From the IMG/VR virus record IMGVR_UViG_3300044213_000107, positions 196,724 through 260,723 of that record: a DNA stretch of 64,000 nucleotides; one strand, given 5' to 3'. Position 1 is the stretch's first letter; each line of letters starts with the position of its first letter. Below the pieces are notes generated by a model. That model was given only the letters and a program-made list of their open reading frames with translations. It made no database searches and was not told where the DNA came from. Below, piece after piece: positions 1-64,000 of the stretch. A program made the translations under genes and the position numbers.

Positions 1-24
1 TGTCTATTGGATTGTCGATTAAAA

Positions 25-100
25 TGGTGCCGCCTCTAGGTATCGAACCTAATTCTCTAGTGCTTCAAACTAGCGTGAGGACCTCCTTCACCAAAGCGGC
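25..100 (-). tRNA. tRNA-Phe(GAA)
   Basis: Cloverleaf, anticodon arm CTAGT-TTGAAGC-ACTAG, encoded CCA. Confidence 0.88.
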
Positions 101-103
101 ATA

Positions 104-178
104 TGGTCCGGCCACCAGGAATCGAACCTGGATTACAAGATTAGAAGTCTCGGGTATTATCCATTATACGATGGCCAG
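104..178 (-). tRNA. tRNA-Arg(UCU)
   Basis: Anticodon loop CTTCTAA, T-loop TTCGATT, CCA end. Confidence 0.9.
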
Positions 179-213
179 CGTCTGTAAAATGGTGCGCTCG
201 GAGGGACTTGAAC
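175..213 (-). repeat. 39-bp direct repeat copy 1 (T-loop to CCA of tRNA-Ile2 plus spacer; att-like)
   Basis: 37/39 identical to 2214-2252. Confidence 0.9.
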
Positions 214-248
214 ATTTTTATTATTCATTATACGAACGCTAGAGATTT

Positions 249-686
249 TTATAGTATAGCCGATAACCAATCAGTATACAATAAATTTTTATGTATTTTT
301 ATTTTCATTATCCCAGGAAAACTCATAAAGGAATGAGTCTTCCATACCTTGTTGCTTGTATCTTTGTACACAGATATTTTAGATATGCTATTGATAAAAT
401 CTATAGTATCCACTGTTAACCTTTCCAACACAATATATAAATCTTCAGTTATATCATTGTTGGAATCAATTTTTGTGTCTGTTAGTTCCTTATTAACAAA
501 TTCTATTGAAACACTGGTTAAATCAGAATTAACAGGAATATTATAATGATGTATTTCTTCTATATCATTTTTATGTTCAATCGCATATTCGTACACACAT
601 AATTTATTGTTTATAAAAATGTTATATACAGGTTTTTTAGTAGACGTTGAATGGAGTAGCAACGATAGGGATAACTTTTTTGTCAT
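249..686 (-). CDS. hypothetical protein, 145 aa
   Basis: ORF overlapping the end of the radical SAM gene, inside the repeat-flanked cassette. Confidence 0.7.
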   Translation of the reverse strand: MTKKLSLSLLLHSTSTKKPVYNIFINNKLCVYEYAIEHKNDIEEIHHYNIPVNSDLTSVSIEFVNKELTDTKIDSNNDITEDLYIVLERLTVDTIDFINSISKISVYKDTSNKVWKTHSFMSFPGIMKIKIHKNLLYTDWLSAIL

Positions 687-2169
687 TTTGCTTGTGCTCT
701 AAATATTTTTGCTCTAATCCTTCGATCTCTAATAATTTTTCATTTTGTCGGTTGATTTCAGAATAATACCCATATTCCTGCATTACTTCAACAAATCTTT
801 TCCATCTGTTTACTCTAACATCAAATGTATTGTTTACAAATTGTGTGCTAGTCCAGAAAAAATCGCCCCACTGGTCATGCCTATTATGTTCAAGACCGTA
901 TTCATCTGCATATCGTTGCATGAACCCGCTTCCATTTGTTAGCACCATTGGCAAAGATAAAAATACTTTTATCATATTGTTAGTTGTTAAGTGGGCATGA
1001 GTTTTAAGTAAATCGATACTTTGTTGGAAATCATCTTCCGTTTCGGTGGGATATCCTACAAACATTAACCATACTTGTTTTATACCTTTATCAAAACAAT
1101 TTTCAGCAAACCAAGTTATATCTTCATTACTGAATTTCTTCTTCATATCGTTACGAACTTTTTCACTACCCGACTCTATGCCTACTTTAAACAATTTCGC
1201 TCCGGCAGTTGATGCTAGTTTAAAATCTGATTCAGGCATGGATATTTTAGATCGACAAATGGCATAGCCAGAATATTCTATTCTATTGGGAATTTCTTCA
1301 GTTAATACCGTATTCATTAAACGATAATTTGTGATACTCCCATTCACAAGATTGTCAGTAAACTCAAACTTATTAATACCATATTTAGAATGTGTTTCGA
1401 TAATTTCACGTGCTATATCATTACCTTTTCTGTAGACGAATTTTGGCCAAGACGACTGCACATCGCAAAATGTACACTCTCTGACACATCCTTTACTGCC
1501 AGTAACCGGTATAGTTAAATTTTTATTTTTGTAACTTGGATACAATGAAAAATTATATCCTTCCCATGAAGGTGCAGGTGTGTTACTAAGTGCCTCTGCA
1601 GATACAGGAGGTGCAGTGTGTATTCCTTTTTTCTTATTTTGGATGACAGAAATCAAATCATTTTCCGCATCCCCACGATACACAGAATCTATCGGAAGAT
1701 AATCCATGAAATAATTAGCATAATTAATTCCACTGATTCGTTCGTTGTTATCTAGACCTCTGCCACCTATCATTATGTAACTGTTAGGCGATATCTCTCG
1801 AACTATAGTGGATAAAGGTACAACAAAATCTAAACTTTGGCTAGAAAATACAGACAATAAAATTGTATCCGGATTAAAATTTTTTATTTGTTGTTTAACA
1901 GCTTTTCTAAGCCATTTTAAAATTTTTAAAATATTAATGCTATTTGCCGGTCTGTACCCTCTTATGGCAAACATATCTACTATTATATTCCATTGATCTG
2001 CAAATTCGCTAAACAAATCAATATTTAGGTCCCAAACTTTACTATTGTATCCATTATGTTTTAAAATGCCGTTTATAACTGCAGGGCCGTATGGAACATC
2101 TCCGAAACTTTCTATTCCTGTATTAACAACTCTTACTGGAACTACTATTGTAAGGACATTTTTATTCAT
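637..2169 (-). CDS. B12-binding domain radical SAM protein (class B methyltransferase-like)
   Basis: CxxxCxxC motif (CVRECTFC), N-terminal PYGPAVI..IL cobalamin-binding-like region, GIESGSEKVR, GYPTETEDDF. Confidence 0.88.
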   Translation of the reverse strand: MNKNVLTIVVPVRVVNTGIESFGDVPYGPAVINGILKHNGYNSKVWDLNIDLFSEFADQWNIIVDMFAIRGYRPANSINILKILKWLRKAVKQQIKNFNPDTILLSVFSSQSLDFVVPLSTIVREISPNSYIMIGGRGLDNNERISGINYANYFMDYLPIDSVYRGDAENDLISVIQNKKKGIHTAPPVSAEALSNTPAPSWEGYNFSLYPSYKNKNLTIPVTGSKGCVRECTFCDVQSSWPKFVYRKGNDIAREIIETHSKYGINKFEFTDNLVNGSITNYRLMNTVLTEEIPNRIEYSGYAICRSKISMPESDFKLASTAGAKLFKVGIESGSEKVRNDMKKKFSNEDITWFAENCFDKGIKQVWLMFVGYPTETEDDFQQSIDLLKTHAHLTTNNMIKVFLSLPMVLTNGSGFMQRYADEYGLEHNRHDQWGDFFWTSTQFVNNTFDVRVNRWKRFVEVMQEYGYYSEINRQNEKLLEIEGLEQKYLEHKQNDKKVIPIVATPFNVY

Positions 2170-2213
2170 AGTAATATTTAGTAGACTAAACCAACCCAGT
2201 ATACTATCTTATA

Positions 2214-2252
2214 CCAGCATCTGTAAAATGGTGCGCTTGGAGGGACTTGAAC
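2214..2252 (-). repeat. 39-bp direct repeat copy 2
   Basis: Matches 175-213; includes the 3' end of the intact tRNA-Ile2. Confidence 0.9.
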
Positions 2253-2305
2253 CCCCGACCAAGCGATTATGAGTCGCCTGCTCTGACCAACTGAGCTACA
2301 AGCGC
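2229..2305 (-). tRNA. tRNA-Ile2(CAU), lysidine type
   Basis: Anticodon arm GGCGACTCATAATCGCTT as in enterobacterial ileX; CCA. Confidence 0.8.
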
Positions 2306-2311
2306 ATTAAC

Positions 2312-2397
2312 TGGTGCGACTGGCCGGAATCGAACCGGCACGGGAAAATCCCGGCAGATTTTAAGTCTGCTGCGGCTACCGATTACGCCACAGTCGC
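2312..2397 (-). tRNA. tRNA-Leu(UAA)
   Basis: Loop CTTAAAA, long variable arm, CCA. Confidence 0.92.
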
Positions 2398-2403
2398 TTA
2401 TCC

Positions 2404-2479
2404 TGGTGCCGGAGAAAGGAGTCGAACCCTCGACCTTCGCATTACAAGTGCGCTGCTCTACCAACTGAGCTACTCCGGC
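2404..2479 (-). tRNA. tRNA-Thr(UGU)
   Basis: Loop CTTGTAA, canonical D and T arms. Confidence 0.93.
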
Positions 2480-2489
2480 TAAAACTTTT

Positions 2490-2582
2490 TGGCGGAGCGG
2501 GAGGGATTCGAACCCTCGATACAGTTCATCACCGTATGACACCTTAGCAGGGTGCTGACTTCAGCCGCTCATCCACCGCTCC
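2490..2582 (-). tRNA. tRNA-Ser(GCU)
   Basis: Loop CTGCTAA, long variable arm, G discriminator. Confidence 0.92.
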
Positions 2583-2588
2583 AAATCC

Positions 2589-2664
2589 TGGTGGTCAGAA
2601 GAGCACTCGAAGCTCCACATTCATCCTTATGAGGGATGCTCTCTTCCTCTTAAGATATCTGACC
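2589..2664 (-). tRNA. tRNA-Met(CAU), probably elongator, atypical T-stem
   Basis: CATCC-CTCATAA-GGATG; T arm GGAGC-TTCGAGT-GCTCT. Confidence 0.8.
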
Positions 2665-2755
2665 ATATAAAAACACACTCTTATCAATATCCCAGCGGTC
2701 GACTCGGTTTAACAGGGCCCAACGTAGAGGGTCGGGCGAATGTGTTTTTATATGG
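2663..2755 (-). ncRNA. unassigned ~93-nt RNA closed by a 15-bp stem
   Basis: CCATATAAAAACACA ... TGTGTTTTTATATGG inverted repeat around a GC-rich core, between tRNA units. Confidence 0.55.
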
Positions 2756-2790
2756 TAGGAGCACGGGGATTTGAACCCTGAACCTATCAA
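2753..2790 (-). pseudogene. orphan tRNA 3' half (3' anticodon-stem strand, T arm, acceptor strand, CCA)
   Basis: Minus strand TTGATAGGTTCAGGGTTCAAATCCCCGTGCTCCTACCA; the HNH ORF lies where the 5' half would be. Confidence 0.75.
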
Positions 2791-3362
2791 TGACTGAGTA
2801 GTCGTTTTGCCCTGGCGTGGCTAGCACCCTTGTCAGGCAACCCAACACTTCTCAATGCTTCTGAAATAGTATTATGTTTCTTAACAGCCTCTAATAATAC
2901 TTCATCCGGAACAATTCTTTTTTTGTTATTTCTTCCTCGCCAAGTCTTAGTTTTTGAATGACAATTAGGACAAATACATTCTAAATTAGATCGGTCATTA
3001 TTTTTTGTATCACCGTCTTTATGCTCTAATTCTAAAACAATAGGATCACCCATCCATTCTGAAATTCCACAATGGTTACACTTATGACCTTGCTCTTCTA
3101 ATACCCGTCGCTTTCTATTCTCGCTACCTAATTTTTCAAAAGGTGTGGATTGGTATTTCTCTAATGCCCAAGCTGTTGTCTTGGCACTTCGTAATCTTAT
3201 TTCCTCGGTTGTAATTGGAGTTTTTCTAGTCCAACGACCGGCATTAGCAATACTTTTCTTCTTTTTGCTTTCTTCAGTAAACACTCTACTATTTGAACAT
3301 TTTCTAGAACAGAATGTTCCAGGCTTAGTATGTGCTGTATTACATTTAGGACAATTTTTCAT
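2787..3362 (-). CDS. HNH homing endonuclease with N-terminal Zn-finger
   Basis: CxxC..FCSRKC, then CNHC...LELEHKDGDTKNNDRSNLECICPNCH. Confidence 0.9.
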   Translation of the reverse strand: MKNCPKCNTAHTKPGTFCSRKCSNSRVFTEESKKKKSIANAGRWTRKTPITTEEIRLRSAKTTAWALEKYQSTPFEKLGSENRKRRVLEEQGHKCNHCGISEWMGDPIVLELEHKDGDTKNNDRSNLECICPNCHSKTKTWRGRNNKKRIVPDEVLLEAVKKHNTISEALRSVGLPDKGASHARAKRLLSH

Positions 3363-3365
3363 AAT

Positions 3366-3410
3366 ATTGAACTCTTACTTGTTATACTTTATTTATACTT
3401 AAAGTTCAAT
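3366..3410 (-). promoter_or_regulatory. late promoter TATAAATA inside an RBS-sequestering hairpin (HNH gene)
   Basis: ATTGAACT/AGTTCAAT arms flank TATAAATA at 3390-3397. Confidence 0.7.
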
Positions 3411-3426
3411 TTTATCAAAAATCAGT

Positions 3427-3500
3427 TGGTAGGCCCGGAGGGTACTGACCCCTCTTTTACGGATTAAAAGTCCGTTACTTCACCTTAAAGTTTCAAGCCC
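3427..3500 (-). tRNA. tRNA-Lys(UUU), non-canonical
   Basis: ACGGA-CTTTTAA-TCCGT; A8 instead of U8; T-loop GTCAGTA. Confidence 0.8.
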
Positions 3501-3505
3501 GTATG

Positions 3506-3580
3506 TGGTCCTTGCTCAGAGAATCGAACTCTGTTAGTCCGGGTAAGAGCCGGATACTTCGCCAGCAAAGTTTAGCAAGG
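3506..3580 (-). tRNA. tRNA-Lys(CUU)
   Basis: TCCGG-CTCTTAC-CCGGA; same A8 and ACTT/AAGT D-stem as its neighbour. Confidence 0.85.
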
Positions 3581-3589
3581 ATGGTTTGT

Positions 3590-3639
3590 ATTAACGAGTT
3601 CTTTAATGTCTTACAAACATATTAAAGAGTTCTTTAATG
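3590..3639. repeat. two 19-nt near-palindromic direct repeats
   Basis: ATTAACGAGTTCTTTAATG (3590-3608) and ATTAAAGAGTTCTTTAATG (3621-3639). Confidence 0.75.
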
Positions 3640-3676
3640 TGCCATCCCAGGACCAATACGGGGTCTTAGGATGACA

Positions 3677-3697
3677 CTACTGTTTACCTTGTTTCAT
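3677..3697 (-). CDS. six-codon leader ORF MKQGKQ
   Basis: AAAGGAA RBS, ATG AAA CAA GGT AAA CAG TAG, followed immediately by a 15-bp hairpin (3640-3676). Confidence 0.5.
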   Translation of the reverse strand: MKQGKQ

Positions 3698-3724
3698 GTC
3701 AAATTCCTTTGTGTTAAAAATGCT

Positions 3725-3753
3725 ATTATACAACTATCACAGCCAGTTGTCAA
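3725..3753 (-). promoter_or_regulatory. consensus sigma70 promoter
   Basis: TTGACA-N17-TATAAT. Confidence 0.85.
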
Positions 3754-3761
3754 CTGTTTTT

Positions 3762-3836
3762 TGGTACCCGGTGCTGGAATTGAACCAGCGACCCTTGCGT
3801 TATCAGCACAATGCTCTACCCCTGAGCTAACCGGGT
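3762..3836 (-). tRNA. tRNA-Ile(GAU)
   Basis: Loop CTGATAA. Confidence 0.92.
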
Positions 3837-3854
3837 ATTTTAATAAATATGTGT

Positions 3855-4034
3855 ATGATCTCTGAAGAAATTGAAAACTCTTGGAAATACTTGTATAGAT
3901 TCGTAGACGAATCCTACAAACCAAAATCATTTTGGTGTACACCCAGCGAGTTCAAACTTGAAGAACTGCCACAAATTGGTACCTCCGGAGAGACTCGAAC
4001 TCCCGACTCTTTCGTTCGTAGCGAAATACTCTAA
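3855..4034 (+). CDS. small hypothetical or remnant ORF running antisense into tRNA-Arg
   Basis: TAAATA-N5-ATG start; 3' third overlaps the tRNA. Confidence 0.35.
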   Translation: MISEEIENSWKYLYRFVDESYKPKSFWCTPSEFKLEELPQIGTSGETRTPDSFVRSEIL

Positions 4035-4053
4035 TCCACTGAGTTACGGAGGC
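3977..4053 (-). tRNA. tRNA-Arg(ACG)
   Basis: TTTCG-CTACGAA-CGAAA. Confidence 0.92.
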
Positions 4054-4056
4054 ATA

Positions 4057-4131
4057 TGGGGTGCGATACGAGAATCGAACTCGCGATAGCGGAATCACAA
4101 CCCGCGGTTTTGCCACTAAACTAATCACACC
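4057..4131 (-). tRNA. tRNA-His(GUG)
   Basis: Loop TTGTGAT, G-1:C73. Confidence 0.92.
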
Positions 4132-4165
4132 ATATCAATAAATACTTGCAGGTACCAAGATAAGT

Positions 4166-4744
4166 ATGGAACACAATTTAAATCTACAATATACACAAAT
4201 ACGTGATTATGTATTTGCATTATCTATACAATTTCCTTACTCCGACGAAGAAATTTTATCTGCAGCAAATACCGAGATTCTTGAACGATGGGTTGGTCCC
4301 GGTGATAGGTACCGAACAAATTCTCCACAATCTAAAATATTAAAAGATATATTTGAAATATTTAAAGATCCTGCGATATTTAAACAACAAATATTAGATA
4401 CGTTATACGCCACTGAAAAATACAAATATTTCTGGATTCGCAGCAAACAAGATTTGTTTACATCTTCAAGATTAAGTGTCGCACTCTACAAAGATTCTGC
4501 CAAATATTATTTAAAAAATCACCTGGATCCAAGAGACGTTATTGTATCAGGAATGTATTATCTCACAAAGTCAGATTTACAATATACAACAATCTACACT
4601 TCGGAAAATAATGATAATCCAATACAACTACTACCCAGTCAATACCAAGGTTGGATGTTAGCCAACACTGAAAATAGTTGGCACGATGGCAGAAATGAAG
4701 ATTCTGTTGATAGGATTGCCATTTATTATGATTTGTATCTATAA
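4166..4744 (+). CDS. 2OG-Fe(II) oxygenase family protein
   Basis: HxD (NHLD) ... SWHDG ... R facial-triad pattern. Confidence 0.7.
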   Translation: MEHNLNLQYTQIRDYVFALSIQFPYSDEEILSAANTEILERWVGPGDRYRTNSPQSKILKDIFEIFKDPAIFKQQILDTLYATEKYKYFWIRSKQDLFTSSRLSVALYKDSAKYYLKNHLDPRDVIVSGMYYLTKSDLQYTTIYTSENNDNPIQLLPSQYQGWMLANTENSWHDGRNEDSVDRIAIYYDLYL

Positions 4745-4746
4745 CT

Positions 4747-4820
4747 TGGCGACCCATGAAGGAATCGAACCTCCGTCCTTAGTTTTGGAGACTAGTACAC
4801 TACCATTGTGCTAATGGGCC
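4747..4820 (-). tRNA. tRNA-Trp(CCA)
   Basis: Loop CTCCAAA. Confidence 0.92.
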
Positions 4821-4824
4821 AAAT

Positions 4825-4910
4825 TGGTGGAAGTCCAGGGACTCGAACCCCGTATGCCGTAAGACGTCGGATTTACAGTCCGATGCAGTAACCTGTTCTG
4901 CTCGACTTCC
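4825..4910 (-). tRNA. tRNA-Tyr(GUA)
   Basis: Loop CTGTAAA, variable arm. Confidence 0.92.
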
Positions 4911-4916
4911 TTTATG

Positions 4917-5001
4917 TGGTGCGGATGGTGAGACTCGAACTCACACACCTTACGGTAATGGCTTCTAAGACCATCTCGGCTACCAGTTACGACACATCCG
5001 C
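4917..5001 (-). tRNA. tRNA-Leu(UAG)
   Basis: Loop CTTAGAA, variable arm. Confidence 0.92.
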
Positions 5002-5008
5002 AAAAACT

Positions 5009-5082
5009 TGGAGCGGGATAGGAGAATCGAACTCCTAACTAAACCTTGGCAAGGTTTCGTTTGACCATTAAACTAATCCCGC
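5009..5082 (-). tRNA. tRNA-Gly(GCC)
   Basis: AAACC-TTGCCAA-GGTTT, U discriminator. Confidence 0.92.
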
Positions 5083-5095
5083 AACTCCGAAAACA

Positions 5096-5171
5096 TGGCT
5101 GTCTAGGCAGGGATCGAACCTACGACAGGGTGATTAACAGTCACCTGCTCTACCAACTGAGCTACTAGACA
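5096..5171 (-). tRNA. tRNA-Asn(GUU)
   Basis: Loop CTGTTAA. Confidence 0.92.
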
Positions 5172-5183
5172 ATATTTATACTC

Positions 5184-5257
5184 TGGTGCCTCGTGACAGA
5201 ATCGAACTGCCGTCTGCACCGTGTAAGGATGCGGCCCTACCATTAGACGAACGAGGC
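5184..5257 (-). tRNA. tRNA-Val(UAC)
   Basis: Loop CTTACAC. Confidence 0.9.
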
Positions 5258-5329
5258 GAAATTTGGCGCCGATTTTTGTCATTTTAACTGAGGCTAACGA
5301 GCACTCCCTCAGATTAGTTGCAACTTATT

Positions 5330-5403
5330 TGGTGGAGAAGGAGAGAATCGAACTCTCAATTGAAGCTTGCAAAGCTACCGTTATCCCATTTAACTACATC
5401 CCC
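5330..5403 (-). tRNA. tRNA-Ala(UGC)
   Basis: Loop TTTGCAA, G3:U70. Confidence 0.88.
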
Positions 5404-5407
5404 AAAA

Positions 5408-5557
5408 TTATTCTTTAGTTTGTTCTTTGTGTTCTAGTAGTTTTTGTTGATATTGATCTTCAGTTAAACCATGCCAACCACAACACTTACCGTCTGGGCT
5501 ACGGCCACAACCGCATTTACCAATGTCTTCTGCATTTTCTTGTACTCTCATTTGCAT
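5408..5557 (-). CDS. 49-aa CDGSH-like (2Fe-2S or Zn) mini-protein, absent from the ORF track
   Basis: AAAGGAA RBS; MQMRVQENAEDIGKCGCGRSPDGKCCGWHGLTEDQYQQKLLEHKEQTKE. Confidence 0.7.
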   Translation of the reverse strand: MQMRVQENAEDIGKCGCGRSPDGKCCGWHGLTEDQYQQKLLEHKEQTKE

Positions 5558-5577
5558 GCATTTCCTTTATTAAAAAA

Positions 5578-5654
5578 TGGTCCGTGTGACACGATTCGAA
5601 CATGCGACCACCTGGTCCCAAACCAGGAGCTCTACCAGGCTGAGCTACACACGG
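5578..5654 (-). tRNA. tRNA-Pro(UGG)
   Basis: CCTGG-TTTGGGA-CCAGG. Confidence 0.92.
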
Positions 5655-5659
5655 AAAAC

Positions 5660-5734
5660 TGGATGCGGGAGACGGAATTGCACCGCCGATCTTCAGGTTA
5701 TGAGCCTGATGAGTTACTACTTCTCCATCCCGCG
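5660..5734 (-). tRNA. tRNA-fMet(CAU), initiator-like
   Basis: C1:A72 mismatch, loop CTCATAA. Confidence 0.8.
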
Positions 5735-5742
5735 ATAAACAA

Positions 5743-5816
5743 TGGTAAGGGAACTAGGAATCGAACCTAGAATAGCAGAATCAAAATCTGTTGTGATACC
5801 ATTTCACTATTCCCCA
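5743..5816 (-). tRNA. tRNA-Gln(UUG)
   Basis: Loop TTTTGAT. Confidence 0.88.
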
Positions 5817-5822
5817 ACGATG

Positions 5823-5898
5823 TGGTACTCGGTAGGGAATTCGAATCCCTGTTCACGCCGTGAAAGGGCGTTGTCCTAGGCCTCTAGACGAACCGAGC
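5823..5898 (-). tRNA. tRNA-Glu(UUC)
   Basis: ACGCC-CTTTCAC-GGCGT. Confidence 0.92.
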
Positions 5899-5907
5899 AT
5901 ACTTGTT

Positions 5908-5986
5908 TGGCGACTTGTAGGGGATTTGAACCCCTGATCTCTACCGTGACAGGGTAGCGCATTAAGCCAGACTATGCTAACAAGCC
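5908..5986 (-). tRNA. tRNA-Asp(GUC)
   Basis: CTACC-CTGTCAC-GGTAG. Confidence 0.92.
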
Positions 5987-5991
5987 AAATT

Positions 5992-6229
5992 CTCTATATG
6001 TAAACATACCTAAGGAACTCTTGAACAATATGGACTCTGCCGGCACCACGGGTTCGTCTCCCGATTGGGTTCATTCGTTATTACAGCCTACATGATCTGT
6101 CAGTACACTCGTACAGTATCTTGCGATCCGTAACTACCTTCATGTGCACTGCATACTCCGCCCCGGCGAGCTGTCCCCTTTGCAAGCACCTAACAGTATA
6201 GGTAACCTTTTGTACGTTTACATATAGAG
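5992..6229 (-). ncRNA. unassigned ~238-nt structured RNA
   Basis: 14-bp terminal stem CTCTATATGTAAAC/GTTTACATATAGAG, GC-rich interior, ATC-GCAA-GAT tetraloop hairpin. Confidence 0.6.
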
Positions 6230-6263
6230 GCTATTGTTTACAATAGCTTATATGTGATTAACT

Positions 6264-6433
6264 TTTTAAAGAACACAGTTAATTGCTTAACAAGCATGTA
6301 TTGTAACACCTTTTTGGACAATTAGCAAGTGTTTTTTACTGCTGTTGCTGATTTGCTACAACGTTTGTTCGATAACAAACTAGTTAATTTCTTAACTTGT
6401 ATCTATTATAGCACCAAATAATAACCCGCACAA
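6264..6433 (-). promoter_or_regulatory. tandem sigma70 promoters, each with a GNRA hairpin, then a boxA-like site
   Basis: TTGTGC-N17-TATAAT (6433-6405); TTGCTA-N17-TACAAT (6328-6300); GTTAA-GAAA/GCAA-TTAAC; TGTTCTTTAAAA (6275-6264). Confidence 0.7.
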
Positions 6434-6466
6434 TCTTCGGGTTTTGGGTGTTGTTTTTTAATAACA

Positions 6467-6489
6467 TGGAGTAGGTGACAGGACTTGAA
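6467..6489 (-). pseudogene. orphan tRNA 3' fragment (T-loop to UCCA)
   Basis: Minus strand TTCAAGTCCTGTCACCTACTCCA, truncated at the T-loop next to the HNH-like gene. Confidence 0.7.
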
Positions 6490-6524
6490 ATATATATTAT
6501 TTCGTTTTGAACATAAATAATAAC

Positions 6525-7310
6525 ATGAACACCTGTCAACAATGTACTTCATTATTTGCTCAAACTCCTGGAACGTACGGTAAATTTTGCTCTGTATCCT
6601 GTAGTAGTAAGTTTAATAATAAAATTAGACGCCAACAGACTACGGAAAACTATTTATTAAATCCAAAAGTTTGTAAAAATTGCAATTCAATCATAAATTA
6701 TTCTCAAAGAAAAAGTAATATTTTTTGTAGCCGATCCTGCGCCGCTGTGTTTAATAATGCCAAAAAAGATTGGACTAATATTAAAACTGGGCCGACACCT
6801 AAACAAAAGGCACCGAAATTAAAAAGAAAAGCGAGAACTAATACTATCCCAGATGCAGACGGACCATACACTATTATATACCTATGCACTTGCAAATTTA
6901 CTGGAAAAAAATGGTACTCCCCAACAGTTAAGACCATACACCCATCAACAATATCAACTAAAAAATTGTATTCTTATCAATGTAGATTTAACTTTGGTAT
7001 TAAGTCGTACCCTGAATGGTTTGCTTATGCATCAAATTTAATAAACACTAACGGCTGGTACTCAGCCTCTAATAGAGGTAATAATTTATCTGGATGTTCT
7101 CGTGATCATTTGTATTCAGTATCGGATGGATACAAAAACAATATAGATCCTAAAATAATATCTCATCCTGCAAACTGTGAGATAATTCCGCACAGGAAAA
7201 ATCAGAGTAAAAACAAGACTTCGTCGATTACATTAGAAGAACTAAAAGAAAGAATCAAAAAATTTAATCAAAAATATTTGGAGATGCCAGATGGGGTCGA
7301 GCCATCCTAG
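6525..7310 (+). CDS. Zn-finger repeat / HNH-like homing endonuclease
   Basis: Two CxxC..FCSxSC motifs; C-terminal SRDH...HPANCEIIPHRKNQSK; start moved to the ATG after TAAATA-N5. Confidence 0.75.
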   Translation: MNTCQQCTSLFAQTPGTYGKFCSVSCSSKFNNKIRRQQTTENYLLNPKVCKNCNSIINYSQRKSNIFCSRSCAAVFNNAKKDWTNIKTGPTPKQKAPKLKRKARTNTIPDADGPYTIIYLCTCKFTGKKWYSPTVKTIHPSTISTKKLYSYQCRFNFGIKSYPEWFAYASNLINTNGWYSASNRGNNLSGCSRDHLYSVSDGYKNNIDPKIISHPANCEIIPHRKNQSKNKTSSITLEELKERIKKFNQKYLEMPDGVEPS

Positions 7311-7352
7311 AAAGTTTTGCAGGCTTCCACCTAACCGCTCGGACATGGCATC
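7279..7352 (-). tRNA. tRNA-Cys(GCA), divergent T-loop
   Basis: Loop CTGCAAA, U discriminator; overlapped antisense by the HNH-like ORF end. Confidence 0.8.
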
Positions 7353-7402
7353 GTAATATAAAAATTTTAGTGTGGTAGTTCGGCGCACACCTACATAATA
7401 AA

Positions 7403-7495
7403 TGGTGGAAGCGGTGAGACTCGAACTCACACACCCTGTTGAGAGCCCTCAGTTTTCAAGACTGCTGCCGCTATGCCGATTCGGCTAACGCTTCC
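7403..7495 (-). tRNA. tRNA-Ser(UGA)
   Basis: Loop CTTGAAA, long variable arm. Confidence 0.9.
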
Positions 7496-7497
7496 AA

Positions 7498-8679
7498 TTA
7501 TACTGGGAATACTTCCCTAAAATTTGTTTTTCTTATACGATCTAACATACCAATATATTCGTTAAATGTATTGATTAAGTTAGGATTGTGCACAGCATTT
7601 TCCAATGAGTTTATTGTAAATTTAATCGCTGATATATAGTTATATCGCAGATAATGCGTTAAAGGAATCTGAGATTTTAGTTCTTGCAAATCGAGAATAA
7701 ATTGATTTCTTTGTGCATCTGTTAACACTTCTATGTCTAAATATGGTTTAGACATTAATCTACCAACATTCACAGCATATGAGTTATCAACACAATATTG
7801 AATTAATGGTATCAACGCCCAGAAACTTGTATACTGTAGTGTATGGCCAATGGTAATAGGATTATTAGGCCATGTAGGATTAGGACGTGTGGCTAATTTT
7901 TTAATATTAGCATCTACGGTTGCCCACTCACTACCATATCTAACATATTCTGTATGTTGCTCGGTACCTTCTAAACTTACAACTATTGCAACAGATTTAA
8001 ATTTTGAAATACAATCGTATACTTCATCTGTTAATGTTGTACCGTTTGTGGTAACTGTTAAATTTAATTGCTCCGGATGCGGAATGCTTTTTAACATTGC
8101 AATAGCATTAGGAGTTATAAGTGGCTCGCCACCTGTTAAAAAAATATGTTCAACATTTTCTAATAGTCGAGGCTCCAGCTCTTGATATTCATCTGTTTCA
8201 AACCAATTTCTTTTTTGTATAAATTGATCATCATGAGTTAAGTGAACAAAATTTTTATATTGTTCTCTATTCATTTTTACTTCAGTTTCTATACTAGAAC
8301 TGCAATAAGGATTACACATTATACATTTTAAATTACAGTGATTGCCAAATTCAACATGTAAATGTTTTATGCCATAAGATTTATCTGGTGAAAAATCTTG
8401 TCTAATAAAATTTTCAAATGTGCGATTACCATTTATTCTGTACGACGATGATCCATTGTCTTCTTCGTCCCAACAACGACTACAACCTTCATGTCTTTGG
8501 CCATTGTCTAGTTCTTGACTAATTTTAATAACTTTTGTTTGTCGCCAACGATCAAATTGATCATATTTATCAACCAAATTACCATCTTTTATTTGATAAT
8601 TACAACAAGGTGTAAGTGTGCCGTCTGTGCGAATATTAACACCAATATGCGAATGTATACAAAATGTTTCTTGATTCAT
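7498..8679 (-). CDS. radical SAM protein with N-terminal SPASM/twitch-like Cys cluster
   Basis: CNLKCIMC, TGGEPL, TTNGT; N-terminal C..PCC..CxxC; start moved to MNQETFC. Confidence 0.88.
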   Translation of the reverse strand: MNQETFCIHSHIGVNIRTDGTLTPCCNYQIKDGNLVDKYDQFDRWRQTKVIKISQELDNGQRHEGCSRCWDEEDNGSSSYRINGNRTFENFIRQDFSPDKSYGIKHLHVEFGNHCNLKCIMCNPYCSSSIETEVKMNREQYKNFVHLTHDDQFIQKRNWFETDEYQELEPRLLENVEHIFLTGGEPLITPNAIAMLKSIPHPEQLNLTVTTNGTTLTDEVYDCISKFKSVAIVVSLEGTEQHTEYVRYGSEWATVDANIKKLATRPNPTWPNNPITIGHTLQYTSFWALIPLIQYCVDNSYAVNVGRLMSKPYLDIEVLTDAQRNQFILDLQELKSQIPLTHYLRYNYISAIKFTINSLENAVHNPNLINTFNEYIGMLDRIRKTNFREVFPV

Positions 8680-8709
8680 AGTGATATTTATATGCAACAT
8701 ATATTGTAA

Positions 8710-8804
8710 TATTCTAAAACTGATTAGTTTCGGGAGATGTCCGTCCTATACAACCGGCCCTTTCAATGAGCCTGTAAAATATTCTTCTACTCAGTTTTAG
8801 AATA
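8710..8804 (-). ncRNA. unassigned ~95-nt RNA closed by a 14-bp stem
   Basis: TATTCTAAAACTGA ... TCAGTTTTAGAATA. Confidence 0.5.
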
Positions 8805-8812
8805 CCCTTTAT

Positions 8813-8943
8813 TGCTAGAGGATATGATAGGGTCAATACCCTACCCAGGAGTCTTACTAATCGGTTTCCGCCCGACGTTCATGTATCCTGTCCGCCCGTT
8901 TGTGCTAGTTAAAGTGAGCACGGGACCTCGTTTCCCTTGAGCA
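8813..8943 (-). ncRNA. unassigned multibranch structured RNA
   Basis: GC-rich island with nested helices CCCG-TGCT/AGCA-CGGG, CAGGA/TCCTG, TCGG/CCGA, TAGGGT/ACCCTA. Confidence 0.55.
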
Positions 8944-8951
8944 CTCGATTC

Positions 8952-9101
8952 TTAGCGTTTTTGCATCTTGCCTGCAAGTTTTTTTATTGCAGCAATATGC
9001 AGTTCTGCTCTACGTACTTTACTCTCTATTAAAGCAACTCGTTGTTCTGGTGTTAGAACATGTTGCTCTTTGAGAGGTTTAGTATTCTTTTTTTCTAACA
9101 T
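8952..9101 (-). CDS. 49-aa basic helical protein, absent from the ORF track
   Basis: AAAGGAAA RBS; MLEKKNTKPLKEQHVLTPEQRVALIESKVRRAELHIAAIKKLAGKMQKR. Confidence 0.7.
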   Translation of the reverse strand: MLEKKNTKPLKEQHVLTPEQRVALIESKVRRAELHIAAIKKLAGKMQKR

Positions 9102-9114
9102 CTTTTTCCTTTGT

Positions 9115-9153
9115 AAAAAACAAAACCCCGGAGTGTTTAGTTCCGGGGTTCTG
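9115..9153 (-). terminator. intrinsic terminator of the candidate attenuator
   Basis: CAGAACCCCGGA-loop-TCCGGGGTTTTG followed by a U-tract. Confidence 0.88.
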
Positions 9154-9174
9154 TGAATCTCAACTAAACAGTTA

Positions 9175-9300
9175 CTAAGATTTAAGAACCCCTACACGAT
9201 CATTATTAATACTTGTTGAACGCACAGATTCGCACCAAAAGGCTGGTGTTAGCTGTTTGCCTAACATATAATAATGATTGCTAATGAGTTTGTTTAACAT
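9175..9300 (-). CDS. 41-aa attenuator leader peptide containing all 20 amino acids
   Basis: MLNKLISNHYYMLGKQLTPAFWCESVRSTSINNDRVGVLKS; its 3' end carries GGGGTTCT, complementary to the terminator 5' arm. Confidence 0.75.
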   Translation of the reverse strand: MLNKLISNHYYMLGKQLTPAFWCESVRSTSINNDRVGVLKS

Positions 9301-9307
9301 AGTATCT

Positions 9308-9336
9308 ATTGTAGTATATTTATCTTTATTCGTCAA
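9308..9336 (-). promoter_or_regulatory. sigma70 promoter with an embedded late TAAATA motif
   Basis: TTGACG-N17-TACAAT, 7 nt before the leader ATG. Confidence 0.8.
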
Positions 9337-9355
9337 CTATTTATTTATCCAAAAA

Positions 9356-9673
9356 TTATCCATGAATAATTGTTTCGTCGTCGAAATAACCTTGCGTAAG
9401 AGCAGTTAACTCAGGACTTGGCGTTGGTATATCCGGTGCGTTTTCTGCGCTTACTTCTTCCCAGCCGACTACAACACCATTTTCAACGATTTCTGTTGCA
9501 GTAGAATGCCCGGCTGCTTGGTGTGCTTGTTTTTCGGCTGTGTGTTGTTCCCACAAAGTTTTAAATTTAGTTAAGTCATCGCCTGTTAAATGGTCATTTA
9601 CCCACTGTTCAATAGAATACGGAACTTTTGTTCCATCTGGCATTACCTTAACTGCAATCTTTTTTGTTGTCAT
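9356..9673 (-). CDS. hypothetical protein, 105 aa
   Basis: AAGGAG RBS and upstream TAAATA. Confidence 0.8.
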   Translation of the reverse strand: MTTKKIAVKVMPDGTKVPYSIEQWVNDHLTGDDLTKFKTLWEQHTAEKQAHQAAGHSTATEIVENGVVVGWEEVSAENAPDIPTPSPELTALTQGYFDDETIIHG

Positions 9674-9732
9674 AATAGACTCCTTTAGTATATGTTTATA
9701 TTTAGTTTTCTTTATAAAAAAGAATACAATAC

Positions 9733-11055
9733 CTATTTTTTAAACCATTGGTATACAATTGATTCTGCAGGTTTGTTTCTAATACTTTGACTGATATTAG
9801 GGAAAGTTGTGTGAGCTTGGATATTATCAGCTAACCAATATGAATTGATAGAAAACGACTCTACATTAACATATTGTTGTTCGTTAATTGTTTCTAACAT
9901 AGATTCATAAGCAATTGCTTGAACACTAAAATCTGTAGTTAATGTAGCAGCACAATTTAGTGACCAACACCCGCTGTCTTCTACCCAGCCCTGGCTTAGG
10001 GTATGATTCCAACTTTGTACTTGTGCAACTATTTCTATCGGCTTTGTTGTACCGTATGTGTTTTGGGCACCATGCAATGTTGTTGCATAATAGGGTTTAA
10101 GTACTGCAACACTAAGATTTTGTTCATCAGATGAACTAATTCTTCCCACTAATGATCCAATTGTTACAACAATTTTATCTACAGAATCTGTAACCGATTT
10201 GCTATATACCCAGGATTGTTCTAGTACTAATTTACCAGAATAAATAGCTCTTAATTTATTTGCTAGATTGACCAATGATTGTTCTCTTATACCTGCAAAA
10301 TTTGTAAAGTCAGGAGTCCAATCGTCCCAATCTAAAGTCATGCTTTCATACCCAGAAGATTGTAATATGACTGCCTGCGATGTCATATAGTTACTATATG
10401 CGGTATATAAATCACTAAGCCATTGATTATTTGTAATGACTAAATTCTGCCCGACACTATCTGTAGTACATATCTGCATTTTATAACGAATATTAAGTCC
10501 AATTGCATGAGCTTGTTGTGCCATCCAGGTTAAGTCTGCGGCAGGAATGCTTTCTCTTCCAAAAAGTGAAAAATCTTGTCCTGGCGTACTTGCTGATGCT
10601 ATACAAATATATTGAGGTACTGTTACATATGTGCCACCTAATGCTTTTATTCTCTGTATTGTTTGCACAAATGCAGTATGCATATCTGAATTACACCCTG
10701 GATTATTTGGTGTTTTTTGACTACCTGGATCTAACCAACTATCTTTTATAGTCAGACCCAATTGAAGAGTAGCCGGCATGTGTCCCGATACAGCAGGCAA
10801 AGGAAATGCGCCTTGATATGATGCAGGATATTGAACTGTTGTAGTAGATAACAAACATGTATCGTCGACTACCGGCAATGTTTGAATTTGTGTATATGTA
10901 CCGGGATATGTATTTGCGGTAATGTTGGTATTGATTGCCACAAAAGATCCTGTTTGTGGTTGGACCGGGACTGAGGTCGATGCACCACCACCTCCGCATG
11001 CGGTTAATATCAAAGATGCAGAAAAAAGTAATACTAAAGTTTTAAACATATGCAT
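9733..11055 (-). CDS. lipoprotein with glycoside-hydrolase-like (GH113-type TIM barrel) domain
   Basis: Lipobox LTAC-GGGG; IKALGGTYV, AHAIGLNI, LRAIYSGKL, NKPAE; own promoter TTGTCC-N17-TATAAT (11107-11079). Confidence 0.6.
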   Translation of the reverse strand: MHMFKTLVLLFSASLILTACGGGGASTSVPVQPQTGSFVAINTNITANTYPGTYTQIQTLPVVDDTCLLSTTTVQYPASYQGAFPLPAVSGHMPATLQLGLTIKDSWLDPGSQKTPNNPGCNSDMHTAFVQTIQRIKALGGTYVTVPQYICIASASTPGQDFSLFGRESIPAADLTWMAQQAHAIGLNIRYKMQICTTDSVGQNLVITNNQWLSDLYTAYSNYMTSQAVILQSSGYESMTLDWDDWTPDFTNFAGIREQSLVNLANKLRAIYSGKLVLEQSWVYSKSVTDSVDKIVVTIGSLVGRISSSDEQNLSVAVLKPYYATTLHGAQNTYGTTKPIEIVAQVQSWNHTLSQGWVEDSGCWSLNCAATLTTDFSVQAIAYESMLETINEQQYVNVESFSINSYWLADNIQAHTTFPNISQSIRNKPAESIVYQWFKK

Positions 11056-11121
11056 ACCTAGTTAAAAGACATGTGCGTATTATAATATATTTTTGAATGT
11101 TGGACAATTGGTTGTTGCAAA

Positions 11122-13493
<2,372 letters not shown>

Positions 13494-13507
<14 letters not shown>

Positions 13508-13745
13508 TTGTAAGTATCTCTAACGTTAATTTTTTCTTTAGTTCTTCAAGCCTAGGTTCAAGTTGGTAACATGCTTCCGCTATTTCATTGTCTGTGCCCC
13601 ATCCAAGTTGGTTATTCAAATGCACAGCCCATTTAGATACCATGTCTTTTTCAAGTTGCAGATCAACTGCGTTGTGTTTAGGTTTAGCCTTAATACACAA
13701 ATTAAAATCATCTAACAATGCTTGAGCGTGTTGCTTGATATCCAT
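13494..13745 (-). CDS. hypothetical protein, 83 aa
   Basis: Overlaps both neighbours (translational coupling). Confidence 0.75.
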
Positions 13746-14197
13746 TATACAACAATATCTTCCATGCCCGCAGTCCTTAATCGCACCACGTGCCCGAGCA
13801 TAAAGTTTTTACTTTCTATACCTTTCATTACACCTAGCCACTTATTACGTAGTAGTGCAACTTCATTGATAATTGTTTCCATGTCGATTACTTCATCTTC
13901 GGCTTCGGCATATTTTTCAGCATCGCGACTTGTTAGTGCACGCTGATACGCTTCAAGATATTTTTTATAATGTCGCTGCCGAATTTTCCTTAACTGTATA
14001 TTTAAATATTCGAGCACCGCTTCAATTTCTTGTAGTTGATTAAACCTGTGCTCAGTAAGCCCGGGTAAATTACTTAGTGCCTTTTCAACATTACCTGAAA
14101 TTTTGATCTCACCTTTGGCTGAGCGCAACTCTGCATCATAGTAATCAATAAACTCGGGAATTACACTTAAATCAGCTACTATTCTATTATAGAACAT
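13745..14197 (-). CDS. uvsY: UvsY-like recombination mediator
   Basis: Helical 150 aa, ALTSRDAEKY ... KGIESKNFMLGHVVRLR; near uvsX and gp32. Confidence 0.7.
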   Translation of the reverse strand: MFYNRIVADLSVIPEFIDYYDAELRSAKGEIKISGNVEKALSNLPGLTEHRFNQLQEIEAVLEYLNIQLRKIRQRHYKKYLEAYQRALTSRDAEKYAEAEDEVIDMETIINEVALLRNKWLGVMKGIESKNFMLGHVVRLRTAGMEDIVV

Positions 14198-14221
14198 AGT
14201 ATACTTTATATAGTAGTTTGA

Positions 14222-14446
14222 TTAATCGTCGTATTCTTCGTATGCATCTTCGTCATCAGATGAATATTCTTTTAGTGCGCGAGAAAGTGCACTATCAGTT
14301 GATCCAAATTCTTTGATTGCATGATCATCTAACATATCAATCATTACACTCATAAGATTATCTGCGGCCTCTTGACGGTCTTTTACAGGTATATACTGCT
14401 TAAGAATTGTATATGCTTCACTTAATACATCCACATCTATACTCAT
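14222..14446 (-). CDS. hypothetical acidic protein, 74 aa
   Basis: In operon, GGAG RBS. Confidence 0.75.
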   Translation of the reverse strand: MSIDVDVLSEAYTILKQYIPVKDRQEAADNLMSVMIDMLDDHAIKEFGSTDSALSRALKEYSSDDEDAYEEYDD

Positions 14447-14607
14447 TCTTTGGCTCCATATACAGTGTTTTCTAATGCCTGAAATGTTGTCTCTACTTTC
14501 GTCATTGCATCAATAAGATTCTGTTTATCCTCTTCAGATATAGTTTCGGGTAAATCAAAATTTAAACTGTTTACTTTATCTTTAAGTTTACTAAGTTGTT
14601 CAATCAT
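14443..14607 (-). CDS. hypothetical protein, 54 aa, absent from the ORF track
   Basis: MIEQLSKLKDKVNSLNFDLPETISEEDKQNLIDAMTKVETTFQALENTVYGAKE; ATGA overlaps at both ends. Confidence 0.7.
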   Translation of the reverse strand: MIEQLSKLKDKVNSLNFDLPETISEEDKQNLIDAMTKVETTFQALENTVYGAKE

Positions 14608-15311
14608 TTTTCTATCCTTTTAATTTGCCAGCCTTTACATTTTCCTCTTTTTGGTATACTGTTATTTTGTAACGCTTTTTCCATTGTTGATATAGTCAAT
14701 TTGTTATCGTTACAGAACTTATAAAACTCACCTACTATTATATATTCTATTCCTCCTGGAGATATAAAAATATATGTTTTGCTATTATTTTTATTACCTT
14801 TCATTCTAATAGAATGTGCTTGTTTGTTTTTTACAGAATGATGTTTTCCGTAAAATGGATTTAATTTGCCGGACCTTGCTATTTTCCGTTTTGTTTCTTC
14901 AGAGTGCGGTTTACGACCAATAGTTTTACAAGTTTCTATATAGCTTTTTACTCTATTCGTAACATGAGTTGCACTTTGTTTCTTACCTTTCCAACTTGGT
15001 GGTCTGTTGTCTACACATATATTTGTTAATATGCCGCCTGGATCAATATTTTCTCTACCATATTTTTTAATAAAAGTAGTTTCTATAATATATGCTTCGT
15101 CCTCATCTACTATATTATCCACTAGAATATTGACAGGAATTTCATATCCTGCTTGCTTTAGATAGTTTATTTTAAAAATTTTGTGTCTATTACTGGTATT
15201 TTCTATAGATTCATTAAAATGATCAAGATGTCTATTGTTTATCTTTAATCCTTTGCCTATATAAAACGGTAGGTTGGTTCTTATATCCATTAGAGCGTAA
15301 ATGTAATACAT
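14604..15311 (-). CDS. GIY-YIG (Seg-like) homing endonuclease with NUMOD3-type repeats
   Basis: YIYAL...FYIGKG..R; HSEETKRKI; NPFYGKHHS. Confidence 0.88.
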   Translation of the reverse strand: MYYIYALMDIRTNLPFYIGKGLKINNRHLDHFNESIENTSNRHKIFKINYLKQAGYEIPVNILVDNIVDEDEAYIIETTFIKKYGRENIDPGGILTNICVDNRPPSWKGKKQSATHVTNRVKSYIETCKTIGRKPHSEETKRKIARSGKLNPFYGKHHSVKNKQAHSIRMKGNKNNSKTYIFISPGGIEYIIVGEFYKFCNDNKLTISTMEKALQNNSIPKRGKCKGWQIKRIEK

Positions 15312-15351
15312 AGCAGTTCTCCTACATTTATTTATCTAAACTGCTATGTAT
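15306..15351 (-). promoter_or_regulatory. late promoter inside a 13-bp hairpin that pairs the start codon
   Basis: ATACATAGCAGTT/AACTGCTATGTAT with GATAAATA and AGGAG between the arms. Confidence 0.8.
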
Positions 15352-15360
15352 CCGTAAATA

Positions 15361-16434
15361 TCACTCCTCGATATTTTCTACTTGTTCTAATACGGGCTCG
15401 TCCCTATGTGGATGCTCTGTAATATCTTTCATTACTTGATCAAGGCATCCGTCTTCATTTCTTTCCCATGCTTTGCGGAATTTTTTAATCACAGTGCCAT
15501 CAAATAAAGTGCATTTAAGACTATTACCATCTTTAGTTAGAATTCCTTTTCCTTCAAACAAATCAACAAGGCCCGATGTTGGACTCATTCCTTGCTCATA
15601 AGGAATCTTAACCTGTACGCTTTCAAATGGTTTGGCATAGCGTGTCTTCATAATCTTACAAGCGGCGCGGATACCTTTAACTTCTGAGATCTTGTTGCCA
15701 TCTTCGTCTTCTTTGAGTTTTAACTTACGCATAGCAACGACAATAGAGCTAGCATAGATAAAACCTTGACCGCCCGAGATTTTATCATCGGGGTCAAACA
15801 TATCTTGGCTAGCGTACGTGTGATTAGTTGCAACTAAACCGATATTTAAAGCACCAATCATATTAACACAGTTACGAACAAGTGCTGTTAATGCTTTAGG
15901 CTTACGACCTAAGTCGCCTTTTAAATCGCCTGCTTCAAATTGATTAACATCTGTAGGTGTTAACAACATACCTAGACTGTCTAGTACAAACAATACTTTA
16001 GGACGAGATTCTTCAGGTAACGTTTTATATTCCTTAACAAACTCACTGATCATTTTAGCAACGTCATCAATCATTGCCATGTTAAGTTTAAGAAGTTTGT
16101 CTTCGCTGGTATCTACCCCAAGCGCATGCAACCATGCTTCATCAAGTGCGTTTTCTGTATCAATTAGAATAGGATAGATACCTTGTGCCTGTGCGTTTTT
16201 AATTAAGTTGCCCGAACAGATAAACGATTTACCTGCGCCCGACTCGCCTGCAAATACAGTAACCTTGCCCATTGGTATACCTTTGTAGAAGTCCCCGGAG
16301 ATAAGATAGTTTAGTGCATAGTTGTTTGTTGATATCCAATCAGTGGGGTCATTAAATCCTACACTAATACCATCGATACTTTTTGTAATACTTTTTCTAA
16401 ATTTGCTTACGTCAAATGGTTTTGCTATTGCCAT
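15361..16434 (-). CDS. uvsX: UvsX / RecA-like recombinase
   Basis: Walker A GESGAGKS, IDTENALD, VLDSLG, ISGG. Confidence 0.93.
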   Translation of the reverse strand: MAIAKPFDVSKFRKSITKSIDGISVGFNDPTDWISTNNYALNYLISGDFYKGIPMGKVTVFAGESGAGKSFICSGNLIKNAQAQGIYPILIDTENALDEAWLHALGVDTSEDKLLKLNMAMIDDVAKMISEFVKEYKTLPEESRPKVLFVLDSLGMLLTPTDVNQFEAGDLKGDLGRKPKALTALVRNCVNMIGALNIGLVATNHTYASQDMFDPDDKISGGQGFIYASSIVVAMRKLKLKEDEDGNKISEVKGIRAACKIMKTRYAKPFESVQVKIPYEQGMSPTSGLVDLFEGKGILTKDGNSLKCTLFDGTVIKKFRKAWERNEDGCLDQVMKDITEHPHRDEPVLEQVENIEE

Positions 16435-16438
16435 ACTT

Positions 16439-17166
16439 TTATTCCTTAAATAATTTTTTAAAATCTCTTACATTTTTTGGTGGGGTGGTTAACAAGTATA
16501 AATTATTATTTTTTGTATTAATTGAAAGTAATGATCTAATAATTGCTGTTTCAAAAAACGTATTTTCAATTTGGTAGTCTTTATTATATAACACATCATT
16601 GGCAATTGTAAAACATTTTTTAATCCTATTAAAATATTCTTCGTTTGCTTTTTAACTTGTTTAACAAAACGTTGTATTTTTAATTTATCTGGGGTTAATC
16701 CACAGTCGATTAAAAATTTTTCTATCTTATTAAGATCTTCCCAAAACCACATTATATCAAAAATAATATCAGATTCTTGATTCATTAAATCAATTTTATC
16801 CATTAGTGTTAGACTTAATATTTCAATTTGTTCGCCGTAATTGCCAGTTCCTTGTTTATATAAGAAAGGTTTATTAAATTCTGGTAGTTGATTATTAAAT
16901 TTATAAAGACCCATCATTAGTATTAGAAGTTTTCCAAATATAGATTCAGATGTCGAATATATCAATTTATTACCGATAGATCTTTCATACTCAATGTCTA
17001 TATTAGGATGTTTGATGTAGTAAAATTTTTCATTGTGAGCAAAATGATGTAGATTTTTACCTACAATAAACAAAGGAAAACTAGAACTTCCTTCTTCTGT
17101 ACAACAAGAAAGCATCGCACCAATGGTATTTCCTAAAGCTCCATTATGGTAATGTATTACAAGCAT
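16439..17166 (-). pseudogene. hypothetical gene with an apparent -1 frameshift near 16650
   Basis: Annotated tail looks out of frame; the -1 frame is open for about 70 codons and ends at the uvsX RBS. Confidence 0.55.
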
Positions 17167-17174
17167 AAAAGAGT

Positions 17175-17199
17175 AAATGGGGGCGGACCCCCATTTTTT
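17175..17199. terminator. intrinsic terminator hairpin after the SSB gene
   Basis: AAATGGGGG-CGGA-CCCCCATTT. Confidence 0.75.
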
Positions 17200-17210
17200 A
17201 CCACGTTAAG

Positions 17211-18224
17211 TTATTGTGTTTTACGATTTCTAATCATTGCCAAAATATCTTCGGCACGTTGACTTGATGGTTTTGCAGCCGGAGTTGCTACTGGTGCAGC
17301 AGCTTCTGCTGGTTCTTCATCTATGTCAAATGGAGCAGCTTCTGCAACTGGTGCTGGTATGGCTTTTGCTACAGGAGCAGGTGCGGCTTTTGCTGATGAT
17401 TCGTTGTCATCTCCAGTACTGCCAGCACCACCTTGGAAGCCACTTGGCTTGTAGTAGTTGGCCCAACGATCTGGATCGTACGGTTGACCATCAACACTAG
17501 CCTCAAACATTTCCTTGATTACTTTCAATTCGACGTCCGTGGGTTGCTTTGGCAAAAAGTCGCTCAAATTAAACAAACCATATTGTTCGACTGCAGCAGC
17601 TTCATCTGAGTTCAACGCAGACTCTTTGCGTGACCACTTGCTTGTTGAATAGTCTGCATAACCACCTTTGCTGGTTTTAGTGACCGTAAAGTCTAGTCCG
17701 GCTTCGTAGTCAGTTGGCAAGTTTTCCAACTCTGGGTCCATCAACGCAGATTTGATCAGATTAAAAATCTGTGGACTAATAACAAATCTACGAATAGGAT
17801 TTGCTGGTGCACGATCATCAGTTAAAGAATTTTCACGTACAAAACCTTGGAACAAATAAGATTTTTTCTTCCAATACTTACGACCCATTTCTTCTAAACC
17901 TGGGTCTTTGAACCATGTACGTACTTCTGCCAAGATTGGGCAGGCAGCTCCGTACATTTCTACACACGGAACTTGTACAACAACTGGTTTTGAATCTGAT
18001 TGACCTTTAATGCCAGCAAAAGGTAAACGAATCATTAGTCGTTCAACCCAGAAAAAGTCATTTTTTGTATTTCCGTCTGGTAAAAAGCGAATTCTACTGC
18101 TTGTGCCTTCGGGGATGTTCCAATGTGGATAAATTGCGTTATCACCTTGGGATTGTGAGTTACCGCCGGAGCGGTCTGCTTGTGCTTGTAATTTAGCGCG
18201 AATTTCTGCGAGAGATGTAGCCAT
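17211..18224 (-). CDS. gp32-like single-stranded DNA-binding protein
   Basis: RIRFLP, CPI, YWKKKSY, GGYADYSTSKW, Ala/Pro-rich acidic tail. Confidence 0.88.
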   Translation of the reverse strand: MATSLAEIRAKLQAQADRSGGNSQSQGDNAIYPHWNIPEGTSSRIRFLPDGNTKNDFFWVERLMIRLPFAGIKGQSDSKPVVVQVPCVEMYGAACPILAEVRTWFKDPGLEEMGRKYWKKKSYLFQGFVRENSLTDDRAPANPIRRFVISPQIFNLIKSALMDPELENLPTDYEAGLDFTVTKTSKGGYADYSTSKWSRKESALNSDEAAAVEQYGLFNLSDFLPKQPTDVELKVIKEMFEASVDGQPYDPDRWANYYKPSGFQGGAGSTGDDNESSAKAAPAPVAKAIPAPVAEAAPFDIDEEPAEAAAPVATPAAKPSSQRAEDILAMIRNRKTQ

Positions 18225-18329
18225 AATAATTTTCCTTTATAAAATGTGCCATGATTGTTTTAAGATTGTCTTAATTTTGCACACACGTTAGTATATGCAA
18301 TTGTATTTATCTTTGTCAAAGATTTTTTG

Positions 18330-19772
18330 TTATTTTTTACCCAGACCAGCTAGTGTTCGGATAAACGCCAAATCGTCAGATTCAGTAACAGGTTCATCCA
18401 TTCCGGTTGCACCAACTGTGTTGTTCTGCGGCGTTGCAGGTTGCGCAGGTGGTTGTTGCGGAGTTTGATTTACTTGTGTAAGTTCAGCATAGATCTCATC
18501 AGCGAGATCAGTCATACCGTTTGACTTCATCCATGCCAATACTGTTTGGCGTGTGTCAACGTCTGGACCAAAATCACTGCTTAATTTGGTTAGCGTACTT
18601 TCCATATCTGGATCTATATCGCTGAAGTAGAATTTTAATTCATTCCATGCATCCTGTCCATCTATACCGGCTGGCAACGGATGCTTCATTAATTCTTTAA
18701 AGTCTTCTTGTTTGTATTCATCTTCAATGTTTTCTAACACCGAAGTTTCGTTAACCCAGGATTCAAATTCTTTGCCCATTATTGGTTGAGAATCTTTGTA
18801 TTTTTTATATGCACGATATACATATGGCAGTGCCGCATCAAATTTATCATTGTAGACTTTTTTAACAAATCGTTCACGCAAACTAGGAATGTCAACGGAA
18901 TCTTCTACTGCAGCGTCAGGGACAAAATTTTCTGCATAGTGGCGATAGCCTTTGGGCCCACCAATGTGACGTAGACGATCGCGTAACTCACCATAGTGAT
19001 GTATAGCTGCATGAGCCATTTGTTGTGTTTCTGTGTCTTCAAATTGGCGACGTTTTGCTTCACGCACAAAATGTGCCATTGCCGACATTTCCATGCATAT
19101 TCCACTTATGCTTTCACCAATTGCATCATCAACTGATCCACCATTGCTACAATGTTGCGCCATTGCACGAGCACCGTGTAGGTTTTTAAACGGCAATAGT
19201 CTGCGTTCGCCGACATGATTTTCAATAAACACACTGTCGATATTACGACTACGTGCACCACGTTTTTCATCATCTACATTGGCGCTATGGCGAACAATAA
19301 TACGGGCAGGACCACATTCTTGATAACTGCTGCGACTTGTGCCCCACATACGACTTTCTGTAACTGCATCAACTTCGCCGGCGTCGAACGTACTGTCATG
19401 ACGACTTTGTTGTTTTACATCGCGTAGTTCTAAATTGCCTTTTGTGTTGTCTCTTACATCAAATCGCATCATGTTACTGCGAGCAAACTTTTTCATTGTA
19501 ATCAAAAATTTATTCCATTCTGCGGTTTCTTCAGCGTCTAAGTGTTCACCGATGTTTTTACCAAATAAAATTTTTAAACTTTCTTCATCAACAATACTAA
19601 TAGTTACATTACCAAATTTCTTTCCATTCTGACCAATGTAATCAAAATTAAAGAAACGTGCACGTGCAGGATCACTGGTTGCTTGTGATTTTTCGTCGCC
19701 TAAACTGACGTTTTCAAAGCGACTACGGATTTTATTAAATAGTTCTGTAGCTACGTTTTCGCTGTTTATCAT
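18330..19772 (-). CDS. hypothetical structural protein, 480 aa
   Basis: Upstream TAAATA; C-terminal IRTLAGL motif shared with the scaffold. Confidence 0.75.
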   Translation of the reverse strand: MINSENVATELFNKIRSRFENVSLGDEKSQATSDPARARFFNFDYIGQNGKKFGNVTISIVDEESLKILFGKNIGEHLDAEETAEWNKFLITMKKFARSNMMRFDVRDNTKGNLELRDVKQQSRHDSTFDAGEVDAVTESRMWGTSRSSYQECGPARIIVRHSANVDDEKRGARSRNIDSVFIENHVGERRLLPFKNLHGARAMAQHCSNGGSVDDAIGESISGICMEMSAMAHFVREAKRRQFEDTETQQMAHAAIHHYGELRDRLRHIGGPKGYRHYAENFVPDAAVEDSVDIPSLRERFVKKVYNDKFDAALPYVYRAYKKYKDSQPIMGKEFESWVNETSVLENIEDEYKQEDFKELMKHPLPAGIDGQDAWNELKFYFSDIDPDMESTLTKLSSDFGPDVDTRQTVLAWMKSNGMTDLADEIYAELTQVNQTPQQPPAQPATPQNNTVGATGMDEPVTESDDLAFIRTLAGLGKK

Positions 19773-19806
19773 AATTCATGTCCAATATTAGTATATTTAG
19801 TGAAAT

Positions 19807-20901
19807 TTAAAATCCTGCGAGCATAACAAATGGCATTGGATCTATGAAATCTTCTAGGTCATTACGTACACTTTCGTCTAATTCGGCATCAAAAGTCTGC
19901 AATAATTGTATCATACGAACACACAATAACATACTCATAACTAAATCGTCAGTTTCGCCTATTTTTGCAGCAAAGCTAGTGCCGTGTGCTACAAAGTTTT
20001 TAAGTTCACTAATTAAATTATTACTTGCAATGTGCAGACGTTTGTTTTCAATTAATGCTTTTAACTTAGCACAAACTGATATCTTGGATTTATTTGAAGT
20101 GGTAAATCCTTTGCGATACACCCTTGATACACCCGCACGCTTAGGTTCACTTAAAAAGGTACCACGAATATTTTCTTCGCCCATTTCCGCAATGGTAACC
20201 AATGCTGCTTCCCCTAATGTATTATTTTCTACGCTGTAATAGATGTTATTTTCTGTGCCAATTATATCGTATATGTATTGGCAAACTTCTTTCATTATAC
20301 CTACTTGTTTTTGGATAGGAGTTTTATTGTGTTGCCATTCGGCTACCTGTTTCATTGATGGCAATTCAACCACTTGTAGTGCTGCGTAATCGCCACCGGT
20401 GCCCAGGCTAGGATCCAGGCCGACTGCATAAGTATATCCTTTTTCAGGTTTTTTATACCAGCGAACTTGCCCTTGTTTTTCAATTGGATCTATACCGGCC
20501 AGTTCTACTAGATGCAAAGGGTTAATAAGCGTCTCATCAAAAATAATGAATTCGCAATTTGATGACAGCACTCCGTTTGTGTAATATCTATGACCACCTT
20601 CAACCTCTACTAAGTCATATACTAACTGTGTTTTGCCCGTGTCCGTGACCCCAATGATCTTAATTTCTCCGTTCTTGGATAATACTATGTCCCCAACAGT
20701 AAGTTCGTTCAACGGAACTCTAGTAGTATCATCAATAAACAACTTATGGTTGTTGGTGCACTCTAACCAATAGTCCTGCTCAAACTCAACTCTGCATATT
20801 GGGCGAGTTCCCAGGCAACGTATTCCTACAAATGATTTATATCCATCAGGAGTCAAAACTTTATACCCGTGTATATTTTCTTTAAAAGTTACTTCTGCCA
20901 T
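19807..20901 (-). CDS. split intein C-fragment (115 aa) fused to terminase large subunit nuclease domain
   Basis: ECTNNH (block B), VYDL..GHRYYTNG (block F), VLSSN|CEF; then GLDPSLGTGGDYAA, VENN, DDLVM. Confidence 0.92.
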   Translation of the reverse strand: MAEVTFKENIHGYKVLTPDGYKSFVGIRCLGTRPICRVEFEQDYWLECTNNHKLFIDDTTRVPLNELTVGDIVLSKNGEIKIIGVTDTGKTQLVYDLVEVEGGHRYYTNGVLSSNCEFIIFDETLINPLHLVELAGIDPIEKQGQVRWYKKPEKGYTYAVGLDPSLGTGGDYAALQVVELPSMKQVAEWQHNKTPIQKQVGIMKEVCQYIYDIIGTENNIYYSVENNTLGEAALVTIAEMGEENIRGTFLSEPKRAGVSRVYRKGFTTSNKSKISVCAKLKALIENKRLHIASNNLISELKNFVAHGTSFAAKIGETDDLVMSMLLCVRMIQLLQTFDAELDESVRNDLEDFIDPMPFVMLAGF

Positions 20902-21923
20902 GTTAGTATCTCGTAGTTATTTTTATCAGTAAACAGCCAAACCTCGTACTCAAATCCCTGTTGTAAAACGGAATCTTTTTTACGTACATTATTAGTTAAT
21001 CGTGATTTGTATTTTTTATCTCCGTTACCGTCCCACCACCACCGACTTTTTACTTCAATTATTTTATTTTCTTTTGTAATCAATATATCTGGATAATATA
21101 AAGCTGTGTGTTGATTGACGTTTATATATTCAAACTTTGGTAGATCATAGACCGATTTCCTATCATCAAATTGTAGGTCGGATTCCTCATAAATTTCTAA
21201 TAACTTAGTTATTGTTATATCTTCATACCCCCTAACACCAATTACACGCCCAGATGGAAGGACAAATTCTCTTCCTAAACTATTTGATTTTGCTGAATTT
21301 GTTCTTGCTTCAGGTTTCATTAATGCGTTCTCAACACCAAATTTTGTCAAACATGTTGCACGCCGTTTGTCGGCAATTTCACTGATTTTTTCAGCTGACA
21401 TTGCTTGCCAAGATGCACTTGTTTGTTTGCTATTAGCATAATATTCATCACCATAACGTTCAAATTTGGTTTTCTTAGATTTATGTTTGTATGTTGCAGA
21501 TTGCGTTACCCATTCTACATCATATTTTTTTCTAAAAGTTTCTTTGGATTTTATAACTTGTGATTGTATTTGTTCTTGTGTTCTTGCACTGGCCGCTAAT
21601 CTTTTATTATTAGAATCGGTATTCCTTTGTTCTATAGTCCAAGACCGTTTAGTATTGGATATGCTTAGTCCCACACATTTAGGGTCACCGCAACTATTAG
21701 CATAGGTTTCTGTTTTTTGATAAAATGATAGGGCATTCCCGCATCTACATTTTGGGGATGTTTTGGTAATATATGTTTCAATATACTGTTGGTACGTTAG
21801 ATTGTTATTTCTTAAATGCCTAGTAAATTGACCATTGGTTTTACAATAAGTTTTATGATCTATTACTGATGTTATATATTTTGTTTTAGACATACATTTC
21901 TCTGCTAAATCGTTCACGAGCAA
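20889..21923 (-). CDS. free-standing endonuclease (C-terminal PD-(D/E)XK) between the terminase halves
   Basis: KKYDVE/ERYGDE/KFGVEN repeats; YYPDI...IIEVKS. Confidence 0.8.
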   Translation of the reverse strand: MLVNDLAEKCMSKTKYITSVIDHKTYCKTNGQFTRHLRNNNLTYQQYIETYITKTSPKCRCGNALSFYQKTETYANSCGDPKCVGLSISNTKRSWTIEQRNTDSNNKRLAASARTQEQIQSQVIKSKETFRKKYDVEWVTQSATYKHKSKKTKFERYGDEYYANSKQTSASWQAMSAEKISEIADKRRATCLTKFGVENALMKPEARTNSAKSNSLGREFVLPSGRVIGVRGYEDITITKLLEIYEESDLQFDDRKSVYDLPKFEYINVNQHTALYYPDILITKENKIIEVKSRWWWDGNGDKKYKSRLTNNVRKKDSVLQQGFEYEVWLFTDKNNYEILTWQK

Positions 21924-21925
21924 GA

Positions 21926-22843
21926 TTATTTATCTAAAATATCAAACAATTCAGAAATTGTTAAGGTTCGTGCACTGTCATCGACTACAACATCTAATAG
22001 TGTATTACCGTTACAGCACTCCATTTCACGACGGAAGCGTTCTTCACCAAGTTGTGCTCGCATTTCTGCAGCCCATTTTTCATCACGATCTGGGTGTTCT
22101 CGCCAAGCACTACGGAATGCTTTAAATCCATTGATGCCTAGCTCAGTTTGGTTTCCAAACTCGTCAATGGTCTTATTAGCACCTTTCCAAATCTGTGCAA
22201 ATTGATCTTCGTCTGAGTTTGGGGTACTAGTAATAATACACTTACCACCAGTTGATAGCGTAGGTGTAATCGACGTCCAGAATTCTTGTGCAATAGTCGG
22301 TCTTACGAAAGCAAACTCATCACAGTATAATAAGGATATACTCATACCACGACCGGTATTTTCTGTAGTCGTAGCACTTACAATACGTGATCCATTTTCA
22401 AAGTCTAATGATCCCTTGTTATAACTTGTTACTCCTGCTCGTATATGATCTGGGCAATTTTCATATGCATATCGCACACGTTGCATAATTTCTTGTGCAC
22501 CTGTATATTTGTGGGCTGCAACCAAAATAGTTGAATCGGGAACAAACATAGCATACCAAAGTAAATACCCTGCAGCACTTGTAGATTTCCCCGTTTGTCT
22601 TGGCATTAGGCTAATAGAGAACCTATAATTGTGATAGCTATCTATTAGACGTTCTTGATACTCAAAAGGATGATATTGGATGGCTCCTTTTGTTGGGTGT
22701 TGTATAAAAAAGTAATTGTTCATGAAATATTGTGGACCAGTTACTGGGTCGGCACAATGAACAAATTCTGTAAATTGTTCTTTCGAAAGACTCATTTTTT
22801 TATAAGGAGTCTTTATGATAGATAGTTCGTTGGAATTACTCAT
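21926..22843 (-). CDS. terminase large subunit ATPase domain fused to a 30-aa split intein N-fragment
   Basis: PRQTGKS Walker A, LLYCDEFAF Walker B, ITSTPN; ends RREME|CCNGNTLLDV...LFDILDK. Confidence 0.93.
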   Translation of the reverse strand: MSNSNELSIIKTPYKKMSLSKEQFTEFVHCADPVTGPQYFMNNYFFIQHPTKGAIQYHPFEYQERLIDSYHNYRFSISLMPRQTGKSTSAAGYLLWYAMFVPDSTILVAAHKYTGAQEIMQRVRYAYENCPDHIRAGVTSYNKGSLDFENGSRIVSATTTENTGRGMSISLLYCDEFAFVRPTIAQEFWTSITPTLSTGGKCIITSTPNSDEDQFAQIWKGANKTIDEFGNQTELGINGFKAFRSAWREHPDRDEKWAAEMRAQLGEERFRREMECCNGNTLLDVVVDDSARTLTISELFDILDK

Positions 22844-22858
22844 GTTAAATATACTTAT

Positions 22859-23389
22859 ATGGAAACACTATTATTAAATCGAGATTTGGCACCTATATCA
22901 ATATTACCACTAAGTGTTATTGGTTGGCAACATGCTATAAAATTAATGTTTTTAGATCGCATTGAAGTACTTGAATCATATGAAGATCGAGTAGTCCGTA
23001 GTGAAAAGTTGACCATTAATGTCCCTGCTGTGGCCATGACCAAAGAGTATTTTAACTATAAAAAAGGTGTAAAATTCAGTCGCCATAATTTGTATTTACG
23101 TGATTTGTATCAATGCCAGTATTGTGCAGACACATTTAATGTTAAAGATCTTACCATTGATCATGTTATACCTAGAGTAAGTGGTGGTGGCACTAATTGG
23201 GAAAATTGTGTTACTTCTTGTAGAACGTGCAATAGTCGCAAAGGCAGCAAATTACAAAAGCCATTGCGTATGCCGTTTAAGCCTAGTTACTATAAATTGA
23301 TACAAACATGGAAAGATCGTCATTTTCATGTTAACCATCCAAGTTGGTATCGTTATTTAGGTGTAGAAGAAAAACAGGCCAACACTTAA
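22859..23389 (+). CDS. HNH endonuclease
   Basis: RDLYQCQYC...TIDHVIP..GG...WENCVTSCRTCNSRKG. Confidence 0.92.
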   Translation: METLLLNRDLAPISILPLSVIGWQHAIKLMFLDRIEVLESYEDRVVRSEKLTINVPAVAMTKEYFNYKKGVKFSRHNLYLRDLYQCQYCADTFNVKDLTIDHVIPRVSGGGTNWENCVTSCRTCNSRKGSKLQKPLRMPFKPSYYKLIQTWKDRHFHVNHPSWYRYLGVEEKQANT

Positions 23390-23742
23390 TCGTTGGTTGG
23401 TTTTTCGCCGGTTAGATATGGCTTGCTAAACCAAAGTTGAAACCATTCATCTGTGCCCGGACAAATGTCTTTGTCGTGCTCGATCTTGCGTTTTTCCATT
23501 GCAGTCTTGCTGATATTAGCACCTTCGCCTTTGGCAAAGTCTGTATGACTAAAATCAGATTGTGTGTTACTGCCTACAGGACTATTAACATTAACTGGAT
23601 CAGGTCGTTGATATTCTGTTAGCAAAGATAGTCCTGCCAGTCTACGTATATCGTTTATTTCTGTGATATCCATTACTGCATCGGGTACTGTTGAATCCCC
23701 GGCCGGAACATAATCTGTACTAGTAAAACGATACTGTTTCAT
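23386..23742 (-). CDS. hypothetical protein, 118 aa
   Basis: IRRLAGL motif; coupled to its neighbour. Confidence 0.8.
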   Translation of the reverse strand: MKQYRFTSTDYVPAGDSTVPDAVMDITEINDIRRLAGLSLLTEYQRPDPVNVNSPVGSNTQSDFSHTDFAKGEGANISKTAMEKRKIEHDKDICPGTDEWFQLWFSKPYLTGEKPTND

Positions 23743-24116
23743 TAGACACCGTGTTTGTTTTTCTTACGTGCAGCAACTGGACTGGTACGATGCACTTCAT
23801 CTGCTTCAGTGCTATTATTTGGTGTTAACCTTTTGCTCTTAGCTCCAAATGCACGTTCTGCTTGATCTAATATTTTGTGTTCGCCATCAGAATAAGCAAC
23901 TGTAACAAGGGCCTGCCCATTGGGGCCTTCTTTGTCAGGTTCGTGCTCATACTTACCACTGGGATCTCCTGCGCCACCTAAAAAGTGTGCAGCAAAACGC
24001 CAAGGAGCATAAGGACTAGAGTTATCCAAATTTGGATGGGTCTTCATACCAGGAGTTGCAGCAGTATGCGACTTTGGTAATTGACTAGTTTCTGTGATGA
24101 TCTCAGTTATTTTCAT
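23742..24116 (-). CDS. hypothetical virion protein
   Basis: MKITEIITE N-terminus, upstream TAAATA. Confidence 0.75.
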   Translation of the reverse strand: MKITEIITETSQLPKSHTAATPGMKTHPNLDNSSPYAPWRFAAHFLGGAGDPSGKYEHEPDKEGPNGQALVTVAYSDGEHKILDQAERAFGAKSKRLTPNNSTEADEVHRTSPVAARKKNKHGV

Positions 24117-24118
24117 AG

Positions 24119-25291
24119 TCAAGTATTTATCAGTAGTTGGTAGAACTCAGGGTGTGTGTCTGCATATGAAGTGTCTGTTGCGGCATCATATTTTTTAACA
24201 TAAGATAAAAAATCAGCAGAACTAAAATTTTCATCTACAATAATGTAATCTGCCAAAAAATCCAGTTCTTTAATACCGGCAGTTTTATCTAATATGGCAG
24301 TTCTAAGACTAGAACTCACTTCTTGTGCCGAGCACTTTCCGAGTCCGGTGTTAAAAGGTGTAAAGTTTTTATAGACAGCAGGGAATTCTGTAGATAAAAA
24401 ATTACACAATTCTGAAATGTAAAATATATTATACAGGCTGTAGGTTATGTTAAAACATAATTCTACTCTAGGTCCACAATTGGCTTGGAACCATTTAATA
24501 TTTTCTACTACTTGATCCCATTTTGCGCCACGGCGTTGATATTCAAATCTTTTGCCGATGTCATCTATACTAAAAAATAATCTAACTTTTTCAACAGAAT
24601 TTAATATTTCTAAAAATTCCGGAGTCGGCAAGGTTGTGGCATTTGTAAATATCCAAATAGTTAGATCATCGTAGCTGCGATATTTTCCCATGTTTCGAAA
24701 AAATTCATAGTATGCCGGTTCCATAAATATTTCGCCGCCTTGCAGTTGTACCAATTTAAGACTTTTAAATAATGCAGGATCATCAATTACAGGACGGTCA
24801 TTCTTTTTATATTTCATTCCAGGCCAAATAAATCCCCAGTGTTTTTCGTACAAAGGAATCCAACTACTGCTGTTAAAAGGACCACATATAGCACAACTTA
24901 GATTACAAAGGTTTCCTAGATTTAAATCAATCCTTGTTAAAACTTCTACTTCACTAGTGCCGTGCTCTCTAATAGCATGATATCTTCCACTGGCGTGAGG
25001 ATTTATTTGATCTTGCTGATAACAATGGCCGCAACCAGGATGCTTTTCGTTATTTTTATTTTTTTCTCGTAGCTCAACAATAAATGGTGCAGAATTATAA
25101 TCATTGTAAATTTCATTGCTGCGAGAAATAAACATATCCTCACCTTTAGGCTTATAATCCCTATTAAAATAACAACAGGGTTTATAATCAAAGCGATCGT
25201 TCAGTTGATTTATGTATGCTCTATTCCATATCTCAGGGCAATAGACATCAGGATCTACATCGGTGTGATGTATCTTTATTGGATATTCCAT
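24119..25291 (-). CDS. radical SAM protein with SPASM/twitch-like N-terminus
   Basis: CNLSCAIC, QGGEIF, FTNAT; same architecture as 7498-8679. Confidence 0.88.
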   Translation of the reverse strand: MEYPIKIHHTDVDPDVYCPEIWNRAYINQLNDRFDYKPCCYFNRDYKPKGEDMFISRSNEIYNDYNSAPFIVELREKNKNNEKHPGCGHCYQQDQINPHASGRYHAIREHGTSEVEVLTRIDLNLGNLCNLSCAICGPFNSSSWIPLYEKHWGFIWPGMKYKKNDRPVIDDPALFKSLKLVQLQGGEIFMEPAYYEFFRNMGKYRSYDDLTIWIFTNATTLPTPEFLEILNSVEKVRLFFSIDDIGKRFEYQRRGAKWDQVVENIKWFQANCGPRVELCFNITYSLYNIFYISELCNFLSTEFPAVYKNFTPFNTGLGKCSAQEVSSSLRTAILDKTAGIKELDFLADYIIVDENFSSADFLSYVKKYDAATDTSYADTHPEFYQLLINT

Positions 25292-25335
25292 ATTGAAAAA
25301 GTTAAGTGATTATGTATTTAACCACTTAACTAATT

Positions 25336-27369
25336 TCACTTTTGTATTTTAATGCTGTTATATTCACGCATTAGTCGGCGACCCATTTCCTCAATGGGAT
25401 CAAAACTTTCCATTGGGTTATCACCTTTGGCGGCTGCAAATGGATGTTGTGATTTTTCACGATTTAAATCTGCACCTTGATGAATAATAGTATCTACAGG
25501 TTGATATTCTTCGTGTGGAACATTAGCATATTCTGCTTCTGCTTCGTCAACGTGTTCGTCACCAGAAATAGCAATAATCTCTGGTTCTCCGTGTTCTTCA
25601 TCACCACATGCACATGGTGTTTGTCCACAGACTTCGCAACCGTGATCTTCATGGTCGCTGCCCAACCCCGCCAACTTTAACATTTGTAATAGTTCTGCGG
25701 CTTTTGAACCATTGGCATTTACACTAACGTTCTTTTCACCATCTGTACTCATGTTTGTACTAATACTAATCTTGTCTTCTTCGGGAGTCATGCTTTCATC
25801 AAGATTACTAGTATCTTTGTATTTTTTTCCATCTAGTTCAAATTCATCGCCTTTGTTGGTATCTTTTAACTTTCCAGTAAATGCATTACCTTCGTCTGCG
25901 ACTTCTTCATCTACTTCTTTGCTTGCTAGACTGCTGGTATTAGTATATTGTTTTCCACCAACCTCAAACTCTTCACCTTTGTGAGTATGAGCTAATTTAC
26001 CAGTTAATGCATTACCCTCAGCAGTAACAGAAGCTTCGTCCATGTGTACACCGGCTAACTTTGCTAACTCATTTAGTTCAGCATCCATTGTTGGTTTTGG
26101 TTGTGGACGCAGATTTGCTGAATGACTCATCTTGTCGCTAACATCTGTAACTTGATCCATTGTAACAGGGAAGTTTTGACCTGCTTGCTTGCGGTGTACG
26201 GCAGGGATATCTTCAGGGCGAACTGCATCTTGGAGTTGTTTTTTACCATGGTGGTGTACTTTCAAAAAGGCTTCTAACTTATCACTTAATTGTCCAGTGG
26301 TTTTAAAAGTTTGAATGTCTTTTTGTATTTCACCGAGCATTTCGCTGACATGTCCGTCGGTTTCTTTGACCATGTCGCTGAAGTTGATACCTTCAGTTAA
26401 TTTACCTTCGACTACACCTTTGTTATGTGCTTTCCATGTAGTAGCGTATGCAATTGCTTTATCTTTGTTGCTTAGATGACCATCCTTGCTAAGAGATTTT
26501 TTAATATGTTTAACCATGCGTTCGGCCTTGGCTCCAGGAGGTGCTTTTTCATCAACTTCACCAGGAGTAGGATCTCCATCAGCCATGTGTTCTGTAACAG
26601 ACTTATCTGCTTTTTTAGTTGCTTTAACAACACCAGGTTGGCTACGATCAACATCGTGTCCAGTTTTGCTTGATGATTTTCCAGTTTCTTTTTTCTTTGT
26701 GTCAATTTTATCACTTAGTTCACGACTATGTTTGATCATGTCTTCCCAACTTTCAGACATACTATGATCACATCCGCATTGGCTTTCGTACATGCCGCAT
26801 TCCATGCAGGTTTCTTCTTCCATACTTTCTTTTTTCAAGTACCGGTCTTTGATGCGACCTTTTTCTTCTTCGCCGGCACCTTCACGTCCGGCTTTTTGTA
26901 AGGCTTCAAAACCTTCTTTGCCATACTTCTTAATACCAGTATAGCGTTGTAGACCGTTTTCTTTTACTTGATATTTTTTACCGTCGACTTCAAAACTATC
27001 TCGGTGTTCTGCACGTGCTTTGGCTAGCTCGCCTGAAAACTCGTTACCTTCGCCCATATCACCTTCGCCCATTTTCTTACCCGAAGCTGCAGCTTTTTGG
27101 AATGCTGTCTTACCGTATTTTTTGCGACCGATACTTGCGGCTACTGCGGCAGGATCGTCGGCTCCGCCTTTCTTAGCGGCTTTTTCAACTGCTTTGAAGC
27201 CCATATATTTTTCGTTAAGTGCAGCTTCTACACGGCCAACACCACTGAGAATACTACCACGAGCTTCAACACTTTCGTACACTGGTTGTGTAGGCTTTGT
27301 GGTTTTTGCTGGTGCAGGATTTAAACTGGCCAGCTTGCCTAAAATATCATACATATTGTTGTCGCTCAT
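25336..27369 (-). CDS. acidic 677-aa probable prohead or internal head protein with internal repeats
   Basis: EGNxF/LxG..FExxGKxY three times, two LAG(V/L) motifs, many xxE sites. Confidence 0.65.
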   Translation of the reverse strand: MSDNNMYDILGKLASLNPAPAKTTKPTQPVYESVEARGSILSGVGRVEAALNEKYMGFKAVEKAAKKGGADDPAAVAASIGRKKYGKTAFQKAAASGKKMGEGDMGEGNEFSGELAKARAEHRDSFEVDGKKYQVKENGLQRYTGIKKYGKEGFEALQKAGREGAGEEEKGRIKDRYLKKESMEEETCMECGMYESQCGCDHSMSESWEDMIKHSRELSDKIDTKKKETGKSSSKTGHDVDRSQPGVVKATKKADKSVTEHMADGDPTPGEVDEKAPPGAKAERMVKHIKKSLSKDGHLSNKDKAIAYATTWKAHNKGVVEGKLTEGINFSDMVKETDGHVSEMLGEIQKDIQTFKTTGQLSDKLEAFLKVHHHGKKQLQDAVRPEDIPAVHRKQAGQNFPVTMDQVTDVSDKMSHSANLRPQPKPTMDAELNELAKLAGVHMDEASVTAEGNALTGKLAHTHKGEEFEVGGKQYTNTSSLASKEVDEEVADEGNAFTGKLKDTNKGDEFELDGKKYKDTSNLDESMTPEEDKISISTNMSTDGEKNVSVNANGSKAAELLQMLKLAGLGSDHEDHGCEVCGQTPCACGDEEHGEPEIIAISGDEHVDEAEAEYANVPHEEYQPVDTIIHQGADLNREKSQHPFAAAKGDNPMESFDPIEEMGRRLMREYNSIKIQK

Positions 27370-27971
27370 TATTTCTTTCCTTTAACTGGGCTTGGTATTT
27401 TGTTTTGGTGTGTGCCAACAGGACTTGTGGTTGATACTTTTTCTGCGTTGGTTGTTTTTCCGTATGATGGATCTTTTGCACCACCTATAGTTTTGTCTGA
27501 TCCGGCGATTTCATAATCACGAGCTTGTAATTCTTTTAATAAACTACCAACACGTGCTTGTCCTGCCATTTCTTGGCCACCAGGTGCATCTTCTAATTCA
27601 GGAGTTAATAAAGCCGATTCTGCACGCGATACAGGTTCTGCAGCTTCTCTATTCATGTCATCAAGTTTTGTTCTAACACTAACTAGATTTTTACTAACTT
27701 GTGCTCGTTCGCCAATGATTTGTCTTAATTGTTCTGGTGTAGTAGGATAGCGTAATGCTATCTCATACATAGTAACTTCTGCAGCACCACATTGTGGGAA
27801 TTCTGCGTATTCTTGTATTGGCAATCTTTTGCCTGCACTAATACTTTCAAGTTGATAAGCATCTAATGCATGTTTAATATTGTCTAATCTATCTTTGACA
27901 TCACAAGCAAACTTAACACGAAATTCATATATCTTGTTAGTTTTGCTCAAATAATCCTGAAATGTGTTCAT
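27369..27971 (-). CDS. hypothetical structural protein, 200 aa
   Basis: Upstream TAAATA, GAGG RBS. Confidence 0.8.
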   Translation of the reverse strand: MNTFQDYLSKTNKIYEFRVKFACDVKDRLDNIKHALDAYQLESISAGKRLPIQEYAEFPQCGAAEVTMYEIALRYPTTPEQLRQIIGERAQVSKNLVSVRTKLDDMNREAAEPVSRAESALLTPELEDAPGGQEMAGQARVGSLLKELQARDYEIAGSDKTIGGAKDPSYGKTTNAEKVSTTSPVGTHQNKIPSPVKGKK

Positions 27972-27989
27972 TATTCAGCCCTCTATGCT

Positions 27990-28493
27990 TTATTTACCAC
28001 TTTTGCCTTTGTTTAGTATCTCAGCTAACAATGCATTACGATCTAAAATTATACCTTGTCCGTCAACTGCTTCTTCCTCAGGAGCAGTTGTTTTTTTATC
28101 TTTTTCAATTTGATGATCTAGTCTTGCTTTTTGTAACTGCAGGCTTATCATGCGCAATTTTTTATCCATCTTGGCTGTTTTAGCAGTTATAGCATGTCCC
28201 AGTAATGTCCCAGCAGTCTGCATAATTACCCCACCAAATCTTGGATCAACGTTCATTCCGAGATCAAGCAGGTCTTCTGCTTTGGTTTTAGCTAACTGGG
28301 CCAATTCATCTAATTCAGCATCGCCAGCTTCAAGATCTCGTACCAATGGTAAACTAGCATCTATTTTATCAATTGCAAGATTTACTTCATCAATTATATC
28401 TTTATTTTGTTGTGCAACTTCCACTGCTTCTGTAACAGTCATTGTTGCACTTATCTCAGGAAGATCAAATAAGTTTTCAAGTTTTTTAGTCAT
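27990..28493 (-). CDS. putative terminase small subunit (gp16-like)
   Basis: Size and helical pattern with a central DPR..V..TL resemble T4 gp16. Confidence 0.45.
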   Translation of the reverse strand: MTKKLENLFDLPEISATMTVTEAVEVAQQNKDIIDEVNLAIDKIDASLPLVRDLEAGDAELDELAQLAKTKAEDLLDLGMNVDPRFGGVIMQTAGTLLGHAITAKTAKMDKKLRMISLQLQKARLDHQIEKDKKTTAPEEEAVDGQGIILDRNALLAEILNKGKSGK

Positions 28494-28501
28494 ATCCGTA
28501 T

Positions 28502-28936
28502 TTAGCGGCCAGTACCTTGATGGAAAATATCATCTTCGCTGACAATTCTAAATACAAGACCTTGATTTCGACACCAAGCTCTGGCTGCTTCCCATTTGGC
28601 CATATTAAGTACAACTGCAGCCTGGTCCCTGACCGATTTGGCATTTTCAAGTGTAATTTCTTTTTTGGGTTTTATCTCAATTACTTCTGCGTGTTTAGTA
28701 CCCGACTTATCAACATATACAATTAAAAAATCCGGTACATATATTGTGGCTTTACCTGTTAATGGATTACGATAGTTTACATGCACCGCTTCACTGGCCC
28801 ACTGTAGTATAGCAGGATTGTTATCACAAAATTGCATAAACACAAATTCCCAACTACTACGGTATGTAGGAGTTTTGTTGCCTACATACTTTTCCGGGAA
28901 TTTCATTTGGAATTTGCCTTGGGCGTATTTACTCAT
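28502..28936 (-). CDS. head completion nuclease (T4 gp4-like)
   Basis: PEKYVG, YRSSWE, YVPDF, IEIKPKK, NMAKWEAA. Confidence 0.9.
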   Translation of the reverse strand: MSKYAQGKFQMKFPEKYVGNKTPTYRSSWEFVFMQFCDNNPAILQWASEAVHVNYRNPLTGKATIYVPDFLIVYVDKSGTKHAEVIEIKPKKEITLENAKSVRDQAAVVLNMAKWEAARAWCRNQGLVFRIVSEDDIFHQGTGR

Positions 28937-29319
28937 GGTAATATTGATCGATATACGTATTTGTTTGCAAGTGGTGCATTTGTTATACCTAAATAACTTG
29001 TACCAACACGCTCAAAATTTAAAAACATAACTAGATAATTGTTTAATTGACCTTGTGGTAGATTTTTAAATTCCATTAATACTGTCATTGGGTCCAGGCC
29101 TTTTGTGGCCGCGGTATATATAACTGCACTTGCTAGTGCACGAGCAGCATCTTTGTTTTCTGCTACTTGTTCAAAATAACTAATGATCGCCCCATCAATA
29201 TCCGGCCCGACTGTAATTTTTTGTTGAAAATAGTTATTAAAATATTTGTTTGCATTAACCGTAGGTGTTGTATTATTAACATTAACTGCGGAGTAATTTG
29301 TAGGGTATTGTACTGCCAT
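28933..29319 (-). CDS. hypothetical structural protein, 128 aa
   Basis: Within the tail operon. Confidence 0.8.
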   Translation of the reverse strand: MAVQYPTNYSAVNVNNTTPTVNANKYFNNYFQQKITVGPDIDGAIISYFEQVAENKDAARALASAVIYTAATKGLDPMTVLMEFKNLPQGQLNNYLVMFLNFERVGTSYLGITNAPLANKYVYRSILP

Positions 29320-29332
29320 TTTGTATTATAAG

Positions 29333-30820
29333 TTATTCTGGTGCAGCATTTTGATCTTGGCTATTTCCAGCCGCTTGATTTAATTGACCAGATTGTGTGT
29401 CTGTATTTTCTGCTGCGGCTGCGTCTGCTGCGGCCTGGGCTGCGGCAGCTTGATCTTGATTGTATGCATCTAATACTGCCTGTTGATTTTCTTCAGCAGT
29501 TGCAGCAGTTGGATAATTGCTTTCGGCATTCGCTAATGCTTGTTCAGCATCAGTTTGTGTAGGTAAGTTTGTTGTACCAGTGACTGCACCAGATTTATCA
29601 ATTGTAGTTAATTTGCCAAGACTTGATGCTTTACGTAATACACCTGTTGTTATTGCTGCGGTAATTGCTACACCTGCTGCACCTGTTGGTGCAGCTAATG
29701 CGCCAATAGATAAACCTGCAGCAGCTAACGCTCCACCAACTGCAGATCCATTGGTTGTAATACCGCCTGTTGCAATAGGACTATTAACTGTCGGCAATCC
29801 AAACGCTGGAGTTCCTGCTAGATTTCCAGAGTTAGGAACAAACACAGTATTAAGCGGATTATTACCAGAAATAATATTGCGCCCTAGCGCAGCAAGACTA
29901 CCTGCTGCAATAGTTGTTAAATTTGTATTTTTTAATATTGTTCCGGCGTTTATTGCTTTTAATCCTGCGGCCAGATAATTTTGATTATCGAGATCGTCGG
30001 TTATTTCTGTAGCAGATTGTACCAGTCCGCCAGGGCCAAATAAACTAGCAGTTCCACCGCCTAGAGGACTTAGTGGACTTGGTGTTTTATCATAATATGT
30101 TGTAGCAAAGCCATCGACTGCAGGACCAACTGTTCCTCTACCGTATAGCACACCTTCGTAGGCGATAGTCATTGAGTGTTCTAGTGTACCAGTTCCATTG
30201 CTGCTGTTATGCGTGCCATGTCTAAATGAAGTTATATACGGATTAACCAGTATGTATTCGGTAAAAGACTTTTGATGCAGACTATATATTTTTATAGCCT
30301 TGATAATATTAACGCCGCCGGGATTATCTGTGGAACCACTTGGTTGATAGCCAAATTGATTTAATTGGCCAGATCTGTCTCCGTATTTGGTCGAGGTATA
30401 GTATGTAGGATTAGGACTACCATTTTGTTGACCAATATCTGCGTCTCTATAATAATATCTATAATACAAGTTCCAGAAATTTAAAACACTTTCTGCAGAG
30501 TCATCGTGAAAAGTAATATTAACTGGGTCATATTTTATTTTTGATTGTATTACCGTTGGACGATTATAACTATTCATAGTTTTTGCTTCAACTGTGAATT
30601 TAGGCAAATCTATATTTTTAACCATTAACCCAGTTACTAATGCATCATCAGCGGCCAATCCGTAGTGTGTATCTAAACTAAAACTAACGTGATATAACCA
30701 AGCAGATTTAGGCGAATGTTCATAGTTATTACCAACATACAATCTAGAAGCATGTTGATAATCGTGAATACCACTGTGTGTAGTAAATCCTTGTAACAGT
30801 AAATCTGCAACTGAAGCCAT
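29333..30820 (-). CDS. tail tube-like / baseplate tube initiator protein
   Basis: IDLPKF...YDPVNITFHDD tube-fold signature; adjacent to the tube gene. Confidence 0.65.
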   Translation of the reverse strand: MASVADLLLQGFTTHSGIHDYQHASRLYVGNNYEHSPKSAWLYHVSFSLDTHYGLAADDALVTGLMVKNIDLPKFTVEAKTMNSYNRPTVIQSKIKYDPVNITFHDDSAESVLNFWNLYYRYYYRDADIGQQNGSPNPTYYTSTKYGDRSGQLNQFGYQPSGSTDNPGGVNIIKAIKIYSLHQKSFTEYILVNPYITSFRHGTHNSSNGTGTLEHSMTIAYEGVLYGRGTVGPAVDGFATTYYDKTPSPLSPLGGGTASLFGPGGLVQSATEITDDLDNQNYLAAGLKAINAGTILKNTNLTTIAAGSLAALGRNIISGNNPLNTVFVPNSGNLAGTPAFGLPTVNSPIATGGITTNGSAVGGALAAAGLSIGALAAPTGAAGVAITAAITTGVLRKASSLGKLTTIDKSGAVTGTTNLPTQTDAEQALANAESNYPTAATAEENQQAVLDAYNQDQAAAAQAAADAAAAENTDTQSGQLNQAAGNSQDQNAAPE

Positions 30821-30853
30821 TTATTATAAAACCTTATAATATTATTTATTCGT

Positions 30854-30882
30854 AAAAAAACCGGACTTTGAAGTCCGGTTTA
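30854..30882 (-). terminator. intrinsic terminator
   Basis: AAACCGGACT-TCAA-AGTCCGGTTT plus U-tract. Confidence 0.85.
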
Positions 30883-30900
30883 GTATTTGTTGTATAACTA

Positions 30901-31536
30901 TTAGCCCGATACACTTTGACCCAAAGTTCTTTGGATAGCAGTACCAACACCAACTGCACCACCGCCAGGACCTGCAGTCTGTTCAGCATTATCAAACTTA
31001 ATTGTTAATGCAACTGTTGCTGGCTCGCTGGTAGCATAGTTCATTTCGCCCCAGTTTACTTCTTGGATGAAACAACCATATAGTTCCCAAGTTTCTAAAG
31101 TATTAGCTGCATTAGCACCATTACCACCATCGAGCATTTCAAAAGTTAAACCAAACTTATAGTCAATGCCAGAAGCTGCACTAGATTGTTCTGCAAAATC
31201 AAATTGCTTTTGAATTTGTTCGCCAACTAAATTACTAATGTTATTGTTTACATCGTCGCGTAAATTAACTGTAACTGCTTGCCATTCCGGTTTGCCAATT
31301 AAATTAATTTTACTATTGTAGATATCAATAACAAAAGGATTAAAGTTAATATTAGGACGAGTAATATCTACTACCTGTTTAGTTAACTCCATCACGTTAG
31401 TTGTGTTAACTCCAAATCCATTGAATGTTGCTCTAAAACGATATTTTAATTTTGGCATTAACAGACCTTGGCTAGAAGCACTTTGTCCGCCTCCCCCTAA
31501 TGGTACTGTAATATTTCTTAATGATGCTGATGCCAT
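30901..31536 (-). CDS. tail tube protein (gp19-like)
   Basis: PKLKYRF, GKPEWQAVTVNLRDD, TWELYGCF, TIKFDNA. Confidence 0.88.
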   Translation of the reverse strand: MASASLRNITVPLGGGGQSASSQGLLMPKLKYRFRATFNGFGVNTTNVMELTKQVVDITRPNINFNPFVIDIYNSKINLIGKPEWQAVTVNLRDDVNNNISNLVGEQIQKQFDFAEQSSAASGIDYKFGLTFEMLDGGNGANAANTLETWELYGCFIQEVNWGEMNYATSEPATVALTIKFDNAEQTAGPGGGAVGVGTAIQRTLGQSVSG

Positions 31537-31616
31537 TTTATTCTCCTGATACTGTATTTAGTATTTTTATTATGGGACTAATGGGCAGCATCACCGCCCA
31601 TTAAGTACCTATATTA

Positions 31617-34600
31617 TTATATACCTGCTTTGATATCGCCTGGATTCTTCAAGCGAATTGGAATGTAAATAAACTCAACCGATTTCATTGGTTCGATAGC
31701 AATATCGACCCAAAGTTCGTTACGTTCAATACGTGTTGGTGTGTTGTTTGAATCATCACAGATAACAACATAATCGTAAATACCACGTTTAGCAATCAAG
31801 TCATTAATAGCACCATTGATGATACTTCTGATTTGATTACGTGTGATCTTGTCATTTGGTTCAAACAAGAACGCATCGCCTACACGTGCTAGGATAGTAC
31901 GAATATAATTAACTAAACGTGCTACATTTACACGATCCAAACTTGTTGCAGTTGGGTTACGAGTAATTTGTCCCCAGACAACCAATCCAATGCCAGGAAT
32001 CTGTGCAATAGGATTAATCTTGTTAGAATATAACAAATCACGTGTTCCTTGGTTAACCCCGTTTAGAGTAAACTCTTCGGTTGTACTGTTGATATAACCA
32101 AGATTTGTTGCATTATCTACTAAACCACGGCGTGTACCAGCTGGTGCAAACCACTGATAACTTACATTGTCATTATGTATAAATGTGCGCAATGCTACAT
32201 GGCTTGGAGGAACAACAATTGTGTTGCCAGACAAGTCTACAGTTTCTGCACTTGGATAGTATACGCCCAAGTATGGGTCAGCAGTTGCCAATCCATCACC
32301 ATTTGTATTATTACTCCACTCACTGATACTTACCGCATCAGGTGCTAAACGGAATGGTGTATCACCAATAACGAATGCAGTATTGGCACGATCGTTATTT
32401 AATGCCACCATTTCTGGAATCAATTCTGGATATCCAGGAGCAACAATCAAATTAAACTGATATTGTTCTTCACGAACTGTTGTGTTTGTACTTACTGCTG
32501 CAGCCAATGCTTTAACAACCATATTGCGTTGTGCTTTACGACCTGCCCACATAGCACCGTTGTCTTGCAATCCACTAGCAGATACCCACGCATCAGTTAC
32601 CGTTGGCAAAGATATATTAGGATAACTTTCAGCATTAAAATAATCGCTGTGGAATTTCTTAATATTATATCCGCTGCGGCGTGTGTTAAACAACAATGTA
32701 CCACGTGGATACAATCTTGCATCTGGTGCATCTAAATCCAAATAATTGCTAAACAACAATCCTGTTGCGCCATCACTGATAGTTGGCAATGCATCGTTAA
32801 TAACATCAGCAGTACCAGCGGTATCCCAACGTGCATCAGCAAATACAATACCGTTTTGTGTAATTTGGTCTGTGTTATCTATAGCAACCCAAGCTTTGCC
32901 ATTGTAACGACTTAGTTTTGGCCAATTTTCTAGATCGCTAGTATCTAACCAAATATCTCCTGCAGCAACTGCAGTTAACCCATCACTATGATATTTAGGT
33001 GCTGCACCGGCACTTGCAATAACACCCATTGGATCTGTTTCTGTTAAATTGTATCCGCGTGCATCGCTAGATACATTTTGGTAACCTTTCCAACCGTTAT
33101 CATTGATCATAATATCAACATCTAGTGCAGATCCATAATACCATACTGTCCCATCTGCAGGGTTTGTATGTGGTTCTTTATCACTAACGGTATAAGTTAA
33201 ATTAGACCAGTTAGAAATTCTATAGTAAGGTGTTGTAACCGTTAAGTTAGCTATCGGATTTGTTCTAGAAGCTCCATTTGGGAACAACGAACTACCAGCT
33301 GCAGTTCCACTTCCGTTGTCTATTAATAAAATCTCTCCGCCTGCAGTATGTGTATACACAATAGCCCCAGAAGCCGAAATATCTATATTAAAATTAGGTA
33401 TTGATAAATTTTTAAGTCCAATAACAAAATTTGTAACGCTAACATTATTTGTGCCTACACTACCCGGAACCGTGTATGTGTAAACAGAAGGTAGTGCTTG
33501 CGCCGGTTGACTTACTTTAATGGTGATTACATCTCCGCCATTGAATACTGTTGCAGCATTTGTTGGTGCACGGCCTGTTACAACTGTTTTGCCAACTGCA
33601 GTTCTTACTTTTGGTGTAAGTCCACTTGACAAATTGCCATAATTAGGATTTGTTTTTAAGAATATTGTTCCTGCCGGAATACCTAAACCACCGTTAATCG
33701 GGTCTAATCCATAATCTGCAGACGTTTCGCTGTCATATACTGGGGCAGGAACTAAATTCCATGTGTTAGATGATGCATTGTATTTTTTCAAAACAATATT
33801 AAGACCATTACCGGTTGCACTTGTTTTTAAGAACACCGATCCAGATGGTCTTGGCACAGAATCCGAACTTCTCCAACTTGGTATCTGTGCAAATGTACCT
33901 TCTGTATAAGTACAACAAAAATACGTTGTTCCGCTAGTAAGTCCTAATGTACCTAGTGGCGAAGTATTTTGTGCTCCAGAGCCTTGGCGAACATTATCGA
34001 CAATATATATTCCGCCATCTACTATATAACCTGTAGATGAACCAGTAGCGTCAATTAATATCATATTTGATCCGCCTAATGCGGTACTTAAGGTAATGTG
34101 AGTACTATCAACAATACTTGTTACATAATATGGTGTTCCGGTAGCAACACCGCTAGAAATTGTTGAACTAGCCAAATTACCAATAGCACCATTAATATAC
34201 AATTTTGTACCTACAGACAAGTTACTAGTTGATGACACAGTTACATTATTTGTACCTTGCTGTGTAGCAGTAATACTAATACGTGCAGCTGAATTTCCTG
34301 CTCCACTTATTGAATTTCTATTAGAATAAAATTCTATTGATTTTCCATCACTGCTTAATGAAGCTATGATACCTGCTGCACTTAACGCACTAGCATATGT
34401 ATTAATTTTTGATGCTATTCCAGCTATATTTACATTGTTAGCGGTATCACCTAGTACAACATTAATACCATTAACAAGAATACTACATGCAGGATTATTA
34501 TTTGCAGAATAAAAAATTGGTTGATTTGCAGCAAAAGAGTTTGTAGATGCTGCTGGACTAGATTGTTCCCATGCTAATGATTCTACTGAGACCCATGCGC

Positions 34601-35237
34601 CAAAATTATTTTTATGATAAATCAATGCTGAACTATTTGGATTTAAAGTTGCACTTTCAGCAAATACTACTGCATAATCGCCTAATGCACCAACTGTAGA
34701 AATTGGATACCATGTGCCAAATTGATATGTTAATAATGCAGGATCTGTAATTATAATTGGTGTTTGCAGATTAAATTGTCCCGCAACCGCATCCCATTCG
34801 TAAATACCCCAATTAGAATCGGCAGTATCTAACCATACGATTCCGTCTGCTACTGTACCTGTTGGACGAACTGCAGTCGGTGTTAATTCATTAAGATCAA
34901 TATCTGCACGAATTGCATATAACAAATTGCTTTGGCCAAGAGCACTGTACGCAGCAATTAAACCATACTCGTTTCTTTCGTCGCCGTGTAAAGGTGTTCC
35001 TGCTGCGCTTTGTTCAAACGTTGGGTATCCCATTGCAGTAATAAGATCTCGTTGACTTGTGAAACTTAATAGTTTACCGGCGGTTGCTTGAGTGGTGTCT
35101 GAAGCCAATGCGCCAGCGGGATTTGTTTTGTCTTGAGCGGTTGCCAACAATACTAAAGCTGTTGTGCCCACTGCGCCTGGTACATACTGGCTTTCGTCAG
35201 TAATTGTAATTTGTGAACCTGGTGATACTAATGCCAT
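31617..35237 (-). CDS. tail sheath protein (gp18-like) with large insertions
   Basis: MALVSPG..I...DES; WFAPAGTRRG; RVNVARL; FEPND; C-terminal EFIYI. Confidence 0.93.
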   Translation of the reverse strand: MALVSPGSQITITDESQYVPGAVGTTALVLLATAQDKTNPAGALASDTTQATAGKLLSFTSQRDLITAMGYPTFEQSAAGTPLHGDERNEYGLIAAYSALGQSNLLYAIRADIDLNELTPTAVRPTGTVADGIVWLDTADSNWGIYEWDAVAGQFNLQTPIIITDPALLTYQFGTWYPISTVGALGDYAVVFAESATLNPNSSALIYHKNNFGAWVSVESLAWEQSSPAASTNSFAANQPIFYSANNNPACSILVNGINVVLGDTANNVNIAGIASKINTYASALSAAGIIASLSSDGKSIEFYSNRNSISGAGNSAARISITATQQGTNNVTVSSTSNLSVGTKLYINGAIGNLASSTISSGVATGTPYYVTSIVDSTHITLSTALGGSNMILIDATGSSTGYIVDGGIYIVDNVRQGSGAQNTSPLGTLGLTSGTTYFCCTYTEGTFAQIPSWRSSDSVPRPSGSVFLKTSATGNGLNIVLKKYNASSNTWNLVPAPVYDSETSADYGLDPINGGLGIPAGTIFLKTNPNYGNLSSGLTPKVRTAVGKTVVTGRAPTNAATVFNGGDVITIKVSQPAQALPSVYTYTVPGSVGTNNVSVTNFVIGLKNLSIPNFNIDISASGAIVYTHTAGGEILLIDNGSGTAAGSSLFPNGASRTNPIANLTVTTPYYRISNWSNLTYTVSDKEPHTNPADGTVWYYGSALDVDIMINDNGWKGYQNVSSDARGYNLTETDPMGVIASAGAAPKYHSDGLTAVAAGDIWLDTSDLENWPKLSRYNGKAWVAIDNTDQITQNGIVFADARWDTAGTADVINDALPTISDGATGLLFSNYLDLDAPDARLYPRGTLLFNTRRSGYNIKKFHSDYFNAESYPNISLPTVTDAWVSASGLQDNGAMWAGRKAQRNMVVKALAAAVSTNTTVREEQYQFNLIVAPGYPELIPEMVALNNDRANTAFVIGDTPFRLAPDAVSISEWSNNTNGDGLATADPYLGVYYPSAETVDLSGNTIVVPPSHVALRTFIHNDNVSYQWFAPAGTRRGLVDNATNLGYINSTTEEFTLNGVNQGTRDLLYSNKINPIAQIPGIGLVVWGQITRNPTATSLDRVNVARLVNYIRTILARVGDAFLFEPNDKITRNQIRSIINGAINDLIAKRGIYDYVVICDDSNNTPTRIERNELWVDIAIEPMKSVEFIYIPIRLKNPGDIKAGI

Positions 35238-35335
35238 TTTGTGATTCCTTTATAATACACTTTAACATATTTAGTTATATATAACTTTTTTTGGTTATTA
35301 GAGGTGCCTTTAAGAAAACCTTTATAAATATTTTT

Positions 35336-35956
35336 ATGAAAAAATACGCTGGATTTGTATACGAAACAACAAATGTCATAACAGGTATGAAATATATCGG
35401 GAGTTATATTGGCTTAGATACTGATATTTGTTTTGGTAATAGTAGATCTATAGAAAAAGATATTAAAAAATACGGGATAGAAAACTTTTCAAGAAGTATA
35501 TTAGAATATGTAAAATCAATTAATGTTCTAGCTGAAGCCGAGTCTGCGTGGCTTAAAAGCGTAAATGCTAAATCTAACCCAATGTATTTTAATCGCAGCA
35601 ATAAATCTTCGCAAAGAGAAGTTTGCGGTGCATGTAATACAAATCTAGTAGCAGTAAATTATGTCACTGCAAATAGAACATATTATAGAAAACTATGTTC
35701 AAGTTGTATTCGTAAAGGTAAAAAAATAAAACTCTCAGCACCTGCTTGGTTTAAGGCGGGATATAGGAAACGTGACAAATGTGAAAATTGTGGCTTCAAA
35801 GGCAAACACCTTGAACAACTTAGGGTGTTCTATATAGATGGCGATAAAGAAAACAATAACGCTTACAATTTAAGAACAATATGCTTAAACTGTCAAGTTG
35901 ATGCAGTTAAAAGTAAAACTCGTTGGTTACCTGCCGAAATTATAGCAGATTTTTAA
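35336..35956 (+). CDS. GIY-YIG domain fused to a Zn-finger/HNH-like domain
   Basis: GFVYETTN...KYIGS; CENCGF..IDGDKENNNAYNLRTICLNC; TATAAATA-N5-ATG start. Confidence 0.7.
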   Translation: MKKYAGFVYETTNVITGMKYIGSYIGLDTDICFGNSRSIEKDIKKYGIENFSRSILEYVKSINVLAEAESAWLKSVNAKSNPMYFNRSNKSSQREVCGACNTNLVAVNYVTANRTYYRKLCSSCIRKGKKIKLSAPAWFKAGYRKRDKCENCGFKGKHLEQLRVFYIDGDKENNNAYNLRTICLNCQVDAVKSKTRWLPAEIIADF

Positions 35957-36569
35957 TTTGTTTATGTAGTTCGTCAATTGTAGAATTGTTGTCGGCAACA
36001 AAGTCAAATTTTGAGCCAACCCAACTATATTCACTTGGGTGTACTTTTAATTTTCTTAGTTTTTCTTGACTTAGGCTCCAGGTTGAATTTCCATTAGGTC
36101 CACAATTAACACTACAAGCTGCATCATACCACTCGGGTTCAGATCCACGTTTTACTCGTATGCAAATACCACCTGAATTTTTAATAGCAGCAATTTCATT
36201 TGGAAAACGTACATCACTAATAACAATATTATCTGTGGTTTTACGCAATTTATTTTCAAGGCTTGCAATCCACATATCGTCATGGAAGGCGTTTCTAATA
36301 ACTTCTGTGCCCCAATATTGTAGTACCCAACGCGGAGTTAAGTCGGGCATATTGAGTCGTTCTGCCCACCAGGGATCTACTTGCTCACGCCATTCACGAG
36401 CTTCTTTTGTACGGCCTTCTAGTAAGATTCTGTCCCAGCCAAATACAACTGCAACAGCATCTTTTAAGGTATTTGCAAAACTTTCTCTTCTAAATTCATG
36501 ACAATTAACAAGATAATCTGCAACTGTGTCTTTGCCTGAGCCGATAAAGCCTGATATTCCAATAATCAT
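35940..36569 (-). CDS. deoxynucleoside monophosphate kinase (T4 gp1-like)
   Basis: IIGISGFIGSGKDT, PRWVLQYWGTE, ISDVRFPNE, HPSE. Confidence 0.92.
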   Translation of the reverse strand: MIIGISGFIGSGKDTVADYLVNCHEFRRESFANTLKDAVAVVFGWDRILLEGRTKEAREWREQVDPWWAERLNMPDLTPRWVLQYWGTEVIRNAFHDDMWIASLENKLRKTTDNIVISDVRFPNEIAAIKNSGGICIRVKRGSEPEWYDAACSVNCGPNGNSTWSLSQEKLRKLKVHPSEYSWVGSKFDFVADNNSTIDELHKQIKNLL

Positions 36570-36624
36570 TGAGATGCCTTTTAAAATATACAGTATTTTT
36601 ACATACTGTAATATATTTGTCAAA

Positions 36625-36960
36625 TTAGATAGTAATTATTTTATCCGCCGATGGTGTTAGAGCAGGTTTTTCTGGATAAACTGTTTTTAAAATAAATTTT
36701 AGTTTTGTTGAGCTTATTCTGCGTAGACCTAATGCTATTTCTCTACTCCAGTCATAAACCCAAAATTTTTCGCCTGATTCTATGCTGGAAAGTTTATCTA
36801 GGTGTCTATTTAAACGACGAAGTGTGTAATCTACTGCACGTGGATCGACACCACGTAAGTCTGCACGAGCTATAGCATGATCATCAACAACAATTTCTAA
36901 CTGGCCACCAACAAACAATGTACCAACCGCGGATTCGGATATTATTTCAGCTAATAACAT
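36625..36960 (-). CDS. hypothetical protein, 111 aa
   Basis: MLLAEIISE N-terminus; coupled to the neck gene. Confidence 0.75.
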   Translation of the reverse strand: MLLAEIISESAVGTLFVGGQLEIVVDDHAIARADLRGVDPRAVDYTLRRLNRHLDKLSSIESGEKFWVYDWSREIALGLRRISSTKLKFILKTVYPEKPALTPSADKIITI

Positions 36961-37892
36961 TATCCGGTTATCCAGGTTAACGGTTGTGAACCATCTACAT
37001 AAGTCTTGAGATCTTCGATTAGTTGATCCATTTCTGCTTTGGCTTCTGTGACCATTGTGGCACCATTTAGGCTTGTACCACCTTGTGGACCTGCAATAGT
37101 TGAGAATTTACTGTATGCTTGACCCAGCAACATCTTGGCAAAACTATATGCATATTCTTGTATCCAAGGAAAGGACTGTATATCATTTAAAATCATGCTG
37201 TCAGGCTTATAGTTAAATGTCCAAAGCAAAACATTTTCGTAGTCTTCATTTTTCATGTTAGGGCCAGCAAAAGGGATTTTTCTAACAAGTGTGAGTTTTT
37301 TGGTAGTTTTATTAAAAGTGTAGTTGATGTATCCACCGAACATCGTCATAGCAAGCTTCTGATAATCAACAAACAATTCGTAGTTTGTTAAACCGCCAAC
37401 ACGACCAGCAACCAACATATAAGTGTTTAAATATCCACTGGCAAAAGGTTCAAACTGGCTTGCAGTTGTTCCGGTGACGCTGCCAATACCACGTCTAAAA
37501 ACTGCCCGCACTTCCATGATTTCTTTGGGCAGAATGTATTCTTGTGTTTCGGGTAATAGCGTCAAGCTTACATAACTTTCTTCTTGACTGTTTTGCGCAC
37601 GTTGGCGATATTTAATCAATGCTTGATTAATAGCCATTTCGTAGTGTTCTTTTTCTAGTTCAACATCAACCAATCCATCACCTAGACGCATGCGGATATA
37701 GTCGGTTATTTCGCTGCGAACTTTATCTGTTGATGTTAATTGGCTCTCATCATATGCAATAGCCCCAGGCCCTGTACCTTTTGCGTTATCGTATAAACTG
37801 CTGGTAGCAACATTCAGATTAGCATCTAATCCTGTTTTTAATGTTGTGGCCCCTGCATAAGGTGTATACCCTGTTGATGCGTCTGTTGGCAT
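36960..37892 (-). CDS. neck / head-tail adaptor protein (gp13-like)
   Basis: YIRMRLG...VDVEL, WIQEYA..FAKMLLG, KFSTIAGPQGG.SLNG. Confidence 0.85.
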   Translation of the reverse strand: MPTDASTGYTPYAGATTLKTGLDANLNVATSSLYDNAKGTGPGAIAYDESQLTSTDKVRSEITDYIRMRLGDGLVDVELEKEHYEMAINQALIKYRQRAQNSQEESYVSLTLLPETQEYILPKEIMEVRAVFRRGIGSVTGTTASQFEPFASGYLNTYMLVAGRVGGLTNYELFVDYQKLAMTMFGGYINYTFNKTTKKLTLVRKIPFAGPNMKNEDYENVLLWTFNYKPDSMILNDIQSFPWIQEYAYSFAKMLLGQAYSKFSTIAGPQGGTSLNGATMVTEAKAEMDQLIEDLKTYVDGSQPLTWITG

Positions 37893-37899
37893 TCTAATA

Positions 37900-37934
37900 C
37901 TCCGTATTGTAGTATTTATAACTACAACACAGAG
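37900..37934 (-). promoter_or_regulatory. late promoter TATAAATA in the loop of an SD-sequestering hairpin
   Basis: CTCTGTGTTGTAGT pairs with ACTACAATACGGAG (14 bp including G-U). Confidence 0.8.
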
Positions 37935-37938
37935 TTAG

Positions 37939-39099
37939 TTAGACAACTTTGAGTAAGACTATATCAGTGTTGATACGTCCGTTTAGCGATGTTTGCGTGG
38001 CTTTAATTTCACTGATAAACTTACGAAGTTGGATTTTTGTTGCACGTGCAAACTCTCGAAGTTTTTCTTCTGGTTTACGAACTGTTTTGCAAACAGATTT
38101 TGCTTCATCGTAGCCAGTTATAGTCGTTCCTTTAACTCCCAAAGGACCTGTTAACTCGTCTGCAACATACTGCCCAATTTTACGAGTTTTAGTGTTGTAG
38201 ATCCAAAGTTCCTTAGCACCAAGTATGTCTGCAGGATTAACGCTAACAATTTTAAGTTCTTTGTTTTCTTTTGCATACTTGAGTTTAGCAACTGTCTTTT
38301 CTTTGCTAACTGCACGTGGAGCACGAACTTTCTTTGTAGCCTTTTTAACGCTTCTATACTGTTCTATAGAACTTAACAGATCGTTAATCCATGCAATGGA
38401 TCGTTTAAAGTCTGCAGATTTATAATGTCTGTAGGCTTCCTTGAGTTGGTCATCTCGGCCTGCTTGTGCTTCAGTTAACTCTGCATGACGTTTGTTGTAA
38501 ACTTCTAGATATTTGCCAAGTTGGCTTTGTGGAACATTGTTAGCAACTAGAAAATCATATGGCTTAAACTTGGTGTCCATTTCGTCATAATGGCCTTCGA
38601 GTTCGCCGATTGTTTCGGCAGTTTTTTCGTTCAAGCGATCCTGAATAGTAGGTACGTATGCTTTGGGTTTCTCTTCAGCAGTCTCAACTATTTCAGGTTC
38701 AGCTGAACTGATTGCTTTATTAATTGATTCTGTTAAAAATTCAATATGGCGTCCACGGAATGGCATTCCTTGACGATGTGCCATAACTAGACTGCAGGCA
38801 GTCATACTGATGTTTCTGTCACTACTACGAATAAACGCACTTATATCTTGTTTAGAGAATGTAGTTGGTTGTGTTTGCATCCACTCAACCACATGTTTTT
38901 TAAGGTCTTTTTGTGTGTAGTAATAATTGTAATAGTAAAAACTTTTGCGCAAGTGATGGTCAAACGTTTCGTTATCAAACTTTTCAGCACGTTCAGTATC
39001 CCATTGTGGCTCTCCACCGGTGTACTTTTCGTCAGCAAATGCACCTAAACGTGGTTTTGCTACTTTAGTTTTAATTTTGATACCTGCTACTACGGCCAT
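37939..39099 (-). CDS. hypothetical protein, about 386 aa
   Basis: Long ORF; GGAG RBS before MAVVAG. Confidence 0.8.
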   Translation of the reverse strand: MAVVAGIKIKTKVAKPRLGAFADEKYTGGEPQWDTERAEKFDNETFDHHLRKSFYYYNYYYTQKDLKKHVVEWMQTQPTTFSKQDISAFIRSSDRNISMTACSLVMAHRQGMPFRGRHIEFLTESINKAISSAEPEIVETAEEKPKAYVPTIQDRLNEKTAETIGELEGHYDEMDTKFKPYDFLVANNVPQSQLGKYLEVYNKRHAELTEAQAGRDDQLKEAYRHYKSADFKRSIAWINDLLSSIEQYRSVKKATKKVRAPRAVSKEKTVAKLKYAKENKELKIVSVNPADILGAKELWIYNTKTRKIGQYVADELTGPLGVKGTTITGYDEAKSVCKTVRKPEEKLREFARATKIQLRKFISEIKATQTSLNGRINTDIVLLKVV

Positions 39100-39115
39100 T
39101 TTTTGCTCCCGTTGT

Positions 39116-39550
39116 TTATAACAATTTATCAATTATAGCATAAAGACGTGTTGCTAGCAAACGTTCTTTAGACCACGCTTCCATTTCCCAGGGTTGATTG
39201 TAGTAATCAGCCACAACCCGTTTACCTTTCCAGTAGTAAACACTACGTTTTGGAGTTTCTTTGATAACCATTTGTTTGCGAACAAACTGTTTTACATGCA
39301 CCATTTCGTGACTAAGTGTATTCAGTAAGTCATCAAAAGATAACTGGCTATCTAGCAGCATTAGTACATACGACGGGCCCATCCTAACAACACAACCCTT
39401 CATATCTTCATTTCGTTTGAGCCCACGTTTTGTTTGAATTTCCAGGGTCCAACGACTACGATTAATTTTTAATTGTTGTGCCAGAAATTCTGCTGATGCG
39501 GCAATAAATGCACTACGATTTTTACTGCGGCAATTTACTATAATGTTCAT
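39116..39550 (-). CDS. HEXXH zinc metallopeptidase-like protein
   Basis: LSHEMVHVKQ ... QPWEMEA. Confidence 0.8.
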   Translation of the reverse strand: MNIIVNCRSKNRSAFIAASAEFLAQQLKINRSRWTLEIQTKRGLKRNEDMKGCVVRMGPSYVLMLLDSQLSFDDLLNTLSHEMVHVKQFVRKQMVIKETPKRSVYYWKGKRVVADYYNQPWEMEAWSKERLLATRLYAIIDKLL

Positions 39551-39559
39551 ACGTGTATT

Positions 39560-39811
39560 TTAATACAAAAGCTTGGAAAAAGTAACCCAATTTTCAAAGT
39601 TTTTTACACTGTCGTCTAATTGCAACAGTAAATCTGTGTACTTTGGTGTTACACGTTTTAGTCGTTTGCACTCTACAGATTCTCTGCTTAGATCATCTGC
39701 AATTCGACGACAATTTTGGTACATTTTAAATAGTTGACTTTTTGCCCGCATATCTGTAGTACTTTTTACTACATTAAACAGTTCATTTAGTCTTGCTACT
39801 TGTTCGTCCAT
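39560..39811 (-). CDS. hypothetical protein, probably leaderless early gene
   Basis: TTGACT-N17-TATAAT (39846-39818), 6 nt before the ATG. Confidence 0.75.
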   Translation of the reverse strand: MDEQVARLNELFNVVKSTTDMRAKSQLFKMYQNCRRIADDLSRESVECKRLKRVTPKYTDLLLQLDDSVKNFENWVTFSKLLY

Positions 39812-39878
39812 AATGTAATTATACAACAAAACCCTAACCTAGTCAATACCATAAATACATAAAATAACGGAGAATATT

Positions 39879-41057
39879 TTGGCTCGTTTAAGTCTGTGGA
39901 AAGAAGGAAAACACACCAATGATTACAAGTTCTTTGACCGCAGGATTTCAGAGATGTTTACTATTGGTGGCACTGGAGTTTATGTTCACAAATATCTAGG
40001 GCCGGCTGCCAACGATGGCGCCGCTAGTCCCGAACAACCGGCAAACACAACACCAAGTATTCAAAATATACAAGATCTTTTATTTTTAGAAAATCGTGAT
40101 CGCAAATATGATCCGGATGTTTATAACCTTCGTGGTCATTATCAAGTAACAGATAACAGTTTTGATTTGAGTCAGTTTGGTTTGTTTTTGCAAACCGGGA
40201 CCTTGTTTATGGTATTTCACATAAACGATATGGTGGATTGTCTAGGACGAAAAATAATGAACGGCGACGTATTAGAGTTGCCACACCTAAAAGATTACTA
40301 TGCATTAGATTCATCAATTCCTGTTGCACTAAAAAGATTTTTTGTAGTTAGCGATTGTACAAATGCCAGTGAAGGTTTTGGCCCTAGCTGGTGGCCGCAT
40401 TTATGGCGTTGTAAAATCAACCCACTAACCGATTCACAAGAATACAAAGATATCTTAAATCAGTTGTCGGCAGGTGATAATACCACTGCAAACTTAGCAA
40501 GCGTGTCTAGCACACTAAGCAAGTATCAACAGATAAATGACGCTATTATCGCTGAAGCAGAACTTGATGTCCCATATTCAGGTTATGATACTAGCCATTT
40601 GTACTTTCCATCAATAACTCCAACATACGAACCCGGTGATCCAGTCGGCTTAACCGCAGATGCTTTTTCGCCTACCGCCGACGATACTAGTTCTGGAAAT
40701 TCTGCAGATAGTGCAGTACTAAGTGCTGATATTAAACCTGAAGGATACTTAACCGGTGATGGTTTAGTGCCAAATGGCCTACCTTGTGCAGTCGGTATAG
40801 CGTTTCCTGTACAACCGACTGCTGGAGATTTTTGTTTGCGTACCGATTACTTTCCTAATAGGCTTTTTAGATACGATGGTCGTCGTTGGGTTAAGATTGA
40901 GGACAATGTACGTACAGATCTTACTCCGGGGCCAGATAATAAAACTCAACGTAGTTTATTTGTTAATGACACTTCTACATTCACTGATGGTACAGGAACA
41001 CATCCAGTACGTCAAAGTTTAAGTAAAGCATTAACACCAGAAGCGGATAATCAATAA
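39879..41057 (+). CDS. neck / head closure protein (gp14-like)
   Basis: QDLLFLENRDRKY, LSQFGLF, GDVLELPH; paired with a gp15-like gene. Confidence 0.7.
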   Translation: MARLSLWKEGKHTNDYKFFDRRISEMFTIGGTGVYVHKYLGPAANDGAASPEQPANTTPSIQNIQDLLFLENRDRKYDPDVYNLRGHYQVTDNSFDLSQFGLFLQTGTLFMVFHINDMVDCLGRKIMNGDVLELPHLKDYYALDSSIPVALKRFFVVSDCTNASEGFGPSWWPHLWRCKINPLTDSQEYKDILNQLSAGDNTTANLASVSSTLSKYQQINDAIIAEAELDVPYSGYDTSHLYFPSITPTYEPGDPVGLTADAFSPTADDTSSGNSADSAVLSADIKPEGYLTGDGLVPNGLPCAVGIAFPVQPTAGDFCLRTDYFPNRLFRYDGRRWVKIEDNVRTDLTPGPDNKTQRSLFVNDTSTFTDGTGTHPVRQSLSKALTPEADNQ

Positions 41058-42412
41058 TGTATCAAGAATATTTTTACGACGGGCAAATACGTAGATTCCT
41101 TACACAGTTTATTCGTGCAGTAAGTAATTTCCAATGGCAGTATAACAATAACGGTGTTAAAACTCTACAACGTGTTCCTGTATACTATGGCGACAGCAGT
41201 CGTCAAGTTAGTGCAATACTTCGCAATAATAGTGAGAATTCATTAAATGCAGTACCAGCAATGGCAGTTTATATTAATTCACTAACTTACGAACAAAATA
41301 GACTACAAGATCCTAGTTTTGTTAGCAAAATGACCATAAGAGAACGTGTTTATGATCCTGCTACACAAACGCTAGGAACAACACAAGGCGGTGCGTATAG
41401 TGTAGAGCGTTTAATGCCTATCCCATATAAGTTAGGTTTAAAACTTGATCTATGGACCAGCAACAATGATCAAAAACTACAGATCTTAGAACAAATTACA
41501 CAGTTGTTTAATCCAAGTTTAGAAATACAAAGCACAGACAATTATCTAGATTGGACAAGTTTAAGTTATATCCAGTTAACTGATACTACCTGGACAAGTA
41601 GAACTGTACCAATGGGCAGCGAAGATGCTATTGATGTTGCTACGTTTAGTTTTGATTTACCTATATGGATTAGCCCACCTGCAAAAGTTAAAAAGCTTGG
41701 TGTTATACAAAAAATTATTTCTAGCATTTATGATGCACAAGGACAAGTAAATGCCGACGCAATATTAGACAGCAACTTAATGAGTCGTCAATATGTTACT
41801 CCGTTAAATTATGATATCCTTTATGTCGGAAATCAAATTACATTAATGGCCAGTAATGAAGTTGTTGATCCCAACAACGACACACAAAAAATAGGTAAAC
41901 CACAAAATTGGCGTAATCTAATAAATGTCTATGGTAATCTCGTAGCCGGAACCAGTGAAATAAGAATGAATTTAGATACCGGCACCGATTTAATTGGACA
42001 AATTGCATATCATCCAGTTGACCCAACTATTATGTTGTTTACCCCAATTGAAGATACTAATCCTGGTAATACGTTAAGTCCAGTAAATGCGATCATAAAT
42101 CCACGCAACGTAGAAGTAAACAATAATATTTTAAATCCTGCAGTCGGAACTAGATATCTAATATTACACGATATAGGCAATGTAGGAAATCAGACGCCCG
42201 CAGAAGCCTGGGGATATTTGGTTGCAAACAAACATGATATTATAGAATGGACTGGTACGGGGTGGCAAGTTGTATTTGACAGCAACGAGCATTCTAGTGT
42301 AGAATATGTTACAAATTTAACTACAGGAACACAATACCGCTGGACTGGTTCCGCGTGGGTTAAGAGTGTTGAAGGGTATTATCGAGAAGGCACATGGAGC
42401 ATAGTAATATAA
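41057..42412 (+). CDS. tail terminator / sheath stabiliser (gp15-like) with C-terminal extension
   Basis: YFYDGQIRR, RVPVYYG, PIPYKL, QILEQI..LFNP. Confidence 0.85.
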   Translation: MYQEYFYDGQIRRFLTQFIRAVSNFQWQYNNNGVKTLQRVPVYYGDSSRQVSAILRNNSENSLNAVPAMAVYINSLTYEQNRLQDPSFVSKMTIRERVYDPATQTLGTTQGGAYSVERLMPIPYKLGLKLDLWTSNNDQKLQILEQITQLFNPSLEIQSTDNYLDWTSLSYIQLTDTTWTSRTVPMGSEDAIDVATFSFDLPIWISPPAKVKKLGVIQKIISSIYDAQGQVNADAILDSNLMSRQYVTPLNYDILYVGNQITLMASNEVVDPNNDTQKIGKPQNWRNLINVYGNLVAGTSEIRMNLDTGTDLIGQIAYHPVDPTIMLFTPIEDTNPGNTLSPVNAIINPRNVEVNNNILNPAVGTRYLILHDIGNVGNQTPAEAWGYLVANKHDIIEWTGTGWQVVFDSNEHSSVEYVTNLTTGTQYRWTGSAWVKSVEGYYREGTWSIVI

Positions 42413-42867
42413 CACAAGGATGTGGAGCGTTAATATACAGTCGAACTAGTCAGAGATATTTGTTTTTACTGCGTAATCAAAAACGTCATGCAGGTTATTG
42501 GGGTTTAGTGGGTGGTGGTGTAGAACCTGGAGAACCAATAGTCGCTGCACTACAAAGAGAAATCAAAGAAGAAATAGGCGACATCACGTATTCAAAAATA
42601 ATTCCATTGGAAAAATTTACCAGTTCAACTGGCAACTTTGAATATCATACTTATGTTATATCTGTTGAACATGAATTTGTTCCCAAACTCAATCAAGAAC
42701 ATCGTGGATATGCATGGACTACTATAGAAGATCACCCCGGGCCATTACATCCCGGGGTGTGGAGAACATTTAGTTTTAATGTTATATTAGAAAAAATACG
42801 TACAGTTGAGGACGCTTTAGCCAATGTCGCACTCGACAACAAAGTCTCTGTAACTAATTTGTCGTAG
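42394..42867 (+). CDS. NUDIX hydrolase
   Basis: GGGVEPGE..AALQREIKEEIG Nudix box. Confidence 0.9.
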   Translation: MEHSNITQGCGALIYSRTSQRYLFLLRNQKRHAGYWGLVGGGVEPGEPIVAALQREIKEEIGDITYSKIIPLEKFTSSTGNFEYHTYVISVEHEFVPKLNQEHRGYAWTTIEDHPGPLHPGVWRTFSFNVILEKIRTVEDALANVALDNKVSVTNLS

Positions 42868-43560
42868 ATTCATTTGATATTTCCATGAATCGGGCATATA
42901 TTGATTACCCCATTCAGTTACTAATACAAAATCAACATCTGGGTAGGTGTTAAACACTTCTAACATAGCAAGAGTCCAGAACGCATCGTTGCGATCTACT
43001 TTATCAACATCATACCCATTTGTCCCAGCATAGATATTATACTGGTATCCATCTGTATCATTGTTGTCAAACCCTAATAGGTATACTTGCTTGTGTCCAT
43101 CAAAACATGCAATATAGGTTGCAATAGCACCACTATTCCAAGCAGGGTCTTGTGGAGTTAAATAAAATTTTCCAGGATATTGAATAATATCCTGCGCATT
43201 TGCATAAACAATATTGTTTTCACAGTATCCAGAGTTAGCAATTTCTTCTATAAATTTGTCATCGCCGGTTACAACTAAAAAATGCGGTTGATAATCGCGA
43301 TACAATGCATTGCACCCGTATGTTTGAAATGCACCAGATGCTAACAATCCACCTTTGTGATTCTTAATAAGATTAAGATCAAAATCGGCTCTATGGCTTC
43401 CGTTGCCGATAATTACTGCGCGATCTGATATTTGATTATTGAAAATTGCGTTTGGAATATTTTCTTTTTCGTAGGCCCATTTACCGCCTTCTAGAGTGGC
43501 GCTAGTGATTACATCTTCGCCTACATATTCGCTACGATACATTTGTTTAATAGTCTGCAT
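42817..43560 (-). CDS. glycosyltransferase-like (GT29/GT42/Maf-type Rossmann) protein
   Basis: AVIIGNGS, YGCNALYRD, NSGAIA, VYLLGFD. Confidence 0.55.
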   Translation of the reverse strand: MQTIKQMYRSEYVGEDVITSATLEGGKWAYEKENIPNAIFNNQISDRAVIIGNGSHRADFDLNLIKNHKGGLLASGAFQTYGCNALYRDYQPHFLVVTGDDKFIEEIANSGYCENNIVYANAQDIIQYPGKFYLTPQDPAWNSGAIATYIACFDGHKQVYLLGFDNNDTDGYQYNIYAGTNGYDVDKVDRNDAFWTLAMLEVFNTYPDVDFVLVTEWGNQYMPDSWKYQMNLRQISYRDFVVECDIG

Positions 43561-43592
43561 TTTAGTTTCCTGTTATAGTGTATTTATAATAG

Positions 43593-44825
43593 TTACATTG
43601 GTAATGCGGTTCTAGATAGTTTTACTGTGTTATTTGTGCTTACCCCCGTGGCCCAAAGTGTAACAGTACCAGAACTTATATTTGAACTAAATGTCATTCT
43701 TTGTGTAGGTCCAGTATATACTACACCGTAACTAGTTATATTAACATTAGCACCATCTTGTGCTAGTAAAATTTCCGACACTTGGCTTTGAGAATTAACT
43801 ACATCTTGTACTGAAATTACATATTTTGCTCCGCGTATTGCTGTGTTAGCAAAACTGTCAATTGATGTTGGCGATGTTCCTATACTTGTAGTAACAGTTG
43901 ATATTTCTGTAGCAGTTGCAGATCCACGTGTTAGTGTCCCGGTAACATTTAGGTTTGTTCCAACATATAAGTTACCGCCGACGCCAGCACCACCTGCTAC
44001 AACAAATGCACCAGTTGTGGTGCTGGTACTTGATGTAGACGGAACTACGTTGACTTGTGTGCTCGACAATGCAGATACAAAAGTGTTTGCAGCCCAGGTT
44101 CCAATCCAACCTGTTTGTGCCGAACTACCACGAATATATTGTGTAAATGTGTCCCAACCTGTGCTGCCAGCATAGTTAACACCAAACCGTGCTACTTCTG
44201 TGCCTGTTGCGTTACTATTAACACCATTTTGTGCTGATAGTTGGAAGTTGTTATCAGTACCGTGTGTGAGTACCGCAGTAATGCTACTTGAAATAGTATT
44301 GTTTGAATAAATGTTACCACCAACATATAAGTTACCACTAATACCTGCTCCGCCAGTAACTACTAGTGCACCTGTTGTGGTACTAGTACTTGCAGTTGCA
44401 GAATTGGCTACTAAATTTGACCCGAATGTGGATTGATTTGCTATGTATCCGCCAGTGAACGGAGTCGCAGTCCATGCAACACCTGCATTAGTTGCTGTGA
44501 TAAATTGTCCTGGTGTACCCATTACACCATTTAAATAAATATTGCCATTAATCGATAACAAACTACCAATTGTCAAATTTGCATAACCTGTAGTTACTAC
44601 ATTAGAATTTGTTGATCCTGTATTATTAGTAAATGCTGTTACTATGCTCTGGCTGGCTTCCGACCAATACACAGCAACATTACTGACCAATCCATTTGCA
44701 CGATTAAATAAAAATCCTACATCAACGTTGGCTTGTGTTGCACCTTGATGCAACACCGTAATGGGATCCATAAAATACTCAATGTTAGTATCAAGATCCC
44801 ATATCTTTGGTCTAGTTAATCCCAT
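43593..44825 (-). CDS. fibre or decoration protein, 410 aa
   Basis: TSTTTGALVV.GGAG repeats; C-terminal RGAKYVI domain. Confidence 0.7.
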   Translation of the reverse strand: MGLTRPKIWDLDTNIEYFMDPITVLHQGATQANVDVGFLFNRANGLVSNVAVYWSEASQSIVTAFTNNTGSTNSNVVTTGYANLTIGSLLSINGNIYLNGVMGTPGQFITATNAGVAWTATPFTGGYIANQSTFGSNLVANSATASTSTTTGALVVTGGAGISGNLYVGGNIYSNNTISSSITAVLTHGTDNNFQLSAQNGVNSNATGTEVARFGVNYAGSTGWDTFTQYIRGSSAQTGWIGTWAANTFVSALSSTQVNVVPSTSSTSTTTGAFVVAGGAGVGGNLYVGTNLNVTGTLTRGSATATEISTVTTSIGTSPTSIDSFANTAIRGAKYVISVQDVVNSQSQVSEILLAQDGANVNITSYGVVYTGPTQRMTFSSNISSGTVTLWATGVSTNNTVKLSRTALPM

Positions 44826-44864
44826 CTCTTTAAATCCGTGTTATTAACTATTTAGCAAAAAGAC

Positions 44865-44888
44865 AAAAGGCGCAAACTGCGCCTTTTG
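44865..44888. terminator. intrinsic terminator
   Basis: AAAAGGCGCA-AAC-TGCGCCTTTT. Confidence 0.8.
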
Positions 44889-44907
44889 GTAGTAGTTATC
44901 GTGTAGA

Positions 44908-45927
44908 TTAAACGCGACCAACTACGATTTCAATTTGACCTTTTGCACCAGTAAAGTCTGCTAGAGCTTTACCAATAACGGTTCCAATTGCAGGATGTGC
45001 AGATGGTTTAGCATAGCCGTGACCAGCACTTACCATTAGATCACCTTTCTTTACCGGTCCAATAACATTAGTTGGCACACGGCCTTGTAATGCTAACGGA
45101 ACTACTGCAACTCCAGTTAATCCACCATTCATTAAGTGAGCAGGATTTGTAGATACTACTCCGGCTACTGCAGAAGTTTCTTGATCTGCTATTGTAACTT
45201 CTTCTGAGCCGCCAAACATCAATACTGTGCCAGGAGCATAAGATTTATCTGCTTGATAGTTCTCTGCCAAGTCAGCGTATTTTGCTTGAGTAGCGACACC
45301 ATAAAAGTTATTCCACCAGTTTGTTGAACTGCCTAAGTTCAACGATACGTTAGCAGTTGGTATAACAGAAACGTTTGATTGCCATGCAGTTGCACTGTTG
45401 TTAAATGTAAATGCTGCATAAGGAGTAACTAGACCTGCGTTATTTGCAGCTGCAGCACTTCCAGCATTGGCTGCTGCAATATATTGCAAATCGTTTGTTG
45501 TTACGGTTGTTGCATTTACTGTAGTTGAGTTTCCGCTAACAAACAAATTACCAGCAACAATTAAGTTGTTAGTAATAAATTCACCTTGCCCAGTAATCTG
45601 AACGTTACCCTGCAATGTTGTTGTACCACTTACTGTTAAACCAGTTAGCGTACCTACACTAGTAATGTTAGTCTGAGCCGCGGTACTTAATGTACCAGTC
45701 AATGTAGCGCCGGTATTACCAATTGTGCCAGCATTGATTGTTCCTGCAGTGAGTGTACCGTTTACTACCTGACTTGAAAATGTGCCTGCGCCACCGGGTG
45801 TGGGCATTGCTACACCATTAACTAAAACTGCAGATCCAGATGCTAAACTAATATTACCCGATGTGGCGTCAATTGTTGTTGAGCCTACTGTAAGTCCATT
45901 TTGGACTACGAAATTGCTATTTGCCAT
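44908..45927 (-). CDS. fibre protein with C-terminal intramolecular chaperone / peptidase G2-like domain
   Basis: AKYADLAENY ... AGVVSTNP ... LQGRVP ... IGKAL. Confidence 0.75.
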   Translation of the reverse strand: MANSNFVVQNGLTVGSTTIDATSGNISLASGSAVLVNGVAMPTPGGAGTFSSQVVNGTLTAGTINAGTIGNTGATLTGTLSTAAQTNITSVGTLTGLTVSGTTTLQGNVQITGQGEFITNNLIVAGNLFVSGNSTTVNATTVTTNDLQYIAAANAGSAAAANNAGLVTPYAAFTFNNSATAWQSNVSVIPTANVSLNLGSSTNWWNNFYGVATQAKYADLAENYQADKSYAPGTVLMFGGSEEVTIADQETSAVAGVVSTNPAHLMNGGLTGVAVVPLALQGRVPTNVIGPVKKGDLMVSAGHGYAKPSAHPAIGTVIGKALADFTGAKGQIEIVVGRV

Positions 45928-46006
45928 TTTTTTCTATCTTTCTTGGTTCCATATTCCCCAATTAACAAGTTAAGGGTAGCCCATCTACCCTTAACTGTTA
46001 TTACCA

Positions 46007-49000
46007 TTAAACTGGTACGTACTCTCTAAATAAGCGTACACTATTTGTTGCATTTACCGCAGTAAATTGTAATAATGTATTACCACCGCTTACTGTTGCA
46101 GTAACTACACCCAAGTTGCCTCCGGTTTGTACGATGCCATATGATGTAACATATGCAGATCCACCACCTTGTACAACCAACACTTCTTGTGATTGATAGT
46201 TTCCACCGTTAGTAACCTGTACAATGTACTTGGCAGTACGATATGAAGTATTACTAAATGTGTCTAGTGTAGTAGCAGTACCAGCACTGGCTACGCTTAC
46301 GTTGGCTTCTTGTGTTACTAAACCACCACTTGTTGGCATTGTAAAGCGTGCTGTTGCTGCACCAGAACCGCTATTAAACTGTAGACCTGCTATATCATCT
46401 GGTGTAATATTTACATTACCAGTTGTACTTGCTAATCCACTAATAGTTGTAGTTGTAGTCAACATTCTAACGTCAATGACATCACCGGCAGCAGGAGCTT
46501 CAGTAAATGTCAATGTTGTATTAGAAACGCTGTAAGCTAGTGTTGGGATTTGAACCACACCGTTAATACTTACAATAGTACCAGCAGTTGTTGCAGACTG
46601 GCTTAATGTAAATGTAGTTGTTGATCCGTCGCCGTTAAACTGCTGATCTGCAATAATTGTAAACGTTTGTGCGCTTGCTTGCCATATACTTCCTGTGTAA
46701 ACTTCAAACTGGTTAGTTGTGCTGTTATAACGGAACATACCTTGTGTAGCAGTTCCATATCCACCTGAACCAGGACGTTGAGCAGTAGTACCAACTGGTA
46801 GTAAAATAGAATCAGTTGTATTGAATACTACTTTAGCACCAGGAACTAAAGTACTTGCGGTTGCACTGTTACCAAAAATAACACTGTCGTAAGTACTGCT
46901 TGGTCTTGCCCAAACCAAAGTTTGGTCATTTACACCACGGATGATTGTATCAAAGTTAGCGTTATTAGTGTTGTTAAACACTGCTCCGCCATTATGATAT
47001 GTATTGCCACTTATACCAACTCCACCAATAACAACCAACGCACCAGTTGTAGCATTTGTGCTTGCGGTGCCTGCGGCTGCAACAATGTTACCATTGTGGA
47101 TTGCAAAGCCTGTTGTTGTGATATTTGCAGTACTAGCAATATAACCACCGTTAATAACTGCATTAGCACTATAGAAGTTAGTTGCAGTCAAGTTAGTTAC
47201 TGTACCAGTTGTGATCGTTGCATTTGTCAATGCACTGATATAACCACCACTGATTACAACGTTACCAGAACTGAAGTTTGTAGCAACTGCAGTTGTTAGG
47301 TTAGCACTTGTTGAACCAAATGTTGCGATATTACCTGTAGCAGCACTTAGACCACTTAGGTTAGTTGCAGTACCACCTGTGATAACTGCATTAGCTGTAC
47401 TAAAGTTTGTTGCTTGTAGTGTTGTAACTGCAGCAGTTGTGATCGTTGCATTTGTCAATGCACTGATATAACCACCACTGATTACTGCATTACCAGTACT
47501 GAAGTTTGTAACACTGCCGGTTGTGGCATATACATTGGCCAAACCACTTGCATAACCACCTGTAATCGCAGCATTTGCAGTACTAAAGTTAGTTGCCACT
47601 GCAGTTGTCAAGTTAGCACTTGTACTGTTCAATGAAGTAACATAACCAGTTGCTGCTGCAATATTAGTCAAGTTATTAATATAACCGCCAGTGATAACTG
47701 CATTACCAGAACTTAGATTTGTTGCTTGAGCAGTTGTAGCATATACATTAGCCAAACCACTTGCATAACCACCAGTTACTGCAATGTTACCAGAACTGAA
47801 GTTAGTTGCTTGAGCAGTTGTTGCAGTTAGGTTTGTTAAGCCAGTTGCTGAACCACCAGTTACTGCAATGTTACCAGAACTGAAGTTAGTTGCTTGAGCA
47901 GTTGTTGCAGTTAGGTTTGTTAAGCCAGTTGCTGAACCACCAGTTACTGCAATGTTACCAGAACTGAAGTTAGTTGCTTGAGCAGTTGTTGCAGTTAGGT
48001 TTGTTAAGCCAGTTGCTGAACCACCTGTTATTTGTGCATTACCAGTACTGAAGTTGGTTGCTTGAGCAGTTGTAGCATATACATTGGCCAAACCACTTGC
48101 ATAACCACCTGTCACTGCAATATTACCAGAACTGAAGTTAGTAGCAACTGCAGTTGTTAGGTTAGCACTTGTAGATCCAAATGTTGCAATGTTACCAGTA
48201 GCAGCACTTAGACCACTTAGACCAGTAATTGAACCACCTGTTACATATGCATTACCTGTGCTGAAGTTAGTAGCAACTGCAGTTGTTAGGTTAGCACTTG
48301 TTGAACCAAATGTTGCAATATTACCTGTTGCGGCACTCAATCCACTCAAGTTGGTAGCAGTACCGCCAGTAATTACTGCGTTAGCAGTTGATAGGTTTGT
48401 TGCTTGTATGGTTGTTACAGTTTCGTTGGTAATTGTTGCAGTTGTGATTGTTGCATTTGTTAACGCACTAATATAACCACCACTGATAACAACGTTTGGT
48501 GAACTAAAGTTAGCTGCATACAATGTTGTTACATTACCAGTAGTACTATTCATTGAAGCAACATAACCAGTTGCTGCAGTAATATTTGCCAAGTTATTGA
48601 TATAACCACCAGTTACTACTGCATTAGCAGTATTGATACTACCTGTGTAGAGAGTAGTAATATTACCAGCAGTTGCACCAAATGTTGCAATATTACCTGT
48701 TGCCGCACTCAATCCACTCAAGTTGGTAGCAGTACCACCTGTGATAACTGCGTTAGCAGTTGATAGGTTTGTTGCTTGTAGTGTTGTAACTGCAGCAGTT
48801 GTGATCGTTGCATTTGTCAATGCGCTGATATAACCACCACTGATTACTGCATTACCGGTACTAAAGTTAGTTGCTTGAGCAGTTGTAGCATATACATTAG
48901 CCAAACCACTTGCATAACCACCTGTTACTGCAACATTTGGTGAGCTAAAGTTTGTTGCATATAATGTAGTAAATGTACCAGTTGTGATCGTTGCATTTGT

Positions 49001-52000
49001 CAATGCGCTGATATAACCACCACTGATTACTGCATTACCGGTACTAAAGTTAGTTGCTTGAGCAGTTGTAGCATATACATTAGCCAAACCACTTGCATAA
49101 CCACCTGTAATTGCTGCGTTAGCAGTTGATAGGTTTGTTGCTTGTAGTGTTGTAACTGCAGCAGTTGTGATTGTTGCATTTGTCAATGCACTGATATAAC
49201 CACCACTGATTACTGCATTGGCAGTGTTAATACTACCAGCATACAATGTTGTGATGTTGCCATTTGTACTACCAAATGTTGCAATGTTACCTGTAGCAGC
49301 ACTCAATCCACTCAAGTTGGTAGCAGTTCCGCCTGTGATAACTGCATTACCAGTACTAAAGTTAGTTGCTTGTAATGTTGTTAAGCCATTAGCAGAACCA
49401 CCAGTAATAACTGCATTAGCAGTACTAAATCCAGTGGTAGCAACTAGATATGTAAATGCACCGGTACTTGGACTTGTATTACCAATTGGTGTGTTGTTTA
49501 AACTAGATACAGCGATACCGCCACCTAAAGTTAACGAACCACCAATAAACAAGTTACCGGAGATACTTTCGTCGCCCCAGATCTGCACCGCACCAGTGTT
49601 GGCACTTAGACCGCCGCCCAATACACGAGCATTAGCAACTGTTAATGAACCCATTTCAACAGGGTCATAGATTGCGTTTGTGTAGTTTGTTACACCTGCT
49701 GAGGGTTCTGGAACATTACTAAAGAATTTCCAAGTATTTGTAACATAATCACGTGTCAATCCAGTATGTTGATATGTTCCGCTAGAACCACCAACAAAGT
49801 GTGAATAGAAACCAACATCATAATTGTAGTTACTTGGGTTACTTGCATTCAAATATAACAATGGATCGTTAACAGATTCAATTGTTGTTACTTGTGAAGT
49901 TAAGTTACCGTAAATGTTACCGCCAACCCATAGGTTGCCTAAAATACTTGCACCGCCAGTTAACTGTACTGCACCAGTGTTTAAACCAGTTGAGTCTGTG
50001 GCATTAGTAAATGTTGTTAAACCATTTGATGTTAGTGTTGTAAATGCGCCAGTTGCAGCAGTATTTGCACCAATTGGATGGTTATCTGAATATCCGCCCG
50101 TAATACGTGCATTACCTGTGCTGAAGTTAGTTGCTTGAGCAGTTGTAGCATATACGTTGGCTAAACCACTTGCATAGCCACCAGTAATAGCAACGTTAGG
50201 CGAACTAAAGTTAGCTGCGTATAATGTTGTAAAGTTACCATTTGTAACTGTAGCAGTTGTGATCGTTGCATTTGTCAATGCACTGATATAACCACCACTG
50301 ATTACTGCATTACCGGTACTAAAGTTAGTTGCAACCGCAGTTGTCAAGTTAGCACTTGTAGATCCAAATGTTGCAATGTTACCTGTAGCGGCACTTAGAC
50401 CACTTAGGTTAGTTGCAGTACCACCTGTGATAACTGCATTGGCTGTACTGAAGTTAGTTGCTTGAGCAGTTGTTGCAGTTAGGTTTGTTAAGCCAGTTGC
50501 TGAACCACCAGTTACCTGTGCATTACCTGTACTGAAGTTAGTTGCTTGAGCAGTTGTTGCAGTTAGATTTGTTAAACCAGTTGCTGAACCACCAGTTACC
50601 TGTGCATTGCCTGTACTGAAGTTTGTTGCTTGAGCAGTTGTTGCAGTTAGGTTTGTTAAACCAGTTGCTGAACCACCTGTTATTTGTGCATTACCAGAAC
50701 TGAAGTTAGTTGCTTGTAGTGTTGTGACTGCAGCAGTTGTTACTGTAGCAGTTGTGATTGTTGCATTTGTCAATGCGCTGATGTAACCACCACTAATTAC
50801 TGCATTGCCAGTACTGAAGTTAGTTGCTTGAGCAGTTGTTGCAGTTAGATTTGTTAAACTAGTTGCTGAACCACCTGTTATTTGTGCATTGCCTGTACTG
50901 AAGTTCGTTGCAACAGCGGTTGTCAAATTAGCACTTGTTGAACCAAATGTTGCAATATTACCTGTTGCAGCACTCAAGCCACTCAAGTTAGTAGCAGTAC
51001 CACCTGTGATAACTGCGTTAGCAGTACCAAATCCTGTTGTTGCAACTAATGTACCAATGTTTCCGTTTGTACTGTTTAACTGAGCAAAAGTACCTACACC
51101 AGCAGCAACGTTGGCTAGATTATTAGCATAGCCGCCAGTTAAAACAACATTACCAGAACTTAAATTTGTTGCTTGAGCAGTTGTTGCAGTTAGGTTTGTT
51201 AAACCAGTTGCCGAACCACCAGTTACCTGTACATTACCAGAACTGAAGTTAGTAGCAACTGCAGTTGTCAAGTTGGCACTTGTAGATCCAAATGTTGCAA
51301 TGTTACCTGTAGCGGCACTCAAGCCACTCAAGCCAGTAATTGAACCACCTGTTACGTATGCATTACCAGTACTGAAGTTAGTTGCAACAGCGGTTGTCAA
51401 ATTAGCACTTGTTGAACCAAATGTTGCAATGTTACCAGTTGCAGCACTTAGACCGCTTAGGTTAGTAGCAGTACCACCTGTAATAACTGCATTAGCAGTA
51501 CTGAAGTTTGTTGCTTGTAATGTTGTAACAGCACCAGTTGTGATTGTTGCATTTGTCAATGCGCTGATATAACCACCACTAATTACTGCATTGCCAGTAC
51601 TGAAGTTAGTTGCTTGAGCAGTTGTTGCAGTTAGATTTGTTAAACCAGTTGCTGAACCACCAGTTACCTGTGCATTGCCTGTACTGAAGTTTGTTGCTTG
51701 AGCAGTTGTTGCAGTTAGGTTTGTTAAACCAGTTGCTGAACCACCTGTTATTTGTGCATTACCAGAACTGAAGTTAGTTGCTTGAGCAGTTGTAGCATAT
51801 ACGTTAGCCAAACCACTTGCATAACCACCTGTAATTGCAGCATTTGCAGTACTGAAGTTTGTTGCTTGAGCAGTTGTTGCAGTTAGGTTTGTTAAACCAG
51901 TTGCTGAACCACCTGTTATTTGTGCATTACCAGTACTGAAGTTTGTTGCGACTGCAGTTGTCAAATTAGCACTTGTTGAACCAAATGTTGCAATGTTACC

Positions 52001-53107
52001 TGTAGCGGCACTTAGACCGCTTAAGCCAGTAGCAGTACCGCCAGTAATTACTGCGTTAGCTGTACTGAAGTTTGTTGCTTGTAGTGTTGTAACTGCAGCA
52101 GTTGTGATTGTTGCATTTGTCAATGCACTGATGTAACCACCACTGATAACCGCGTTAGCAGTATTCATACTACCTGCGTACAACGTTGTTACATTACCGG
52201 CAGTAGCACCAAATGTTGCGATATTACCAGTTGCAGCACTTAGACCGCTTAAGCCAGTAGCAGTACCGCCAGTAATTACTGCATTAGCGGTATTCATACT
52301 ACCTGCATATAATGTTGTTACATTACCTGCGGTTGCGCTAAATGTTGCAATGTTACCGGTTACGGCACTCAATCCACTCAAGTTAGTTGCTGTACCACCT
52401 GTGATAACTGCGTTAGCAGTTGATAGGTTTGTGGCCTGAAGAGTTGTTATTGCACCAGTTGTGATCGTTGCATTTGTCAATGCACTGATATAACCACCGC
52501 TGATTACTGCATTGGCAGTATTTAAACTTGATGAGAACAATGGACCTGTAACATTAGCACCGCTGGAATTTAACTGAGTTATATATCCTGTTGCGGCTGC
52601 TAGTGTGGTGAAAGTACCTGCAGCGGGAGTAACATTACCAATAACGGTATTGTTAATTGCGCTTGCAGACACGGAAACTGCGGTTAAATTACCAAGTTTT
52701 ACGTTAGCAAATCCAGAGTTGTTAATACTTGTTACACCTGAGCCAGTGTCAGTAGTTACAACGGCTTCGAACGCTCCGTCGGCTTCTACCCACACCCACG
52801 CGGTGTTTACACTACCGTATCCACTAAGCGAACTTAGATTACGGTTTACTAAAATACCAATATCGTATCCTGTTAACGATCCTGAATACCCGTTGTTAAA
52901 AACAACTAATGGGTCATTAACATATGTGTTTGTTGAACTTACTGTGCTGGATGAACCTGATACGCTAAGGTTACCAACAATAGTAACGTTAGAATTTAAC
53001 GTTAAATTTGGGTTAAATAATGCACCTGTCAACGTTCCGGATGCGATTTTCGCATACGTTATCGTTGCATCAGTGATCTGATTATTTTTAATTCTTGTTA
53101 CTGCCAC
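46007..53107 (-). CDS. giant repetitive Thr/Asn/Ala/Gly-rich fibre protein, 2366 aa
   Basis: Two blocks of 25-35 aa repeats around a central domain; C-terminal RTAKY domain. Confidence 0.8.
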   Translation of the reverse strand: MAVTRIKNNQITDATITYAKIASGTLTGALFNPNLTLNSNVTIVGNLSVSGSSSTVSSTNTYVNDPLVVFNNGYSGSLTGYDIGILVNRNLSSLSGYGSVNTAWVWVEADGAFEAVVTTDTGSGVTSINNSGFANVKLGNLTAVSVSASAINNTVIGNVTPAAGTFTTLAAATGYITQLNSSGANVTGPLFSSSLNTANAVISGGYISALTNATITTGAITTLQATNLSTANAVITGGTATNLSGLSAVTGNIATFSATAGNVTTLYAGSMNTANAVITGGTATGLSGLSAATGNIATFGATAGNVTTLYAGSMNTANAVISGGYISALTNATITTAAVTTLQATNFSTANAVITGGTATGLSGLSAATGNIATFGSTSANLTTAVATNFSTGNAQITGGSATGLTNLTATTAQATNFSTANAAITGGYASGLANVYATTAQATNFSSGNAQITGGSATGLTNLTATTAQATNFSTGNAQVTGGSATGLTNLTATTAQATNFSTGNAVISGGYISALTNATITTGAVTTLQATNFSTANAVITGGTATNLSGLSAATGNIATFGSTSANLTTAVATNFSTGNAYVTGGSITGLSGLSAATGNIATFGSTSANLTTAVATNFSSGNVQVTGGSATGLTNLTATTAQATNLSSGNVVLTGGYANNLANVAAGVGTFAQLNSTNGNIGTLVATTGFGTANAVITGGTATNLSGLSAATGNIATFGSTSANLTTAVATNFSTGNAQITGGSATSLTNLTATTAQATNFSTGNAVISGGYISALTNATITTATVTTAAVTTLQATNFSSGNAQITGGSATGLTNLTATTAQATNFSTGNAQVTGGSATGLTNLTATTAQATNFSTGNAQVTGGSATGLTNLTATTAQATNFSTANAVITGGTATNLSGLSAATGNIATFGSTSANLTTAVATNFSTGNAVISGGYISALTNATITTATVTNGNFTTLYAANFSSPNVAITGGYASGLANVYATTAQATNFSTGNARITGGYSDNHPIGANTAATGAFTTLTSNGLTTFTNATDSTGLNTGAVQLTGGASILGNLWVGGNIYGNLTSQVTTIESVNDPLLYLNASNPSNYNYDVGFYSHFVGGSSGTYQHTGLTRDYVTNTWKFFSNVPEPSAGVTNYTNAIYDPVEMGSLTVANARVLGGGLSANTGAVQIWGDESISGNLFIGGSLTLGGGIAVSSLNNTPIGNTSPSTGAFTYLVATTGFSTANAVITGGSANGLTTLQATNFSTGNAVITGGTATNLSGLSAATGNIATFGSTNGNITTLYAGSINTANAVISGGYISALTNATITTAAVTTLQATNLSTANAAITGGYASGLANVYATTAQATNFSTGNAVISGGYISALTNATITTGTFTTLYATNFSSPNVAVTGGYASGLANVYATTAQATNFSTGNAVISGGYISALTNATITTAAVTTLQATNLSTANAVITGGTATNLSGLSAATGNIATFGATAGNITTLYTGSINTANAVVTGGYINNLANITAATGYVASMNSTTGNVTTLYAANFSSPNVVISGGYISALTNATITTATITNETVTTIQATNLSTANAVITGGTATNLSGLSAATGNIATFGSTSANLTTAVATNFSTGNAYVTGGSITGLSGLSAATGNIATFGSTSANLTTAVATNFSSGNIAVTGGYASGLANVYATTAQATNFSTGNAQITGGSATGLTNLTATTAQATNFSSGNIAVTGGSATGLTNLTATTAQATNFSSGNIAVTGGSATGLTNLTATTAQATNFSSGNIAVTGGYASGLANVYATTAQATNLSSGNAVITGGYINNLTNIAAATGYVTSLNSTSANLTTAVATNFSTANAAITGGYASGLANVYATTGSVTNFSTGNAVISGGYISALTNATITTAAVTTLQATNFSTANAVITGGTATNLSGLSAATGNIATFGSTSANLTTAVATNFSSGNVVISGGYISALTNATITTGTVTNLTATNFYSANAVINGGYIASTANITTTGFAIHNGNIVAAAGTASTNATTGALVVIGGVGISGNTYHNGGAVFNNTNNANFDTIIRGVNDQTLVWARPSSTYDSVIFGNSATASTLVPGAKVVFNTTDSILLPVGTTAQRPGSGGYGTATQGMFRYNSTTNQFEVYTGSIWQASAQTFTIIADQQFNGDGSTTTFTLSQSATTAGTIVSINGVVQIPTLAYSVSNTTLTFTEAPAAGDVIDVRMLTTTTTISGLASTTGNVNITPDDIAGLQFNSGSGAATARFTMPTSGGLVTQEANVSVASAGTATTLDTFSNTSYRTAKYIVQVTNGGNYQSQEVLVVQGGGSAYVTSYGIVQTGGNLGVVTATVSGGNTLLQFTAVNATNSVRLFREYVPV
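47150..52520 (-). repeat. coding tandem repeats (about 75-105 bp units) in two blocks
   Basis: Units such as TNLTATTAQATNFSSGNIAVTGGSATGL repeated; unique domain at about 49450-50100. Confidence 0.9.
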
Positions 53108-53189
53108 GGCTAAATCTCCTAAACTGCTATGTATTTAGTTTAAGAGTTTATTTCGGGCTTACTGGATATGATTTCTAAAGGATTTTGAA

Positions 53190-56090
53190 TTACACAGCAA
53201 AGTATGTTTTTTGTATTCGCAATTGGTAATTGCTTACCGAACCTGTTGCTAAAAGATTAACTGTAGATCCGTTAACATTTGACGAATATGTTATATTCGA
53301 CCCTGTATTTAGTACACCAAACGTAGTAACCAGTGAACTACCACTGTTTTGAAGCAATAATACTTCACTCATATGAGCATCAGTGCCGTTTGAACCAGAC
53401 ACTGTATATCGTGCGCTACGATAAACGCCCGAATCCCAGGAATCTAAAATTGTAGCAACGGTGTTTATTGCAACTGCAGAACCGTTGATGGTGGTGTTGC
53501 CGGCAATAGTTAAGTTGCCAGTTAGTGTTGTATTTTTAGCACGTATGTCGCTGGAATTTGTTGAGAGGTAAGCAGCTACATTAACATTACTATAATTGCT
53601 TGTGCCATAATTTAAATTGGCCCAAGTGTAGAATGACCCAACATTAGCATCTAAGGTATTTAGATGTGTATAAATTGTACCAACATTTGATTGAGTTGCA
53701 AATGCAGCATTGGCCCAAGTGTAGAATGACCCAACATTAGCATTTATTGTTGAAATAGATGCATTTGCAGCTTGTATACTCGTATACAATGCAGAAACAT
53801 TTGTTATAAAGTTAACACCATTGACTGTAAGTACATTAGCTGTTAACACATTTGCAGTTTCTGTATTAACAACAGTTTCATAATTGACACTTGTAACATT
53901 ACCTGTAACAAATAAATTACCACCAACAGTTAAATTTCCAGTGGTAGATACTGTGCCACCAATTGTGCCGTTGTATGTAGGCAAATATGCAGCTACGTTG
54001 GCATTACCATATGATCCAGTTATGCCAGATAATATACTAACACCATTAGAATATAAAAAGTTTTGCGCCGATACATTACCGCTAGCAACTAAATCTCCTG
54101 TTACTTGATTAGTTAATGATAACGATATAGCTGCCGCAATAAATCGTATGTCAACATTGTCTGTTGTTAATGGTATTTCTGTAAAAGTGATTTGGTTTCC
54201 TGAGACAGAATAAGAATTTCCAGGAAATTGTACCACACCGTTGATACTTACAATAATACCTGATGTAGTTGCATTTTGACTTAATGTATAAGTGTTGCTA
54301 GTACCATCAGGAATAATTTGTTGATCAGTAATCTGATTAAGCATTGGTAGCCAATTTGAATTACTATAAACTTCTAATGTGTGTGTATCTGTATTATATC
54401 TAAAATATCCATTTTTGGGGTTTGTGGGACGAGAATTAGAGTCACCAACTGGGATTCCGACTGCACTATTGCTGTTAAATGTAGTTACTGCAGTTTGATA
54501 AGGAGATATTAAATCAGCATTGATATTGCCTACAAATTCTGTAGAAGCAATATTGCCTGCTACTGAAATATTACCACCAATAACAGCATTGCCAGCAATA
54601 TTAGTGATGCCACCAATATATAGATTACCAAGAATACCTGCACCACCAATAACTTGTAGTGCTCCAGTATTAGAACTTGTACTAACTGAACTTGATAATA
54701 TAGTTATGTTGGCATTACTCGCCCACATAACTTGAGTACTAACACCCGTGTCACCAGCATAAAATCTTAATACATCATCGCCGGCACCGGCAAATGCTTC
54801 GGCAATTATATAAGCATGTCCATCTACAGATTTTACACCACCTAGACTTGACCAAGCACCGCCTGCACCATATCCTTCAAAACTACTAATAGTAGAATTG
54901 TAGCGTATCATACCAGTTTGTGCCACATTTGGTCTTTGGCTAGTAGTACCAGTAGGTATAGTAAAATACCCATTAGACGATGTTACAATATTTCCGGTTA
55001 AGTTTATATTACCATTAAATCCTGCTCCACCGGCTACACGCAATGCACCGGTTGTATAAGATACGCTAGGTGTTGCATTTGATAATATTAATTCTCCAGA
55101 CCTTATAGTATCGTATATTGCATTAACATTACTTAGATCAACAATACCTGCCGATGGTTCCGGAACATTGCTAAAGAAATACCACGTACTATCTGAGTAG
55201 TTCCTAACCAATCCAGTATGTTGATAGACATTTGATGAGCCCCCGACAAAATGCGAATAAAAACCAATATCATAGTTATAAGGATAAGGCGTATTAGCGG
55301 TAAGATACAATAATGGATCAGCGACTGACAATATTGATATATTTTCAGAAACCAATGCATTTGTATACACATTACCAGCAACCCAAAGATCTTGTGAGAT
55401 ACTAGCACCGCCAGCAACATGCAATGCACCATTATAGTTGTTGGTACTATTGGTAGTTGATGATATTGTTACATTACCACTAAGTGTAATATCAGAGTTA
55501 CCAGAAATCGTATTGCCATTAATAGAAATATTTCCAATTGTAAGATTGGTCATATTCTGAATACCTAGCGTACTAGTATATCTATAGCCCGAAATATAAA
55601 TTCTTCCTGTTCCATTTACTGCAGATGGTACATTATCTGGAAAGTTTAAAATTCCTGAATCATAATCAAAAAACCATTCATCGCTGTTGCCTGTACCGTC
55701 TGGGAATAATTGTGTTCCAGTACTTTGTGGAGTCGATGTGTTAGCCGGCGCATAATACACTTTAACTTGATACCCACTGCCAAAGCTAGGATCAATCCAA
55801 TTAGTTAGTCCTGTTGGCCATGTAACATTACTAGGACTTGTTCCATCATTTTGTGTTTGGACTGTGCTGCTAACTGTATCTGTGTATAGTGTCACTACAC
55901 TAGAGTTAGATGACGGTGGAGTACCGGGTATTTGATTACTATTCACCCATATCAAATCACCTCGAATAGTTAAGCTGCTGCCATTTTTCTCATTACTAGG
56001 TGATTTAACAGTTGCATTGGCAGTTTTAGCTACGCCATAACCAATCTTTTTAAACAGATAATCAACTTGATTTGCTTGTGAAATTGGCAT
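53190..56090 (-). CDS. modular fibre / virion protein, 966 aa
   Basis: Shares YNYDxGFYSHFVGGSS, GMIRYN, SINGVVQ and RSARY modules with the 2366-aa protein. Confidence 0.75.
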   Translation of the reverse strand: MPISQANQVDYLFKKIGYGVAKTANATVKSPSNEKNGSSLTIRGDLIWVNSNQIPGTPPSSNSSVVTLYTDTVSSTVQTQNDGTSPSNVTWPTGLTNWIDPSFGSGYQVKVYYAPANTSTPQSTGTQLFPDGTGNSDEWFFDYDSGILNFPDNVPSAVNGTGRIYISGYRYTSTLGIQNMTNLTIGNISINGNTISGNSDITLSGNVTISSTTNSTNNYNGALHVAGGASISQDLWVAGNVYTNALVSENISILSVADPLLYLTANTPYPYNYDIGFYSHFVGGSSNVYQHTGLVRNYSDSTWYFFSNVPEPSAGIVDLSNVNAIYDTIRSGELILSNATPSVSYTTGALRVAGGAGFNGNINLTGNIVTSSNGYFTIPTGTTSQRPNVAQTGMIRYNSTISSFEGYGAGGAWSSLGGVKSVDGHAYIIAEAFAGAGDDVLRFYAGDTGVSTQVMWASNANITILSSSVSTSSNTGALQVIGGAGILGNLYIGGITNIAGNAVIGGNISVAGNIASTEFVGNINADLISPYQTAVTTFNSNSAVGIPVGDSNSRPTNPKNGYFRYNTDTHTLEVYSNSNWLPMLNQITDQQIIPDGTSNTYTLSQNATTSGIIVSINGVVQFPGNSYSVSGNQITFTEIPLTTDNVDIRFIAAAISLSLTNQVTGDLVASGNVSAQNFLYSNGVSILSGITGSYGNANVAAYLPTYNGTIGGTVSTTGNLTVGGNLFVTGNVTSVNYETVVNTETANVLTANVLTVNGVNFITNVSALYTSIQAANASISTINANVGSFYTWANAAFATQSNVGTIYTHLNTLDANVGSFYTWANLNYGTSNYSNVNVAAYLSTNSSDIRAKNTTLTGNLTIAGNTTINGSAVAINTVATILDSWDSGVYRSARYTVSGSNGTDAHMSEVLLLQNSGSSLVTTFGVLNTGSNITYSSNVNGSTVNLLATGSVSNYQLRIQKTYFAV

Positions 56091-56092
56091 AG

Positions 56093-58105
56093 TTAATGAC
56101 TCGCTGGAAGATTATTAATAGCAGTAACTGTTTGGCCGCTGGTCAGTTTAATTCTAACATAAATCTCATTTGATCCTGTGCTAGAACTACTTAATGTTCC
56201 AAATGTTGCAGTATATGCAGTACCCGAAATCTGCGTATTTGTTGGCATGGTACCAGACAACGCACAACCTGCAGAGCCGTTGCCACCGGAACCTGTTCCC
56301 GGAATCCCAGAACCTCCGTAAGGAGTAGTTAATGATAGCCAACCGTTAGTTGGCGAAGCATATCCTGAATCAGTTAATCCAGGTATAGCGACCCAACATC
56401 CTGCAATGCCTGTGCTGCCTGTGGTTAATTGTATATCAAATTTACTAACTGTGGTTCTTTGAAATTTATATGTGATATATTGGCTGGCACTGCGTCCCGA
56501 ACTTAAATTTGGCCCTACTGGCAAATAACCTGTGGAATAATTGGTTGTATCATACTTTAGCACGCTGCCTACTACAGTAGCATCAGTAGCTAACAAAGTG
56601 CTAGACTGGCTGTTAAACGCCGATTCTGATCCTGTATAAGCAGGATTATCGGCTGCAGTACCGCCGTCGGGGTTAACAATACGATAACCGTTGCTTGAAT
56701 ACCCACCGCCAAGGCTTACACTCACGGGTATTGCAGTTTCTTCAATTTGGTTAGATGTTCCAGTTTTATACAACACTGTAACTCCAGGTGATATAGATCC
56801 ACTTGATCCCGAGCTGTAGGGATTTGAAAAAGAAATTGCTGGTCCTGTTGAGCTTGATCCAAATCCTGATATAGTACTCACAGAAGTTTCAAAATATTTT
56901 GACGCGGTTAAATTTCTAGACAAAGGCGTAGATATTGCGGGTATAAAACTTGAATAACTTGGTGTAGACGGTGTACTAAATGCCCCACCGGAACTAACAC
57001 CAAACGGACTATTAGTATATAAATCGCCGGACAAGTTCGAAACATTTCCTCGAATTTTAAATGTAGAACTATTGTTAAAATGCGGAATAGTACTTGAATA
57101 TGTTGTACTATTACTTGTTAAGACTATACTAGTGTTACTAAATGTTGGAGTCCCAGTAGTGCTGGCATCATAATACCAAACAGCATCATTTGTTTGTGCC
57201 CCGGTCGCATTGTCAGATATATGTACTCTATTCCATCCTGCAGGAACTCCGCCTGTTGATACCGCATAAGTTGAAAAAACTGTCCAAAATCCAGCTGTCA
57301 CAGATGATACTACTGTATGATAATCTTCTACATTGTAAACATACAAATTACCATTTGTGGTATTACTGTTAGCTCCGTTTAATGTTACATTACCGTTAGG
57401 TGTACCATTAACATAAGCAGTTACCGTACCTGCGCTGCCGGGCCCAACATTTGTTACTGACGATGTTTGGAATATTGCAGAACGTACCGCGCTTACACTT
57501 GTTCCAGCAGCGACACTCAAGTTGCTCCATCCAGAATTATCAGTTTGTGTAAAATTGGTCATTAATCCACTAACTGTTCCAGTAGTAACAGAAATAGTGG
57601 TATTATTAGGAAAGTTTGGCGGTGACGGTGGTACTAATTTTCCTAATACATAATTTAATTCTGCAAGTGCATTTGTAACCGTAGTTGTTTGAGTTAATGT
57701 CACTGCATTACTAATAAATGCCGAAACAGTATTTGCTCCTAAAACAATTGTGTTACCATAGGCTCCACCTGAACTAATAACATCACTGATATTCTGAAAA
57801 CTTAAATTTCCGTTACCATCAGTAGTAACAACATAACTTGGTCCCCCGCCACTTAGCGTAATATTACTAAGAGATCCAAGATTTATTACTCCAGTATTAC
57901 TTGAAATAGCATTGCCGGTGATTATTAAATTTGATATTTTAGCATTGCCGGTGCTATCAAATGAATATTGAGGATTAGCATTGTTAATACCAACATATCT
58001 ATTAACTACATCAAAATAAGCTAAGTTACCGTCAATAGCAATAGGTACTCCCTGGCGATCCAGGTTGTTTGATAACATCGGTCCGTTTATGCGAGCAATT
58101 GCCAT
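56093..58105 (-). CDS. Ser/Thr-rich virion protein, 670 aa
   Basis: In the fibre operon. Confidence 0.7.
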   Translation of the reverse strand: MAIARINGPMLSNNLDRQGVPIAIDGNLAYFDVVNRYVGINNANPQYSFDSTGNAKISNLIITGNAISSNTGVINLGSLSNITLSGGGPSYVVTTDGNGNLSFQNISDVISSGGAYGNTIVLGANTVSAFISNAVTLTQTTTVTNALAELNYVLGKLVPPSPPNFPNNTTISVTTGTVSGLMTNFTQTDNSGWSNLSVAAGTSVSAVRSAIFQTSSVTNVGPGSAGTVTAYVNGTPNGNVTLNGANSNTTNGNLYVYNVEDYHTVVSSVTAGFWTVFSTYAVSTGGVPAGWNRVHISDNATGAQTNDAVWYYDASTTGTPTFSNTSIVLTSNSTTYSSTIPHFNNSSTFKIRGNVSNLSGDLYTNSPFGVSSGGAFSTPSTPSYSSFIPAISTPLSRNLTASKYFETSVSTISGFGSSSTGPAISFSNPYSSGSSGSISPGVTVLYKTGTSNQIEETAIPVSVSLGGGYSSNGYRIVNPDGGTAADNPAYTGSESAFNSQSSTLLATDATVVGSVLKYDTTNYSTGYLPVGPNLSSGRSASQYITYKFQRTTVSKFDIQLTTGSTGIAGCWVAIPGLTDSGYASPTNGWLSLTTPYGGSGIPGTGSGGNGSAGCALSGTMPTNTQISGTAYTATFGTLSSSSTGSNEIYVRIKLTSGQTVTAINNLPASH

Positions 58106-58118
58106 TAAGTGTTAGTCC

Positions 58119-58538
58119 TTATGCAGCATTTGTGCTGTTAAGATTATGAATAACAACAATTGTATTTGGATTTACGCCCGGTGCAGGAGGTGGACTTGTA
58201 AAATGTATTGTTGTACCACTAACAGTATAATTTGTTCCAGGTTGTTGATAAACTCCGCCAATAATAACTACTATTGATCGTGTATCTGTTTCTGCCTGCG
58301 ACATAGTAAAGTCTGTTGTAGTATTGTCGCCAGTAAACGTATCAATAACTATCTGTACAGATCCAATTTTAGCAACTTGATTCCATTGGTTGTTATAATA
58401 AAATTCAATTTTATTATTGTCAGTATTATAGCGTATAACTCCGTTGGTTGGTGAATCACCAGTTGAGTTGTTGCCAATTGGCAATCTTGCACCAACTACA
58501 CCAGGTATTAGATCAGGATTTTTAAGTAGTCTTCCCAT
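58119..58538 (-). CDS. small virion protein
   Basis: GVIRYN and FTGD..FTMSQ..IGGVYQ modules. Confidence 0.75.
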   Translation of the reverse strand: MGRLLKNPDLIPGVVGARLPIGNNSTGDSPTNGVIRYNTDNNKIEFYYNNQWNQVAKIGSVQIVIDTFTGDNTTTDFTMSQAETDTRSIVVIIGGVYQQPGTNYTVSGTTIHFTSPPPAPGVNPNTIVVIHNLNSTNAA

Positions 58539-58540
58539 TG

Positions 58541-58852
58541 TTAAATTCCTATAGAACTTACAGTGGCTACAATAGCATTAGGTGCAGTACAATTTGCTTG
58601 TATAGTATCTCCTGTTGATAAAATAAATTTTTCTGAACTTATAATATATGTATTATTTGCCGGGATAGTTAATAAACCATAAATTTGATTATAAGTACCC
58701 GCAATATTACCAGCAGTTACAAGATAAAGATTTGCAGAAACTGCAGTACCAGTTGAATTATAAAAATGAATAGTAGTTGCTGCACTGGTATTAGCACTAA
58801 CATAAATGTTTGCTGCAGTTGAATTTGTTATTACTGTACTTAAAATTGTCAT
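58541..58852 (-). CDS. small virion protein
   Basis: ILSTGDTIQA beta-rich motif; GGA RBS before MTIL. Confidence 0.7.
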   Translation of the reverse strand: MTILSTVITNSTAANIYVSANTSAATTIHFYNSTGTAVSANLYLVTAGNIAGTYNQIYGLLTIPANNTYIISSEKFILSTGDTIQANCTAPNAIVATVSSIGI

Positions 58853-58856
58853 ATGT

Positions 58857-59423
58857 TTATCCAAAAATTATTGCGTATTTAATAGACGATGGTGTTGTTG
58901 CTAACTCTAAATTTGTTACTGTATTGTTTGTTACATATAACCCCGAGTGGCCAGGAGTTGGTGTTCCAGCAAATAATACTATATTATAATTAGAATCGTA
59001 AATTGTACGGCCAGCAATATTTAAATTTCCGCCTAGTGCAGGACTAGTATCTTGTACTACCGCAGTTAACGCAGATCCAGCACCTGTACCAACTGTGCCT
59101 ATGTTTGCAAAATTAGTTCCATCGTTTGTTAGTTGCCAATGTTGCAGAGTTTCGTTCCAACGAAGTTGTACGTTAGCACTGGTTCCGCGATCAACTTCAA
59201 TTGCAGCACCTAAAGGATTCGGAGGACTAGTTAAACTTAGCCCATGATTTAGTGTAATGACATGATCAGAAATAGCAGTATCGGTGCTAACAATAGTTTG
59301 ACTGTTACCGGTTACATATAAATTACCGTTAATAGTAACCGTACCACTGGTAATATTAATTTTGTCGTTTGGGCCAATTGATGTTATATTCCAATCGCCG
59401 CGAATATTAGTATTCTGTGCCAT
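58857..59423 (-). CDS. virion protein, 188 aa
   Basis: DHVITLN, IEVDRG, VVQDTSPALGGNL. Confidence 0.75.
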   Translation of the reverse strand: MAQNTNIRGDWNITSIGPNDKINITSGTVTINGNLYVTGNSQTIVSTDTAISDHVITLNHGLSLTSPPNPLGAAIEVDRGTSANVQLRWNETLQHWQLTNDGTNFANIGTVGTGAGSALTAVVQDTSPALGGNLNIAGRTIYDSNYNIVLFAGTPTPGHSGLYVTNNTVTNLELATTPSSIKYAIIFG

Positions 59424-59473
59424 TTATTGTATCCGTTATAAGATATTTATCTTATTTAAAAGACTGTTCGGGC

Positions 59474-59502
59474 AAAAAAATAGCAGCCGAAGCTGCTATT
59501 TT
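59474..59502 (-). terminator. intrinsic terminator
   Basis: AAAATAGCAGC-TTCG-GCTGCTATTTTTTT. Confidence 0.9.
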
Positions 59503-59516
59503 GTAGTTATGCAGTA

Positions 59517-60260
59517 TTAAGCTGCATCAGGAATTTGTACAAAACCTGTGGCACCATTTGCTTTATCAACTACATAAGGGTTGGCAGTAGTTGGTGATTG
59601 GCTCCAATAACGGTACTTGTTGCGATATCCGTGTCCATCGTTACCAAAGTCCCAAACCCAACGGTTTGTAAGTTTACTAGCGTAGAATCCTGTTTCCATA
59701 GTGTAATTGCCACTTGGGGGATCTCCGTCTTGACTGCTAAAACCAATTGTTACATTACCATAGCCGCCAACGGTTGCATTGATTGCTGTAACTGTTACAG
59801 TACCAGTGATGCTTTGGCCAACGTTATGAATTACTTGACCAACAGTTGGTGCTGCACCAACTAAGCTAGAAACTTGATAATGTAAATATGAATATGTCTG
59901 AGCTCCTATTGTGTCAGCAATATTTCCACTGAATGTTCCGGTATACACAGGAACATTCATTTGACCAGATGTCAAAGTATTATTGTTAACCAATGTGCAT
60001 GTCTTTTGTGTTGTACCATCGGTGCACAAAAATTTGTGTTCGCCTTTGGCACGTAATAAACTACCGTCTGTTCGACCGTTTCCAGTATTAACTTGAGCAT
60101 GAATTTGTGCACCTGCTTGTGTATAAATACCACCAACTGAACCAGGATGTCCTGTTACACCATTACTGGTGATTGTTTCTGGACCTGTATAACGGTCTGT
60201 GCGTGTTGCACCTGTACCGGTATTACCGCTAGGTGTCTTACTAATTTTTAATTTTGCCAT
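59517..60260 (-). CDS. virion (possibly head decoration) protein, 247 aa
   Basis: Follows the capsid gene; own TAAATA and AAGGA RBS. Confidence 0.7.
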   Translation of the reverse strand: MAKLKISKTPSGNTGTGATRTDRYTGPETITSNGVTGHPGSVGGIYTQAGAQIHAQVNTGNGRTDGSLLRAKGEHKFLCTDGTTQKTCTLVNNNTLTSGQMNVPVYTGTFSGNIADTIGAQTYSYLHYQVSSLVGAAPTVGQVIHNVGQSITGTVTVTAINATVGGYGNVTIGFSSQDGDPPSGNYTMETGFYASKLTNRWVWDFGNDGHGYRNKYRYWSQSPTTANPYVVDKANGATGFVQIPDAA

Positions 60261-60357
60261 TTTATTTTTCCTTTAATGTTAGCGTTCTAGGCTACCCAGA
60301 GTGGTGCTCTGAGAGTTACTCGGTGTGAGCGAACATGGTATTTACCGTAAGATCAAC

Positions 60358-60381
60358 AAAAAAGGCTCCGAAGAGCCTTTT
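60358..60381 (-). terminator. intrinsic terminator after the capsid gene
   Basis: AAAAGGCTC-TTCG-GAGCCTTTTTT. Confidence 0.9.
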
Positions 60382-60422
60382 AAGTAACTTCCCATCCCGA
60401 GGGTAAAAAGTTTATTCCTGGA

Positions 60423-61613
60423 TTATTGGAATGATAGATTTGCTACACTGATTTCGCTCAAGTAGTCACCAGCATTTCCTAGAGAAGATGCTGTGTTGGT
60501 CAACTCAACATAACCATAACGTGTCATGAAGCCAACTACTGGTTCGAATGTGCTTGGATCTAAAACAACACCAGAACTCATCAATGGAATATATGGGCAA
60601 TAGAACGCTGCAGCATCTGCCTCGCTAGTACCTTTGTATCCAACCAATACGTTTTGTGTGTCTTGAGCATAAGCGTCAACATAAATCTTCATTGCGCCAT
60701 TTAATGTACCAACAAACTTAGTGTTTGTAGGAGCTTCAAATGTACCTTCTGTAGTGCGAGCAAAAGCACTAGTTGTAGCACTTTGTAGAACTGTCAATGC
60801 AGCTGAGCTTACAACAGCCCAGTTACCAGCGCCACGACGTGTACGTTGTGCAATCAAGTTAGCCGAACGATTGATCAACACTGCTAGAGCAGCGTGTTCG
60901 TCACCAACAAATGTAGCTGTACCGCTAACTGCGCTTTGGTCATATGCGTAGTCAGTTGCAGCTAATGCACGTAGTGAGCCAAGAATTTCTTGGTCAATTT
61001 CAACTGTGATTTCTTGTGCTAGAGCAGCCATGATTTCTGCTTCAACATCCAAGCCATGCATAGCTTGTGCGTCTTGAGCAGCTTCAAATGTCCAACGAGC
61101 TGACAACTTGCGAGTTTTAGCCTCAACAACTTGTTTCAAGATTTGGACGTTGATTCTGTTACCAGCAACGCCTTCAAGTGTACTTGTGCTAGCTGGACGG
61201 CCTGTACCTGTACCTTGGAATGTGCTACCAGAATACTGAGTAGCAATCTTAAATGGGCTCAATGCTTCATCACCAGCAGTAGTAGTTTGGCTACCATCAA
61301 CGCTGTTTGTAACACCATCAGCATAGCGAACACGCAATGTGTGGATTTGAGCAACTGGACCTGTCATTGGCTGAACACCAACGATTTCGTTAGCAATAAC
61401 TGTAGGCATAACACGACGGATAACTGGTAGAATAACACGGTTAAGTGTAGCTACGTTACCTGCTTGAGTTGCACCAGCTGTTGCATTCTCCATCAAACTC
61501 TTACGAGTGTTTTCAAGGATAACACCCATAGTTGTGCGGCGTGAACCTTTAAGACCTTCAAGTAGGGCTTCTTTGGTTTCGCCCCAACGATTCTCTAATA
61601 ATGCGGTTGTCAT
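60423..61613 (-). CDS. major capsid protein (gp23-like)
   Basis: IVGVQPMTGP, AKTRKLSARWTFEAAQD, EIDQEIL, FYCPYIPL, GFMTRYG. Confidence 0.96.
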   Translation of the reverse strand: MTTALLENRWGETKEALLEGLKGSRRTTMGVILENTRKSLMENATAGATQAGNVATLNRVILPVIRRVMPTVIANEIVGVQPMTGPVAQIHTLRVRYADGVTNSVDGSQTTTAGDEALSPFKIATQYSGSTFQGTGTGRPASTSTLEGVAGNRINVQILKQVVEAKTRKLSARWTFEAAQDAQAMHGLDVEAEIMAALAQEITVEIDQEILGSLRALAATDYAYDQSAVSGTATFVGDEHAALAVLINRSANLIAQRTRRGAGNWAVVSSAALTVLQSATTSAFARTTEGTFEAPTNTKFVGTLNGAMKIYVDAYAQDTQNVLVGYKGTSEADAAAFYCPYIPLMSSGVVLDPSTFEPVVGFMTRYGYVELTNTASSLGNAGDYLSEISVANLSFQ

Positions 61614-61641
61614 AATTTCCTATTCTCCTTTTAGGGTTACT

Positions 61642-62742
61642 TTATAGCCCTGCTAGACGCTTCAACTCAATAACATTAGTGTCATTAGTCGGTTCCGCTG
61701 CGACTTTAGCAGTCTTATCTCCAGTTACTTCTGAACGACTTTCTGCAATCATCTGCTTGGGTGCAGATTGAACTACAGGCTTGTTATTCAAAACAGCTGG
61801 AAGATACTTATCAAATGCAGCCTGTAACTTGTGGGTCTGCACTGATTCGAGAAGTTCGCTCATTACTGCGGCTTTCTCTTTGTTCAATGGTTTCAATAGA
61901 TTTGTAAGTGTATCCTTACGCTCTGTTGATTCCTTGATTATACGAATTTCACGCTCTTTGCTTTCAACAAGAGCAGCTTTCTCACTGGCAGCTTTTTGAG
62001 CTTCAGCAATTACGGCTTCTTTTTCTTCTAAGGCTTTTTGCAATTTTGCAACTTCTTTGTTCTCATTTAAATGAGTAACTGCGAATTCGCTAGCAAAAGC
62101 TTCGAATAAACGACGTCCAAACATGTTCTCACGAGCAATATGGATATCTTCTTTAAGTTGGGTCAATTCTGTCTCTAGATTCTTTGTAACAGATTCTTTA
62201 ACAAGTGCTGCACTACGAGAAACAAATTTTTGTTGTAGCTCGCTTAGTTTTTCCTTGGCACCAGCAATTAAGCGTACTTTGGTTTCAACTACTGCACGTT
62301 TGTCTTGTTCAAACTCTTTGATCTCTTCAGCTAGTGCACGGATTACAAATTTCTCTAGTTTACTGATACTATTCTCATAAACTTTACGATCTTTGCGTAA
62401 TTCTTTAATTTCTTCGGCTAGAGTACTAGTCATGAAACTATTAAATTTGCCAGCACTTTCTTTCATGTGAACTTTAAACTTCACACGATCCTCAGCAAGA
62501 GCACGCTTTTCAGAGTGAAACTCTTCTAATTCTGCTGTAAGACTTTCTGTTACCATCTTGTCTAAAGCTTCAACCATGACTTGTTTGTCATGCTGATAGC
62601 GTTGGGCAAACTCTTCACGAAGTTCAGCACGGACTGTTTCTTTAGCTTCGGAAAGTTTTGCTTCCCAAGCTTCATTAATAGCCTGTGATGTATCTTCATT
62701 AATGATGCCACTATCTAGCAACGGTTTGATAGCATCTAACAT
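61642..62742 (-). CDS. prohead core scaffold protein (gp22-like)
   Basis: Glu/Lys coiled coil between the protease and capsid genes. Confidence 0.85.
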   Translation of the reverse strand: MLDAIKPLLDSGIINEDTSQAINEAWEAKLSEAKETVRAELREEFAQRYQHDKQVMVEALDKMVTESLTAELEEFHSEKRALAEDRVKFKVHMKESAGKFNSFMTSTLAEEIKELRKDRKVYENSISKLEKFVIRALAEEIKEFEQDKRAVVETKVRLIAGAKEKLSELQQKFVSRSAALVKESVTKNLETELTQLKEDIHIARENMFGRRLFEAFASEFAVTHLNENKEVAKLQKALEEKEAVIAEAQKAASEKAALVESKEREIRIIKESTERKDTLTNLLKPLNKEKAAVMSELLESVQTHKLQAAFDKYLPAVLNNKPVVQSAPKQMIAESRSEVTGDKTAKVAAEPTNDTNVIELKRLAGL

Positions 62743-62755
62743 CTGGTATCTCCTA

Positions 62756-63394
62756 TTATATCTTTAAATCTTTGATAAGGCGTGTTACTGCCTCTTTCAG
62801 GTACTTCTGTACTTTTTGATCTTGAGTGGCATCACGCGCCATCTCAAATACTTGCGTACCACCACGCATATTCATAAGCCCTTCATAAATTGCTTTAGGA
62901 TATGCATGCGGTGCACTGGGTTGTGCCACAATGTCCACGGTAATGATTTCAAAATCACTGACATGACCACTGCTTTCATTGACATTACCTGATCCACGGC
63001 TACTAACACCTAACTTAACACCACTGGATAACATAGCTTCAACCAGTTTGCCCATGGGTGTTGGCAGGACTTTTAGTTTGCCGTGACCACAAGGACCATC
63101 CATCCACATTTGTTCAATCATGTGGCTAACACGGTCCAAGTTGATTTTCAAATCGTCTGGGTGATCTACTTCGCCCAGCACACTATAACCACCTTTGATT
63201 TGTTCGTTGATGGTATTAACAGCTTTTCCAATTTCGTGAACAGGATACACACGATGGTTGGCGTTTTCTACGCCACCTTCAATGAATATGCCTTTCATGT
63301 AGAGATTTTTACCTTTGCCGTCAGCAGAGTCCTCAGATAGCACTGTGATCCCTGCACGGTCAAATGTCAAATTCTCTTTTAGATATAAGGCCAT
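62756..63394 (-). CDS. prohead protease (gp21-like)
   Basis: NANHRVY, LGEVDHP, VSH, GVSSRGSG, DIVAQPSAP. Confidence 0.95.
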   Translation of the reverse strand: MALYLKENLTFDRAGITVLSEDSADGKGKNLYMKGIFIEGGVENANHRVYPVHEIGKAVNTINEQIKGGYSVLGEVDHPDDLKINLDRVSHMIEQMWMDGPCGHGKLKVLPTPMGKLVEAMLSSGVKLGVSSRGSGNVNESSGHVSDFEIITVDIVAQPSAPHAYPKAIYEGLMNMRGGTQVFEMARDATQDQKVQKYLKEAVTRLIKDLKI

Positions 63395-63407
63395 TTACTA
63401 TTCCTGA

Positions 63408-64000
63408 TTAGCGAACTCGGCCGCCAATTTCGCTTTTGGAATTAATAGCTACACTACCATCACTTCCTACTTGCTTGCCTTCTTTGCCTTTGGCTTTTTC
63501 GTAGCTGCCTTGATTTGCTTTGAATGCTTTTTTGCCAGCATCCCCGCCTGGACGATTCATAACATCGCCAATTAAATCACTACCAGTTTTTTGCAACTTG
63601 CCATCGGCTTTTCCTGCTGGATTTAGTCCGTCTTGATTTTGATTGCCACCACCTTGGTTTAAGTTACCGGCTGTACCGCCCATGTCATTTTCGCTGGCTA
63701 CAATACCTTGTGTGTTTACATTTGGCTCATCACCACCTGTACCTACAGTATGGCCTTCACCTTCGGTGCCTTTGTAGAAATCTTGAATCTTTTCTACATA
63801 TTCACGCATTAATTCAGATTCGCTTAAACCAGAACCTGATTTACCAGATTTGCTTGAGCCACTCTTACCTGATTGTGCAGAACCTGACTTGCCGCTTTGA
63901 CCGGCTGCTTCCATCATACCTTCATCAGCACCAACTTTATGTTGTCCAAACTCTGGCTCGCCTGGCTCATCTAAATCACCATCACCGTCGATATCGCCTG
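63408..64000 (-). CDS. acidic prohead core protein, 5'-truncated by the window edge
   Basis: Frame stays open to the window end; GKSGS repeats. Confidence 0.7.
   Translation of the reverse strand, partial: GDIDGDGDLDEPGEPEFGQHKVGADEGMMEAAGQSGKSGSAQSGKSGSSKSGKSGSGLSESELMREYVEKIQDFYKGTEGEGHTVGTGGDEPNVNTQGIVASENDMGGTAGNLNQGGGNQNQDGLNPAGKADGKLQKTGSDLIGDVMNRPGGDAGKKAFKANQGSYEKAKGKEGKQVGSDGSVAINSKSEIGGRVR

Follow-up and report, generated by a model that had tools for sequence, protein, structure and literature searches.

Our comparative analyses show that a very short ORF at the head of the tRNA cluster of a giant phage is part of an element conserved in hundreds of uncultured lake phages (more than 200 metagenomic phage loci), where 147 of 195 unique leader peptides contain all 20 amino acids and the ORF overlaps two mutually exclusive RNA helices. 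The element most likely works as a test strip for tRNA supply that decides whether the phage's own tRNA genes are transcribed. It was first noticed in a sequence-only reading of one stretch of DNA, the 64,000-nucleotide window analysed here (positions 196,724 to 260,723 of IMG/VR record IMGVR_UViG_3300044213_000107), and every detail of that observation proved correct. The interpretation offered with it, a ribosome-mediated attenuator responding to shortage of almost any charged tRNA, is supported by the comparative data, although it needs several corrections given below.

The leader ORF and its proposed RNA switch in the window

The element lies on the minus strand (Table 1). No purine-rich Shine-Dalgarno sequence precedes the ATG. 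The amino acid set of the encoded peptide is complete at codon 34 (Asp), codons 14-27 specify 14 different residues, Met occurs again at codon 12, and Leu (TTA, CTC, CTA, CTT) and Ser (AGC, TCT, TCA, AGT) each use four codons. The ORF was not called by the gene caller of the source record and its exact sequence is absent from the protein collection. Near its end, GGGGTTCT is the exact complement of AGAACCCC, and the antiterminator segment folds as a single hairpin closed by G1-C48 at -17.3 kcal/mol, whereas the 7-bp terminator core gives -12.1 kcal/mol. The minimum free energy (MFE) fold of the full-length sequence chooses the terminator plus the inner hairpin (z = -3.7 against shuffles).

Table 1. 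Features of the element and its surroundings, in window coordinates.
Position	Strand	Feature
9331-9336	-	-35 hexamer TTGACG
9308-9313	-	-10 hexamer TACAAT, after a 17-nt spacer and 7 nt (AGATACT) before the ATG at 9300 (leaderless or near-leaderless mRNA)
9175-9300	-	Leader ORF, 41 codons plus TAG (9177-9175), encoding all 20 amino acids
9185-9192	-	5' arm of the antiterminator, GGGGTTCT, inside codons 37-39
9156-9182	-	Apical (inner) hairpin of the antiterminator: AATCTTAGT (9182-9174) paired with GTTGAGATT (9164-9156), containing the stop codon
9145-9152	-	3' arm of the antiterminator, AGAACCCC; its CCCC also starts the terminator stem (shared, mutually exclusive segment)
9115-9148	-	Intrinsic terminator, unique in the window: CCCCGGA (9148-9142), 9-nt A-rich loop ACTAAACAC (9141-9133), TCCGGGG (9132-9126), U-tract TTTTGTTTTTT (9125-9115)
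8952-9101	-	49-aa protein with an AGGA Shine-Dalgarno, function unknown; first gene gated in the proposed model
8715-8950	-	Conserved non-coding stretch with the motif GGAAACGAGGTCC (two ncRNAs in the sequence-only reading)
7498-8700	-	Radical SAM gene inserted between the attenuator and the first tRNA; specific to this phage lineage
25-7495	-	tRNA array of 26 genes covering all 20 amino acids, interrupted by ORFs and internal promoters (24 genes, plus two more from the Rfam search)
7282-7352		Reads as tRNA-Cys GCA
3430-3500		tRNA-Lys UUU
6328-6300		Internal promoter-like site
about 6414		Internal promoter-like site
3753-3725		Internal promoter-like site, perfect consensus
5577-5738	+	Second all-20 ORF, antisense to tRNA genes, regarded as chance

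Taken alone, this single case was only mildly unusual. The probability of finding all 20 kinds in 41 residues, a calculation that the sequence-only reading had asked for, is 0.28% with the proteome composition of this phage, 1.2% with the flattened composition of the leader family, and 4.4% for a perfectly uniform composition, and 2 of 147 ATG ORFs of 30-55 codons in the window are all-20. The promoter match (10 of 12) is not unusual by itself either, since 54 such sites were found against 46 expected, and in one related locus (L011; we number the related loci with the prefix L) the ORF starts 19 nt after the upstream gene with a poor -35. Significance comes from conservation, and the reading as a chance ORF lying between a chance promoter-like site and the terminator of the upstream operon is refuted by the conservation of the whole arrangement in hundreds of loci.

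Conservation of the leader and covariation of both helices

Relatives were not found among deposited phage genomes. Blastn searches with the region and with a main-clade member against 50,697 of these gave no match, no cultured phage carrying the element was identified, and scans of IMG/VR with neighbouring proteins recovered only the source contig or radical SAM genes of 25% identity without tRNAs. Useful relatives came instead from the 533-aa neighbour protein and from DNA patterns. The terminator pattern gave 92 IMG/VR loci and at least 120 metagenome loci, but only 5 hits in 596 Gb of bacterial genomes, all of them unrelated terminators without a leader or tRNAs. An independent ascertainment by an ORF DNA motif gave 94 unique loci, of which 88 are all-20; of the 62 with other terminator loops, 56 are all-20.

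The sequence-only reading had named as its test whether short ORFs upstream of tRNA arrays in related phages keep all 20 residues despite divergence, with covarying antiterminator and terminator pairings, and the outcome was favourable on both counts. Among unique leaders of 30-55 aa, 136 of 176 are all-20, compared to 0.86% of other 35-52-codon ORFs in related loci and 1.4% of 44-aa windows of real proteins, although about a quarter of leaders lack one or more kinds. Among 33 lineages below 60% identity about 19 are all-20, against 2.0 (maximum 6) after column shuffling, and per-residue counts are under-dispersed. At 30-60% sequence divergence the property is retained in 94-100% of pairs, whereas random replacement would keep it in 9-43%. 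Cys and His change position between lineages and exchange places between the window's leader and its relative L093. Synonymous-codon diversity is only slightly above expectation (33.4 against 31.1 distinct codons), which we treat as weak.

The promoter is also found in relatives. The -35 becomes the consensus TTGACA in the near-identical relative L007; in 72 of 139 family members a TTGACA-like hexamer, N17 and TAyAAT lie 6-10 nt (mode 7) before the ATG, and the arrangement TAyAAT-AGAnACT-ATG occurs in L011, L013 and L014. The ORF, of 35-52 codons in its 195 unique variants, starts at a promoter +1 or after AAGGA, and nucleotide differences fall at codon positions 1/2/3 in the ratio 550/504/801, a modest third-position excess which, as translation was not measured, does not by itself settle whether the ORF is translated. 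Its peptide sequence is only weakly constrained (874 nonsynonymous against 378 synonymous codon differences).

Both helices covary. The antiterminator is 87.7% paired across 149 sequences, with 73 double-change cells against 21 in shuffles, and slid controls give 61-63% paired; the terminator stem is 99.2% paired, with 69 double-change cells against 9 in shuffles, and U-rich tails occur in all members. When the shared CCCC becomes CCC in relatives, the upstream G-run shortens to GGG and the 3' arm of the terminator changes with it. The antiterminator closes G1-C(last) in 113 of 119 sequences, with a mean of -22 kcal/mol against -12.4 for the terminator, and the MFE picks the terminator in 61 sequences and the antiterminator in 55, so the element is bistable. 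The G-arm lies 5-53 nt before the stop codon and always inside the ORF, and in every family member the stop codon lies inside the antiterminator hairpin, 24-37 nt before the terminator stem. The end of the leader thus overlaps the antiterminator, as in ribosome-mediated attenuators.

An ordinary small protein gene with its own promoter and terminator, next to tRNAs by mere synteny and with a long hairpin that is just mRNA structure, would account for the conserved length, the partial sequence conservation, the third-position excess and the annotation of the ORF by one gene caller in L011. However, we consider it improbable, since nonsynonymous changes dominate while composition is held complete, the two exclusive helices covary and are energetically balanced, the stop codon is always inside the antiterminator, tRNA genes start 17-29 nt after the terminator in some lineages, and a functional 40-aa protein has no known reason to need one of each residue at shifting positions or to mirror the neighbouring tRNA set.

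The terminator loop is unusually conserved (ACTAAACAC, ATTAAAAAC), varying only within A(C/T)TAAA(A/C)AC in independently ascertained relatives, and the same loop sequence recurs on the apical antiterminator hairpin in some loci (for example L030, L054 and L132). A homologous 49-61-aa ORF starts within 50 nt of the terminator in 65 of 116 loci (the 49-aa protein itself is identical in 3 relatives), and the motif AACGAGG lies downstream of the terminator in 58 of 116. Neither the leader, the 49-aa protein nor the three upstream proteins matched Pfam or PHROGs, and Rfam gave nothing but tRNAs in the region. In principle, a trans-acting protein or RNA binding this loop or the downstream non-coding RNA could set the switch independently of leader translation, but this seems unlikely, as it does not explain the ORF, its placement over the antiterminator or its composition, and loop conservation was partly imposed by the search pattern in the first set.

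A peptide motif, W ... N-D-R-x-P-E, is conserved in most lineages with synonymous GAT/GAC and CGT/CGC changes, which a pure composition sensor does not predict, and a single Trp is invariant in 97% of lineages. The leader might therefore be a regulatory arrest peptide acting inside the ribosome tunnel in response to a small molecule or factor, as in TnaC, SecM or Erm leaders, with full amino acid coverage being secondary; the antiterminator/terminator geometry is equally compatible with this reading. Whether the motif causes arrest was not tested. Against this reading, the motif is absent from the short-leader subfamilies that keep the same switch and is reduced to N-D-R-V in the window. We regard this alternative as unlikely, because it does not explain the retention of all 20 residues through 30-60% divergence, the moving Cys and His, or the match between leaders and tRNA repertoires.

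Linkage to tRNA genes and repertoire match

The element is tied to tRNA arrays. Of 51 loci with at least 2 kb downstream, 50 carry a same-strand tRNA within 2 kb, at a median distance of 413 nt, and arrays hold 7-41 genes. In L069/L070 tRNA-Gly starts 17 nt after the terminator, and in L057 tRNA-Trp starts 29 nt after it. In the window, by contrast, 1.6 kb including the radical SAM gene separates the terminator from the first tRNA; this gene is absent at this position in L011, L013 and L014, where tRNAs follow within 200-400 nt. The caveat of the sequence-only reading, that internal promoters could transcribe most tRNAs of the window independently, stands: the internal promoter-like sites are strong, and together with the 1.6-kb insert they weaken the link to most tRNAs in this window.

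A result that had not been anticipated points the same way. Where a leader lacks some amino acids, the downstream tRNA set lacks largely the same ones: the L129 leader lacks D, H, R and Y, and its 18 downstream tRNAs lack D, E, H, R and Y, while in L189 the tRNAs for E, Y, D, R and H lie upstream of the attenuator. We looked for a second leader-type attenuator in front of this upstream tRNA group in L189 and L025 and found none, only promoters and structured RNA. In L070, 20 of 21 leader residues have a cognate tRNA downstream, and 17 of 22 codons are readable by those tRNAs (81%, against 47% of the phage's gene codons). The composition-weighted combined p over four subfamilies is 1.2e-5, although the tRNA sets used are truncated by locus ends in most cases. 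For all-20 leaders, codons are no better matched to the phage tRNAs than those of ordinary phage genes (66.4% against 65.5%), and exact matches are lower. The window's leader has no codon runs, restricted leaders use codons read by the downstream tRNAs, and the evidence on whether regulatory codons are cognate to the products of the regulated genes points both ways.

A proposed attenuator of phage tRNA genes

The best explanation, in which we have fairly good confidence, is a ribosome-mediated transcription attenuator controlling entry of RNA polymerase into the tRNA region. A sigma-70-type promoter would make a leaderless mRNA beginning with the ATG of the leader, whose last codons and stop codon lie in the 5' half of the antiterminator hairpin. 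A ribosome translating smoothly to the stop codon would unwind and occupy this half, so that the C-run pairs downstream, the terminator forms and transcription stops at 9115-9125. If the ribosome stalls anywhere in roughly the first 30 codons, or never starts, the antiterminator would form first and polymerase would read on into the 49-aa gene, the non-coding RNA and the tRNA genes. In this view, the leader is kept by selection as a sampler of the amino acids, and in restricted cases the codons, served by the tRNAs downstream, which for full arrays means all 20; shortage of any of those aminoacyl-tRNAs would raise tRNA transcription and abundance would shut it off. The match to the array's own tRNAs suggests such a feedback on tRNA supply rather than an amino acid starvation sensor. 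Our computations establish the anatomy, its conservation, the covariation of both helices, selection for full amino acid coverage, the linkage to tRNA arrays and the repertoire match, whereas leader translation, stalling, termination, read-through and the physiological trigger (for example codon-usage mismatch, host tRNA depletion or anticodon nucleases) are inferred, without experimental or transcript-level evidence. Coverage of the sensing-competent zone is, moreover, about 19 kinds rather than 20. In the window the only Asp codon lies 3 codons before the antiterminator arm, so that a ribosome stalled there should mask the arm and favour termination, and only 20 of 81 all-20 leaders in the family have all 20 kinds upstream of the masking zone (mean 18.9 against 17.9 permuted), Glu, Val and Asp being the usual absentees.

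Leader-peptide attenuators of the enterobacterial trp, his, thr, ilvGMEDA, leu and pheA operons and of pheST likewise have a short leader ORF and a terminator preceded by an exclusive antiterminator; their leader is translated, the position of the ribosome on it decides which helix forms, and completed translation favours termination while stalling favours read-through, as we propose here. The short-leader subfamily (for example L070, rich in Leu, Asn, Thr and Gly codons) even looks like a classical multi-amino-acid leader. Here, however, about one of each amino acid is kept by selection, the mRNA is leaderless in about half of the members, and the regulated genes are phage tRNA genes, plus a small protein and a non-coding RNA, rather than biosynthetic or synthetase genes. 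A hairpin at codons 18-23 exists in the window and four clustered substitutions in L007/L008 keep it paired, but we identified no family-wide pause or anti-antiterminator (1:2) hairpin, which leaves the presence of such an element an unsettled matter; without it, absence of translation should give read-through rather than super-attenuation.

The closest known system is the mycobacterial whiB7 uORF (PMC10274678), a terminator/antiterminator switch that senses general translation stress, so that the mechanism class is not unprecedented, contrary to the sequence-only reading. It is activated by deprivation of many different amino acids or by knock-down of tRNAs or synthetases, its sensitivity to an amino acid depends on that residue being present in the uORF, a single Trp codon suffices, and the M. 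smegmatis uORF has 19 of the 20 amino acids. According to that paper, however, the uORF is Ala-enriched, varies in composition and lacks several amino acids in M. tuberculosis, so completeness is not conserved. It is a cellular element of Actinobacteria without sequence relation to ours, and controls a transcription factor for drug resistance and alanine homeostasis; no such factor follows the leader in the window. The phage leaders are of diverse and complete composition, but their response to starvation was not measured. T-box riboswitches follow a similar logic, tying translation-supply genes to the charging state or availability of specific tRNAs through a terminator/antiterminator choice, but they bind one uncharged tRNA directly, need no translation and are specific for one amino acid; no T-box or other non-tRNA Rfam family matched window positions 1-13000 at E up to 1, nor four related loci at E up to 0.1. 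Arrest-peptide leaders (TnaC, SecM, ErmCL) share a conserved Trp and a conserved motif near the end of a short leader, with the ribosome at or near the stop codon controlling downstream RNA events, but act through peptide-tunnel contacts and a specific ligand or force, and show no selection for complete amino acid coverage and no relation to tRNA genes. Literature searches for a phage tRNA-array attenuator or an all-amino-acid leader returned nothing relevant except the whiB7 work, and we found no prior description of the element.

Although more speculative, and in our view about as likely as not, phage tRNA operons might be autoregulated by a self-test leader, a miniature mRNA kept by selection to contain the amino acids, and in restricted arrays the codons, decoded by the operon's own tRNAs. 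Any gap in the decoding capacity of the cell, arising from codon mismatch, host tRNA decay after infection or anticodon-nuclease defence, would stall the lead ribosome and open the operon, and the newly made tRNAs would close it again. This would be the first case of tRNA genes controlled by leader-peptide attenuation and the first leader selected for complete rather than biased amino acid content. It would extend a textbook mechanism in two ways, the sensing principle being completeness of the leader instead of codon runs and the regulated product being tRNA genes, with product feedback. Practically, it could give a compact genetic reporter of general aminoacyl-tRNA sufficiency and would provide an annotation rule for hundreds of uncultured phage genomes in which this ORF is mostly uncalled. 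Why large phages carry arrays of 20-40 tRNA genes, and when they use them, is an open question, for which codon-usage compensation, replacement of host tRNAs degraded during infection and evasion of tRNA-cleaving defences are the current ideas, and which a roughly 230-nt element driven by a consensus sigma-70 promoter makes directly testable. A conserved switch at the head of these arrays, built to read out translation of every amino acid that the array serves, would mean that the phage measures decoding capacity and supplies tRNAs on demand.

A candidate attenuator with a complete leader

On the minus strand, a −35 and a −10 hexamer separated by 17 nt are followed, after a further 7 nt, by the ATG of a 41-codon ORF. 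No Shine-Dalgarno sequence precedes this ORF, whereas the next gene has AGGA, so that a leaderless mRNA is the natural reading. The encoded peptide holds all 20 amino acids, the set being complete at codon 34. The other details that the sequence-only reading had described, including a run of 14 different residues at codons 14-27, an internal Met and the use of four different codons each for Leu and Ser, are exact, and its observation is confirmed. The segment GGGGTTCT, in codons 37-39, is the perfect complement of AGAACCCC, the CCCC of which begins the stem of a terminator. Folded alone, the stretch from the G-run to the C-run forms one hairpin of -17.3 kcal/mol that encloses the stop codon, against -12.1 kcal/mol for the terminator core, whereas the full-length minimum-energy fold takes the terminator. 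No Rfam family matches. The window is part of a 260,723-bp IMG/VR contig, and its RecA is 65-69% identical to those of the Atu_ph07 / GAP32 / CBB group of giant phages.

How often such an ORF would arise by chance had been named beforehand as a calculation to be made, and a single case turned out to be only mildly unusual. The probability of finding 20 kinds in 41 residues is 0.28% with the proteome composition of this phage and 1.2% with a flattened composition, and the window contains 147 ATG ORFs of 30-55 codons of which two have all 20. The case therefore rests on relatives.

Features of the proposed attenuator and its surroundings in the window and in related loci
Feature	Locus	Position	Strand
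−35 hexamer TTGACG	window	9336-9331	minus
−10 hexamer TACAAT	window	9313-9308	minus
Start codon ATG of the leader ORF	window	9300	minus
Four clustered substitutions relative to L007 and L008	window	9243-9255	minus
GGGGTTCT	window	9192-9185	minus
Stop codon TAG of the leader ORF	window	9177-9175	minus
AGAACCCC	window	9152-9145	minus
Terminator (7-bp stem, 9-nt loop, U-tract)	window	9148-9115	minus
Gene of the 49-aa protein	window	8952-9101	minus
Conserved non-coding stretch	window	8715-8950	minus
Conserved non-coding stretch	L011	13855-14045	
Conserved non-coding stretch	L013	10010-10190	
Conserved non-coding stretch	L014	8825-9190	
First radical SAM gene	window	7498-8700	minus
tRNA gene reading as GCA (Cys)	window	7282-7352	minus
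267-aa ORF	window	6507-7310	plus
Internal promoter-like regions	window	6290-6420; 3725-3753	minus
Promoter-like sites	window	3753-3725 (perfect consensus); 6328-6300; about 6414	minus
Structured-looking stretch	window	6000-6290	minus
Structured-looking stretch	L189	5010-5130	
Structured-looking stretch	L025	790-1060	
tRNA gene with anticodon UUU (Lys)	window	3430-3500	minus
Second radical SAM gene	window	637-2169	minus
Palindrome GTTAAGnAATTAAC	L011	14195-14215	
tRNA gene with anticodon CTA	L189	3744-3820	
tRNA gene with anticodon CTA	L025	1637-1715	
GOLLD RNA	L232	1-458	minus
Terminator loop sequence on the apical antiterminator hairpin	L030	7177-7262	
Terminator loop sequence on the apical antiterminator hairpin	L054	10474-10560	
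Terminator loop sequence on the apical antiterminator hairpin	L132	10092-10177	

Conservation of the leader and of the proposed RNA switch

Three near-identical contigs differ in the leader only by four clustered substitutions in codons 15-18, which change Leu17 and Thr18 but leave all 20 kinds, and one of these contigs improves the −35 to TTGACA. In the comparison with the relatives L007 and L008, the four substitutions fall within 10 nt (AAA CAG CTA ACA to AAG CAG CCA GCG) of an otherwise about 99% identical 460-nt stretch, in and beside a small hairpin (CACCAG..TTGGTG) whose pairing they keep or extend. This could be a multi-nucleotide or template-switch event, or reflect a constrained pause hairpin. 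The 533-aa protein encoded upstream has a graded series of homologues, and their contigs provided the first informative relatives. The locus L011, in which this neighbor is 80% identical, has a homologous 41-codon ORF with 19 kinds and the same switch; L013 (79%) has a perfect TTGACA-N17-TATAAT, a 34-codon ORF with 17 kinds and a terminator with two compensatory stem changes; and L014 (71%) has a 39-codon ORF with 19 kinds. In all three, tRNA genes follow within a few hundred bases. A pattern for the terminator hairpin then retrieved 92 IMG/VR loci and at least 120 metagenome loci, but only five unrelated hits in 596 Gb of bacterial genomes. Since this first set was ascertained by the loop, we made a second one from a DNA motif inside the ORF, which yielded 94 unique loci, 62 of them with other terminator loops.

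Whether short ORFs upstream of tRNA arrays in related phages retain all 20 residues despite sequence divergence, together with covarying antiterminator and terminator pairing, had been proposed in advance as a check of the sequence-only reading, and both parts came out in its favor. Over both sets there are 195 unique leader peptides, of which 147 contain all 20 amino acids. Of the 176 with 30-55 residues (median 45), 136 are complete and 150 have at least 19 kinds, the shortest complete ones having 35 residues. By contrast, only 14 of 1622 other ORFs of 35-52 codons in the same loci (0.86%) and 1.4% of 44-residue windows of long ORFs are complete. Because the leaders are related, we checked non-independence in three ways. 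First, taking one member per cluster below 60% identity (33 clusters), about 19 are complete, whereas shuffling residues within alignment columns, which keeps positional conservation, gives 2.0 (maximum 6 in 200 trials); counts of nearly every residue are under-dispersed (variance/mean 0.2-0.6), and Cys, His and Trp are present in 94%, 91% and 97% of lineages, against about 70% expected. Second, for equal-length pairs whose first member is complete, the partner is complete in 94-100% of cases at 30-60% divergence, against 9-43% expected if the same sites had received random residues of the family's composition. Third, single-copy residues move: the window has His before Tyr near the N-terminus and Cys after the Trp, whereas its relative L093 has Cys near the N-terminus and His after the Trp. 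The sequence itself is weakly constrained, with 874 nonsynonymous against 378 synonymous codon differences among close pairs; a conserved peptide motif (Trp, then N-D-R-x-P-E) is unexplained. Composition, not sequence, is what is held.

The RNA switch is conserved as well. In 113 of 119 sequences the segment from the G-run to the C-run folds as a hairpin closed by its first G and last C, with a mean energy of -22 kcal/mol against -12.4 for the terminator. With the 3' arm of the terminator included, the minimum-energy fold is the terminator in 61 sequences and the antiterminator in 55. On a 149-sequence alignment the antiterminator base helix is 87.7% paired, against 61-63% when slid by one column, and has 73 compensatory cells against 21 in shuffles, while the terminator is 99.2% paired, with 69 compensatory cells against 9. 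The two helices share the C-run; where that run is CCC instead of CCCC, the upstream G-run is GGG and the terminator's partner changes as well. The G-arm is always inside the ORF, and the stop codon is always inside the hairpin, 24-37 nt before the terminator stem. This is the geometry of an attenuator in which a ribosome that reaches the stop codon holds the 5' half of the antiterminator. In this simple model the only Asp codon of the window is too close to the antiterminator arm to be sensed; family-wide, the sensing-competent zone holds 18.9 kinds on average, and Glu, Val or Asp often occur only near the arm. In some lineages, for example at the loci L030, L054 and L132, the terminator loop sequence ACTAAACAC recurs as the loop of the apical antiterminator hairpin, suggesting that the A-rich loop is itself a recognized signal. 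Concerning start signals, about half of the members (72 of 139) have TTGACA-like, N17 and TAyAAT 6-10 nt (mode 7) before the ATG, whereas the rest have a longer 5' leader with AAGGA.

Linkage to phage tRNA arrays

Of 51 loci with at least 2 kb downstream, 50 have a same-strand tRNA within 2 kb, at a median distance of 413 nt, and arrays of 7-41 genes follow. In some lineages a tRNA starts 17 or 29 nt after the terminator, which leaves no room for another promoter. Between terminator and tRNAs there is often a conserved protein of 49-61 residues (core ..HTLT.EQ..KLI.EK.ERA..; 65 of 116 loci) and a conserved non-coding stretch with the motif AACGAGG (58 of 116 loci), and the window has both. Its 49-aa protein is identical in the three close relatives, has no Pfam or PHROG match and would be the first product gated by the switch. 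The non-coding stretch, located between the terminator (or the 49-aa gene) and the first tRNA, begins with a hairpin carrying GGAAACGAGGTCC, followed by GCACAAACGGGCGG; the CCC of the hairpin could pair alternatively with the downstream CGGG, and no Rfam family matches. The window also has an inserted radical SAM gene, so its first tRNA is 1.6 kb away, and the internal promoter-like sites may drive most of its tRNAs on their own. These have the same −10 and discriminator as leader promoters of the family (TATAAT-AGATAC, TACAAT-ACATGCT) but, instead of an ATG, are followed by the palindrome GTTAAGnAATTAAC, which also occurs in L011. A roughly 300-nt structured-looking stretch without Rfam match precedes a tRNA sub-cluster; it has a conserved hairpin followed by TATATGTAAAC and is shared between distant relatives (L189 and L025).

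Two radical SAM genes are embedded in the tRNA region of the window. The first has a weak N-terminal SPASM-like match and a weak QueE-like PHROG match, and they may be RNA- or tRNA-modifying enzymes. The 267-aa ORF on the opposite strand has Cys-rich N-terminal repeats and PHROG matches to HNH endonuclease families, so it is probably a homing endonuclease. In L232, from a related phage that carries the same attenuator, a GOLLD RNA (Rfam RF02032, 190.8 bits, E = 2e-52, cut by the locus end) sits beside the tRNA array. The tRNA regions of related phages (L189 and L025) include tRNA genes with anticodon CTA, labeled tRNA-Pyl by ARAGORN and thus amber-suppressor-like; the window has none, yet its leader ends in TAG.

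The exceptions to completeness proved the most informative. One subfamily has a 36-codon leader with 15-16 kinds, lacking Asp, His, Arg and Tyr (and usually Val). In its member L129 the 18 downstream tRNAs lack exactly Asp, Glu, His, Arg and Tyr, whereas in L189 and L025 the tRNAs for Glu, Tyr, Asp, Arg and His lie upstream of the attenuator, outside its reach. A second subfamily has 20-22-codon leaders made of Leu, Asn, Thr, Gly, Ala, Glu and Asp, and the tRNAs behind them are Gly, Glu, Ala, Leu, Ile, Asp, Asn, Thr, Val and Pro. In the locus L070, 20 of 21 residues have a cognate tRNA downstream and 17 of 22 codons are readable by those tRNAs, that is 81%, against 47% of the phage's gene codons. 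In another locus, L057, the leader has three Cys and one Trp in 26 residues, and tRNA-Trp, Pro and Cys follow at once. Against windows drawn from the phages' own proteins, the matches have p = 0.0017, 0.0064, 0.0098 and 0.092 in four subfamilies, combined 1.2e-5, although the tRNA sets are cut by locus ends. Complete leaders show no special codon match to phage tRNAs, but they stand before arrays that cover 16-20 kinds wherever at least 22 tRNAs are in view. The array of the window covers all 20 amino acids once two tRNAs (Lys and Cys) missed by ARAGORN but found by Rfam are counted.

A possible sensor of tRNA supply

Leader-peptide attenuation is a textbook mechanism. The nearest precedent for a general sensor is the mycobacterial whiB7 uORF, which is activated by many starvations and by tRNA or synthetase knock-downs, and for which a single Trp codon is enough (PMC10274678). 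However, its composition is Ala-biased and incomplete in several species, and it controls a transcription factor. T-boxes share the aim but not the means. Searches of the open literature found no description of an attenuator before phage tRNA arrays or of a leader kept complete for all amino acids.

The sequence-only reading had interpreted the element as an attenuator in which completed translation of the leader stops transcription while stalling at almost any codon allows read-through toward the tRNA array, making it a general sensor of charged-tRNA shortage. This interpretation is supported by our analysis, and sharpened. The parts, their conservation, the two covarying alternative helices, the selected completeness and the match to the tRNA set come directly from computation, whereas translation of the leader, stalling, termination and the trigger are inferences. 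There are no transcript or experimental data. Making more tRNA cannot cure amino-acid starvation. The match between leader and tRNA repertoire therefore points to a sensor of tRNA supply with product feedback rather than of amino acids as such.
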